Source: Eledone cirrhosa (lineage: Eukaryota). From it: a stretch of DNA of 64,000 nt. Of the stretch, positions 1 to 64,000 are shown one piece after another (positions within the stretch are counted from its first letter, which is position 1; each line of letters starts with the position of its first letter). The notes below the pieces were generated by a model. That model was not told the DNA's origin. It did no database searches and worked only from the letters and a program-made list of their open reading frames with translations. A program made the position numbers and the translations under genes. The stretch lies in the NCBI GenBank assembly GCA_964016885.1, contig OZ024742.1:319486001-319550000 (forward strand), written 5' to 3'.

Positions 1-393
1 CTACACGACCTCATTTGTTTCGGCCTGGATGGCGCGGCACCAACATAACTTTACATAGAACGGGGTGGTGTGGATGGGGTGGGGGTGGTGGTGGTGGTGG
101 GACGGGGTGTATTTTGTTAGAGATGCCTACTGGCTGGAGTAGGTTTTACTATATATTTAGGTAAGGCGGGTCTTCTCTATTACTGAGTACCGCCAAAGGT
201 CTCGGTCCAGTGACATTGTCTTGGAGAGGTGTAAGTGTGTGATGTCGGAGTTTATCAGCTCGTCCCAGGTTTTTCTAGGTCTGCCTATTCCGTGACTACC
301 GTCTATCTTTATTGCCCTGCACTTTGTTATACAGCTATCGACTTTCATGCGCATCACGTGTCCATACCAACGTAGCCTTCTCTCGAGTAAACA
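1..393 (-). mobile_element. RTE LINE family B, 3' fragment (ORF C-terminus and start of 3' UTR), runs off the window edge
   Basis: ORF 157..423(-) encodes RRLRWYGHVMRM...GRPRKTW, a typical RTE C-terminus; near-identical to the reverse complement of ~22350-22714. Confidence 0.9.
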
Positions 394-404
394 TAGATAT
401 GTCA

Positions 405-651
405 ATGACAGAACAGTCCACACTGTAAGGTGGCCGTGTAGGAGACACGGTGAAAAGGCTCCCAGTCCACACTGTAAATGTGGTTGGTGTTAGGAAGGGT
501 ATCTAGCTGTAAAAAAAACCTGTCAGACGCTTCCATGCGAGCGAGACATGGTCTCCTGACCATTCCTGCATCAAATGGAACAAAACCGTCTAACCCATGA
601 TAGTGTGGAAGCTGGACGTTAAACGATGATGATGATGATGATGATGATGAT
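405..651 (+). mobile_element. RTE-type 3' UTR/tail fragment ending in (GAT)n
   Basis: cacactgtaaatgtggttggtgttaggaaggg...ggacgttaaacgatgatgat, homologous to the tail at 22720-22957 but more diverged. Confidence 0.8.
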
Positions 652-817
652 GTTATATTGTTATATTTGGGGAGGGTCATATTGTTATAATATTGCCAGA
701 AATAATAATAAAACACACTGTTTGGTTTGGATTGGTTTTCACTTCTGTATCTTTTATATCTCCATAGTTAATTTATCTGGCAATCATTGTTTATTGATTG
801 ACCATATATATATATAT

Positions 818-2938
818 CATCATCATCATCATCACCGTTTTACGTCCGTTCTTTCACGCTAGCATGGGTTAGGCGGGTTGTCATGTTGTGGGCAGTGTCT
901 GGTCGGCTGACCATGCCTTGCTCATACAGGAACTGATTTGGCTTGATTTCTACAGCTGGATGCCCTTCCTAACACCAACCTCATTTACAGTGAGTACTGG
1001 GTGCTTTTTCGTGGCGCCTACACTGTCCACTTTACAGTGTGGGCTGGGTGCTTTTTTGCCGTGGCCCCTCCATGACCACCATGCAGTGGGGGGTGTCGGG
1101 GCATATTGTCTATATGCTTCAGCTTGTACCCATGGGAGGTCGGTACTCTGTATTACTGCATGACGCCAGAAGTCACGGCTTTTGAGAAGTGTAATTGGGT
1201 AAGGTCGGCTTTTATCACCTCATCCCAGGTCATCTTCGGTCTCCCCACTCCGCGGTTTCCATCGACTTCTAGTGCTTTGCACCTTTTTATGCAGCTGTCA
1301 TCCTTCATACGCATCACATGTCCATACCAACGCAACCGCCTCCTGCACACAGCATTTGATTCCTCTTATGCTCAGTCTCTCTATCTCAATTCATTTATGC
1401 TTTGTCGTTCGCGTATATTACTATTACACATCCATCGGAGCATGCAGGCTTCGTTTCTCTCTAATCTACGTAAGTCTTCCACCTTCAGCGCCCAGGTCTC
1501 ACTACCATGTAACATTGCTCTTCGGATACACGCATCATACAGTCTACCTTTCATTTTGAGGGAGAAGCCTTTTACAGCTAGCAGTGGTAGTAGTTCCCTG
1601 AACTTCTTCCATCCCGTTCTTACCCTAGTTATTGTACTTTCTGAACACCCACCTCCGCTGCTAATTCGGTCACCTAGGTAGCAGAAGCTGTCTACTGTCT
1701 CTACAGAGCCTTCCTAGAGATTGGTGGTACTTGTTTCCTGTGGCTGTTTGCTGCTTGCTGTCCCAGTACAGCTGCTGCATGTGAAGCCTACATTCTTAAT
1801 TAGGCTTCCTGATATCCTGCTACATCTCTTGTGTACCCATTGTTTGCATTTGGGGCAGAGAATGGAGTTCCTACCTACACCTTTCCTACATACTGAGCAA
1901 GGCCATTTCCCTGAGGGGATCTAGGTTCTGTTTTCTCGTCTACTTACAAGGACCTTAGTCTTTGTCATGTTGACTTTGAGACCCTTTCTTTCTAGTCCCT
2001 GCTTCCAAGTTTGGAATTTCTTCTCTAGTTCTACCATAGATTCAGCTATAAGTGCGAGGTCATCAGCATACAGGAGTTCCCATGGGCATCCGGTCTTAAA
2101 CTCCTCCGTTATTGCCTGCAGGACTTTGATGAACAGGAGTGGGCTAAGAACAGAGCCCTGGTGGACCCCAACCTGTACGCTAAATTCCTCGCTATACTCA
2201 TTGCTAATCCTAACTTTGCTGACTGCTCCCCTATACATGGCTTGTACAGCTTTCACAAGCCATTCATCTACTCCTAGTTTTCTAAGAGCCCACCAGATTA
2301 CAGCACGTGGAACTCTGTCAAAGGCTTTCTCGAGATCGACGAATGCCAGGTAGAGTGGCTTACTTTTAGCTAGGTACTTTTCCTGTAACTGCCTCACAAG
2401 GAAGAGGGCATCAGTGGTGCCTCTTCCTGGTACAAACCCAAATTGCATCTCATCTAGTTTCACCCGGTCCCTAATCAACTGTGCTATAACTCTTTCTGTT
2501 ACTTTCATGACCTGGTCCATCAGCTTTATACCTCTATAGTTTCCTCGATCTAGTGCATCACCTTTACCTTTGTAGCAGTTGACAATGATGCTACTGCTCC
2601 AATCTTTTGGTATGACACCTTCTAGTATTACCTGGTTAACAATAGGTGTGGTTATAGTGTGACCTACAGACCCAGATGCCTTCAGCATCTCAGCAGCTAT
2701 ACCCGATGGACCGGTTGCCTTCCCCATCTTCATATCTTTGATTGCCTTACTTACTACGCTGCTGCTGACTTGTACTGCTGGCCCCTCTATAGGGTCTACT
2801 TGGGGTAGGGTCTTTTCTTCCCATGCATTCTCCTCATTTAGTAATCTATGCATCTTTCTTCTCAGCACTTGTGAGGGCAAGCTCACCTTTATCATTCCGG
2901 ATACACTTCTCTCCAATGACATCACAATTCTCTCTGAC
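818..2938 (-). mobile_element. RTE LINE family A, 5'-truncated and mutated
   Basis: RT motifs (NYRGIKL, QFGF, FVDLEKAFDRV, GVHQGSVLSP, LLYADD) in ORF 1921..2940; premature TAG near 1922; frameshift deletion near 2850; (CAT)n at 818-834 is the (GAT)n tail; (TA)n on both flanks. Confidence 0.95.
1921..2850 (-). pseudogene. RTE reverse transcriptase domain, disrupted
   Basis: RT domains with YADD; stop just before the PHD finger; the first ~30 aa of the track ORF are out of frame (true frame VRENCDVIGEKCIRNDKGEL...). Confidence 0.9.
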
Positions 2939-3096
2939 ATATATATATATATCTTTTCTGTGTTTCATCTGCCTGTCATTTACCTTGTGGATTTTGTCTC
3001 TCTGTTGAGCTGGCTGCTGGTCGCTGAGGCATTTGTGCCTATCACTGTCTTTGACAGCATTCGGCTGTTTTAACAGCTGTTCTAGCGATGAGTTTT

Positions 3097-3128
<32 letters not shown>

Positions 3129-3134
<6 letters not shown>

Positions 3135-3231
3135 TTAGAAAATTAACAAAGAGAGGGCAAGACAACAAACGAAAAGCAATTTTTTAAGGTAAAAACTTTG
3201 TCTTGTCCTCTATGTTAATTTTCTGAAGTTT
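3129..3231. repeat. Imperfect inverted repeat (~35-bp arms) between (TA)n tracts
   Basis: aactttagaaaattaacaaagagagggcaagacaa ... ttgtcttgtcctctatgttaattttctgaagtt. Confidence 0.75.
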
Positions 3232-3347
3232 ATCAATACAAATGTGACGGACGTGTTATCTCTTCTCCCCCATTTATTGCAATGGTTATATATATATATA
3301 TATATATATATAGTTATGTAATAAACAACATAAGGTAATTATTTCAT

Positions 3348-4319
3348 TTACCTTATCATAAACCTAACGAAAATCTTAGATATATACACAAAGAGTCTTG
3401 CCATCCCCCTATAGTTTAAAAAAATCTTATTCCCAACATTAGCCATACGATTTTTACCTTATCTTCGTCTCTAGACATTTTTAATAAAGCCCTTAATAAC
3501 AGCGGATTTACAGAACACATTAATTACTTACCTACTCCTCCCCCTAAAACTAACCACAATAATAGGAAAAGGAAAATTATTTGGTTTACACCTCCCTTCT
3601 CTCTAACTGTCAAAACTAATGTTGGGAGGAAATTCCGTGACCTCTTAGACAAATATTTTCCTCCTAATCATAGATATCAAGGGCGGTGCCCCAGCATGGC
3701 CTCAGCCAGATGGCTGAAACAGGTAAAAGAGTAAAAAAAAGAGTATTATAAGATATTTAATAGAAATGTAGTTAAAATTAGTTACTCTTGCTGCCCATCA
3801 ATGAAGTCTAAAATCACCAATTCTAATCGTACGAGAATAAATCTAGGATGCAGTTGCGGAAAGCCGGATGAATGCCCATTACAGGGCAAATGTAACACCA
3901 AATCCGTTGTATATGAGGCCAAAGTGACACCTTTAATTGACAACCAGCCAGCCAGGAGTGAACGATATGTTGGCATGACTCAGTACAGGTTTAAAACCAG
4001 GTTTTATGCACATGTTGCTTCTTTTAAACACTCCGATAAAAGAACAACAACGGCTCTCGCAAATAAAGTGTGGGAATTCAAGGATAAAAACATCCCGTAC
4101 TCTATAGATTGGTCTATTTTAGACCATTCGAGGGAGTACCAAAGGGGCACAAAAAATTGTTCTTTGTGTACCACTGAAAAATTTAGGATTTTACAAAACT
4201 TGAAAGCCACTTCAACTTGCCTGAAGTCCAAGACCGAGATGTTCAGATGTTGTCCTCACCTGAAATCACATCTGACCTGTAACTGGATTGACATTCCTAC
4301 GATGACTCAACCACCTTGA
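3348..4319 (+). pseudogene. Penelope-like RT thumb/linker plus C-terminal GIY-YIG endonuclease
   Basis: VYEAKV...RYVGMT...FKTRFYAH (GIY-YIG) flanked by CSC...CPLQGKC and CSLC...EK motifs; in-frame TAA near 3417; interrupted by an insert at 3678-3743. Confidence 0.85.
3678..3743 (+). mobile_element. Short 5'-truncated SINE/LINE 3' end inserted in the Penelope ORF
   Basis: caagggcggtgccccagcatggcc...gctgaaacaggtaaaagagtaaaa with A-rich tail; removing it (with a duplicated TAT) restores HRYYKIFNRNVVKISYSC. Confidence 0.7.
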
Positions 4320-4556
4320 GCTTCTTCTCTGCTCTCTATGCCTTACATCCACTATGATTTTTATTTCTCTCTGAACTCACTTTCTGTACTCTTATATTCT
4401 TTTTCTCCCTTATCTCCCCTTGTATTTAAACTTTTTACTATGTTATTATTCTTTTATATATTTTCATATATGTGTATATGTTTTATATATATATATATAT
4501 ATAATAGCCGTCGAAACGGCTTGAGCTCTGCCGTCGGGGTCATACTGTTTCCTATG

Positions 4557-4637
<81 letters not shown>

Positions 4638-4662
4638 TTTTGTATGGTTGTGTTTGTGTATG

Positions 4663-4711
<49 letters not shown>

Positions 4712-4749
4712 ATGTATGCGTGTGTATATATATATACACACGCATACAT

Positions 4750-5152
4750 GAGATGACCCCTTAGCCTTTGTCAAGGCAGAATTCTAGGAGAAGGAAAACT
4801 CTGATATAACTCCTGCAACTCTGATGGTATCCAATGATGTTGACTTGTTCTTCTTTTTGGTAAATATCATCTTGGTTAAGAGAGTGAGACTGGCTTTGTG
4901 CAGTGCCTTTGCTAACTATAAAAGCTTCATGGCACAGGCATTGCTTTATATCTGGAGATCTCTCTGCACTTGTCACATGGTACCATGGGCCCAGCACTAT
5001 GTGTTAATAATTGTCACAAGTGTAGTGTTTGTACCAGAGTTTTCAAGTCGCTGGCTGGACTAAAAAGTCACATTCGTTCAGCGCATCGGTGGGGGTTCTC
5101 CTACACGCATATAAAGTAGTGGCCGTACTCGAAAACGAGTTGGCAGCCACCA
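4750..5152 (+). mobile_element. Non-autonomous RTE/BovB-like derivative, 5'-truncated copy
   Basis: Highly similar to 56118-56518; encodes a terminal C2H2 finger [22 protein letters not shown]; ends in a hairpin then (TA)n. Confidence 0.7.
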
Positions 5153-5575
5153 TATATATATATGTAATTGTATGTGTATATATGTGTATGTATGTATAAT
5201 TATTATATATATGTATGTATATGTGTGTGAGTGTATGTATTTATTTAATTATATATATATATATGTATGTCTATGCGTAAATATATGTGTATTGCTTACC
5301 ACGTGTGTTTGTTTATTTATTTGTGTCCGTTCCTGTATAGCTGTCAACGTTATAATAATTTTTATTATTTTTTATTTTCTGAAGTCGTATATTTTTTATT
5401 TTGATGTGCCGGCCTTTTGCTTTATTTTTTATTATTATTTTCTTATAATTAATTGTGTACGTGCGTATGTAGGTGTGTGTACATATATCTATATATATGT
5501 GTGCGTGCGTATGTATGCGTGTATATATGTGTGTATGTACGTGTGTATATATGTATGACTGTATGTATGTGTGTG

Positions 5576-5632
<57 letters not shown>

Positions 5633-5758
5633 GTTCTATTTAAATTGTTGAGATACAACAAGCAAATATTTTTATAACTGATATAAAGCACTCAACAAAT
5701 TATTGGAGTAAAAATACGATATATTAACAAATGGAAACTATATTTATAAAACCATATT

Positions 5759-5823
5759 TATTTCATTATACATATTTCAAGGACACCAAGTCAAATTATG
5801 GTGCGCTTTCATCAGATAAAATA
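5759..5823 (-). ncRNA. Minimal type-I hammerhead ribozyme motif (minus arm of palindrome)
   Basis: Reverse complement reads tattttat-CTGATGA-aagcgcacca/tggtgtcctt-GAAA-t...ATA-atgaaata. Confidence 0.65.
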
Positions 5824-6070
5824 TAATATAGATCAGTTTTATAAATAAATATTGACATACCCTTAAAGAATGCGACCATTTCTGTTGGAAGCTCCCGGAT
5901 AGTGGGGTTATTAAATTTATTTAGTCTATTATGCAAATTAGTGTCGGATATACTAATTTGCATAATAGACTAGATAAATTTAATAACCCCACTATCCGGG
6001 AGCTTCCGACAGAAATGGTTGCATTCTTTAAGGGTATGTCAATATTTATTTATAAAACTGATCTATATTA

Positions 6071-6135
6071 TATTTTATCTGATGAAAGCGCTCCATAATT
6101 TGACTTGGTGTCCTTGAAATATGTATAATGAAATA
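6071..6135 (+). ncRNA. Minimal type-I hammerhead ribozyme motif (plus arm of palindrome)
   Basis: Stem I tattttat/atgaaata; CTGATGA 6079-6085; stem II 6086-6115; GAAA 6116-6119; predicted cleavage after ATA at 6127. Confidence 0.65.
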
Positions 6136-6166
6136 AATATGGTTTTATAAATATAGTTTCCATTTG

Positions 6167-6223
<57 letters not shown>

Positions 6224-6306
6224 GTGTGTGTGTTTGTGTATTTATGTGTATGTATGGATATGTGTGTGTATATATACATATATATATTTATATGTATGTG
6301 TGTATA

Positions 6307-6380
<74 letters not shown>

Positions 6381-6451
6381 AGATCAAAAGAGTTCCAAGT
6401 ACTTATCCGATATTTGCATTACTTTATTGTGCTACAATATAACTCACCTGC

Positions 6452-6494
<43 letters not shown>

Positions 6495-6600
6495 AATTAA
6501 AATACTAGAGTGCGTTGGAGTAAAACATACTCGTCATATTATAGAAATGACAGTATAGGATATAGCTCAATGTAATACAACAGAGCCGAAAAATTATAAA

Positions 6601-6632
<32 letters not shown>

Positions 6633-6636
<4 letters not shown>

Positions 6637-6993
6637 GCATCTCTAACAAAACGCACCCCCACCCCATCCACACCGCCCCTTTCAATGGAAAGTTATGTTG
6701 GTGCCACAACATCCAGGCCGAAACAAATGAGATCGTGTAGGTGTCATGACAAAAAAAAAACACAGTCCACGCTGTAATGTGGCCGTGTAGGCAACACGGT
6801 AAAAACCCTCCCAGTCCCACACTGTAAATGTGGTTGGTGTTAGGAAGGGCACCCAGCTGTAGAAAACCCGCCAGACAGTCCTATGCGAGCAAGACAACCA
6901 CTCTTGCCTCAAGTGGGAAAACTCCCGTCCAAACCCATGCAAGCGTGGAACATGGACGTTAAACGATGATGATGATGATGATGATGATGATGA
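6633..6993 (+). mobile_element. RTE family B 3' UTR-only copy with (GAT)n tail
   Basis: Matches 22588-22957; preceded by (TA)n. Confidence 0.9.
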
Positions 6994-7168
6994 TATATGT
7001 CTATGTGTTTATATGTATGTATGTGTGTATGTGTGTGTGTGTGTGTGTATGTGTGTTTATCTACTTTTATATTTATTCTTTTTCCTCTCCTTCTTTCTTT
7101 TCCAGCCTCACTTTCATATAGGTTATATTTTTGTTTTTAAAATCCAGTCAATAAATACAACAGGATTT

Positions 7169-7229
7169 TTTCATTCTGATGAATGAAAGCAAATTTCGTT
7201 TGCTTTCAAGAAACCACTAGTAAATGAAA
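7169..7229 (+). ncRNA. Minimal type-I hammerhead ribozyme motif of a Penelope pseudo-LTR
   Basis: Stem I tttcatt/aatgaaa; CTGATGA 7176-7182; 10-bp stem II tgaaagcaaa/tttgctttca (A.A mismatch at its base); GAAAC-cacta-GTA, predicted cleavage after 7222. Confidence 0.7.
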
Positions 7230-7553
7230 TAATTACCTTATGTTGTTTATTACATAACTATTAAGCTCTGTAACCTACTTAGAGCACTCTTTTCCTGGAC
7301 CTTTCCGACGGAATTACTTCATTTATATATATATATATGAATTGGGCAAATAGTTTAGTGATGTACTGAAGTTAAGAGATGAGCTTGAGAAGAAAGAGTA
7401 TGCAACAGTTAGATAGTTCAGATAAGTAGAGGCCACTGTAGTTGATGAGGCAGACATTGGACGCCTTGTCTATAAGGTTGTACTATAATGGTAATTAATG
7501 CTACATACAGTTAATTTTTTTTTGAGAACATTTTAGCAATGTTCCAAATCTAA

Positions 7554-8253
7554 TCTATATATATAAAACTGAGGTTGTCTGTCTGTCTATCGATTTTTGG
7601 CACACATCTCCTCTTAGAATCTCTCACGGAATTGCACCGAAATTGCTATACTTGTACATTGAGCCCTAGCGAAGACATCGGAAAAAAAATATTTCAAATT
7701 GACCCGCCCTATCTGACGAAATCGAATATAATGTATCGATTTTTGAGCGTAAGTGATCAGTTATTTCCCTTTGTTCTGTTTACATTGAGCGTCTTACGTT
7801 CTGTCGTGCAGAGAGGTGATATACGCGTGCAGACAGACAGTCATGCAGAGAGGTGATATACGCGTGCAGACAGACAGTCGTGCAGAGAGGTGATATAGGC
7901 ATGCAGACACAGTCGTGCAGAGAGGTGATATAGGCGTGCAGACAGACATAACTGATAATTTGGTTACGCTAATGTTTTTCTCTGCGTTGCAGTGTTTACA
8001 TTTTCGATCTTTGTTAATAAATAACCAGTGCAGTTTCTATCCCCAGCATCCTCTTTTGTTATAACATTCGGGTTATCGTTATGTTTTCTTAACTTCATAA
8101 GGCATATTGTTGGTTGAGGGAATATTAATCAAAAACACCACATGCAAGTCTGCACAGTAGACACTACAGTTTTTAAGCCAAAAAAGAAACTTAACATTGT
8201 AACTTTAACACAGCTACTGAGCGACCCCAAGCAACGCCGGGCTTTACTGCTAG
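7554..8253 (+). mobile_element. Non-autonomous Helitron with internal minisatellite
   Basis: A|TC start (tctatatatataaaact), 3' hairpin cccaagcaacgccggg then CTAG|T; second copy at 59011-59972. Confidence 0.9.
7801..7948 (+). repeat. ~39-bp minisatellite inside the Helitron (~3.5 units)
   Basis: Unit gtcgtgcagagaggtgatata(c/g)gcgtgcagacagaca. Confidence 0.9.
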
Positions 8254-8538
8254 TATAGGTTAAAGTGGGTTTGTAGTTCCTAAAATGAAAATGATGAAAG
8301 GGCAACTTTCTGTTAATATACTAATGGTTCTCATGGATTTTGTTTTTGTCAGTCTGTCATTCGAACGATACAATCTCATAAAAATATTCTAAAATCTTTA
8401 GAGGAACACATTCACCAGACACACACAAAAAAGTAAGTTAATAATGGGGGAGGGGCAACAATCTAAATTTTCTAAAGTGTAGCATTTTCTGTTTATTGGT
8501 GTTGCCCCCCCCCCCATCCTCTCTCTCTATATATATCA

Positions 8539-8724
8539 AATAATTGTTTCTACATTTGGCACAAGGCCAGCAATCACCCAGTGCATTACTGGTACTTTAT
8601 TTTATCGACCCCATAAGGATGAAAGGCAAAGTTAACTTCGGCGGGATTTGAACTTAGAATGGCAAGGACTGTAATTCTATGCGTCAAAGCATGGTGTCCG
8701 ACCCTCTACCGATACTGCCAACCC
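8539..8724 (-). mobile_element. tRNA-derived SINE group 1 (MetaSINE-like core)
   Basis: A box TGGCAGTATCGG, B box GTTCAAATCC, core gcctttcatccttacggggtcgataaaataaagtaccag; TSD atcaaataat. Confidence 0.9.
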
Positions 8725-9282
8725 AATCAAATAATGGTAGTTAAGATGCGATTAATTAATTCACCATAATTTTTTATTGCATGATATATATTTCTGTTAC
8801 ATGGTTATTCATGTGACTTTATCAGATGCTTACACAATCATAGGTGCAATCATTGCAATCATTGTGATATGCCGGTGGCCATGTATGTCTACCCACAAAC
8901 AACTTGGTTAAAGTTTTCTTGAGATTTAATACTATCTATTCCATCCATAAAACAATGGGCTATGTATTAGTAATACTAATTTTTAAGCTCTTATTAAAAA
9001 ATAAGATAGAAAATAAAGTCAAAGATTTGTTCTAAAAGAAATACAACAAAAAACTATTCTTGCATTAAATTCTTATGATAGTTTTTTTCTTTCTCTGCAC
9101 TACTATAGTGGTGTTGATAATGCAATATTTAGTGCTCGAATACACTGGAGCATAGGGTCTGAGTGATACCTTCCAGTTTTGGGACAATTAAGTAAGCTAC
9201 TTAACTCTATGAAGCTTTTCATACCTTTTGTATATAGAGTTGATCACCCCACCAGCTTGTCATTTAACCAATGAATAGAAGT

Positions 9283-9690
9283 GAAGGCATATGGTCTAGT
9301 GATTAGGGTGTTAAACTCATGTTCATAAGATCATGGGTCCAATTCCTGGACCAGTTGACATGCTTTCTTCAGCAAGTTGCTTCATTTTATGTTGTTTTTC
9401 ATGATGGATTGGGGTCTGTATCATTCAAGCGCCTGAGAAACTTCTAATGAGGTGCAACCTTGTAGAAGGTTGTGTTGTATCAACATAAGATTCAGGTCCC
9501 TGTCATTAAATCACCTGAGAAACCTCCTATGAAATTTTAATTTCAGGTCAGCTAAACCTGCATATGTGTGAGCTGTAACAATCACAATAACATGATAGCA
9601 CTAAGATCCCTATCATTAAAACACCTGAATAACCAGAGATGCAACCTTGTATGAGGACAACTAAACCTGCACATAGGTGTGAGCTGGATA
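9283..9690 (+). mobile_element. tRNA-derived SINE group 2, tail type II repeated about three times
   Basis: gaaggcatatggtctagtgattagg head; three copies of ccctatcattaaaacacctgagaaacc...gctaaacctgca. Confidence 0.65.
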
Positions 9691-9772
9691 TTTGAGTTCA
9701 TTTTTCATTACTTAATTCTCTCATGATTTTCATATCTTTTGTATATAAAGTTGATCGTACTACCTCCTGCTA

Positions 9773-9965
9773 TTTTAGCATTTAAACCAGCCATATCCAG
9801 CCAAAATTCTCTCACCTCTTTCTGTTCAGACCGGCCATAACTAAACACCCATACTGATGTTAAGGTATTGTTCTCAAAATAAATATGAAAATCTCATAGA
9901 TTCGATATTATGTGAGATAAAGCCGTTACCATGAAAATACAGTAATGTAAATGCTAAAGGGTTAA
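9773..9965. mobile_element. piggyBac-type MITE
   Basis: Ends tttagcatttaaacc and gtaaatgctaaagggTTAA; homologous to 52432-52657 and 12600-12743. Confidence 0.65.
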
Positions 9966-11289
9966 CCAAGAAATGTTGCATTGTTGGTTGTTAAAAGATG
10001 CTGATATTTCTTTAATATGAAGTTATAATAATATTCTGTAACATGTTGAGTCATTACATAGGACACCACTGAAGACTATCTTTATACAGTAAATTAAATG
10101 AAGATCATTAGAATGCTTTGTATTTTTGTTCTCTTGGTGCCTGCTTGAGAGGATTTAAGATCAAAGCTAACAAATATGTCAATTTTGCATTGATACCCAC
10201 TTAACCAATGTTGTCAGTGAAATTTTATTATTTAGCCACTATTAGGCTTTTTTTTTTTAGAGGGGAGGGGGAATAGCAATATAACATTCTCATTAAGTTG
10301 GCATTTGATGCAAAATTTAAAGGTTTTTACATAAAAATAATTATGGAAGATTTTAGATAAATGCAAACACTTGAAAATAAACAGCTAAACAGCTTAGTTA
10401 TCACAGAACCAGAAACAAGTTCAGAGCTTCCCAAACATTTACATGATATATCTCTGTGATACCAATCTTGTCAGTTAAATTTTATTTCACAAACAATGGT
10501 CATTCTCATTCTATATTGGGTATATTGTTTTAAGAATTTAGGATTGTGGCTTTTATATTTGTTTTGGGGATTGGAGAGAATGATTTGGATACTACTTAGC
10601 AAATTTTGATAATTAAATTATATTACTGACTTATGTTTTCAAGACTTTTTCTTTTCATCAGAAACCTAATAATATTTTATCTTGAATTGTGTAATCTGAA
10701 GAAAATTACGGTAATCTAGTGCGTCCAAACGCAAAATATATACTTACACACTGTATAGGTTTAACAGAGAACAACTTGACAAAGACTGTGTGTCTGAAAC
10801 AACAAATCAGAATAATATATTTGGTAATAACTGAAAGGGCCTGGTGAAAAGGAAATTATACTGTATTATTTTGCATTTCTTATACATACTGTATACTATC
10901 GTAGATCAAATTCTTAGATGCAGTATTTCAATTTTGATGATAAACTACCAACTACATAATGTCTAAACGCTCATCATCTGAATCTGCAGTACTTGTCTGA
11001 TTAGAACTTTTTAGGATACAGCAGGTTCCTTTTTGGAAAACTAAACTATATAAAAACCTTTCTTCCCCATATTTGTGTGTGTATGTGTATCATCATCATT
11101 TTATATCTGCTTTCCATGGCAAGGGTTGGGCATGTCACCATCTGAAACTAGACAGATTGGAGAACTGTATCTTGCTCATATCATCTATTTTTGATTTCTA
11201 CAGCTGGATTATCTTCCTAATGCCAGCTACTTTACAAAGTTTACTGAGTGAGACTTTTCAATCTATTTTGACTTGTTACAGTTTTCAAC

Positions 11290-11582
11290 TATGTAGATTT
11301 AGCTGGCCTTCTATGAGGTTCCATCTCAGGTGGTTTGCAGAGGTGTTTTTAATGATAGGAACCTTCAGTCATGTCATGAAAAATTTCTTCTCTGGACCGG
11401 ATGCCATTCCATTGTAGAATTTAACCACCAGCTGCTGCAGATAATAATATTTTTTTTCAGCTGAGAAGACCCAAACAACATGAAATGAAGCACCATGTTC
11501 AATAACACACCACACGGTGCAGGAACCAAACTCACAGCCTTATGATTGTGAGTTCTATGCCCTAACTACTAGGCTGTGTGTC
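11290..11582 (-). mobile_element. Diverged SINE group 2 (tail type II)
   Basis: agatttagctggccttct...aggtgtttttaatgatagg; head remnant tatgattgtgagttctatgccctaactactaggctgtgtgtct. Confidence 0.55.
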
Positions 11583-12599
11583 TTTTGGTTTCACCAAACT
11601 AGTTACTGAGAGCAGCTGTGAATTTTTAAAACTTTAATCTGTCAATCATGGCTTTTTTTTTTTTTTACATCTGTAACAGCACAAATTATTTCCTTAGTTC
11701 TGGAAAATGTTCACATTGTAACTCTCTTAATCAGAAAACACACCTGGTGTTATGATTTGAAATGGTTTCCTTTAATGTGTTTATACTTATCTAAAAACAT
11801 TCCTTTATCATTTTATGCAACTGCTTTTGTTATGTTCCAAACACCTAATTATAAGAAAGTTAGTTATGTTACTAAATCCCTCCACATTCCTGATTATTAA
11901 AAAAAAAGTTTTGGAAACCATAGGAAGTGTCTTTCACTAGAAATATTGCTACAAGCGGGTTAAGAAAGAGAAAGTTATATTCCTTCTAAATTCTTGAATA
12001 TTTTAAAAATCATTTGAAAACTACTGGTAGTCTTTTTTATGAGAAATATGTTAAAGAAAGGATTAATGATTGCCAGAAATTAATTATGTCAACAGTAAGT
12101 TGGAACTGGGTGATGCACATAAAATCTCATTTTCCATAATGAATTTGTTTTCAAGCCAATATGTATGTTATTAGATGGTTTCATGATCTTTCTAAATGTG
12201 AGGATACAGTTTTCTTTAGCATAATTGAGAAAATGACTTTTAAATGTCTGATACCTTAACCTGATTTCTTCCAACATATTTTATAAAATTGCCATTATTC
12301 TCAGCACATCAGTTCTGCTTTTTAAACTCTTAATGTCCTGTACTGCATGGACAGTAGGATGACAGTCTTAAATACAAAACAGCACTATAATGGCATCACA
12401 TTAAAAATTAGTCTCTAGTCTAATTCTGCAATTTTTCACAAATTAAATTAACAAACCCATGTTTTAGATATTTTCTGCTAAACCATTACAGTATATTAAG
12501 AGTTAAATGCAAAAACTGATTCTATTCCTTGTTGATATCCTTTAATTGTTCTTGATCTGCAATTACAAATTTATGGTGTTGAGAACAACACCATAACAT

Positions 12600-12743
12600 C
12601 AGTATGAGTAGCCAGTTATGACCAGATACAGCCAGTTTGAAAAGAAAGGGGTGAGAGAATTCTGGCCGGATACAGCCGGTTTGAAAAGAAAGAGATGAGA
12701 GGATTCTGGCCGTGTATGGTCGGTTTAAATGCTAGAGGGTTAA
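12600..12743. mobile_element. piggyBac-type MITE fragment
   Basis: ggtttaaatgctagagggTTAA end; duplicated internal ggccggatacagccggtttgaaaagaaa. Confidence 0.55.
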
Positions 12744-12924
12744 ATAGTAACAACAACAATCTAAAAAAAACAAACAAAACAAAAACATTCTGGGTTAAAT
12801 TTATTCTGAAGTTATTTAAAAAACTTATGAGTGTTATTGTTTTACATCCATTTTTCCATGCTTGCACAAGTTAGACAGAGCGAGAGCATATCCCAGTTTC
12901 ATGAACATTGAAAGAATTATAGAC

Positions 12925-13280
12925 TCCCTCCTTGTGTCGCAATGAAAAGCACCCAGTACACTCTGTAAAGTTGCTGATGATCAAGCGAAGACAATAGAGC
13001 ATTGAGAGGACTCTCTTGTCAGGCTGAGTATATGACGACCCTTGTAGTGCTATGGCATGGTAAAATGCACCCAATACACTTTTGTAAAGTTGTTATGCTA
13101 GTGCCACAATAAAATGTACTCGGTACACACTGTAAAGAGGTTGGCATTAAGAAGGGCATCAAACTCTAGAAAACTTTTTAAAATATGTAATGTTCGAGCA
13201 AGACTTGGTTATCTGATCATGTATCCTCTTGAACTATGATGGCCTGTACAACACATGACAACATGGAAAGCAGACTCAAT
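12925..13280 (+). mobile_element. Degenerate RTE-tail-related repeat
   Basis: Three copies of an aaa(a/t)gcaccc..tacactctgtaaag module, then ggcattaagaagggcatc. Confidence 0.5.
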
Positions 13281-13956
13281 TTAACAAAATTGTTCCAAAC
13301 ACAAAATTAATTATTTTACTAAATTTTATCACATTTTTGATTATTTTCTAAATTAACTAAAATGCATGAGTGGTGTATCTCATTAGAAATAACCATGAAA
13401 GGATAAAATAGCACCAGAAGGATACCACTGTTTGAATTCTAACTTTCATTATTCATATATTGACTGCTCTGAACCATCGTAAATAATGTCAGAAAAGGTA
13501 CTGGGGTATCTCAAAGTGCATAGTCTATTATATACATACTTTAATTAAGTTAAGAGAAAATTTTTGCAGTTCTTGATATGTACACCGAATTGATGTGTAT
13601 TCATCATAATCTTCATTAGTGCACTTGCTAATAGATAGTCCAGTTCAATATTTTTGCATTTAATTACTTTCCTGAAATACATATAAGACAACCCCCCCCC
13701 CCCCCCCACACACACACACATTTAATGATGATGAATGAATATATGATAATAATATTGAATGGATATAGTACACTGTAAGGCCAATGTGCAGTAGGAACAA
13801 GAATAACCTGATCTGCTTTTTACATCCACTCCTAGTCACTAAGTTGCATTGTTGATATGTGTGTGTATGTTGGTGTAGATTCATTCCTAGGTATCTGTGT
13901 TAACACATTTATCCACCAATGAAAATATTAGATGGTGGATACTAAAAATAAAATTA

Positions 13957-14411
13957 CTGTATATACTCGTATATAGGCTGAGCAATATGTAACAAACAAA
14001 TTGGTGGTAAAATGGGGGTCGGCTAATATTGGAATTCAATATTTTGCTGATTTCCACCAACTTCAAAATTCAATGTCAATGAGGTGTTAAAATATTTTTG
14101 CTTTGGTTTTATTTTTGACGTGAAAATTCATGTTTTGAATAAATATGGCTTTCAAAATATTCAGAAAACAGTAAAAAATCATTACATAATGAATTTGTGA
14201 AACAAAAACTTTACTCTAAGCAACACTTAAAACATTTAAATATCAAAATTTTAAAAGTTCATAAATATATTCTCAAATCATGAGAATTTGTAAACCATGC
14301 CATCTAAACGTAATGTGTTGATTACCTGCCTCAGATTATAAACGGGGTTTGAATTTTTGCCTATTTCTCAGACATAAAATAGTGAGTCAGTTTATATTTG
14401 AGTATATACAG
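13957..14411. mobile_element. Tc1/mariner-superfamily (Tc2/pogo-like) MITE
   Basis: TA|CTGTATATACTCG ... TGAGTATATACAG|TA terminal inverted repeats with TA TSD. Confidence 0.75.
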
Positions 14412-14509
14412 TAATTCTAATACTTTGCAGTATTTATTCTCAATTGTGTGTGTGAAGAGTAATTACATCTGCATTTCCATGTGGGGTTAATGGTAGTGTT
14501 ATCTACCAG

Positions 14510-14801
14510 ACCAACTGCTCCTAACCTGGTGGCTATGAAACTCTAGAGGTTCACAAAAGTTGTAGTTGATGTATGAAGGGGTGTCTGTGAAATAAGTTCA
14601 AAATCTCATGAACTTTGTTAAAAACACATGCACACACTATTGGGTATCAGTTCTTCTCTAAGTTAAAAGATTTCTCTCTTTTGATTGTTACTCATTGTGT
14701 CTGTAGAACCATCTGGGAGAAGAGTAATTGTAATGAGGAGTCAGGGAGGGGTATTCATTAAAATAAAAGGGGTCATTAGCAAGGAAAAGTTTGGGAACCA
14801 C
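14510..14801. mobile_element. Degenerate hAT-like MITE
   Basis: Right end aaaagtttgggaaccact (CAGTGGTTCCCAAAC-type TIR); eroded left end ctgctcctaacctgg. Confidence 0.45.
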
Positions 14802-15174
14802 TCTGCTAAACTAATATGTTTACACTTGACCTACAAAATGCGTTTACATGTGGAATGGTGTCTGGCCCAGAGGTGAGACTAGGGCCTCTATCATTAAAAC
14901 ACCCAAGAAACCTACCATATGCAACCTCATAGAAGGTCAGCTAAACCTGAAAAGTTGAGCTGTAACAACAACAACAACAACAACATAACTAATCTGAAGG
15001 AATTCTGGAGTAGTGGCATATTAATTGTTATATTAACAGAAATGAAGAAATTTTTGTAAATGTCAAGCACTGTTAATATTTGCTGCATATCATTATATAT
15101 CTAATTAATTAGTCCATGTGGACATACCACTGATTATATTAAGGGCATAATATATTGACTATATTACTGTGTTG

Positions 15175-15177
<3 letters not shown>

Positions 15178-15249
<72 letters not shown>

Positions 15250-15270
15250 CGTGCGTGCGTTCATGCGTTC
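15178..15270. repeat. (GT)n compound microsatellite
   Basis: Seen directly. Confidence 0.95.
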
Positions 15271-15307
15271 ATGTGTTAATTTGACAGCCTTAACACCTGT
15301 CTACACT

Positions 15308-15342
<35 letters not shown>

Positions 15343-15344
15343 AT

Positions 15345-15673
15345 GGAGGCACATGGCTTAGTGGTTAGAGCATTGGCCTTGCAATCGAAAGGTTGTGAGT
15401 TCAATTCTCAGACCGGGTGATCCTTGAGCAAGACACTTTATTTCACATTGCTCCAGTTTACTCAGCTGTAGAAATGAGATGATAGGGACTGGGGTCCATA
15501 TCATTCCACTGCAAAGTGGTCGTGGAGGTGCCACGGCAAAAAAGCACCCAGCACTCACTGTAAATGAGGTTGGTGTTAGGAAGGGCATCCAGCTGTAGAA
15601 ATCAAGCCAGAATCAGTTCCTGTCCCACCCTTGCAAGCAGGGAAAAGCGGACGTAAAATGATGATGATGATGA
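15345..15673 (+). mobile_element. tRNA-derived SINE group 2 with RTE family A 3' tail
   Basis: A box tggcttagtggttagagc, B box gagttcaattc, CORE-like ccttgagcaagacacttt; tail homologous to the RTE-A 3' UTR, ends (GAT)n; (TA)n flanks. Confidence 0.9.
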
Positions 15674-18600
15674 TATATATATATAATTCAATGTGATATT
15701 TTACACATAATAAATGAAGACAGATTGCATATCGATAAAATATCATAATCGGTTTAGCATGTTTTATGTGGGTGGTACAGTTTACTTCTTGTTTGGAACA
15801 AGTATTTTACTTTGGGTTACTTTGTTTGGTGTGGAAAATTGATGAAATGGGGTGCATGATTTCTGCCATGACTGATTTCTGCCCATAGACCCATGCACAT
15901 ATGTACATGCATGCCTTCACAGTTTAGACATATTTACATGTTTTTCGTAGTTGCAATGGTTGGCTGGCTTACATTCTCTCTCTGACTGGCTGACTGATTG
16001 GAACAATTGATTGTAGTCAGACCTGGAGAGGGATCAGCTCTGCCATGTTTAAAATTGGTGGCAGCCTCTACATTTCTATTGGGAATTGGGCACCAAAGAA
16101 AGCAATTTATACTGTAAATAAGTGTAGCAATGTGCTATTGCAGGAAATTGTTATTTTTATTTGGAGAATTGATTGAACTCATTGCAGAAGAGAGTTCAGT
16201 GTGAAACACTTCCATATAGTGATATAGCCTATCATAAAAATAATGAAGAATTATTTGAAAAACAGTTGAGAAATTAAAACAGCAAAGGAAAATTCAAAAA
16301 ATTCTAATTAACATTTTTGATTTTAAAAATAAATTATTTGTTGTTTTATCTCATGAAGCACTTTTTATTTGAATTTTGTTTTACCTTTAATTGAAGAACC
16401 TGAAGTATAGTTGGCTTGAGAATTATTTGTTGGATATAAAGGTTGGCATTCCACTTTTTGTTTAGTTAGCTGTTCCATGCACAAATTTAATTAGGCAAGT
16501 ATTTTTCCAAGTTCCAATTACACTATTGCCAGTGTGAAATGCTTTTTCAGAAACTCAACTCCAAATAGAGTAATTGTTCTGGATTCTATTTAAGGACTAG
16601 GCAATCTTAAAAAAAAAAAAAACTATTAAGAGAGATACAAGTATTTAAACTATGTGATAATTACATAGACCAACTGTGTTGATGTTATGTGTATGTGATT
16701 TAATGGCCTTTTTGTTGTGTGTGTGTAATTTAATGTCCATTTTTGTTGTAGGTGTAAGAGAGGGTAAATGAGAAAGCACGAAGGTGAGGGGGGGGGATTG
16801 GTTATTACCTACATTTGAATGTTGCCTTTAGATGCTGCAGACAATTGTTGAGTGAAGTAATATATAATGGGTTGGTTTCAGTTTAGGAAATTGACTTTAA
16901 ACAGAGCTTCATCCTTTCACTATTGTGGCTCCACTGAGCCAAATTTGACTAAATTGACTTCAGTATGTAATAGATGCTTATTCTATTGACTTTTTTTTAA
17001 GAGAAGAAAGGTAAAGTCAATTCCAGAAGATGTATTGCTGTAAAACTTCCTGTATTGCTACATTACCATACAACTGAATTCTAATCTCATAATTATAATC
17101 ATATTGGTGATTTTTAACAACTGCATATATTTTGTTTAATATGCCTATACAATGGCTGATTTTAATCAAGTTGCCATAATTATAGTTATTATTTAATAAT
17201 AATTATATGTAATGTCAATGTATTGTGTTAGGTCCACATAATGATTACCAATTTATATTTTGTAAAGCCAGATCTGAAAACCCATTATTTTAGTTGCTAA
17301 AAATGACTCACCATCACTGAAAATCCCTTCTGGCAATCATGCATCCTTGATATAGCAGAGACTATTTCAAAGTTTGACCTTCTCCTTCAGGGTTAGCAAA
17401 TATGTAAGTCCTCAACAACTACTGATTATAAAGCTCAAGTGAGGCCCACAATGGAAGCTATTTACTGATACACTTCAACCTCTGGTCCAAAGGCACAATG
17501 TATCTTCACTCTGCTTTTACCACCACTACTAAAATTTGCTCTGCTCCCCAGAGTTGGCTGATCTCATGTCATCTCCACTCCATTGTCTCTCTTTTTGGTC
17601 ATCCATATTGTGTCTAAACCCTTCAGATCTGTATTAATCACTTTACTCAGTCCTTCCTCTTAAAATGTCAGTCCTTTGGAATTCCCTTACTACTCATATT
17701 TTCCCAGCAGCTGTCAATTTGCAACTGTTTCGGAGAAACATTGTGTCAATCTCACTGGTCCTAGTCAGTCTATGAAAGCCATGAGTGCTGCCCATTCCTT
17801 CAGACAAACCCAAATATAAAGAAAATCTCGTGTTAATTAGATATTAGCACTTTAATATCACACTGATCTTCATCTTGTTAGTGGCTTTGTCAATTTCAGG
17901 GCCATCATCAGTATTGAAATTTCCCCGAGAAGTTTTTCCATGTTTGCTGAAGCTGATTAAATTGGATGTAATGATAAGTTTCCACTATATAATTTAAAAG
18001 TAACAGATACTGAACTTGTTTTTGTTGTGTCCTTTTAAATTTAACAAAAGCCTTTCTCTCATAACAAATAAATTAAGTTGAATTTCTTGAGTAAACTAAT
18101 ATGTATCGGAGCTAAATTAACTAATCATTGTTATATCCAGGGAAGAGTTTAGTCTTCATTATTTTCTTTTTAGTTCGAACCATTTTGCTGTTGAATGTCT
18201 ATATAGAATAATTTTTTATTTCAGGAGAATAATGCTATGGATTCTGGATAATTTCTATTGTTTCACTCTCATTCAGCTGCTTTTGATTCTAAATAAAATT
18301 AAGTCTTGCAAACAAATGAATAGCTTTTAATAATATTCATGAAGAATATGTTAATATTTTCATTTGTTCTTGTTGGGTTCCATTCCATTAGCATCACCAC
18401 TGTTTCATAGATATGGTAAAATTTTATAGGAGTATTGGATGTAAATGTCTTTTCTATTCCATTTACAATATAGCTTAATTTTCGATGATTTTTATTTTTT
18501 GTTATCTATTCAAGTATCAGCATGCCCTTCCCCATTATTTTTCATTTAACAGGGAGGTAGAGATTCTTAATTGTGTATACCATTTCTTAAGGATTTACTT

Positions 18601-18894
18601 AAGAGAACTATTTTTGTTTTGTTTCAAACAAATGATAAAAAAGACAGCATGTAAAATAACATAAATAAATAAAAGAAAGTTTAATGATATAGTTCGGATA
18701 TATGAGTAAATATTTGAATTCTTTGTTTAATGATTCATATCTGAATCATGGAATGTGGAGTCATTTAAGTCATACTTATCTCATGATATTATGTGGGAGA
18801 ATATGTTATTAATAATCTATTAGTATATATACATTGTTTTATTGAACAGATTAAGTAATATTTGGTTTCTTCACCAAACTTAATCAAAGTGTGT

Positions 18895-19648
18895 GTTTGT
18901 GTGGAAGACTAGGGATAGTGGCTTATTTTTGGCTAGTTGCCTTCCTAAAAAAAGGGAATCTGTAGTACTTTTGCCATGCATGAAATCAAACTGCATTTTA
19001 TCTAATTTGCCTTTTTCTCTAATTAGCTGTGCTAGAACTCTTTCTGTCACTTTCATAAGTTGGTCTATTAGTTTTATTCCTCTGTAGTTGTTCCTTTCTA
19101 GTACATCTTTGTCCTTGTAGCAAATTATGATTGTACTGCTGCACCAGTCATTGGATACGACACTGTCCTGTATTACTTGATTGACTATGTGGGCTATTAA
19201 TTTGACTTCTGCTTCTCCCGATGCTTTTAGCATCTCAAAAGGTATCTCTGATGGTCCGGCAGCTTTACCATTATTCATCTCTTTGATTGCTTCTTTAACT
19301 CTATAACTGTCAACTTCAATGGCTGGGCCTTCTGTTGGATGAGTTGGGGTTAGTTTCTCTTCCTACCTTTCATTCTTTACATTCACCAGTCTCTCATAGT
19401 AACATTTCCAGGCCTCTTTCTTTTGAGCATCAGTGGTGCTAAATGCACTGGTGTCGTTTCTAACGCACTTTTTCCCAACATCATCATGATTCACACTGAC
19501 ATACTGCCTTGCCATGCAGAACACTTCGCGTTCTGATCCTCATATCTTAGGATGTTGGCAAACTTTCTTTCTTTAGCCTCTCTCCGCTCTGTGTATACCT
19601 GATGTCTAGCTTCTTTCTTAACTAGATAGTACTGGTCTCTGCTACCTC
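18895..19648 (-). mobile_element. Older RTE LINE fragment (linker plus early RT domains)
   Basis: ORF 18880..19278: GKAAGPSEI...NYRGIKLIDQLMKV...MQFDFM; homology to RTE-A continues upstream. Confidence 0.85.
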
Positions 19649-19822
19649 AAGAACACGGTGTGCCACCTATTCCAAATATCAAACCCATAACCTTATGATC
19701 GAGAGCCCAACACGTTAACCACCAGTCCACACATATTCACACACATACTCGCGTGCACGCACACGTAATCATGGGAAAACGGATGTAAAATGTTGGTGAT
19801 GCTTGTGTCTGTCTGTCTGTAT

Positions 19823-20110
19823 GAAGGCACATGGCTTCATGGTTAGGGTTTTCAGTTCATGATTGTAATGCCTTAAGTTCGATTCTTGGTAGCACATTGT
19901 AGCTTTAAGCAAAACAATTTATTTCAAACGACTACAGTCCACTCAACTAGCAAAAATGAGTTGTACCTGTAATTCAAAGGGCCAGCCTTGTCACACTCAG
20001 TGTCACAATGAATTACCCTGAGAACTACATTACAGGTGCATGTACTTGTGTAATGCTCAGTCATGAGCATATTAATTTCATGATTAAGTTGTTCCCATTT
20101 TTGAAACAGC
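19823..20110 (+). mobile_element. SINE group 2 head with tail type III
   Basis: gaaggcacatggcttcatggttaggg head, gttcgattc B box, tail gagttgtacctgtaattcaaagggccagccttgtcacactc. Confidence 0.65.
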
Positions 20111-20254
20111 TGGAACACTTGTCAGAATCTATGTTGGCTCAACACGCAGGCGCGCGCGCGCGCGCACACACACACACACACGCACACGCACACGCACACA
20201 GACACACACACACACGATACATGCACCCCCACCTACATACATTGATAAATAAAA

Positions 20255-20931
20255 AGAGGGAGGGGTCAGATAGACAGAGAATGCCTTTTAGGACATTAGT
20301 TGTCACCTCTATTTTGTGTCTTACATTCATGTTCTATGGATTTTAAACAGATTGTGTGACAGACAGAACAGCTCTCAATTATAATATAGACTAGCAGAAA
20401 ACCATCCGGGGGGCAGTTTTCTGCTAGTCTATATATCTAAAACAGAGAATGTCTGTCTGTCTGTCAGCTCACTAAAACTTGAGAACCATCCAACCGATTG
20501 TTTTCAAACTTTAGACATGTAATACTTATGGTGCTGTGAGCGTTTTGAGCAAAAATTATTTCAAATTTTCAATGCCCTAGGGACCGCATTAGGCGATTTA
20601 GCGTTCTCTCTATATAATTCTTAGTTTTTCTTTTTAGATAGATACATAGATATAACGTTGCGCCCTTATAATATCTGTCTGGCTGTCTGCATTACGTCAT
20701 GCCGCGCTCAGCGCGATTCCCTCGGCCTCAGCGACCAAAGTCAGTGGAGAGGGGAAGGTAATGTTTCTGTAGCACGTGTTTTAGGGTCTATTCACTCTCT
20801 CCCTCTCTCCCATCCCCCTCTCGTAGTCTGTCTCTTTCTTTCACTCTCACTCTCTCTCTACGCACGTGTTTCCACTGTTGGACAGACAGACAGACAGACA
20901 GAGAAATTGCTGGTTATATATATAAGTAGAT
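20255..20931. mobile_element. Cluster of Helitron-like 5' termini around a CTAG-containing hairpin
   Basis: tctatatatctaaaac...tgtctgtctg (+, from 20428); tctatattataattgag...ctgtctgtc (-, near 20391); tctacttatatataacc...ctgtctgtctg (-, near 20930). Confidence 0.55.
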
Positions 20932-21147
20932 TAATTTTTTTCATACATATAACATTCCACATTAATTATATTTTAAAAACTGGGGCTTAGAGTGAAGAAA
21001 TTGATTATCTTTAGGATGTTCTTATATTGAAATAATGGCTAATTACTATAGCTCTTTCATGACAATATTTCTGCTGAACTATGTATTTCAATTAATTTTC
21101 AATATATTCAAAATTGAAATATCTAACTTTATATATTAGTGTATATT

Positions 21148-21295
21148 AGGTGGTGAATTGGCAGTCATTGGCAGTCATCAGATTAAATCCCTTGTTGTTC
21201 TGGTTAACTGTCCTCAATTCAAATACTGCCAAATGTCACCTTTGCCTTTCATCCTTTTGAAGTCAATAAATAAAGTACCAGTCCAATATTAGTGG
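21148..21295 (+). mobile_element. Diverged SINE group 1
   Basis: ggtggtgaattggcag...tttgcctttcatccttttgaagtcaataaataaagtaccag. Confidence 0.65.
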
Positions 21296-21837
21296 TCAGT
21301 TCTTCCTCTATCTCTCTTTATCTCTTTCTCTGGCTTTCTCTGCTTCTCTAGAAGACATTAACTATATTCAGGCCTAGGTAGGGATGGGCTCTGCCAGGTT
21401 TAAAGTGCCCATGACACCATGTGTCTGGATGATGCCCCTACATCTCCAGGAGTAATGAACCTTTTCCTTTCTTTAATATAAAGATGTTGACTAACTGAAA
21501 TCTCATTATAATGCTATTTAATACCTATTATAAATAGATTTAATGATTCTGATTATAAATTGTGTACATTTTAGTATGGGTAATCTTGAGCAGGTTGATA
21601 TTAAGTGGGCAACACATTTTGAGAGTCTGTGCTCACATTTGCAATGGTCTTCTAACAAATTCTCTTGCATGCCCATAGAAATTTTGATCAGCAGATTAGT
21701 TTCTATTGTATTTGCATTTTACAAGTTATTTTATGGAGAAAGAGAACAAAAAAGTTTGAAAGCTTTATTAAAGAAGTTTGTGTTTTTGTTGTTATAGTGT
21801 TAATCATAGGCTGTACCACTAAGAGCAGAGATGATAG

Positions 21838-22957
21838 ACATTTTGTGTCCTAAATGCAAAGTATGGGTGCATAAAAGATGTAGTGGGATCACAGGTAAGC
21901 TAACTAAGAACATAGATTTTACATGTGGCCGGTGTTCTGGTGCAATAAGTAGCAGCAAGTGCCCACACAATACTAGCTCTTTCAATTGCGCAGAGGGTTC
22001 TATAGAAATAGTGGACAGCTTCCGTTACCTGGGCGATAAAATCAGCAGTGGGGGAGGGTGCTCTGAAAGTACTGTAGCTAGAGTCAGAACTGGTTGGAAA
22101 AAGTTCAGAGAGCTTATACCACTATTAGCTGCTAAAGGGTTCTCCCTAAAAATGAAAGGCAGGTTGTACGATGCCTGCATACGAACAGCAATGTTGCATG
22201 GCAGTGAGACCTGGGCATTGTGTGCAGAGGATATACGCAGACTAGAGAGGAACGAAGCTTGCATGCTCCGCTGGATGTGTAACAGTAATATACGTGAACG
22301 GCAAAGCATAAACGAACTAAGGAAAAAATTAGAGATAAGAGGGATCAGATGTTGTTTACTCGAGAGAAGGCTACGTTGGTATGGACACGTGATGCGCATG
22401 AAAGTCGATAGCTGTATAACAAAGTGCAGGGCAATAAAGATAGACGGTAGCCACGGAATAGGCAGACCTAGAAAAACCTGGGACGAGCTGATAAACTCCG
22501 ACCTCACACACTTACACCTCTCCAAGACAATGTCACTGGACCGAGACCTTTGGCGGTACTCAGTAACAGAGAAGACCCGCCTTGCCAGTAGGCATCTCTA
22601 ACAAAATACACCCCGTCCCACCACCACCACCCCCACCCCATCCACACCACCCCGTCCTATGTAAAGTTATGTTGGTGCCGCGCCATCCGGGCCGAAACAA
22701 ATGAGATCGTGTAGGTGTCACGACAAAAAAACACACAGTCCACGCTGTAATGTGGCCGTGTAGGCAACACGGTAAAAACCTCCCAGACCCACACTGTAAA
22801 TGTGGTTGGTGTTAGGAAGGGCATCCAACTGTAGAAAACCTGCCAGACAGTCCTATGCGAGCAAGACAATCACTCTTGCCTCAAGTGGGACTACCCCCGT
22901 CCAAACCCATGCAAGCGTGGAACACGGACGTTAAACGTTGATGATGATGATGATGAT
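21838..22957 (+). mobile_element. RTE LINE family B, 5'-truncated inside the PHD finger
   Basis: Open frame to 22601 (ILCPKCKVWVHKRC...FRYLG...RLRWYGHV...GRPRKTW); 3' UTR with C-rich tract; (GAT)n tail. Confidence 0.95.
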
Positions 22958-23149
22958 TGCTGCTTTAACATTACTTAGAAGCATTTAAACAATTTTTAAA
23001 GCAGTATATAATTGAACTCACATATCCACTCCTGAAGTGATTCACCCCACTTCCATAAAATCATCAACAAAAAATCCTATCTCAGGTATGTCTATAAAAT
23101 GTCTTCATATGCCATATGGTTTTACTCTGGGCTACAATGGATCATCAGA

Positions 23150-23348
23150 GAATTGGGTGAAAGGTCTTGCAGTATCTAGTTAGGCTTTTTTATGTTCTGA
23201 GTTCAAATCCAGCTGAGGCCAGTTTTTCCTTTCACCCTTTCAGGGGTTGATGAAATAAAGTACCAGTTAAGTACTATAATTAACATAGTTGACTTAGATT
23301 GCTCTGCACATTAAATGGATGGCATTGTGCATAAATAAGAAACTATTA
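23150..23348 (+). mobile_element. Diverged SINE group 1
   Basis: ctgagttcaaatcc...cctttcaccctttcaggggttgatgaaataaagtaccag. Confidence 0.65.
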
Positions 23349-23747
23349 TATGTATATTTTCTGTCTCCTACAGTACATATTCACAGCCTGATATATAATT
23401 AGTACAATTGGTAATACCTATTAGCCATCAACTATGGTATTGGAAGGGCGACTTATTAACAATTAGAATTACAATTAAAAATGTTTTTGTTTTTTTAAAT
23501 TGTGGCCGATTTCAGACATTAACATCTGTTGACTGATTACTCTGGCAAAATATTCATCAGATCATTGTTGCATGGTGTATGCTGGGGTTCCTAACCCTTT
23601 TCATCTCATTTACTCTTTTAAAACTTTTCAAAAGTAAATTTACTCCCACTACATGTTTAGTTCAGTAATTTGATTTTACATTTCTACCATAACACATGAC
23701 ATAAAAAAAATTTAAATGACTGTTTTTAGCATTATTATTTTAGGTCC

Positions 23748-23940
23748 AATAATTGTTTCTACTTTTGGCACAAGGCCACCAATTACCCAGTATATTACTG
23801 GTACTTTATTTTATCGACCCCGTAAGGATGAAAGGCAAAGTTAACCTCGGCGGGATTTGAACTCAGAATGGCAAGGGCCGTAACTCAATGCGTCAAATTA
23901 TGGCGTCCGACCCTCTACCGATACTGCCAATCTATCGCCC
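23748..23940 (-). mobile_element. SINE group 1, full length
   Basis: A/B boxes and core; 16-bp TSD ttttaggtccaataat at 23738-23753 and 23942-23957. Confidence 0.92.
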
Positions 23941-24006
23941 TTTTTAGGTCCAATAATAGCAGAAAATAATGTTATTTTTACCTATGAACAACTAATGATG
24001 GATAGT

Positions 24007-24213
24007 GAAGGTTCATAGCCTAGTGGTTAGGATGTTGGGCTCACATTCATTAGGTCATTCTTGGAGGTTGTGCATTGTTTTTCATCAAATTATTTCATTT
24101 CACGTTGCTTTTAGTGATAGGGATCGGGCCCCTATCATTAAAACATCCGAGAAACCTTCTTTAAGATGCAACGTTGTAAGAGGTTAACTAAACCTGCATT
24201 GATATGAACTGTA
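24007..24213 (+). mobile_element. SINE group 2, tail type II
   Basis: gaaggttcatagcctagtggttagg head; ccctatcattaaaacatccgagaaacc tail. Confidence 0.7.
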
Positions 24214-27200
24214 AATTTCTTTCAATAGATTTCCAGTGCTAAGATCGAATAAATCAGTCTGAGAACTCATCAATCAATAAGACTCAATGGTAGAAAGAAA
24301 ACAAACAGATGAAATAGATTTATTTCAAATTTTGTTTTCAGTTTCAAATTGTTTTGAATTATAATTGAAAAGACCTCTTTAGTCCTGTTGAGGACATAGC
24401 AACCTCTAGTGTTGGTGTCATGATAAACTGCACCTAATTCACTATGTAAAGTGGAAGTGCTGGTGTCTTGAAAAAAAAATCACCTCTATCATTCTCTCCA
24501 CATTATGAGAATGGTAATAATTTTTGTTTTGGAATATTAATAAAAATGAAATAAAAAAAAATAAAAAAGGCATTAAAAAAACAACTATATACTCACTTTT
24601 ACAAACTGATATAAATGTAAAAACATATTTTAAAGCTCAGTTTCAAAAGTATTTTTACTATCCATTTTAAAGTATCTATCATATTAAAGCTGTGTATCTG
24701 TGGTGTAAAATGTCCATGGAAAGGATAAGTATGTGTGTGATATGAGAGGAGGGAGAGAATGATAGGGGTGGTAACAGCAGTGGTGAAGTTTATTAAATCT
24801 CATGTCTTTATGGAAAGGGAATGGTATGTGTGTGAGAGTAGTGGTGGTTTTGAATTTTTTAACCGTTAACCTAATATATCCCTTCCATATACTGTACTGA
24901 TTGTGTTATTTCTGTTTACCTTTTACACACACACACATTGTGTTTGTATGTGTGTGCTCACATGAACATTGAAAATGCCTTGGTGGTTATTTCTAATTAA
25001 ACTGGAATTTCCACAGGGTCAGCTAGTTCTATTTAATTTGTTTAATTTGAAACTTGCTCGCCAAATTTTACATAAGAACCTTCTATTATGTTCCAAACAA
25101 CAGCTTAACTCTTAATATCCTATAATGATTTAGCAGAAAATATTTAAAGATGGGGGGTTTAAGTCAAATGTTTATAGTATCTTTACTACTGGACAGATTG
25201 TTGTGAAAATTTGCAGTATTAGAGTAAAAACTTGAGATGTTGTCATAGTGGTGTTTTGTACTTTTAAAGAATGCCTTGCTAATGCAGTTTCATGTGGTAC
25301 ACGATGTGTAGAGTTAATAATGGAGAATTAGTTATTTTATTAAACCCTTTCAAATTCCTGATTATTTTTAGAATTAATTGAAACACATTGTTAGAAATAT
25401 GGTCAGGAAAGTATTTTAGGAATTTGTTGACAACCTGATATCCAGGTGTTTTTGCAGAATAGTTTCAATCCCATATGTTGCTAGATTTAATTCTGAAAGA
25501 TACTAATTGTACTAATGTTAACCTATTGACTCCTTACAATAAAATAATAATTGCAATTTTTAAAGTCACTTAGCAAAACCAAAATATTTTACTTGATATC
25601 CTTATTATTAATAATTATTTTGTGTTTCACTTTGTTAATTCCTTGGAGGAAAAAATTAATTTCATTTGTGCCCCTTTTTTTTCTTTCCAATAGAATTCCA
25701 TAAAGTTTCTAAACTGTCAGTTTCTATAACTTGCAGCAATTTCTAGATCATAATTGTCAACAACATCAAACACGTTTTATTTGTTATGCTAGTCAGTAAT
25801 TGTAAATTTGAAAACTTGTCCTCCTTATTTATTGTCTATTGTTTTCATAGTCAGTTCATAAAGTAGGAGAAAAAAAAAAAAATCTAATTTTCACGGAATT
25901 TCATATTATATAATCATTGTTACTTTCAATCGTGTATAACTTATATAGTATTATGTAGTATTATGCCATGCTTTGTTAGGGTTTTTAGGTGCCCATATAG
26001 TTGTGAACAGACACTGACACCTTGATCCACCTAAATTCACTGCTGGAGGAAGAATGAAAGACAGGATCAACCTTCGCAGTATTACGATTTGAACTGAGCA
26101 CTGAGAATCAGAAGAAATATGGGATTGCATTCTATCTAACGCTCTAACAACTCTGCCAATCAACTGCCTTATCATTTCTACATAAAACTAAGTAGGTTTG
26201 GAAATTTTCTTCTCCAAATTGATTTGTTAGCTGCAGCATTCTCTGGTTGATTCTAACTGCCTCATTCTGAGTTTTCTCCAATTCATTAATGCTTGGTTTA
26301 TTATCCTTCCTCAGGCATTTATTCTCTCAGTCAATTTATTTTCATCTTATCATTCAATTTGGAGAATCTTTCTGATAATAGTAAGCACAATCCTTATAAA
26401 ATTCAGCACAATTTGTTATTGTTCTTGCTTGGTAGCTTCTGTTGACTCTAGAACCTAACTGTCAGTTGATGTTATATAACCTAGAGATTGCCTCCAGTGA
26501 AAAACTTGGAGTAGAAAGTTACATTATGTACATAGGCACAATCTTAAATTAATATGAATATTCAAGTGTTACAAGTATGTGAGTGCGTGTGTGTGTGGCT
26601 TTGTGGTTAGGGTATTCGGCTCACAATTGTAAGGTCGTGAGTTTGATTGAGACACTTTATTTCACGTTGCTCCTGTCTTCGCAGTTGGCAAAATTAAGTT
26701 GTACCTGTAATGAAGAAAGCAAAGTAGTGTTTGTATTTCAATATAAAATTATTTAAGGCTGATGACTCATCTGAACTCCTTGTTCATCATAAATTGCCTT
26801 AGAAACTGGAGTATTTTAAAATCAGTTCTGTTATATTTAAATACTGTCTCAGAATTGAAGGATCTTTCCATTAAAAAAGGCACATGGCTTAGTGGTTGTG
26901 GTTATGGTTTTGGACTCGGGTTATGGGTTCTATATCAAGACAAATGGCATGTTGTGTTCTTGAGCAAGACTCTTCATGTTTCTTTTCCTGATAAAACTGG
27001 GGCTCTATGTAAAAGAAACAATGTTCTAAATTACTTAAAATTGAGTAGGTTAGTTGTATCACCAAATCCCTCTAAATACTTAATTATTTTAAAAATTAAT
27101 AAAAATTCATAGGCAGTGTTTTATGATAATAAAAGGGTTTAGGGATTTTTCCATTAAGAGAGCAGAGTCATGTTTAGATAAATCTGTGAAATTGAATATA

Positions 27201-27255
27201 TTTTTAATTGTATTGACCTTCTTTTGTTGTTGGATTGCCAGCATAACATACATTA

Positions 27256-27317
27256 CCACCACCACCACCACCACCACCACCACCACCACCACCACCACCA
27301 CCACCACCACCACCACC

Positions 27318-27348
<31 letters not shown>
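27256..27348. repeat. (ACC)n(AAC)n trinucleotide microsatellite
   Basis: Seen directly; source of the poly-Thr/poly-Val pseudo-ORFs. Confidence 0.95.
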
Positions 27349-28448
27349 TTATCAGAATCTTCATCTTTAGGTTTTTGAATTTGATTTTCTCCGTCTATTC
27401 CCTTCTAATTATGTCTCGCATATTACCTGATACAGTTGTTGCGAAAATGGCAATGTTTTTTAATAAATGTTTCATATTATTAAGCAATTTTGTTTCCTGC
27501 ACGAGTGAATATCTGTACATGCATATACATTAAGCCTTTAACTTATGGCACTATATATATATGTATGTTTGTGTGTATACTTTTATAGGACAAATGACTC
27601 AATGGAGAATTTTGTTTAAAAATAACAAAGCCCTCTCTCTCTCCTCCTCGCTTCCTCTCTCAGTGCTTAGAATTCCAGAGTTACTCTAATTAACATATAT
27701 AATAAGCTGCATTGATTGATTGTAGGCTAATTAAATTGGACTTGGTTTGTCAGGCAGCTTAAAATGTAATATCCCTCCCCTTCTGATACAGTCCATTAAC
27801 ACAAAGGCATATTTTTTCTTTTGCATTCTCTTAATCCCAGTATAAAATATATTAACAATTATAATGCTCACTCCACTTCACCAAGTGTTGAAAGTGTCTG
27901 TTTTGAAAAGGATATCTATTAACAAGCTAAACTTTTTTTCAGTGGATTCATTGTGGATTAGGTTGAGTTTATAAGGCAAATGTATGTAATCAATTTACTA
28001 TTCCTTTTCTACTACTCTGAAAGAATAACACACAAACAAAATCAGGAAAGGCTGTAGAAACGACAGATTGGTAGTGCTAATCAAATTTTTTATTTTTAGA
28101 TTTTAACCTCACTTTATAATAGATATGATAAAAACATTTGAAAATCTTTATTAAAATATACAAAAGTAAAAGCAACTGGAATAAACTGGCTTATTAAAAA
28201 GGGTCTATAAGATTCGTTATATAGAGGCATTTTAATCTAAAAGAAACAAAAACAAAACTGGCAGGTCCCGGGAGACCTACAGGATAGAGTGGGAAGCGTT
28301 GTGGATAAGGAAGTCAGGACCAGGTATGCAGATACTTTTGTATCTAAATTCAGAGAATTCCCTGAGCTTGTGGTACAAGCAGGCATGAAGAATCGCAGCA
28401 GAGCGTAAAGGCGCCCAAAGTTAAGACATTGGAGGTCTTTAGGGTTAA

Positions 28449-29633
28449 CCCTTTAGCATTTGCATTAATTTTCAAACGTCATGCTTATCTGTTCGCATTT
28501 GGATTGGCAGTTTCGGTAGAGGGTCTGATGCCATGCTTTGATGCATAGAGTTACGGCCCTTGCCATTCTGAGGTTAACTTTGCCTTTCATCCTTACGGAG
28601 TCGATAAAATAAATTACCAGTAGTGCACTGGGTAATTGCTGGCCTTGTGCCAAAAGTAGAAACAATTATTTTGAGTTAATCATACTCAAGGAGGTTATCA
28701 ATTTTATTTGCTTGAAATTTTGTAGATGTTTAAATATCAACAATTTATAATTATATAATTTTACCTGATTTTTTTTGGTCAAATTTGACTTTTATGGGCA
28801 GGTGAAATTAATTAATAGGGGCATTTGAAGTATCAACCAGGTGCAAATACTGGTTTAATTTTAAATACGTTGTTTTCGGCATAATACTTGATATATAAGG
28901 ATCACTAAACCTTATATATATTAGTGCTCCAGTAATTCCAGTCTTGGAAATTGTTTTATACTGAACATAATATTTACAGTAAAAAATGCTTGCATTTCCG
29001 CAGCATCTGTCGGTTGTCAAACAGATCGGGTTTTCCTCGATTTGAAATCTGTTGTTGGGCATATACATTAATCTCTTCTGCCACAACTTCGAAGAAAGTT
29101 TGTGGTAAAAACAAAAAGAAAGAATCCAGTGCTTTAGCATCGGGAGCTAATGTGTGTTGTGGACCAGTATTTTGAATAAAATCGGGAACATATATTGGTG
29201 TGGTATTTTTCAACCACGTTGCTGTAATATTTTCAATGGCGTCCTGGAGATCTCCTTAGTTTTCACTTTCAAAACAACAATCATCGTCAGATGACATTTT
29301 AGAAATGTAAACATCTGATTCATTTGAAGATAAATCACTAATATTATCTTTCGTTTCTTGTTCATTCTGAATGTTGTCGTGTGTAAAACCTTCAAAGTCG
29401 GTATTGCTACTTTCACAAGCCATGTTGATACACAAAAAACTTGTTCTACTTTCAACGTTAAAAAAACACGTTGTTTTAAGTTGTTTCACTATATTAAGTG
29501 TTAATTTTCGTGGTAAGGGCCTAATCTCGCAGTAATCCCGAATTGACGAGATTTTGATGATGGTTTGTTTTTTAGAACGATTTTTTAGTGTGGGTGTTAT
29601 CGGGCGATTTCGAGTGGTTTGAACACTAAAGGG
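28449..29633 (-). mobile_element. Non-autonomous piggyBac derivative, copy 1
   Basis: TTAA|CCCTTTAG ... CTAAAGGG|TTAA; transposase N-terminal remnant (DFEGF...GPQHTL...FLFLP..FFEVVAEEINVYAQQ), frameshifted. Confidence 0.9.
28501..28670 (+). mobile_element. SINE group 1 (subfamily a) nested in piggyBac copy 1
   Basis: ggattggcag...ctttgatgcatagagttacggcccttgccattctgag...gccaaaagtagaaacaattatt; B box deleted. Confidence 0.9.
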
Positions 29634-30403
29634 TTAAGCTGGAATCCAACTTCAGATCAGCAAATAAAGTGTTCTGGCAGACCATTCGCCGACTTCATAA
29701 TAAAAAGTCCACCTCCATACCCGCTATCAGAAACGCATCTGGAAGTCTCCTCTCTTCAGAGAGATGTATCCTTATGAGGTAGAGAGAATACTTTGCTAAT
29801 CTCCTAAACCCAATCACAACAGCATCTTCTGATGTACATGAGGTGCACCTGGGAGCGGTGACTAATTTCTTCGCGGCTGAGGTCACAAAAAGCAGTTAAA
29901 GAGCTCAAATGTGGCAAGGTCGCTGGGGAAGATGAAATCTAGCCTGAGCTGTTAAAAGCCTTAAATAAAGAAGATATTCTCTGACTTACTTGTGTGTGCC
30001 GGGTGGCCTGGATCTCTGGAAAGGCACCTAATCAATGGAAGTGATAATCCCACTTTTCAGAAAGGGAGTTAAGAGAGATTGTGCCTATTACAGAGGGATC
30101 TCCTTGTTAAGCCTTCCTGGTAGAGTCTAAATGCCTGGCACTGAAATTAAAATAATTATGCTCTATTTTTTCCATAAGCAATTAATATGTTGAGCTTTAT
30201 CACATTTGGTATTGAACAAGTGATATACCCACCCCTATTCATCTCCTATATATCAGCAACATCGTTTAACGTCCACTTTCCTCGCTAGCATGGGTTAGAC
30301 AGGTTGTCTTATTTGAGGCAAGTTGGGTCAGGTGACTGTGTCTTACTCATATATATATGTTTGAATGTATGTATGTATGTATGTATATGTAAGTATATGT
30401 GCG

Positions 30404-30433
30404 CGCACACGCACACACACACACACACACACA

Positions 30434-30516
<83 letters not shown>
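30404..30516. repeat. (CA)n(TC)n compound microsatellite
   Basis: Seen directly. Confidence 0.95.
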
Positions 30517-30519
<3 letters not shown>

Positions 30520-31148
30520 TTTAAAATAGGCGCACTGCAGACCTGTATGTAGTAAGTAGCAAATAAATGGGTTAGCATAAAAAAGTCATTCATCTGTCTC
30601 AAAAATATGCATCTAACTCATGCCAACATGGAAAAGTAGACTTAAAACCACGACAAAGGTGATATCATTTTTGTAACATAGTTCCACACATACAAGTGAT
30701 ACACAATATAATAAAAAAAAACATGGAAAGCCAGTATAATCAAACAGCTTTCTGTAATCTCGCCAAAATAGCTACTCCATTTTGTTGATATTATATCATG
30801 TTCACAGATTGTTGTTTATCAGAAGTTACTGAACACCACTTTCAACTGCTGGCTTACTAGTAACTAGGTTATGGTTAACGTAGCAAATTGAATCAAGCAA
30901 TTCTCTATGATTTATACTTGATAATTTAGTCTAGTTATTTTATGAATATTGATTTCTATACTACTAGTACTTATTCATTGATCAAGAGAGATAGCTGAAG
31001 GTTGGGGTTGTCTGGCAGGATTTAAACAGAAAAAGACATTTTTGAAAAATCATTGCCATCATCATTATATGAAGAATGTGTGTTTTTTTATCTCTTCTTT
31101 GGTGCTAATCTAACCAATGTTAAAAGAGAAAGCTATATATATATATAT

Positions 31149-32519
31149 ATGATTAGGGACCGGGTGAATATAGACGAGATGCAATTTGGGTTTGTTCCAG
31201 GGAAAGGCACCACTGATGCGCTCTTCCTTGTGAGGCAATTACAGGAAAAGTACCTAGCTAAAAGTAAGCCACTCTACTTGGCATTTGTCGACCTTGAGAA
31301 AGCCTTTGACAGAGTTCCACGTGCAGTAATCTGGTGGGCTCTTAGAAAACTAGGAGTAGATGAATGGCTTGTGAAAGCGGTACAAGCCATGTATAGGGGA
31401 GCAGTCAGCAAAGTTAGGATTGGCAATGAGTATAGCGAGGAATTTAGCGTACAGGTTGGGGTCCACCAGGGCTCTGTTCTTAGCCCTCTCCTGTTCATCA
31501 TAGTCCTGCAGGCAATAACGGAGGAGTTTAAGACCGGATGCCCATGGGAACTCCTGTATGCTGATGACCTCGCACTCATAGCTGAATCTATGGTAGAACT
31601 AGAGAATAAATTCCAAACCTGGAAGCAGGGACTAGAGAGAAAGGGCCTCAAAGTCAACATGACAAAGACTAAGGTCCTTATAAGTAGACGAGAAAACAGA
31701 ACCCAGATCCCCTCAGGGAAATGGCCTTGCTCAGTATGTAGGAAAGGTGTAGGTAGGAACTCCATTCTTTGCCCCAAATGCAAACAATGGGTACACAAGA
31801 GATGTAGCGGGATCTCAGGAAGCTTAATTAAGAATGTAGGATTCACATGCAGCAGCTGTGCTGAAACAGCAAGCAAACAGCCACAGGAAACAAGTACCAC
31901 CAATCTCTGGGAGGGCCCTGTAGAAACAGTAGACAGCTTCTGCTACCTAGGTGACCGAATTAGCAACGGAGGTGGGTGCTCAGAAAGTACAATAACTAGG
32001 GTAAGAACGGGATGGAAGAAGTTTAGGGAACTACTACCACTGCTAGCTGCAAAAGGCTTCTCCCTCAGAATGAAAGGCAGACTGTATGATGCGTGTATCC
32101 GAACAGCGATGTTGCATGGTAGTGAGACCTGGGCGCTGAAGGTGGAAGACTTACGTAGATTAGAGAGAAACGAAGCCTGCATGCTCCGATGGATGTGTAA
32201 CAGTAATATACGTGAACGACAAAGCATAAATGAATTGAGAGAGAGACTGAGCATAAGAGGAATCAAATGCTGCGTGCAGGAGAGGCGGTTACGCTGGTAT
32301 GGACATGTGATGCGTATGAAGGATGACAGCTGCATAAAAAGGTGCAGAGCACTAGAAGTTGATGGAAACCGCGGAGTGGGGAGACCCAAGATGACTTGGG
32401 ATGAGGTGATAAAAGCCGACCTTACCCAACTACACCTCTCAAAGTCAATGACACACGACCGTGACTTCTGGCGTCACGCAGTAATACAGGGTACCCGACC
32501 TCCCATGGGTACATGCTGA
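31149..32519 (+). CDS. RTE ORF 3' half: RT (YADD), PHD finger, thumb and C-terminus (transposon ORF, 5'-truncated)
   Basis: QFGFVPG, DLEKAFDRV, QGSVLSP, YADD, CSVC...CPKC...H..C...CSSC, FCYLG, RLRWYGHV, GRPKMTW. Confidence 0.85.
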   Translation: MIRDRVNIDEMQFGFVPGKGTTDALFLVRQLQEKYLAKSKPLYLAFVDLEKAFDRVPRAVIWWALRKLGVDEWLVKAVQAMYRGAVSKVRIGNEYSEEFSVQVGVHQGSVLSPLLFIIVLQAITEEFKTGCPWELLYADDLALIAESMVELENKFQTWKQGLERKGLKVNMTKTKVLISRRENRTQIPSGKWPCSVCRKGVGRNSILCPKCKQWVHKRCSGISGSLIKNVGFTCSSCAETASKQPQETSTTNLWEGPVETVDSFCYLGDRISNGGGCSESTITRVRTGWKKFRELLPLLAAKGFSLRMKGRLYDACIRTAMLHGSETWALKVEDLRRLERNEACMLRWMCNSNIRERQSINELRERLSIRGIKCCVQERRLRWYGHVMRMKDDSCIKRCRALEVDGNRGVGRPKMTWDEVIKADLTQLHLSKSMTHDRDFWRHAVIQGTRPPMGTC

Positions 32520-32820
32520 AGCATATAAACAATATGCCCCCCCCCCCCCCACCACAAGGTGGTCGTGGAGGTGCCACGGCAAAAAAGCACCCAGCCCACA
32601 CTGTAAAGTGGACGTGTAGGCGCCACGAAAAAGCACCCAGCACTCACTGTAAATGAGGTTGGTGTTAGGAAGGGCATCCAGCTGTAGAAATCAAGCCAGA
32701 TCAGTTCCTGTATGAGCAAGGCATGGTCAGCCGACCAGACACTGCCCACAACAGGACAACCCGTCTAACCCATGCTAGCGTGGAAGAACGGACGTAAAAC
32801 GGTGATGATGATGATGATGA

Positions 32821-32824
<4 letters not shown>
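31151..32824 (+). mobile_element. RTE LINE family A, 5'-truncated, young
   Basis: Uninterrupted frame to TGA at 32519; 3' UTR and (GAT)n tail; (TA)n on both flanks. Confidence 0.96.
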
Positions 32825-32870
<46 letters not shown>

Positions 32871-33714
32871 ATCATCATTTTCTTTTTCTACTGATGCCTC
32901 AATCATTTTGTGTTTGATGATTAAATTGATAGGTTTCATGCCTACTGGCTGAAGAATTGGCAGTTGGTAATCTGTCACCAGCATAGCAGGGTATCTGCCA
33001 GAGGGAATGTAGGTTACTATTGTAAACACTGTTATTGACGAGGTTTTATTGGTTTGAAATACTGTGAGCCTGAAGGCGACAGTATGAAACTACACTGTTG
33101 AGTAACAATATAAATATGTAGTTTCAACAATTTTTCAAAAACTGAATGAGTTATGGAACAGACATTGATTCATTTCGTCGCTTTTGGGTAGCTTAGGTGT
33201 GACATGGTTCTTTGACCCGTCTAGGACAGTATCTCAGGATAACAACTGTAGTGTCTTGTACAACCCATTCCAACATAGAAAGTAGATGTAATATGTAATG
33301 GCACTGCTATTACCATAAGTGTATTGTTGCTATCATATATACGTGTTGTCATATAGACTTGTCATATATACTTGAATATGTCAATCTTTTGAAAAAGTCC
33401 AGTCTTCATTTTTGGCCAAGAAAGTGATAATTTATGACATGTCTAATGTCCATTCACCTCTGTAACAAGAACTCATTCTTCTGGCCTCCACATATATATT
33501 TTTATGTGAATATGTACAAACATACCTATAACAGTTTGTTCATTTTACAAACAGTCAACACTGTGTTTATTTGATATAAGATACTGGTTGTGTGATAAGC
33601 CAATACATGACATATCATTTTCTAACTGATGATGATGCACTGACCATAAACAATTGTTACCAATGCCACTATTGAGTTCTAAACAGCTCTGGCACAGCAC
33701 AGTAGGAGCAGGGT

Positions 33715-33988
33715 TACATAACTTACATCCATGTAGGTTTAGCTGGCCTCCTAAGAGGTTGCATCTTTGGAGGTTTCTCGGTCCTTTCGTGAAAAGACAC
33801 TCTCCTGAACTGGATGTCAGTCCAGTGCAGGTATCTCTCAGCTACAGTCAATTTTTTCAGCTGAGTGAACTAGAGGAACACAGAATGAAGTGTCTTGCTC
33901 AAGGACACATGCACCACCTGGGCCAGGTATCAAATCCACAACTTTATGATCATGAGTGTAACACCCTAACCACTAGCCAATGCACCAC
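33715..33988 (-). mobile_element. SINE group 2, tail type II
   Basis: tgaagtgtcttgctcaagg core; accctaaccactagcc head; aggtttagctggcctcctaagaggttgcatc tail. Confidence 0.7.
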
Positions 33989-34261
33989 CATATGATAGTG
34001 CACTAAATATGTACACCAAACAATACAATACGTAAATATAAAGTTGTTACATGTAATATTTATAGATTTCCCCTACAGATTAGGAAATTTTCACAATGTC
34101 TTCAACTGTTAAAACAAGACTGCAGTTTTGAAAATGGGTGTCTCTATTTTCTTTTCTTTTTTGTTCCTGTGGGATTTTGCACACAATATTTTCTGTTTTA
34201 CCTACAGTATTGTGAAACAATCTGTGAAAAGAAATACCATATTCCTCATGAAAGTTTGCCT

Positions 34262-34694
34262 ATCATCATCATCATTTTACGTCCGCTTTTCCCTGCTTAC
34301 AAGGGTGGGACGGGAACTGATTCTAGCTTGATTTCTACAGCTAGATGCCCTTCCTAAACCAACCTCATTTACAGCGAGTGCTGGGTGCTTTTTTTTCCAT
34401 GGCACCTACACGTCCACTTTACAGTGAGTACTGGGTGCTTTTTTGCCGTGGCGCCTACACGTCAATTTTACAGTGAGTGCTGGGTGCTTTTTTGCCGTGG
34501 TACCTCCACGACCACTTTGCAGTGGAATGATAGGGACCCCAGTCCTATCATCCCATTTCTACAGCTGAGTAAACTGGAGCAATGTGAAATAAAGTGTCTT
34601 GCTCAAGGAAACAACACATCACCCGGTCTGAGAATTGAACTCACAACCTTTCGATTGCAAGCTCAATGCTCTAACCACTAAGCCATGTGCCTCC
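34262..34694 (-). mobile_element. SINE group 2 with RTE-A tail (three copies of the tail module)
   Basis: Near-identical to 15345-15673; 7-bp TSD tgcctat. Confidence 0.92.
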
Positions 34695-37600
34695 AATATG
34701 CCTATAATTTTGAAAATAGTTATTAAATTGGTGTTTTGAGCATAAATTAAAGGCTTTTTACAGAAAACTCCGATGGAAGGTTTTTAAATAAATACAAACA
34801 CAGTGATTGAATATATAGCAAAATTCTAATAACTATGTGGCAGCAAAAGAATTTAGAATGTCAGAAATCGAAAAGAGCTGAAAAACTGAAGCAAATGGCA
34901 AAAAGCAAATCTGCTAATTGAAGACAGTGTAACAAATAGCCATAATTAAGAGAGTTGAAGTGGCAAAATATATCAATGAAAGTCAACTAAAATAGTTATG
35001 GAATTTCCTGAGGATCAATTTGAATCTGCCTTGGGAAACTTGCAAGAAAAGTAGGTATTTCAGATTTTATGGAAAGCTATGGGTGATGTTCAAGACATTT
35101 CATTTAAATAAAGAAGGCACTACACATAAAAAAAAAAGCACTGAACATCTTTTCATTCTTCATTGGTACAAATTTTATGTCTTGATAATTTACTGCCAGT
35201 AACTGGTAAATATTTTTCATATCCAAAGCGAAGGGTTGCTCCGAGCTATTCCCATTTATGCACAGATTTCAATCTAATGAAATTATTACTCCTCTATAGG
35301 TCGCCTTTTCCCCTCCTTGGCTGCCTCCTCATCCGTCTACCATCTTTTGCCAAAAAATTGATGGTAATTGTTAAAATTTTAGGTATAATATCAGCACAAT
35401 TACTTTGGCTAAACTGTATCCTGACTAAAGTTTATTTCATGAAAATGTTTCATCTACAGTATATGCCAGTGTACAAGGCGACTGGCATAACTTCAAATAT
35501 GTTCTGCCAAAATCTTTATTTTGTGCTGTGCTTGCCATATAATGCAACATAAGCTCTATATGGTTGCTTGACCTTTTAGAAATAGTAGCCAAGTCTTTTA
35601 AATCCATAGAACAACAAAAGAGAGATGTATTGGATAATGTAGTAGTTTTAAATAAACTATAGGATAGTCGTAGAATGTCTGCTTGACCAGGGCTAACATG
35701 GGGCTAAACAACAAGATCAAATTATTTTTTCAACTATAATTCATGAATGAGGTCTATGAGATGATCTGTAAAATTGTATTGTTTTCCATTTTTTCCATTT
35801 TTCTTTTTTTTTCTTTTATACTTAATATTCATCCCCGTTGGTCTTCCCTATTTTTTTTTTTTTTCATTTTTATTTTTATGTTTACTTTTCCTTATCAAGC
35901 CTTTTGTTTCTCAACTGTAAGAAGTACTACATACTAATTTGTCATTAGCTCTATATGGACATTTAAATTGATTAAATAAATAAATATATGTCAGTCCTTC
36001 GTATGAAGATACAATTATTTTATGTCTAAATATGTAATTATATATTTCATATACCAACAAATGTACTATATTCTACACTTAGTATTCTTCAATCATTACT
36101 TCAATGAGTACAGTTAAGACTTAAGACAGTGTTTTACTGATAAAATCAGAATAAAACCAAAGCATTTCTAGAGTTATCTTCTGTACATGATGGAAAAATG
36201 TAGTTACCAACTAATATTATTATTTTTTCTTTACATTCTGAGTTCAAATCCTGATAAAATAAACATCAGTAATGTACTGGAGTTGATTTAATCGACTTTC
36301 CCTTTCCCAAAAATTGTTGACCTTGTACCTAAATTAGAAACAATTATTAATTTTTTTTAGTGCAAAGGTTCCCTATCTGAAAAATTTACTCTCAGTGGGG
36401 TAAATTTCACCTATGGGTGTGGGTTGGAGGACATATTTGCTGATTCTGTATTTGGGCATATTTTCCTGTTATCAAATTTGTACCTATTTTAAAAGTATGT
36501 AAATCTCAGATTCTTATTCATTGATGTTTTCACATTGACTGAATGTATTTGACCTTATGACTGTCACCTGTTCATCTTTAGATGTTTTGTGCTATTATTG
36601 TTATATAATAATAATGTTAGAAAGGTTGGCACCTAGAAGGGTATCTTGTAAAACATTCTCAAAAAGGTTATGGGGCTAGCAAAGCTAACCCTTGATTTAG
36701 CAGGGAAGATGGACTTAAAAGCTTGTTAATTATATATGGTACATATAGTCTTTACCTTCACTGCTATATAATTTAGTAACACATTGGAGTGTCAATGAAA
36801 AATATAGTCTAAGTAGTAGACTTTTAAAAATTATTGAGGCACGGAAAAAATGTTAAATGGTGGGTGATGTCTTGAGAAGTAGATGTATGTATGCTTGCTT
36901 ATGTATATCTTTCATTTATGCAGTTTCCTTGTTTTGTATGTATTAGTGTTTTATAAACTAATTTATTTGGACTAGTGTCCTCGTCTTGGTTGTTACAATC
37001 ACAATGGCTGAAATGGGATTTACCAAATATAACATGTTGTAGGGTACAATGGCTAAAATGTTATGATTATCACAACCAAGAAGAGACTAGTCCAAATGAA
37101 TCTTTTATAATGATGATTTCTAAATTAGACAAAAAAAATCAACAAATTTTTGGAAAAGGACAGTCAGTAATATTGATTCCAATATTTGACTGCTATTTCA
37201 TTTCATCATCCCTGGAAGACAAAGTTGACTACAGTAGGATTTGCATTCAGAATGTAAATTGCCGGAACAAAATTCCATGTGGCATTTCGTTTGATGCTCT
37301 TCCACATCTTAGAAATTCAGACAAAATATATCAGTGTTTTATTTGTATATTATAAATAGAATTGTCCAATCTTAGCTAGCATGGAAAACGGACATTAAAT
37401 GATATTGTTGATGATGATGATGATGATGAATTGCATTTTGTCAGATTTGCAAAAGAAATATTAAAATCATTGAATCCACATAGGTTTGTGAGTGCACGCG
37501 TATGAGTGTGTGTGCACGTGTGAATTGGATCTGTTAGATTTTTTTGTAGACTTCAACTTCATATGTTTGCACATTAATATTTATTTGAGCTCTTTTTACA

Positions 37601-38215
37601 TATTTTATGTCTTTATGTCATCCTCACTAGGTTCTTGAGTTGTAAAATTGTAGTGAGATAGATAATCAATTTCCTCAACTGAAATAGTTTTAGATTTTTT
37701 TTTTTATTGTTGTTTTATCCTTCTATGATATTTTTGTTAATTTCACATCCATACTCAGCATTACCCTGTACTGTAGAACGAGAACAGATATATGAAAAGT
37801 AGATGGTAGATGTTTTGTACCTATTTAAGTAGAACAGATATTGATTTTGTGTCATAAATTACATTGAAAATGACTGTTACTCATCCTCTCTCCCCCTCTC
37901 TTTCTTTTTTATAGCTATATTTTCTTTATTTGCTACCTTTTCATCCCTATATTCATATAATGGGATCTTCTTGGCATATGTTCCTTTGCTCACATTAGCA
38001 CTTCTGTCAGGCAAATAAGCTTGAACAATGCACTTAGTAATAAAAGGCAAGAAGTTGAAAAACTGGTACTATATGTAATGATGGATTTTTTGGATTTTTG
38101 TGAACAATCTTCTTTTAATTTGAGTAGTAGACATATATTTGTTAGCATTTACTGACATTTTTCATCGCTACAAATGCAAATAACTCATAAAAGAAACAAA
38201 CAAAAATATGTATCC

Positions 38216-38425
38216 AGGTGTGTGGTCATGTGATTCGGCTGTTGGATTCACAATCACAAGATTATGAGTTCAACTCTTGGACTGTGCGACACATTGGGTT
38301 CTTGAACAAAACACTTCATTTCACAGCTTTTCATAAGACTGAGGCTCCTATAATTAAAACACTCGAGAAACCTCTAAAACAACCTCGTAGGAGGTTAGCT
38401 AAGCCTGTATAGATGTGAGCTGTAA
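38216..38425 (+). mobile_element. SINE group 2, tail type II, between ~145-bp direct repeats
   Basis: Head and core ttcttgaacaaaacacttcatttcac plus tail; flanks 38068-38214 and 38456-38594 are homologous. Confidence 0.7.
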
Positions 38426-39007
38426 ATTTCATTTCATGATTTTCTTTTTTTTTGTTCATATGTAATGATAGATTTTTAGGAACGATCTTTTAATTCAAGT
38501 AGTAGACATATATTTGATAGCATTCACTGACATTTTTTTTTATTGCTACAAATACAAATTACTCATAAAACAAAACAAAAATAATTACATGTATTTGTTC
38601 TAGTGCTGTGTGTCATGAGTTCAAACCTCATATCAGCAAAAATGCAATGATGTTCGTGTCAGAAGTTGCAACAGGCAGCTAATATCAATAATAGAAACAC
38701 CAATGAAAATGTTTCCTTGGATTGATCTGATTTGCTTCCTTTCTCACCACACTCTTTCTTTTTGTTTGTGCATGTGTGTTCTCTTTCTCCAACAAAGAAA
38801 GAGGCATTTCAATTAATTAAGAATTTTCTACATAAGCATTCTGTACACCACTCTTTAACTTTATTACCCAAATCCTCGCCATTTGCTTCATTTCCCTTAG
38901 TACATTTTATTTTTAAAACTCAAAATGCCTTTCTTTGCAAACATTTCATTTATTCTAAGCTCAGGAAAATAGATATAAAATCGACTGCTCTGATTTCTTT
39001 AAACTTA

Positions 39008-39249
39008 AAACCCTTTCATTAACATATTTCTACGCTGCCTATGACTTTCAATTTAGTTTGAAATTAATCAAAAGTTTATAGGGATTTTGTAAAATATGTA
39101 AGTTTTTCATAAGCTGACATTTTAATTATAATTTAACAAAATTTTCTTATTTAAAATTATGATGAAAAGTTTAAATATGAACACTTTGAAAACAGATTTG
39201 TATTGTAGAACTAGGGGTGATTTTAAGTGATTTGGTATCAGAAGGGTTA
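39008..39249. mobile_element. MITE family with CCCTTTCATTACC / GGTATCAAAAGGG ends (piggyBac-like)
   Basis: Related copies at ~39429-39648, 43671-44067, 47216-47410 and 48835-49068, several bounded by (T)TAA. Confidence 0.55.
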
Positions 39250-41174
39250 TATCCTAGAGATAGTGGTACACTTGATAAGTACAGTTATTGGCATAAACCC
39301 CACCAACACTAGTAATGATAGTGGTACACTTTCATAAAATATTGTTGTTTGAACAAAATTGTAGTTGATAGAAAATAACATAAAATTTGACTGTATCAGC
39401 TGTTTTAATTTTCCACTTTCTCTCTGATTAACCTTTTCATAAGCATTTTTATAACGAAATACACTTTATTTCAGTTAATTAATGAAGAATTTTGAGGGAT
39501 TTACTAAAATTGTTTCATTATGAAGATAGTTACTTGACATATGGTTCATATATGAAGATTTCAATTTAAATAGGAACCCTTTAAAATGGATAGTTTTGTT
39601 TCACAGAACCACAGCCTACATTGGCTGGGTTGATATCAAAAGAGTTAAGAGTGTGCAATCATGCAGGCATATTATTTAAAATTTTTGTCATATCAAACAC
39701 ACTATGCCTGGCTCTAGGAAAAGCATCCAACTATAAAACTACCATTCTAATTATCTGTGCTTGAATGCACTAAATGTTATTCCTTCTGCTATATATACTC
39801 AACTGCCCTTTTCCAGTACTTGGTGCTTTTGGCATGGAGCCAAAAGTAGCTAGGTAAAGCTAACAGATTCTTTAAAGCAGAGCCAAATTGATATTAGAAA
39901 AATAAAACAATTAAAAGAAAATTGCACTGAAAAAGAAAAAAAAATATGGTTGATTTAACCCCCCCCCCCCCCCCCCCCCCCCAAAAAAAAACTTTTATTC
40001 ATTTAAATTCTTATTTTTTTCTTTTTTTTTATACAAAATGCTTCACACAGCACAAATATGCCTCAAATTTGTATGTATGAATGTTTACGAAGTTCACTTT
40101 ACAACTACTTGGTGTCAAGTTCTATCCTACTGCATGACACCTTGGGCAAGTATCTTCCATTATTGCTTTGGGTTAAGCAATGCTTTGTGAGTGAAATTGT
40201 TAGACAGAAACTGTACTGAAGCCTGTTGTATATGTGCATGTGCACACAGCATTTATTACTGACATTTGTTTATGTTGTGCATAAATAAACACCTACGGTT
40301 AAACATTTTGTCATATAAAGACCAATATCTGACAAGTAATCATTGGCATCATGTAATTTTTCTTCAAAATGTCTCCTCCAACCCAAACCAAGCATGAAAA
40401 AAAAACACTCTAAAACAATGATGATATATGACTCTCCCTCTCTCTGTGATTGTTATATAATGACTGATGACCAAACAAATAATTATAAGGCCTTACTTTA
40501 CTAGAGTCACAATGTTGTGCCCCAAGGCAAAACACATGTCATTATTCAAACAGGATAAAATTATGTGTCTATTCTACTTCATTGAATAGGAAGAAGAAGC
40601 ATTTAGCAGTAACAATTGCTCAAACAATGTGTAAGTCTCCAAATTAAAGGAGGAAGGACTTTATCTTTATTGGAGGGTGGTCTTAGATTGTGCATGACAT
40701 AAGTTAGTTTCATAGAATACACAATCAAAATTGATTACTTAATTTAAAAAGAAAAAATTTATTCATATCCATTTTTTCTTACTTGTAACCACTCTAATCT
40801 AGTTATGATAGGAAGAGCATTCAGCTGTGTCAAAGATATGACAACCACTCTAGAGTTGGTGTCACAATAAAATCCACTTGGTAGAAAGTGGGAAAGTATG
40901 TAAGCGAGGTGTTGGACCCCGTTCACTTGAGTGATCAGTAACTCTACCCGAGTATTGACTTGGTCTGTGACAACCCATCCAAAACCTTGCTAGCAGGGAT
41001 AACCAACATTAAATGATAACGATGTGATGGATGCACGCACACGCGAAATAAAATGACTCCAAACTATATCTAACAAAATCTTTAAAACAATACCATAAAA
41101 TCTTCTAAACCTGACTTAAACTACTGTTTAGTAAGGGTACTGATGTTTTATTTAAATGTATATTAGACATACAT

Positions 41175-42034
41175 GAAATTACAAGTTATCTCCATCCAAA
41201 TACGACCTTTGGGAAGTCACACCACACAGTGGTTCAAATGTTTTTACCATTGATTGTAGCAATACCAGAAGTCATTTTCTCTGAGTGTCCTTAGCTTGTC
41301 AGTTACAATCTTTTGTATGTTTTCTACAGTCTCCAAATGATGACCCTTCAACTTTGATATCAACTTAGGGAAAAGAAATCACATGGAGCTAAATCTGGGC
41401 TGTAAGGAGCATGTGGAAGAGTGGGAATGTTTTTCTTTGCCAGAAATACTCCAATTGAAAGTGCTGTGTGACCAGGCACGTTATCATCATGCAGTACCCA
41501 TGAGGACTTCTGGTGTCCTTGGCCCCTGGACTACCTCCCTACTCACTACCATTGGCACAGAATTGGTTACCCGCGGATGTGAGCCCCACAAGCTGGAATG
41601 GTTTTTCAGAGACGGAGGCAGTGACAGTGGGAGTTTAGTTCCATTGTGTTCGGACCTGGTGTATATGTATTTAACAACATTTTCTCAGTCCTCTTCGAAA
41701 GCTTTGTGCTACTTAAAAATCTTACTTCTCGATTGAGTGGCATCTCCATAAGCTTGTGTTGAAGAATTAAATGTTTCCGTGGCAGACTAGTTGAGTTTCA
41801 CACAAAATTTGATCGCGTACTGTTGTTCAATATTTTCCTGCATTGCAAACATAACAGAGGTTATAAACATATCTATATTTAAACAACAACAACTCACAAC
41901 CGACTCAATTGATCATGCTGAAACAAGTATGTATGTGCAGACATGGTCATAACCAATATGCCCGTATACATCGATGTGCTGCATTATCATGTCATACAGA
42001 AGAAAATAAATGTCCCTACTTTTGAGAATACCTT
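41175..42034 (-). mobile_element. Mariner transposon remnant, internally deleted
   Basis: Minus strand reads MQENIEQQYAIKFCVKL (N-terminus) and HDDNVPGHTA...PHAPYSPDLAPCDF (C-terminal mariner signature), with stops and frameshifts. Confidence 0.85.
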
Positions 42035-42283
42035 ATATATGGTCTCCTATGAAGTTGTATCTCATAGGTGTTTTAATGATAGAGCCCCCTTTTTGAGAAG
42101 CAACACATAATATAGTGTCTTACTCAAGGACACAATGCACCATCTGGAGCTGCTATAATAAAATGCACTTGGTAGAGAGTGGGGAAGTATGTAAGCGAGA
42201 TGAGAGGTCAGTAGTTTCCCTTGACTACCAACTTGGTCTGTGATGACCCATCGAAACCTTGCTAGCAGGGAGAATGAGCATTA

Positions 42284-42284
<1 letters not shown>

Positions 42285-42354
<70 letters not shown>
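42285..42354. repeat. (GT)n microsatellite
   Basis: Seen directly. Confidence 0.95.
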
Positions 42355-42356
<2 letters not shown>

Positions 42357-43314
42357 TTCAACAACATTGTAGTAAATTAGAGATTAAACTGCTATTTCTC
42401 ACAAATTGAACCACCACCTAAAGTCAGTCATTGGTTTAGTAATCTGGTAGTTGTAATATTAGGTTTAGTTGTACATAGTACTACTGTTTTTACTTCCCAG
42501 TGTTTATTATATTCTATTGAATTACAGTTAAAGTACCTATTTTGTTTCTGCTTTCACAAGTCAGTTAGGTGCTTAGAATTTTTGTACATGTTTATTGAAA
42601 TATTACAAATGTATTCTTAGAAATTTTGTACATGTGTATTGAAATATTTGCTAATGTATTTTCATCATATCGTAAAATATCTTTCAGATTTATTACTTAA
42701 AATTTTATGTCTAAAACTTTCTCAAAAGTTTACGATATAGTTGTGAAAATGGCTATTTATGTAGATGTTCATGTGTGTATGTCCACCTGCCTGTTTGTCT
42801 ATTATTCCATCTATCCACTCACCCACACACACATATCTATCCATCTTTCTCTCTCTCCACCCACCCACCCACCCACCCACACTGCAGTATTTTGTTGGTG
42901 ATCAAGTTTCACCATTTACCTGTCATGTGATTATACAAACCATTTCTATACTGATTTCCATTTCCAGAATCTCAAAATCTTAGCTGGATTTTATGGTGTT
43001 TGAGAAGGAAAATAAATCTTCAGTGCATATTGATGCAAATGCATTACAAATCTTACACACACTTTGTGTGTGTATGAGAGAGTGTGCGTGTGAGAGACCT
43101 ATTCAGAAAATAACACTAAACTTGGCATATTGCATGCAACACTGTGACTTGTCTTTTTTCTTTTTTATAAACTTTACTAGTAGAACTGTTGTAAATTGCA
43201 AAGATATTCAGGCTTGGAATCAGTGTTATTTGTTCTTTACTGCAATTCTCTGTCCTTTTATTAAATCCAATTCCTTAGTATGGTTAACACCTCAGTATTT
43301 TGGAATGCTATAAT

Positions 43315-43505
43315 ATAATTGTTTCTACTTTTGGCACAAGGCCAGCAATTTCCCAGTGTATTACTGGTACTTTATTTTATCGACCCCGTAAGGATGAAAG
43401 GTAAAGTTAACCTCGGCGGGATTTGAACTCAGAATGGCAAGGGCCGTAACTCTATGCGTCAAAGCATGGCGTCCGACTCTCTACCGATACTGCCAATTCA
43501 CCGCC
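43315..43505 (-). mobile_element. SINE group 1 (subfamily a), full length
   Basis: A/B boxes and core; TSD ataatataat. Confidence 0.92.
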
Positions 43506-43670
43506 ATAATATAATACTAGCTATAATATAATACTAGCTAATAGATTTTTTTTATAGCTATGAGAAAGCAAAGCAATCTTTGAGGAAAATTATATTTTTT
43601 TAGCATTTCATTGTTTTGTTTTTCTAGGGATAATTGCCTATTAAGATTGTAGTCATATATAGGTTTATAT

Positions 43671-44067
43671 AACCCTTTCATTACCATATTATATAGTTGT
43701 ATATAGGTTTATTTCTATATTATATAGTTATTTCTAGGTTTATTTCTATATTATAAAGTTATTTCTATATTATATAGTTGCATATAGTTTTGTATAACCC
43801 TTTCATTACCATATTATATAGTTTTGTATAAACCTTTCCTTACAATATTTCCAATGAAATATGCTGTCTATGATCATCTATTAATTTTTTAAATAATCAA
43901 GAATTTAGAGGGATTTAATAATAAAACTTTCTCATTATTAAGCTGACGGCACATGACCTTGTGGTTAGTGTTGGACTCAATCAACTGGGTGATTCATCGT
44001 GTTCATGATCAAGGTGCTTTATTTCACATTGTTTCATAGAATCAGGGTTGGTATCAAAAGGGTTAAG
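43671..44067. mobile_element. MITE with tandemly duplicated left end and a nested SINE fragment
   Basis: aaccctttcattaccatatt repeated 2-3 times; right end ggtatcaaaagggttaa. Confidence 0.55.
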
Positions 44068-46764
44068 TTGTTAAAGTGTGATTTGAAAGATTTAGTAGCA
44101 TATTGCAAAACATTTTCCATATTTTAATATCTATCACTAGATTCTAACCACATTCAACATTAGTAAAACTTTCAACTCTTATCATATCAACTACACATCA
44201 AAGAAATGCTTACTATATTACCTAGAACAAGGGTGGCCAACCTGTGGCACCCAGAAGATATTTTTTTCTTAATGATTTTTTTTAGATTTAAGCAAAAAAA
44301 AAAAAAAGTTGACTTTAATTTTTTGGCTGTCATTTCAGAAGTGGATTATGTGTATAATCTGTTACTCAAAAATTCCCATGGGCATTTGACGGATTTTCTC
44401 TGAAAGATTATCATTGGTGTGGGTACATACTGTGAAAGGGCTTACAAACAATTGATGGCTCACCAAGTTCACATCAAAATGGCATATATAATTACTCTTC
44501 AACTGGATAACCTTGAATCCACTGCTTTATAAAGGGTTTTACATTCACCTGTTATATCCGCCACCTTTCAAACACAATGTATCCATAGCTAATTTAGGGA
44601 TTGTTGCCCTTGGTATATACCTCTCCTCTTGAAAAGGATATAAAGGAATAGAAGAAAGAATGATATTACAATTTAGTCCCCTTTCTGATTCTATGCAAAA
44701 ATTATTGTTTGTTTAGGATTTCTTTCAGTTTTATTAAATCCATGTCAATTGAATGCAGTTTACTAAATGGATACATAAAACAGGCAATAAAGATTTATCA
44801 TTATAGATTTCTCTCACACAAATACCACACATAGATACATAAAGAGGTTTTTTTTGGTTCCACATCTACAGATTTACTACATTACTAATGTGCTATACAC
44901 ACGTTTTCAATAAAGTTCATAAGTTTGCATGCCATAGGGAATAGTGGAATCTGATGTTTCAGGACTGACAAGAAAATTATCAGTTAAAAATGTTTTTGCA
45001 CTTGAAAATATCTTTTTCTCTCCCAGATAAATAGTCAATTCCAAAACAAGATTTCTCTCTTTGCTTGGGATATAAACTTATCCAAACTTATAAACTTAAT
45101 TTTTGTCACCACAGATCACTACCAGGTATTGAGACTGTGTTACGCACATTCACACACACCCAATCAATAATGTCAACACCGAACATCTTACATACAGAAA
45201 CATATCATTTATAATGTCATAATACACAGAGGTCAAAATAGTACTTTAGCTCTGTGGACATTCAGTGACATATTTGCCACAAATAAAGTAAACAAGAAGT
45301 TTATAAAACACTGCATCATCAAGTTTATCAAGAACTTGCCAAAATTAACTCTTTTTCACAAACCACAATATTGAGATATTTTTTTTGCTGGTTTCAATCA
45401 TTAGACTTGAAAGTTTTAGTCAACCAACCCCAGTACTTTTTCTTTTTCCCAGTTCTACTACTTATTTTCTCTTGAACTGATAAACAAAGATGCACACACT
45501 TAACATAAAATTTATAATAATATTTTCATTCATGCTACATGGATTTTACATATATGCCCAACTAAAAGACAACCCCTTCATAAAATTATTTCCAGGTTTT
45601 CTTCTAATGAGAATAATCATAGATATACACACATACCAGATTGGCAGCTTTGTTAATGTCCTGAGAAACTTAAGCTCTCTTAATGTCTCAACAATGATTC
45701 CACTGGACTTCTGTAGATATAAAAGACAAATTGTATGAAGCATGCTCAGACTACATCAGTAAATTCCTGTAACATTTAGCATGCTGAGTGTGTATGTGTG
45801 TGTACACACATATATACACATACATATACCATCATACAGTTTCTAGGTTTGTTGATAATTCTGAAAAATGCCTACCTGCTGCCTCATGGTAAATTTTTTG
45901 TCTGCTTACAAAAAAAGAGATGACCACTTGCACTACCAGACAACTAAAACAAAATCTTTATACTGAGATCGCTTTTTTTTACCACTAGTTTATTTATTGC
46001 AATAATCTTTATTTTTATATTAATTAGTATCTTTTATACTTTTGGTACCAAACTTATAGTTTTAAATTTTCCATATTTAAATTAGAACATTCTATCATTA
46101 TTTAATATTAGAGTATTTTATTAAGTTCCAAACACCATCTTATCAATGAATAAAAATCATCCAAAGTTCTTGATAATTTTCAAAATTAATTGAAATATAT
46201 ATAGTGTGTTTCATTAGAAATGTGATGATAGAATGCATTAAAAAAAGAAAAGAAATTCTTCAACTAGCAGGATTGTCAGATTGGGTTGCAAGTAGCAGAT
46301 TATGATACTTTTATTTTCTTTTTTCATTTAGGTTACCTTGCTACTTAAAAATTCAAACTTTTTAGAGTAAGAATTCTCTTGAATATCACATTAAATTATC
46401 AAATAACTTAATTAGAATCAACCTACAGGCAATTTCTGCATTATTATTGATAGAATTCTCATTTTGGGTTATTATTCTCTAACAAAATATGCTACTTTTT
46501 ATTAAATTTATCTGACAACCCTAGACTGTAGCTTTCTGAACAACAGTATGACAATTGTTAATCAGAGTTTTTGCTAAAGCACAAGTTAGCCTTGTGGACA
46601 GCATGAAATTCTTCATGCTCATCATGGGGTTAATTCTTCTTTTTTTTTTTTTTAGTAGCCAGATGCTCTTCATTGCCCAACCCTCTAACAACATGCAGGG
46701 ACACAGTGTACCTATTCTAAACTGGATGTATGCAGCATTTTCATGCTGGTACTAATCTTTTAGC

Positions 46765-47012
46765 ATAGGGTCGGACACCATGCCTCGCAACAAAGAGTTA
46801 CGGTCCTTTATGGTCTGAGTTCAAATCCTGCCGAGGTTAACTTTGCCTTTCATCCTTACAGGGTCGATAAAATAAAGTACCAGTAATACACTGGAATAAT
46901 TGCTGGCCTTGTGCCAAAAGTAGAAACAATTATTTCTATCCTTACAGAGTCGATAAAATAAAGTGGCAGTTATGCACTGCGATAATTGTGCCAAAAGTAG
47001 AAACAATTATTT
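46765..47012 (+). mobile_element. SINE group 1 with tandem duplication of its 3' half
   Basis: Core to agaaacaattatt at 46932, then atccttacagagtcgataaaataaag...agaaacaattatt again. Confidence 0.85.
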
Positions 47013-47649
47013 CTGTTAACCACATGAGATGTGAAAATATTACTGTATTTTGTCATTGTGCCAGATGAAATTTATGTCATCTGGCATTCAGGATATTTCA
47101 TTTTGAGCCTTCAGTTGTATCTTTCTCTCTTCTATTGTCACTATAATGATTTCTCTTTCAATCTTATTCTTACCTTCATTTCTATATTTGTAACTACTGC
47201 ACCCTCATTTTTACTTAACTCTTTCGTTACCATATTGTTTTCAAATAATTTTTAGTATAATTGTAACTAACTTTTTTATTAAGCTAGTGTGTAGAACATA
47301 ACTTAAAGGTTCTTACATAAAATTATGATGGGAGGTTTTTTTTAGATAAATATAAACACATTAAAACCTAGAACCAAGAACTGTTTCAGTCAGTTTAGTA
47401 TCAAAAAGATGAAGCTATCTTTCTTTCTGAAATCTACACTGAAGTATAAACATAACCAGCCTTATTTTCTTATCAAATCATAGTGAAGAAATTACTCCCC
47501 ACCCTGCAATTTATTAAAATATGAGTTTGTACTGAATGGATTTAAAAAGGCAGGGAGAAATTCAAAACAGAGTTTGAAGAAAATTGTTAAAAGTCCCTAG
47601 AGTTTAAATTTTAACAGGTAATATTTACAGGATTAAAAGAAGAAACCAA

Positions 47650-48312
47650 ATTTTCTGCTGGTTCAAGGTAAACAAACTCTTACAGGCACAGAAGTGCAGT
47701 CAGACGAACTTGTCCAAATGTGAGCAGACTGATGAAACCATTCTGCACACACACTCGTCCTGTATCTGTGCATTACTGCGATATGGAGTTTTATTGAACA
47801 GCTATTATCACATGTTGGACGGATCCGGCTATCGACCAAGTCCATCATGAAATTGCCCTTTCTTTTGGCTGGGAAGGGCAAGTAGTTTTCCTCTGACTAG
47901 TGGTTGTGACAAAAGAGGTTGTGAGGTGGGTGTGGCTGAAAGGACTGAAGACAGATACTTTCCTCTTTGGCCAAGCCCTCATCCACTTTTTTTAAGTTCC
48001 ACTTGGAAAAGAAAGTGAGGGTGGCGAGGGAAGTGCTGTCCTCCCAGTACATTTGTTAAAAGGTCGGTAAAAGTAGTGAGGATGCACCTGTAGGCTGGAT
48101 GATTTGGAGAGGGTCGTCCTCCTAGGGTGCCCTTGGATTAGAGGTATTCCTGACTCACCCCTGGGTGGAACTCCCTACAATTGGAAAATTTTATTATGTA
48201 TTATCTTTTTTTATTTTTTTGTGCGCTGTTATATGTAAGCCCCCACTCTCCCTTTTTTTTTGTATTGTCCTCTGTGTTGGACCTTGTGGGCAATAAAGAA
48301 ATCATCATCATT
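47650..48312 (+). mobile_element. L1/Tx1-clade LINE 3' end, degenerate
   Basis: Frameshifted CCHC-knuckle-like segment (RTCP...EQTDETILHTLV...IWSFIEQLL); pyrimidine-rich UTR, AATAAA and (ATC)n tail. Confidence 0.65.
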
Positions 48313-51300
48313 ATTATTGTTTTTATTTTTACTTTTTGGTAGTTTGTTAACTGCTACATAAATATTTTTCTTGAAGATTAAAAAAAAATATTCATGCTAT
48401 GTCCATCATGTTATGGTAGTGGGCAAAGTAGATTGTTCTAACAATTCTTTGCTAAAAGAAATGATGCACAGTATGAATCATAGACCACAAATGCAAATAA
48501 CATCTATTTATCAGGTGGTATTGATGGAATCATGATCTATTTAAGTAAGAATTACTTAAGAAATAACAGCTGTAGAATGATGTGTTTTATGTTTTATGTA
48601 GTCACTTAACTGTTTTGATGTTGATTGTAAATGTATTTGATGATGTGTGCTATATTTTGCTGTACTTAAAATAATTTTCCTGGATATTTCAGAAATGTTT
48701 ACAAGATTTTATTTACATTTATTATAAATGACATTCTTTTGGGATGATGGTAATACTGGTAGTGTAGACAATTGGTTTATCTTAATAATTTGATAACAAT
48801 CAGACCAACTAAATAGTAGACTGACCAGGCTTTAATCCTTTCATTACCATATTTTTAATGAAATACATTGCCCATGATTTTCAAATCATTTAAAAAATAA
48901 TCAATAATTCAGAAGGATCCAGTAATGTGACTAATGTTTTTTTTAATCACTAAGTGTGTGTTTGGTTCTTACATGAAATTATCATGGAAGGTATATATAC
49001 CTTTTAAAATATACATATTTGTATCATAGAATCAGCAGCAGTTTTGGGTGGTTTGGTATCAAAAGGTTTCATAACTGCTTGAAGATTAGGTAATAATTTG
49101 TGGATGAGGAATACTGAGTGAAAAAGTGCTAGGGAATACCAGTGGAAGGAATGTGTAGAAGACTATAAGAAAACAAAAACAAAAACAAACCTGTGCAGAG
49201 TTGTTAGAGCTGATCTCAAGATATTGAACCAAGGCGATGATAAAGGAATGTTTCAAGTGGAGGGAAATTGTGATAGAAAGGACCTACCCAACCTATGTAA
49301 GCATGATGATGACTTGGGTTAGGATCCACTTTGGTTGTGTTGAGTCAGCTCCAACCACTAACATTTAAAAAAATGTTTTAACGATAAAAGTATTCTATTT
49401 ATATGCTGTTATCACTACAACTGTTGGCATTAGTTTCATACCTCCTTACATCATATTTAGTATAAGTGAGATACTTCAGTAGTGGTATTGAAACTGAAAT
49501 ATTCAAGAACTTTGTTTGTGAAGGCAGTTTTTATTTTTCTAATGAAAAGAGGCATTTTAAAATCGATCAATCAAGTTAAAAATCCATTAGACACCAATTT
49601 TACTTTTATTCATTATGAAACCTCTTAATGGATATGTACACCATCTTATGGATTACTATTTGAAAAGTCTATTACTATAACTAATAATATTAGTCTGAAG
49701 TGAGGTGGGGCTGCATAAAAATACAATAAGCTTAAAGATGAGCAAATAAATTTGTCCGCATTATCACTGGCTCTTAGCATCTTGTACAATGGTTCAGTTA
49801 TGGTTTATAGATATTTAGTTATTTTTAAATTCATAAGTTTTCTTAGTTTTCTCGCAGATTTGATTTGGACAAAATATTATTTGAAGAAATTTATATTGAT
49901 TGCCCCTCCCCTGATCCATTTGCGGGAACAGTTATTTTGGAATTTGGCTGATACAGGTTATTTTCTCAATTCTACTGCAGCAAGTAATAGTAGGACTAGT
50001 AATGGTGTAGCTATCATTTATGTATTTATTCTCACTGTTTCATTATCTTAGTGGTGTGGATATCAGGTACTCATAATAATGCATAAATCTGCATCTATAA
50101 ACTTTCATATTCATTATAAATTCAGGTACAATGTATGCGTGAATATGGGGATTTTAATTTACTGGCAGATCACCTTCAGTTATGATTATCTGCTAGGCTG
50201 GCTATGATACAAACCATTATCATCATCTTATGTATGTTTTACTATTTTATGTTTTTTATTTTCATATTTCCCTATGAGTCCTTTGTAGTTCATTTGAAAC
50301 AAAGTTCCTAAATCCATCATCAATGTTTCTAGACGTTCACAATCTCCATCAAAATGTGAAGTATTTTTTGGCTTTTGTACTGCTTCTTTTATTGTAGGCA
50401 AATGTACTCTATGAAAATTTCCCCACCAGAATTTGTGTTGACTTTATTGCTGGAATTTAAAAATTTAGGATAATTTAGACATTATCAGTCATGTATTAAT
50501 TTTGTCTATGATGTATTTTGTTTGTAGGTTTATTTTAACATTCTATTGTGATATTTGTACCACTTCCATAAGTAATTGTCTATTTTTGTGGGGAATTCTT
50601 TAAAATATGGGTGTGTTGTCCACTAATATTTTGCAATCCAGCTTTGATTTGCTGTGTGGTGTAGATAATTATAAGTTATTCATATCCTCATCGAGAAATT
50701 TTAAATATCAATCTCATCAACCTTACCTTCCTGGAAGGGCTTATATAGGTTTATAATAAATAATTTCTGGCATAGGCACAAGGCTACAAATTCTTGGAGA
50801 TTGCTTGCAGTACTTGACTGTTATTTTATAAATTCTAGATGGATAAAACACAAACTTGATCTGGGGAGGGATTTGATCTCAAACACAGGAGATTGATGAT
50901 AAAAATAATGATTTCTAGCACAAGCATACGGTCACAACTAATTATTACTTACATGTTAGTTGGTACAGCGACTGTGCATATGCTGTAAATTGCCCTTCCC
51001 TTGCAGTCAGCTGTTGATGGAACAGTTATATAAATAGAGCAAATGGATGACTTGGCCTGTATGATGACTGCTTGCATGTATAATAGTACAAAATTTGCAT
51101 GCAGTCATAGAATGATTTACAAGTTGCTCTGCATTTTTAACCCTTTAGTGTTCAAACCGCCCGAAACCGGCCAAAATTATTTCCCCTTCATCTGTTCAAA
51201 CTGGCCAATAACACCCATACTAAAATATCGTTCTAAAATAAACAAACCATCATCAAAATTTCGTCAATCCGAGATTACTGCGAGATTAGGCCCTTACCAC

Positions 51301-51383
51301 GAAAATTAACACTTAATATAGTGAAACAACTTAAAACGTGTTTTTTTAACGTTGAAAGTAGAACAAGTTTTTTGTGTATCAAT

Positions 51384-51833
51384 ATGGCTTGTGAAAGTAG
51401 CAATACCGACTTTGAAGGTTTTACACACGACAGCATTCAGAATGAACAAGAATCAAAAGATAATATTAGTGATTTATCTTCAAATGAATCAGATGTTTAC
51501 ATTTCTAAAATTTCATCCGACGATGATTGTTGTTTTGAAAGTGAAAACGAAATAGATCTCCAGGACGCCATTGAAAATATTACAGCAACGTGGTTGAAAA
51601 ATACCACACCAATATATGTTCCCGATTTTATTCAAAATACTGGTCCACAACACACATTAGCTCCCGATGCTAAAGCACTGGATTATTCCTTTTTGTTTTT
51701 ACCACAAACTTTCTTCAAAGTTGTGGCAGAAGAGATTAATCAATATGCCCAACAACAGATTTCAAATCGAGGAAAACCCGATCTGTTTGGCGACCGACAG
51801 ATGCTGCAGAAATGCAAGCATTTTTTACTGTAA
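51384..51833 (+). pseudogene. piggyBac (PGBD-like) transposase N-terminal fragment
   Basis: Acidic N-terminus MACESSNTDFEGF..., then W...PDF...GP...ALDYSFLFLP..FF..VAEEINQYA; no DDD catalytic domain. Confidence 0.75.
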
Positions 51834-52143
51834 ATATTATGTTCGGTATAAAACAATTTCCAAGACTGTGGAATTACTGGAGCACTGATATAAGGTTTAG
51901 TGATCCTTATATATCAAGTATTATGCCGAAAACAACATATTTCAAATTAAACTAGTATTTGCACCTGGTTGATACTTCAAATATTAATTAATTTCATTTG
52001 ACCAAAAAAATCAGGTAAAATTATATAATTGTAAATTATTGATACTTAAACATCTACTGACAAAATTTCAAGCCGGCACATACAAATTTAAGAAAATTAC
52101 AAACAAATAAAATTGATAACCCTCTTGAGTATGATTAACTCAA

Positions 52144-52333
52144 AATAATTGTTTCTACTTTAGGCACAAGGCCAGCCATACCCAGTGCATTACTGGTACT
52201 TTATTTTATCGACCCCGTAAGGATGAAAGGCAAAGTCAACCTCGGCGGGATTTGAACTCAGATCGTAAAGGGCCGTAACTATGCTGGAAAGCATGGCGTC
52301 CGACCCTCTACCGATACTGCCAATCTACCGCCC
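52144..52333 (-). mobile_element. SINE group 1 (subfamily b) nested in piggyBac copy 2
   Basis: Full length; 15-bp TSD ttaactcaaaataat at 52135-52149 and 52335-52349. Confidence 0.93.
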
Positions 52334-52431
52334 TTTAACTCAAAATAATGCGAACAGATAGGCATGACATTTGAAAATTTATGCGAATGCTAAAGGATTA
52401 AGTGCTAAGTTAAATGTTTGCATGCATATAA

Positions 52432-52657
52432 ACCCTTTAGCATTTAAACCAGCTGATTCTGGCCAGAATTCTCTCACCTCTTTCTGTTAAAACTGGCCAT
52501 AACTGGCCTCTCATACTTATGTTAAGGTGTTGTTCACAAAATAAATAATATCAAAATCTCGTAGATTCAATATTGTGTGAGATAATTATGTAAGGTAAAA
52601 CCTTTACCATGAAAATATAATAGTATATATAGAGTAATGTAAATGCTAAAGGGTAAA
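52432..52657. mobile_element. piggyBac-type MITE
   Basis: aaCCCTTTAGCATTTA ... TAAATGCTAAAGGG terminal inverted repeats. Confidence 0.75.
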
Positions 52658-53302
52658 GCTGGCTTCACAACATATGAATATAGACTGTAGGATTCATTTG
52701 AGCATAATGCCAATTGTGTGAAAGAAATAAGGCATGAACATATACTGACAAAAAAGGAACAAGCTGGTTTATAATGTATGAAATATTCTGTTTTGGGACC
52801 TTTTCTGGCACAGTCACACACACACACACACGTGTGTGTCAGCAAGAAAAGGTCATCCGACCTAACATCGCCCACAACAGGACAACCTGTCTAACCCATG
52901 CTAGCATGGAAGAATGGACGTAAAACAGTGATGATATTCAGCACATGTCCCTTTACTCAACATTTTTATAGTGTTGATGTCAGAAAAATTGTGCTACATT
53001 AAATTCAACTGTGTCATTTCTCCTAAGTTTACTCATGTTTATGAGATTGAATTATGGTTTGATACAAATAATGAAGGCACATGGCTGATTGGTTAGAAAT
53101 GGGAATCACAATCATGAAGTTGTGATTTCGATTCCCAGACCAGCAAGACACTTTATTTCACGTTGCTCCTTCTGCCTGGATTTGTAACTAACAGATAGTA
53201 TTAGCAATCGAGAAGAGCAATGGAAACAATGTTTTCTCAGTCTGATTTGACAAGCTCCACCCCACTCGTTAAGCAAATGAGATCTGGGTCTTTTCGATCG
53301 AC

Positions 53303-55912
<2,610 letters not shown>

Positions 55913-55914
55913 TA

Positions 55915-56518
55915 TGTCAGGTCACCAGTTGGTGCTACTGGTAACATGTATCCCAGTACAACCTGTCCCATGGTCGGGTCGTTGGCGACTAAACTGGCAA
56001 CCCCACCAAGGTTTCTTGGTGAGGAGGGTGACTTTGGACATCCTGCAGGACTAAAAACAAAACCTGTCAAAGGGCAAAGGAGCTCTTAAGAGTCAATGGC
56101 CATCCAAAATCACCGGGAGAGATGACCCCTTTGTCAAGGCAGAATTCTAGGAGAAGGAAAACTCTGATATAACACCTGCAACCCTGATGGTATCCAATGA
56201 TGTTGACTTGTTCTTCTTTTTGGTAAATATCATCTTGGTTAAGAGAGTGGGACTGGCTTTGTGCAGTGCCTTTGCTCACTATAAAAGCTTCACGGCACAG
56301 GCATTGCTTTATATCTGGAGATCTCTCTGCACTTGTCGTCACATGGTACCATGGGCCCAGCACTATGTGTCAGTAATTGTCACAAGTGTAGTGTTTGTAC
56401 CAGAGTTTTCAAGTCGCTGGCTGGACTAAAAAGTCACACTCGTTCAGCGCATCGGTAGGGGTTCTCCTACATGGATATAAAGTAGTGGCCGTACTCGAAA
56501 ACGAGTTGGCAGCCACCA
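55915..56518 (+). mobile_element. Non-autonomous RTE/BovB-like derivative (5' UTR-like head plus ORF 3' end)
   Basis: Head ggtcgggtcgttggcgactaaactggcaaccccacc; terminal C2H2 [23 protein letters not shown]; 3' hairpin ctcgaaaacgag then (TA)n; second copy at 4750-5152. Confidence 0.7.
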
Positions 56519-58204
<1,686 letters not shown>

Positions 58205-58498
58205 AATGAGAGGTATAGAGATTGTTTTAGCGAGAAGCTAACAGCATTCTATAACATATATGTGACTATAACGTCAAGATGGGAAAAGTAGTTAATGTAG
58301 GATTTAGGAAAAATAATTCAAACTCATCTCATCTCAAAAGAGAATCAGGATATAAATTCATCCACAGAATTTAGTGAAATCCAGGGAAAAATCAATAGAC
58401 CTTTAACTCATGATAAAATAAAGTTTAAAACACTTATCCTTCAATTTGGAATAACATCAAATGCTCTGTATAGTCTTAAAAGACTATTTCATGAAAAC

Positions 58499-59010
58499 AT
58501 ATTATATATTTATATATATATATATATATTATATATTTATATATATATATTATATATTTATATATATATATATATTATATATTTATATATATATATTATA
58601 TATTTATATATATATATATATATTATATATTTATATATATATATTATATATTTATATATATATATTATATATTTATATATATATTTATATATTTATATAT
58701 ATATATTATATATTTATATATATATTTATATATTTATATATATATTTATATATATATATTATATATTTATATATATATTTATATATATATTATATATTAT
58801 ATATTATATATATATATTATATATATATTATATATTTATATATATATATTATATATATATATTATATATATATTATATATTTATATATATATATTATATA
58901 TTTATATATATATATTATATATTTATATATATATATTATATATTTATATATATATATATTTATATATATTATATATTTATATATATATATATTATATTTA
59001 TATATATATA
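58499..59010. repeat. (TA)n/(TTATA) low-complexity array
   Basis: Seen directly. Confidence 0.95.
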
Positions 59011-59972
59011 CTAGCAGTAAAGCCCGGCGTTGCTCGGGGTCGCTCAGTAGCTGTGTTAAAGTTACAATGTTAAGTTTCTTTCTTGGCTTAAAAACTGTAG
59101 TGTCTACTGTGCAGACTTGCATGTGGTGTTTTTGATTAATATTCCCTCAACCAACAATATGCCTTATGAAGTTAAGAAAACATAACGATAACCCGAATGT
59201 TATAACAAAAGAGGATGCTGGGGATAGAAACTGCACTGGTTATTTATTAACAAAGATCGAAAATGTAAACACTGCAACGCAGAGAAAAACATTAGCGTAA
59301 CCAAATTATCAGTTATGTCTGTCTGCACGCCTATATCACCTCTCTGCACGACTGTCTGTCTGCACGCCTATATCACCTCTGCACGACTGTCTGTCTGCAC
59401 GCCTATATCACCTCTCTGCACGACTGTCTGTCTGCACGCCTATATCACCTCTCTGCACGACTGTCTGTCTGCACGCCTATATCACCTCTCTGCACGACTG
59501 TCTGTCTGCACGCCTATATCACCTCTCTGCACGACTGTCTGTCTGCACGCCTAACGACAAAATATTTGCTTGTTTTACGTAGTCTTTAAATAGACTTGTT
59601 TTCAAGTAAAAATATTGTTTTAAAATGCTTTTAAATGGAAATGAAGCAAAACGGAAGCTTAGTGTTCAACTGTTCGTGTATTGTGTTAATGTCATTTTAA
59701 ACGCTGAGAAAGCCAGCGTAATTTTTTACGTAAGACGCTCAATGTAAACACACAAAGGGAAATAACTGATAACTTACGCTCAAAAATCGATACATTATAT
59801 TCGATTTCGTCACATAGGGTGGGTCAATTTGAAATATTTTTTTTCCGATGTCTTCGCTAGGGCTCAATGTACAAGTATAGTAATTTCGGTGCAATTCCGT
59901 GAGAGATTCTAAGAGGAGATGTGTGCCAAAAATCGATAGACAGACAGACAACCACAGTTTTATATATATAGA
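59011..59972 (-). mobile_element. Non-autonomous Helitron, longer copy
   Basis: Reverse complement has A|TC...hairpin cccgagcaacgccggg...CTAG|T; about 6 minisatellite units and an extra ~170-bp segment relative to 7554-8253. Confidence 0.92.
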
Positions 59973-60468
59973 TTATATATATATATAATATATATATTTA
60001 TATATATATATATTTTTTCTATATTTATATATATATATTATATTTATATATATATTATATATATATTATATATATATTATATATATATTATATATATATT
60101 ATATATATATTATATATATCATATATATATTATATATATATTATATATATATTATATATATTATATATATTATATATATATATATATTATATATATATTA
60201 TATATATTATATATATTATATATATATTATATATATTATATATATTATATATATATTATATATATTATATATATATATTATATATATATTATATATATAT
60301 TATATATATTATATATATATATTATATATATATTATATATATTATATATATATTATATATATTATATATATTATATATATATATTATATATATATTATAT
60401 ATATTATATATATTATATATATATATATATTATATATATATTATATATATTATATATATATATATTAT
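59973..60468. repeat. (TA)n/(TTATA) array
   Basis: Seen directly. Confidence 0.95.
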
Positions 60469-60469
60469 G

Positions 60470-60660
60470 AGGGCGGTGGATTGGCAGTATCGGTAGAGGG
60501 TCGGACGCCATGCTTTCCAGCATAGTTACGTCTCTTTACGATCTGAGTTCAAATCCCGCCGAGGTTGACTTTGCCTTTCATCCTTACGGGGTCGATAAAA
60601 TAAAGTACCAGTAATGCACTGGATAATTGCTGGCCTTGTGCCTAAAGTAGAAACAATTAT
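60470..60660 (+). mobile_element. SINE group 1 (subfamily b), full length
   Basis: gggcggtggattggcagtatcgg...gttcaaatccc...gcctaaagtagaaacaattat. Confidence 0.92.
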
Positions 60661-60698
60661 ATATATATTATATATATTATATATTTATATATATATAT

Positions 60699-61870
60699 TC
60701 ATCATCATCATCATCATCACCGTTTTACGTCCGTTCTTCCACGCTAGCATGGGTTAGACGGGTTGTCCTGTTGGGCAGTGTCTGGTCGGCTGACCATGCC
60801 TTGCTCATACAGGAACTGATCTGGCTTGAATTCTACAGCTGGATGCCCTTCCTAACACCAACCTCATTTACAGTGAGTGCTGGGTGCTTTTTCGTGGCGC
60901 CTACACGTCCACTTTACAGTGTGGGCTGGGTGCTTTTTTGCCGTGGCACCTCCACGACCACCTTGCGGTGGGGGGGGGGGAGGGGCATATTGTTTATATG
61001 CTTCAGCATGTACCCATGGGAGGTCGGGTACCCTGTATTACTGCGTGACGCCAGAAGTCACGGTCGTGTGTCATTGACTTTGAGAGGTGTAGTTGGGTAA
61101 GGTCGGCTTTTATCACCTCATCCCAGGTCATCTTGGGTCTCCCCACTCCGCGGTTTCCATCAACTTCTAGTGCTCTGCACCTTTTTATGCAGCTGTCATC
61201 CTTCATACGCATCACATGTCCATACCAGCGTAACCGCCTCTCCTGCACGCAGCATTTGATTCCTCTTATGCTCAGTCTCTCTCTCAATTCCTTTATGCTT
61301 TGTCGTTCACGTATATTACTGTTACACATCCATCGGAGCATGCAGGCTTCGTTTCTCTCTAATCTACGTAAGTCTTCCACCTTCAGCGCCTAGGTCTCAC
61401 TACCATGCAACATCGCTGTTCGGATACACGCATCATACAGTCTGCCTTTCATTCTGAGGGAGAAGCCTTTTGCAGCTAGCAGTGGTAGTAGTTCCCTAAA
61501 CTTCTTCCATCCCGTTCTTACCCTAGTTATTGTACTTTCTGAGCACCCACCTCCGTTGCTAATTCGGTCACCTAGGTAGCAGAACCTGTCTACTGTTTCT
61601 ACAGGGCTCTCCCAGAGATTGGTGGTCCTTGTTTCCTGTGGCTGTTTGCTTGCTGTTTCAGCACAGCTGCTGCATGTGAATCCTACATTCTTAATTAAGC
61701 TTCCTGAGATCCCGCTACATCTCTTGTGTACCCATTGTTTGCATTTGGGGCAGAGAATGGAGTTCCTACCTACACCTTTCCTACATACTGAGCAAGGCCA
61801 TTTCCCTGAGGGGATCTGGGTTCTGTTTTCTCGTCTACTTATAAGGACCTTAGTCTTTGTCATGTTGACT
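60699..61870 (-). mobile_element. RTE LINE family A, 5'-truncated
   Basis: Near-identical to ~31650-32824; one TGG>TAG stop near 61390; (CAT)n tail; TA arrays on both sides. Confidence 0.95.
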
Positions 61871-62077
61871 TATTATATTTATATAATATATATATATATA
61901 TGCTGACTAATATATATATGCTGACTTATTACATTTATATATATATATTATATTTATATATATATATTATATTTATATATATATATTATATTTATATATA
62001 TATATTATATTTATATATATATATTATATATATATATATATATTATATATTATATATTTATATATATATATTATATA

Positions 62078-62108
<31 letters not shown>

Positions 62109-62119
62109 ATTATATATAT

Positions 62120-62451
62120 CATCATCATCATTTCATTTTACGTCCACTTTTCCCTGCTTCCAAGGGTGGGGCGGGAACTGATTCTGGCTTGATTTCTACA
62201 GCTAGATGCCCTTCCTAACACCAACCTCATTTACAGTGAGTGCCGGGTGCTTTTTTTGCTGTGGCACGTCCACTGTACAGTGGAATGATATGGACCCCAG
62301 TCCCTATCATCTCATTTCTACAGCTGAGTAAACTGGAGCAACGTGAAATAAAGTGTCTTGCTCAAGGAAACAACACATCACCCAGTCTGAGAATTGAACT
62401 CACAACCTTTCGATTGCAAGGCCAATGCTCTAGCCACTGAGCCATGTGCCT
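62120..62451 (-). mobile_element. SINE group 2 with RTE-A tail
   Basis: Near-identical to 15345-15673 and 34262-34694. Confidence 0.9.
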
Positions 62452-64000
62452 GTATATACCTCCATAACATAAGGCATGTGTCAAAACTCAACGATGCTTA
62501 AACTTATTTCTATGCAAAGTATATCACGATTTGGCGATATATATTATTCTGAATAATAGTTTGTTTACAAAAATTTATATATATATATTATATATCATCT
62601 GAGAAATTTATGTATTGATTTGAGAAAGTGTTTTGAGGAAATACATAAACTGTTAAAAGATGTCTCATAAAATGATTGGTATTTAAGAATAAATAAAACA
62701 TGTTGCTGCTCTCGGTTTTATATGTAGATTTAATCACCATTCTGATATCAATCTACCAGGATTACTTCTATGGTTCAAAGTTGTTTGTTTTAAAATCTTC
62801 ATATTTAATTTTAAATCATAGGTTTAGGTAAGAACTTTTGTTAAATTATGCACCAAACACCAGCTTAATAATGAAAAAGTTTGTAACATTACTAATTCTC
62901 TTTAAATTCTTCATTTGAAAATCATAGGCAGTTTGTTTTATTAGAAGTATGGTAGAAAAAGAGTTAAGTGGAATCATTTTTCAAATTGTATTTAATGCCT
63001 GAACAACTCTGTAAATTCACTAGCTCAATAAAAGTTTGGAATTTTATGTAAGAATGTCTAAATTACGGAAGCTGTACCTAGAAATATCATGAAAGAATAT
63101 GAAATGATGTAGTTTTTGTGCATGTGTCCATCATATCAGAGCCCCGAGCACAGCTTGAAGGGTGGAACTAGTAAAATATCTAATTAGTTTAATATCTTGA
63201 CTGTCCAAGCTATTTTTAAAACAATGAAGACAATGGACACTTAGCTTTTAGGCGGTTGCTTTTATAAACCAATATACAACACCATTTTTTAAAGTAGATT
63301 TGTTTGACCAGTCATTTTCTCTGCAATAGTCTGAAGGATGGATGTTGTAGAATTATAAAAGAATGTAATTAAATATTTTCTACAAGCAAATCTTTTGTAT
63401 AGATTCCCCTTGCTGTTTCTTTCATACACTTTGTTCAAGAGTCCCAAAATAACCATAGCAAATAAGACAGACTACATTATTTGGTCTGATAGAAAATCAT
63501 AATTTGATGGAAGTGAAGCATTTTCCTGTAAATATCGCTACTTTTCATAATGATCAAATTATATGAATAAAACCATTTGCAAGTCTATATTCTTGTGATC
63601 ACCCATATTAACACTTTCTATTCCCTCCCTAAAAGTTTTCTTTGTTACAAGTAATCTCTTTTTCTTTCTCTTTCTCTCATTCATTTTTAGTCTGTTAACT
63701 TTAATAAATGGTTCCAGCAACCATTCATGTACTTAATGGTTTCATTTTTATTTTGTCTACAGTCATTTTAATAGGAATTGAACTTCCATTTTCTTCTCAA
63801 TTTTTAATATTGTTTTACAAGTTTAACATACACGCACGCACATGTAAAAACAAATTCTTCTTCTTCCTATCTGTAAATTAGAAAATCTTATTGTATTTAT
63901 AAAGGGAAAAAAATCTTAAAACCAAACTTTTGTTTTGGAAGAAAAATAAAACTATTTATTTCAACAGTAATGCATTTTATCTGATTTATCTCTGTAAATA

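Follow-up and report, generated by a model that had tools for sequence, protein, structure and literature searches.

Is the near-perfect palindrome of some 450 bp in the genome of Eledone cirrhosa, which carries a hammerhead motif on each strand, a mobile ribozyme-bearing unit in its own right or the remains of a known element, and what becomes of RNA transcribed through it? The window analysed here is a 64,000-nt stretch of contig OZ024742.1 (assembly GCA_964016885.1), in which the left arm spans 5719–5942 and the right arm 5952–6175, each of 224 nt with 9 nt between them. The initial annotation had described arms of ~224 bp with about four mismatches and a 9-bp spacer, which we confirm, the mismatches being exactly four (right-arm positions 5973, 6008, 6020 and 6092). 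The hammerhead motif that it had placed on each strand is there as well, with CTGATGA at 6079 (+) and 5815 (−), and both arms can be paired as a type I hammerhead with a stem I of 8 bp, an interrupted stem II of 8–9 bp, GAAA, a 2-bp stem III with a 4-nt loop, and an AUA cleavage triplet. Stem II is unbroken in the left-arm minimal motif (5759–5823, minus strand); in the right-arm motif (6071–6135, plus strand), where the cut is predicted after 6127, the A>T change at 6092 loses one stem II pair. None of the 14 matches in one Rfam search, and none among the best 150 of 164 rows in another, was to a hammerhead model; the Rfam matches that were obtained were miRNA-type, which any hairpin or TA repeat triggers, fell under the gathering scores in every case, and were discarded. 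We therefore call the ribozymes putative, from motif and pairing. Across family copies the hammerhead core is conserved at 97.3%, barely above the arm average of 95.4%, owing to the youth of the family. Minimal PLE hammerhead motifs are described as cleaving poorly in vitro (PMC4209133), and the hammerhead of the Anolis PLE is described as requiring protein (PMC11167929). A second hammerhead motif lies at window 7160–7245 (+) and belongs to a different family, as had been proposed of the motif at 7169, to which the arm gives no BLAST match; a relative of this second motif, with CTGACGA, adjoins the arm at another locus (L004).

The arm proved to be a young dispersed repeat, with at least 41 full-length matches at 98–100% identity (40 of 1,516 first-look candidates scored) and a 35-nt arm word that is matched exactly 102 times in the genome. 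Other copies show the element running on through the 9-nt “spacer”, with its outer end either at the arm or 89 nt beyond it, and the 89-nt tail continuing into the element body. One arm copy leads straight into a GIY-YIG-like open-reading frame (ORF), and across 20 ORF-bearing 10-kb loci the arm was present in 19, in direct pseudo-LTR (pLTR)–tail–ORF–pLTR order in three and with an inverted 5′ arm in seven. The ORF encodes reverse transcriptase (RT) motifs and a VY...YVG motif conserved across 10 aligned homologues, and recruits 859 homologues at E ≤ 0.001, the best at 36–41% identity and with an Argonauta protein among them; the top homologue has PF01541, and searches of the protein itself (P0002) against Pfam and PDB gave no direct match. 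By the motifs of this ORF, the arm is the pLTR of a young Hydra-clade Penelope-like element (PLE) with an RT and GIY-YIG ORF.

The Hydra clade is described (PMC8557442) as having a C-terminal GIY-YIG domain, RW[KR], DKT, a CxCX5C linker, no CCHH, CxxC and CxH, a hammerhead and a (TA)n target. Every listed motif is shared by the family here: RIRWRAF at one locus (L063; an RWR variant also present in homologues), the DKG-to-DKT change as KSDKT in P0002, the CxCX5C linker, and CxxC and CxH around the E and N residues with CCHH absent, along with the (TA)n target (74 of 82 family ends run into TA-type repeats), the inverted 5′-truncated copy and the one-sided tail. Our first guess, the Neptune clade, was rejected on the absent CCHH and the CxCX5C linker, and Neptune and Nematis alike on the lack of a CCHH with two cysteines in the GIY-YIG domain and of a CX2-5CxxC linker. 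The family differs from the clade as described there in its unit of 3.7–4.2 kb with a long 3′ UTR, which exceeds the “<3 kb” that is a tendency of Hydra elements and not diagnostic, in its tail of 89 nt versus 30–40 nt, and in that the insertion studied here is missing its whole body. Further PLE ORFs, which match RVT_1 and GIY-YIG in Pfam, lie 25–30 kb upstream (L086:6884–9202, plus strand; L087:1280–2959, minus strand), and in the latter locus a LINE PHD-like piece is fused in frame to a PLE piece.

The layout of the palindrome follows that of its family. Head-to-head pairs carry the tail on exactly one side in 15 of 15 cases (two at complex loci), with inter-arm distances from 0 to ~4.4 kb. 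In the window, the left arm (minus strand) is an inverted pLTR end, 100% identical to other genomic copies, with the 89-nt tail, the start of the element body, at 5630–5718 (−) on that side only; the right arm (plus strand) is a 5′-truncated pLTR end without a tail, and the “spacer” (5943–5951, −) is simply the next nine bases of the left copy, joined bluntly. The (TA)n target flanks the insertion at 5580–5629 and 6171–6220. The right arm has three near-private changes and one shared CpG-type change: 5973G is absent from all 67 other copies, 6008G is present in 1 of 70, 6092T is absent from all 84, and 6020T, at a CpG site, is present in 13 of 73, so that the arm mismatches, which we considered as evidence for two templates, are uninformative. 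The typical PLE structure is described as an inverted 5′-truncated copy that has a tail on one of its ends (PMC8557442; PMC3846280), and the tail corresponds to two internal reverse-transcription start sites as reported in PMC11167929. Truncated PLEs that leave minimal hammerheads paired on opposite strands are themselves on record (Cervera and De la Pena 2014, PMC4209133), sharing with ours the minimal type I motifs with a 1–2-bp stem III, placed 100–700 bp apart on the two strands; stem I is longer here (8 bp) and the ribozymes here are putative. The palindrome is thus almost certainly a known PLE structure, a body-less head-to-head insertion of two element ends, and the suggestion that it was an undescribed system falls with that earlier publication.

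Such a pair probably formed by reverse transcription primed from both cut DNA ends, with the cDNAs joined early; the start points of the two cDNAs would be the two internal sites, at the tail end and the no-tail end. Self-priming on an antisense template has been put forward as an alternative origin of PLE pairs (PMC3846280). At L063:2700–2810 both family ends, no-tail and tail, lie on ATAT-like sequence, which suggests that priming may use homology to the TA target, in contrast to the in vitro behaviour of the Anolis element.

The initial annotation had left two options, two inverted pseudo-LTRs left behind by an extremely truncated PLE or a non-autonomous, retrozyme-like palindromic unit, and had proposed a genome-wide arm search to separate units with conserved ends from pseudo-LTRs of coding PLEs. 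That search returned the pseudo-LTRs, since the arm flanks RT and GIY-YIG ORFs elsewhere, and did not return the unit. A distinct ribozyme element, retrozyme- or MITE-like and mobile as a whole, would explain two hammerhead motifs with no ORF, and retrozymes have been argued to derive from PLE pLTRs (bioRxiv 10.64898/2026.07.22.740005). The exact-pattern search, however, found the fold-back at this centre in only two genome places, the window and the duplicate described below, against the 102 exact matches of the arm word, and it therefore does not replicate as a unit; the arms of other head-to-head pairs are separated by anything from 0 to >4,000 bases, and there is no tandem same-strand hammerhead pair. 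The junction count refutes this option, unless diverged copies escaped the exact patterns, and we regard it as scarcely credible. With these two places as the only matches, no fold-point hot spot was seen at the palindrome site.

What the palindrome does to RNA is another matter. Any transcript through the locus is predicted to fold into a 224-bp duplex of −359.5 kcal/mol, compared with −7.4 kcal/mol for the ribozyme alone. The duplex would outcompete the ribozyme fold, so the hammerheads would be shut off and travel as passengers. The initial annotation had predicted from the long hairpin an ADAR substrate, and a duplicate of the locus hyper-mutated from A to G bears this out to a greater degree than it had expected. 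A segment of ~2.04 kb, from 4947 to ~6990–6994 (+), is duplicated 14,887 bp upstream, outside the window and in unchanged orientation (G000:C3:319476034–~319478135); its unique part was found at these two places only. The flanks of the duplicate are unrelated to those of the window segment and comprise TA runs on both sides, within which any target-site duplication is indistinguishable, and at its 5′ junction it overlaps the TA target by TATAT.

Two observations make the window the donor. A dispersed repeat (4743–5151) is complete in the window, whereas the duplicate breaks it off at 4947, a position that four other copies of the repeat span; the window allele is also the PLE-family majority at 30 of the 30 sites at which the hairpins differ. 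Outside the hairpin there are 17 differences, of which 14 lie beyond the 3′ junction of the duplicate, two are in a microsatellite and one is real, giving one substitution in 981 bases of non-microsatellite flank; this near-identity implies that the event is very recent. The sole flank difference, at window 6852, has in the duplicate a base that matches another family copy (window 21701–23000), which would mean a later change in the donor or an RNA transcribed from the other allele. Four TA runs can be paired between donor and duplicate, three differing in length (50/72, 50/64 and 36/58) and one equal (24/24). Also carried in the duplicate, from between TA runs, is an end fragment of another young repeat (window 6452–6600; many copies, 93–99% identity) with a tail-like sequence resembling the tail of the palindrome PLE.

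Within the hairpin, by contrast with the flanks, donor and duplicate differ at 30 sites, and all 30 are A>G on the plus strand, 15 in each arm. Thus 30 of 163 hairpin adenosines are changed versus 0 of 304 adenosines in the non-microsatellite flanks (including 39 in the unpaired tail), and none of 294 non-A hairpin bases (Fisher p = 3e-15). ADAR disfavours a 5′ G neighbour and favours a 3′ G neighbour, and here adenosines with a 5′ G are depleted among the edited (0 of 22, p = 0.015) while those with a 3′ G are enriched (8 of 17, p = 0.004). The cluster is likely to be the ADAR hyper-editing of one RNA molecule, ADAR being the enzyme to which the pattern points. If instead the changes had been made on DNA, either by minus-strand cytidine deamination with the window as the derived copy, or by adenine deamination in a cruciform after a DNA-level duplication, one-strand G>A change would mimic the pattern under reversed polarity, and APOBEC-edited retroelements are known in genomes (PMC4866542). 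Polarity largely refutes this, the window carrying the family allele at every site; a cruciform would moreover expose both strands, yet there is no T>C, and the substitutions end at the duplex boundary with ADAR-type neighbours. We hold a DNA-level origin to be very improbable.

To what extent do other hairpins show such a skew? In a control of 1.23 Mb with simple repeats masked, a sample of 0.04% of the genome that is enriched for the PLE family and region of the palindrome, 158 hairpins were found, 41 of them with at least 10 transition-type mismatches. A single one, the duplicate, was skewed between G·T and A·C mismatches at p < 1e-3 (34:0), and the remaining hairpins summed to 644:597. Among 104 distinct PLE-family copies strong skew was confined to the two arms of the duplicate, that is to one locus, with one short copy (3 of 5) flagged as well; of 42 matches to the edited left arm, none was a second copy sharing its edits. 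An unmasked first pass had put 5 of 141 hairpins at p < 1e-3, among them an apparent second edited hairpin in L086 (242:1), whose signal is a flanking TA/TG microsatellite; like it, L180, L037 and L125 disappeared after masking, and a search using the L086 microsatellite as the query gave no match. At L086:770–2170 and 3580–5000 and at window 53487–59010 there are long (TA)n tracts in which scattered G occurs on a single strand, with equal polarity on both sides of the inserted element; these tracts mimic an editing skew. Between the kilobase TA/TG tracts of L086 lies an unedited, retrozyme-like array of ~308-bp units with a canonical-looking hammerhead (L086:2173–3584, C3:319458173–319459584), comprising an inverted part and about three tandem copies. 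Further, an inverted pair at L171:7964–9157 shows mismatches skewed 1:12 (p = 0.003, uncorrected for the 158 tests), and a 37-bp tandem unit occurs in opposite orientations at window 7803–7948 and 59316–59553.

The duplicate is known from the assembly alone, and it sits suspiciously close to its donor between TA repeats, where mis-joins occur, which raises the question of whether it or its G alleles could be an assembly artefact, a false duplication combined with polishing or gap filling with RNA-derived reads. Polishing with RNA would, however, edit hairpins in place, and the donor is unedited; no skew at p < 1e-3 appears in any of the 157 other hairpins, a set that includes those from ~500 kb surrounding the locus; and the copy has flanks and TA lengths of its own as well as a separate flank substitution, in a stretch with no N gap between donor and copy. 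Contig sets from three sequencing runs contained 0.04–0.06 of the words of the edited copy, and none of the contigs listed bridges the fold-back junction or has linked G alleles; contigs drop rare variants and may come from another individual or species, so these count neither way. An artefact is in our judgement improbable, and the edited duplicate is likely to be a real write-back of RNA into DNA.

The 3′ end of the duplicate points to the enzyme. At 6633–6994 (+) the donor contains the 3′ end of a 5′-truncated LINE with a (GAT)10 tail, and the duplicate stops inside this tail, with (GAT)8 running into (TA)n. We take this LINE family to be RTE-like from its C-terminal motifs, and it encodes an RT (L087). 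Twelve of 19 of its ends, donor and duplicate included, consist of GAT then TA/AT, and the (GAT)8–(TA)n form of the duplicate is shared with 11 of 18 other family ends. With its 3′ end at the LINE tail, 5′ truncation inside a repeat and microhomology, the duplicate has these traits of a LINE retrocopy, and the (GAT)8–(TA)n end together with the TATAT overlap at the 5′ side favours LINE-driven priming. Among 82 ORFs from the window and 40 kb upstream no host gene or exon was found, and Pfam gave retroelement domains only. ATAT also comes after the LINE tail in the donor, so that the 3′ junction may just as well reflect plain microhomology exploited by a different reverse transcriptase. That the edited RNA is real and was copied by such an enzyme, either that of the PLE acting in trans or one engaged in RNA-templated repair of a TA break, primed by AT microhomology, would suit the AT overlaps with the target at both junctions and the habits of the palindrome PLE family, which also targets (TA)n and has both its ends on ATAT-like RNA sequence; PLEs are described as able to mobilise host sequence in trans (PMC3846280), and a landing 15 kb from the source is unexpected under ordinary dispersed retrotransposition. 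Against this, the copy ends at neither PLE start site but ~800 nt further on, in the LINE tail, and its reduced number of GAT units (8 vs. 10) is the usual end form for that LINE. Copying by another enzyme is therefore the unlikely version, and, given that the write-back is real, the LINE was probably its enzyme.

Taken in order, plus-strand read-through RNA would fold back on itself, ADAR, as the presumed enzyme, would deaminate 30 of the 163 hairpin adenosines in one RNA, and LINE proteins, to which the junctions point, would prime in the (GAT)n tail at the RNA 3′ end, copying ~2 kb that was then joined through the TATAT overlap into a nearby TA repeat. We give a probability of roughly two in three to this full reading, in which the hairpin RNA from the PLE ends was edited by ADAR and reverse-transcribed nearby by LINE machinery. 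Landing within 15 kb of the source has a uniform chance of ~1e-5 (one event), and in this one case such proximity suggests the capture of nascent RNA. A tentative extension, which we think somewhat less probable than its opposite, is that chromatin-tethered nascent RNA underwent hyper-editing by ADAR before being reverse-transcribed back into its own chromosomal neighbourhood, with the duplex supplied by PLE fold-backs, the handle by truncated LINE tails and the landing pad by TA repeats.

The published precedents that we found for the write-back of edited RNA are retroviruses and L1 insertions in cultured cells. In the latter, ADAR editing was reported for 3 of 235 processed-pseudogene insertions made by human L1 (PMC11702581); as described there, these share with our duplicate the clustered one-strand changes confined to an inverted repeat in a retrocopied RNA, but they arose somatically under experimental conditions, from mRNA 3′ UTRs, whereas ours is in an animal genome assembly, derives from a non-coding repeat-rich RNA and lies 15 kb from its donor. 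In the avian retroviruses RAV and ALV, A-to-G hypermutation is fixed by reverse transcription according to a review (PMC12925331), again as A-to-G clusters in an inverted repeat, the template there being viral RNA copied by its own enzyme and here host RNA, likely copied in trans. APOBEC editing of LTR retrotransposons, as presented in PMC4866542, likewise leaves clustered strand-biased edits in genomic copies, polarised by family alleles, but these are G-to-A changes on cDNA, unconfined to duplex and of a polarity opposite to that seen here. Our literature search, of incomplete coverage with subscription papers mostly missed and supplements excluded, found no report of germ-line ADAR-edited copies in animal genome assemblies. 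Distinctive here is that donor and copy both survive, 15 kb apart.

The palindrome by itself is ordinary PLE debris. Its duplicate, if real, is a single-molecule hyper-editing record kept in DNA, which would mean that a non-coding locus underwent plus-strand transcription and editing in cells contributing to the assembled, and likely inherited, genome, and that A-to-I edits are able to become mutations. Given the 15-kb distance, one can test whether nascent RNA returns to DNA close to where it was transcribed. Should that prove true, RNA editing would have a path to DNA change that is heritable and locally placed, in an animal that edits heavily, and the unedited donor alongside would serve as the control.
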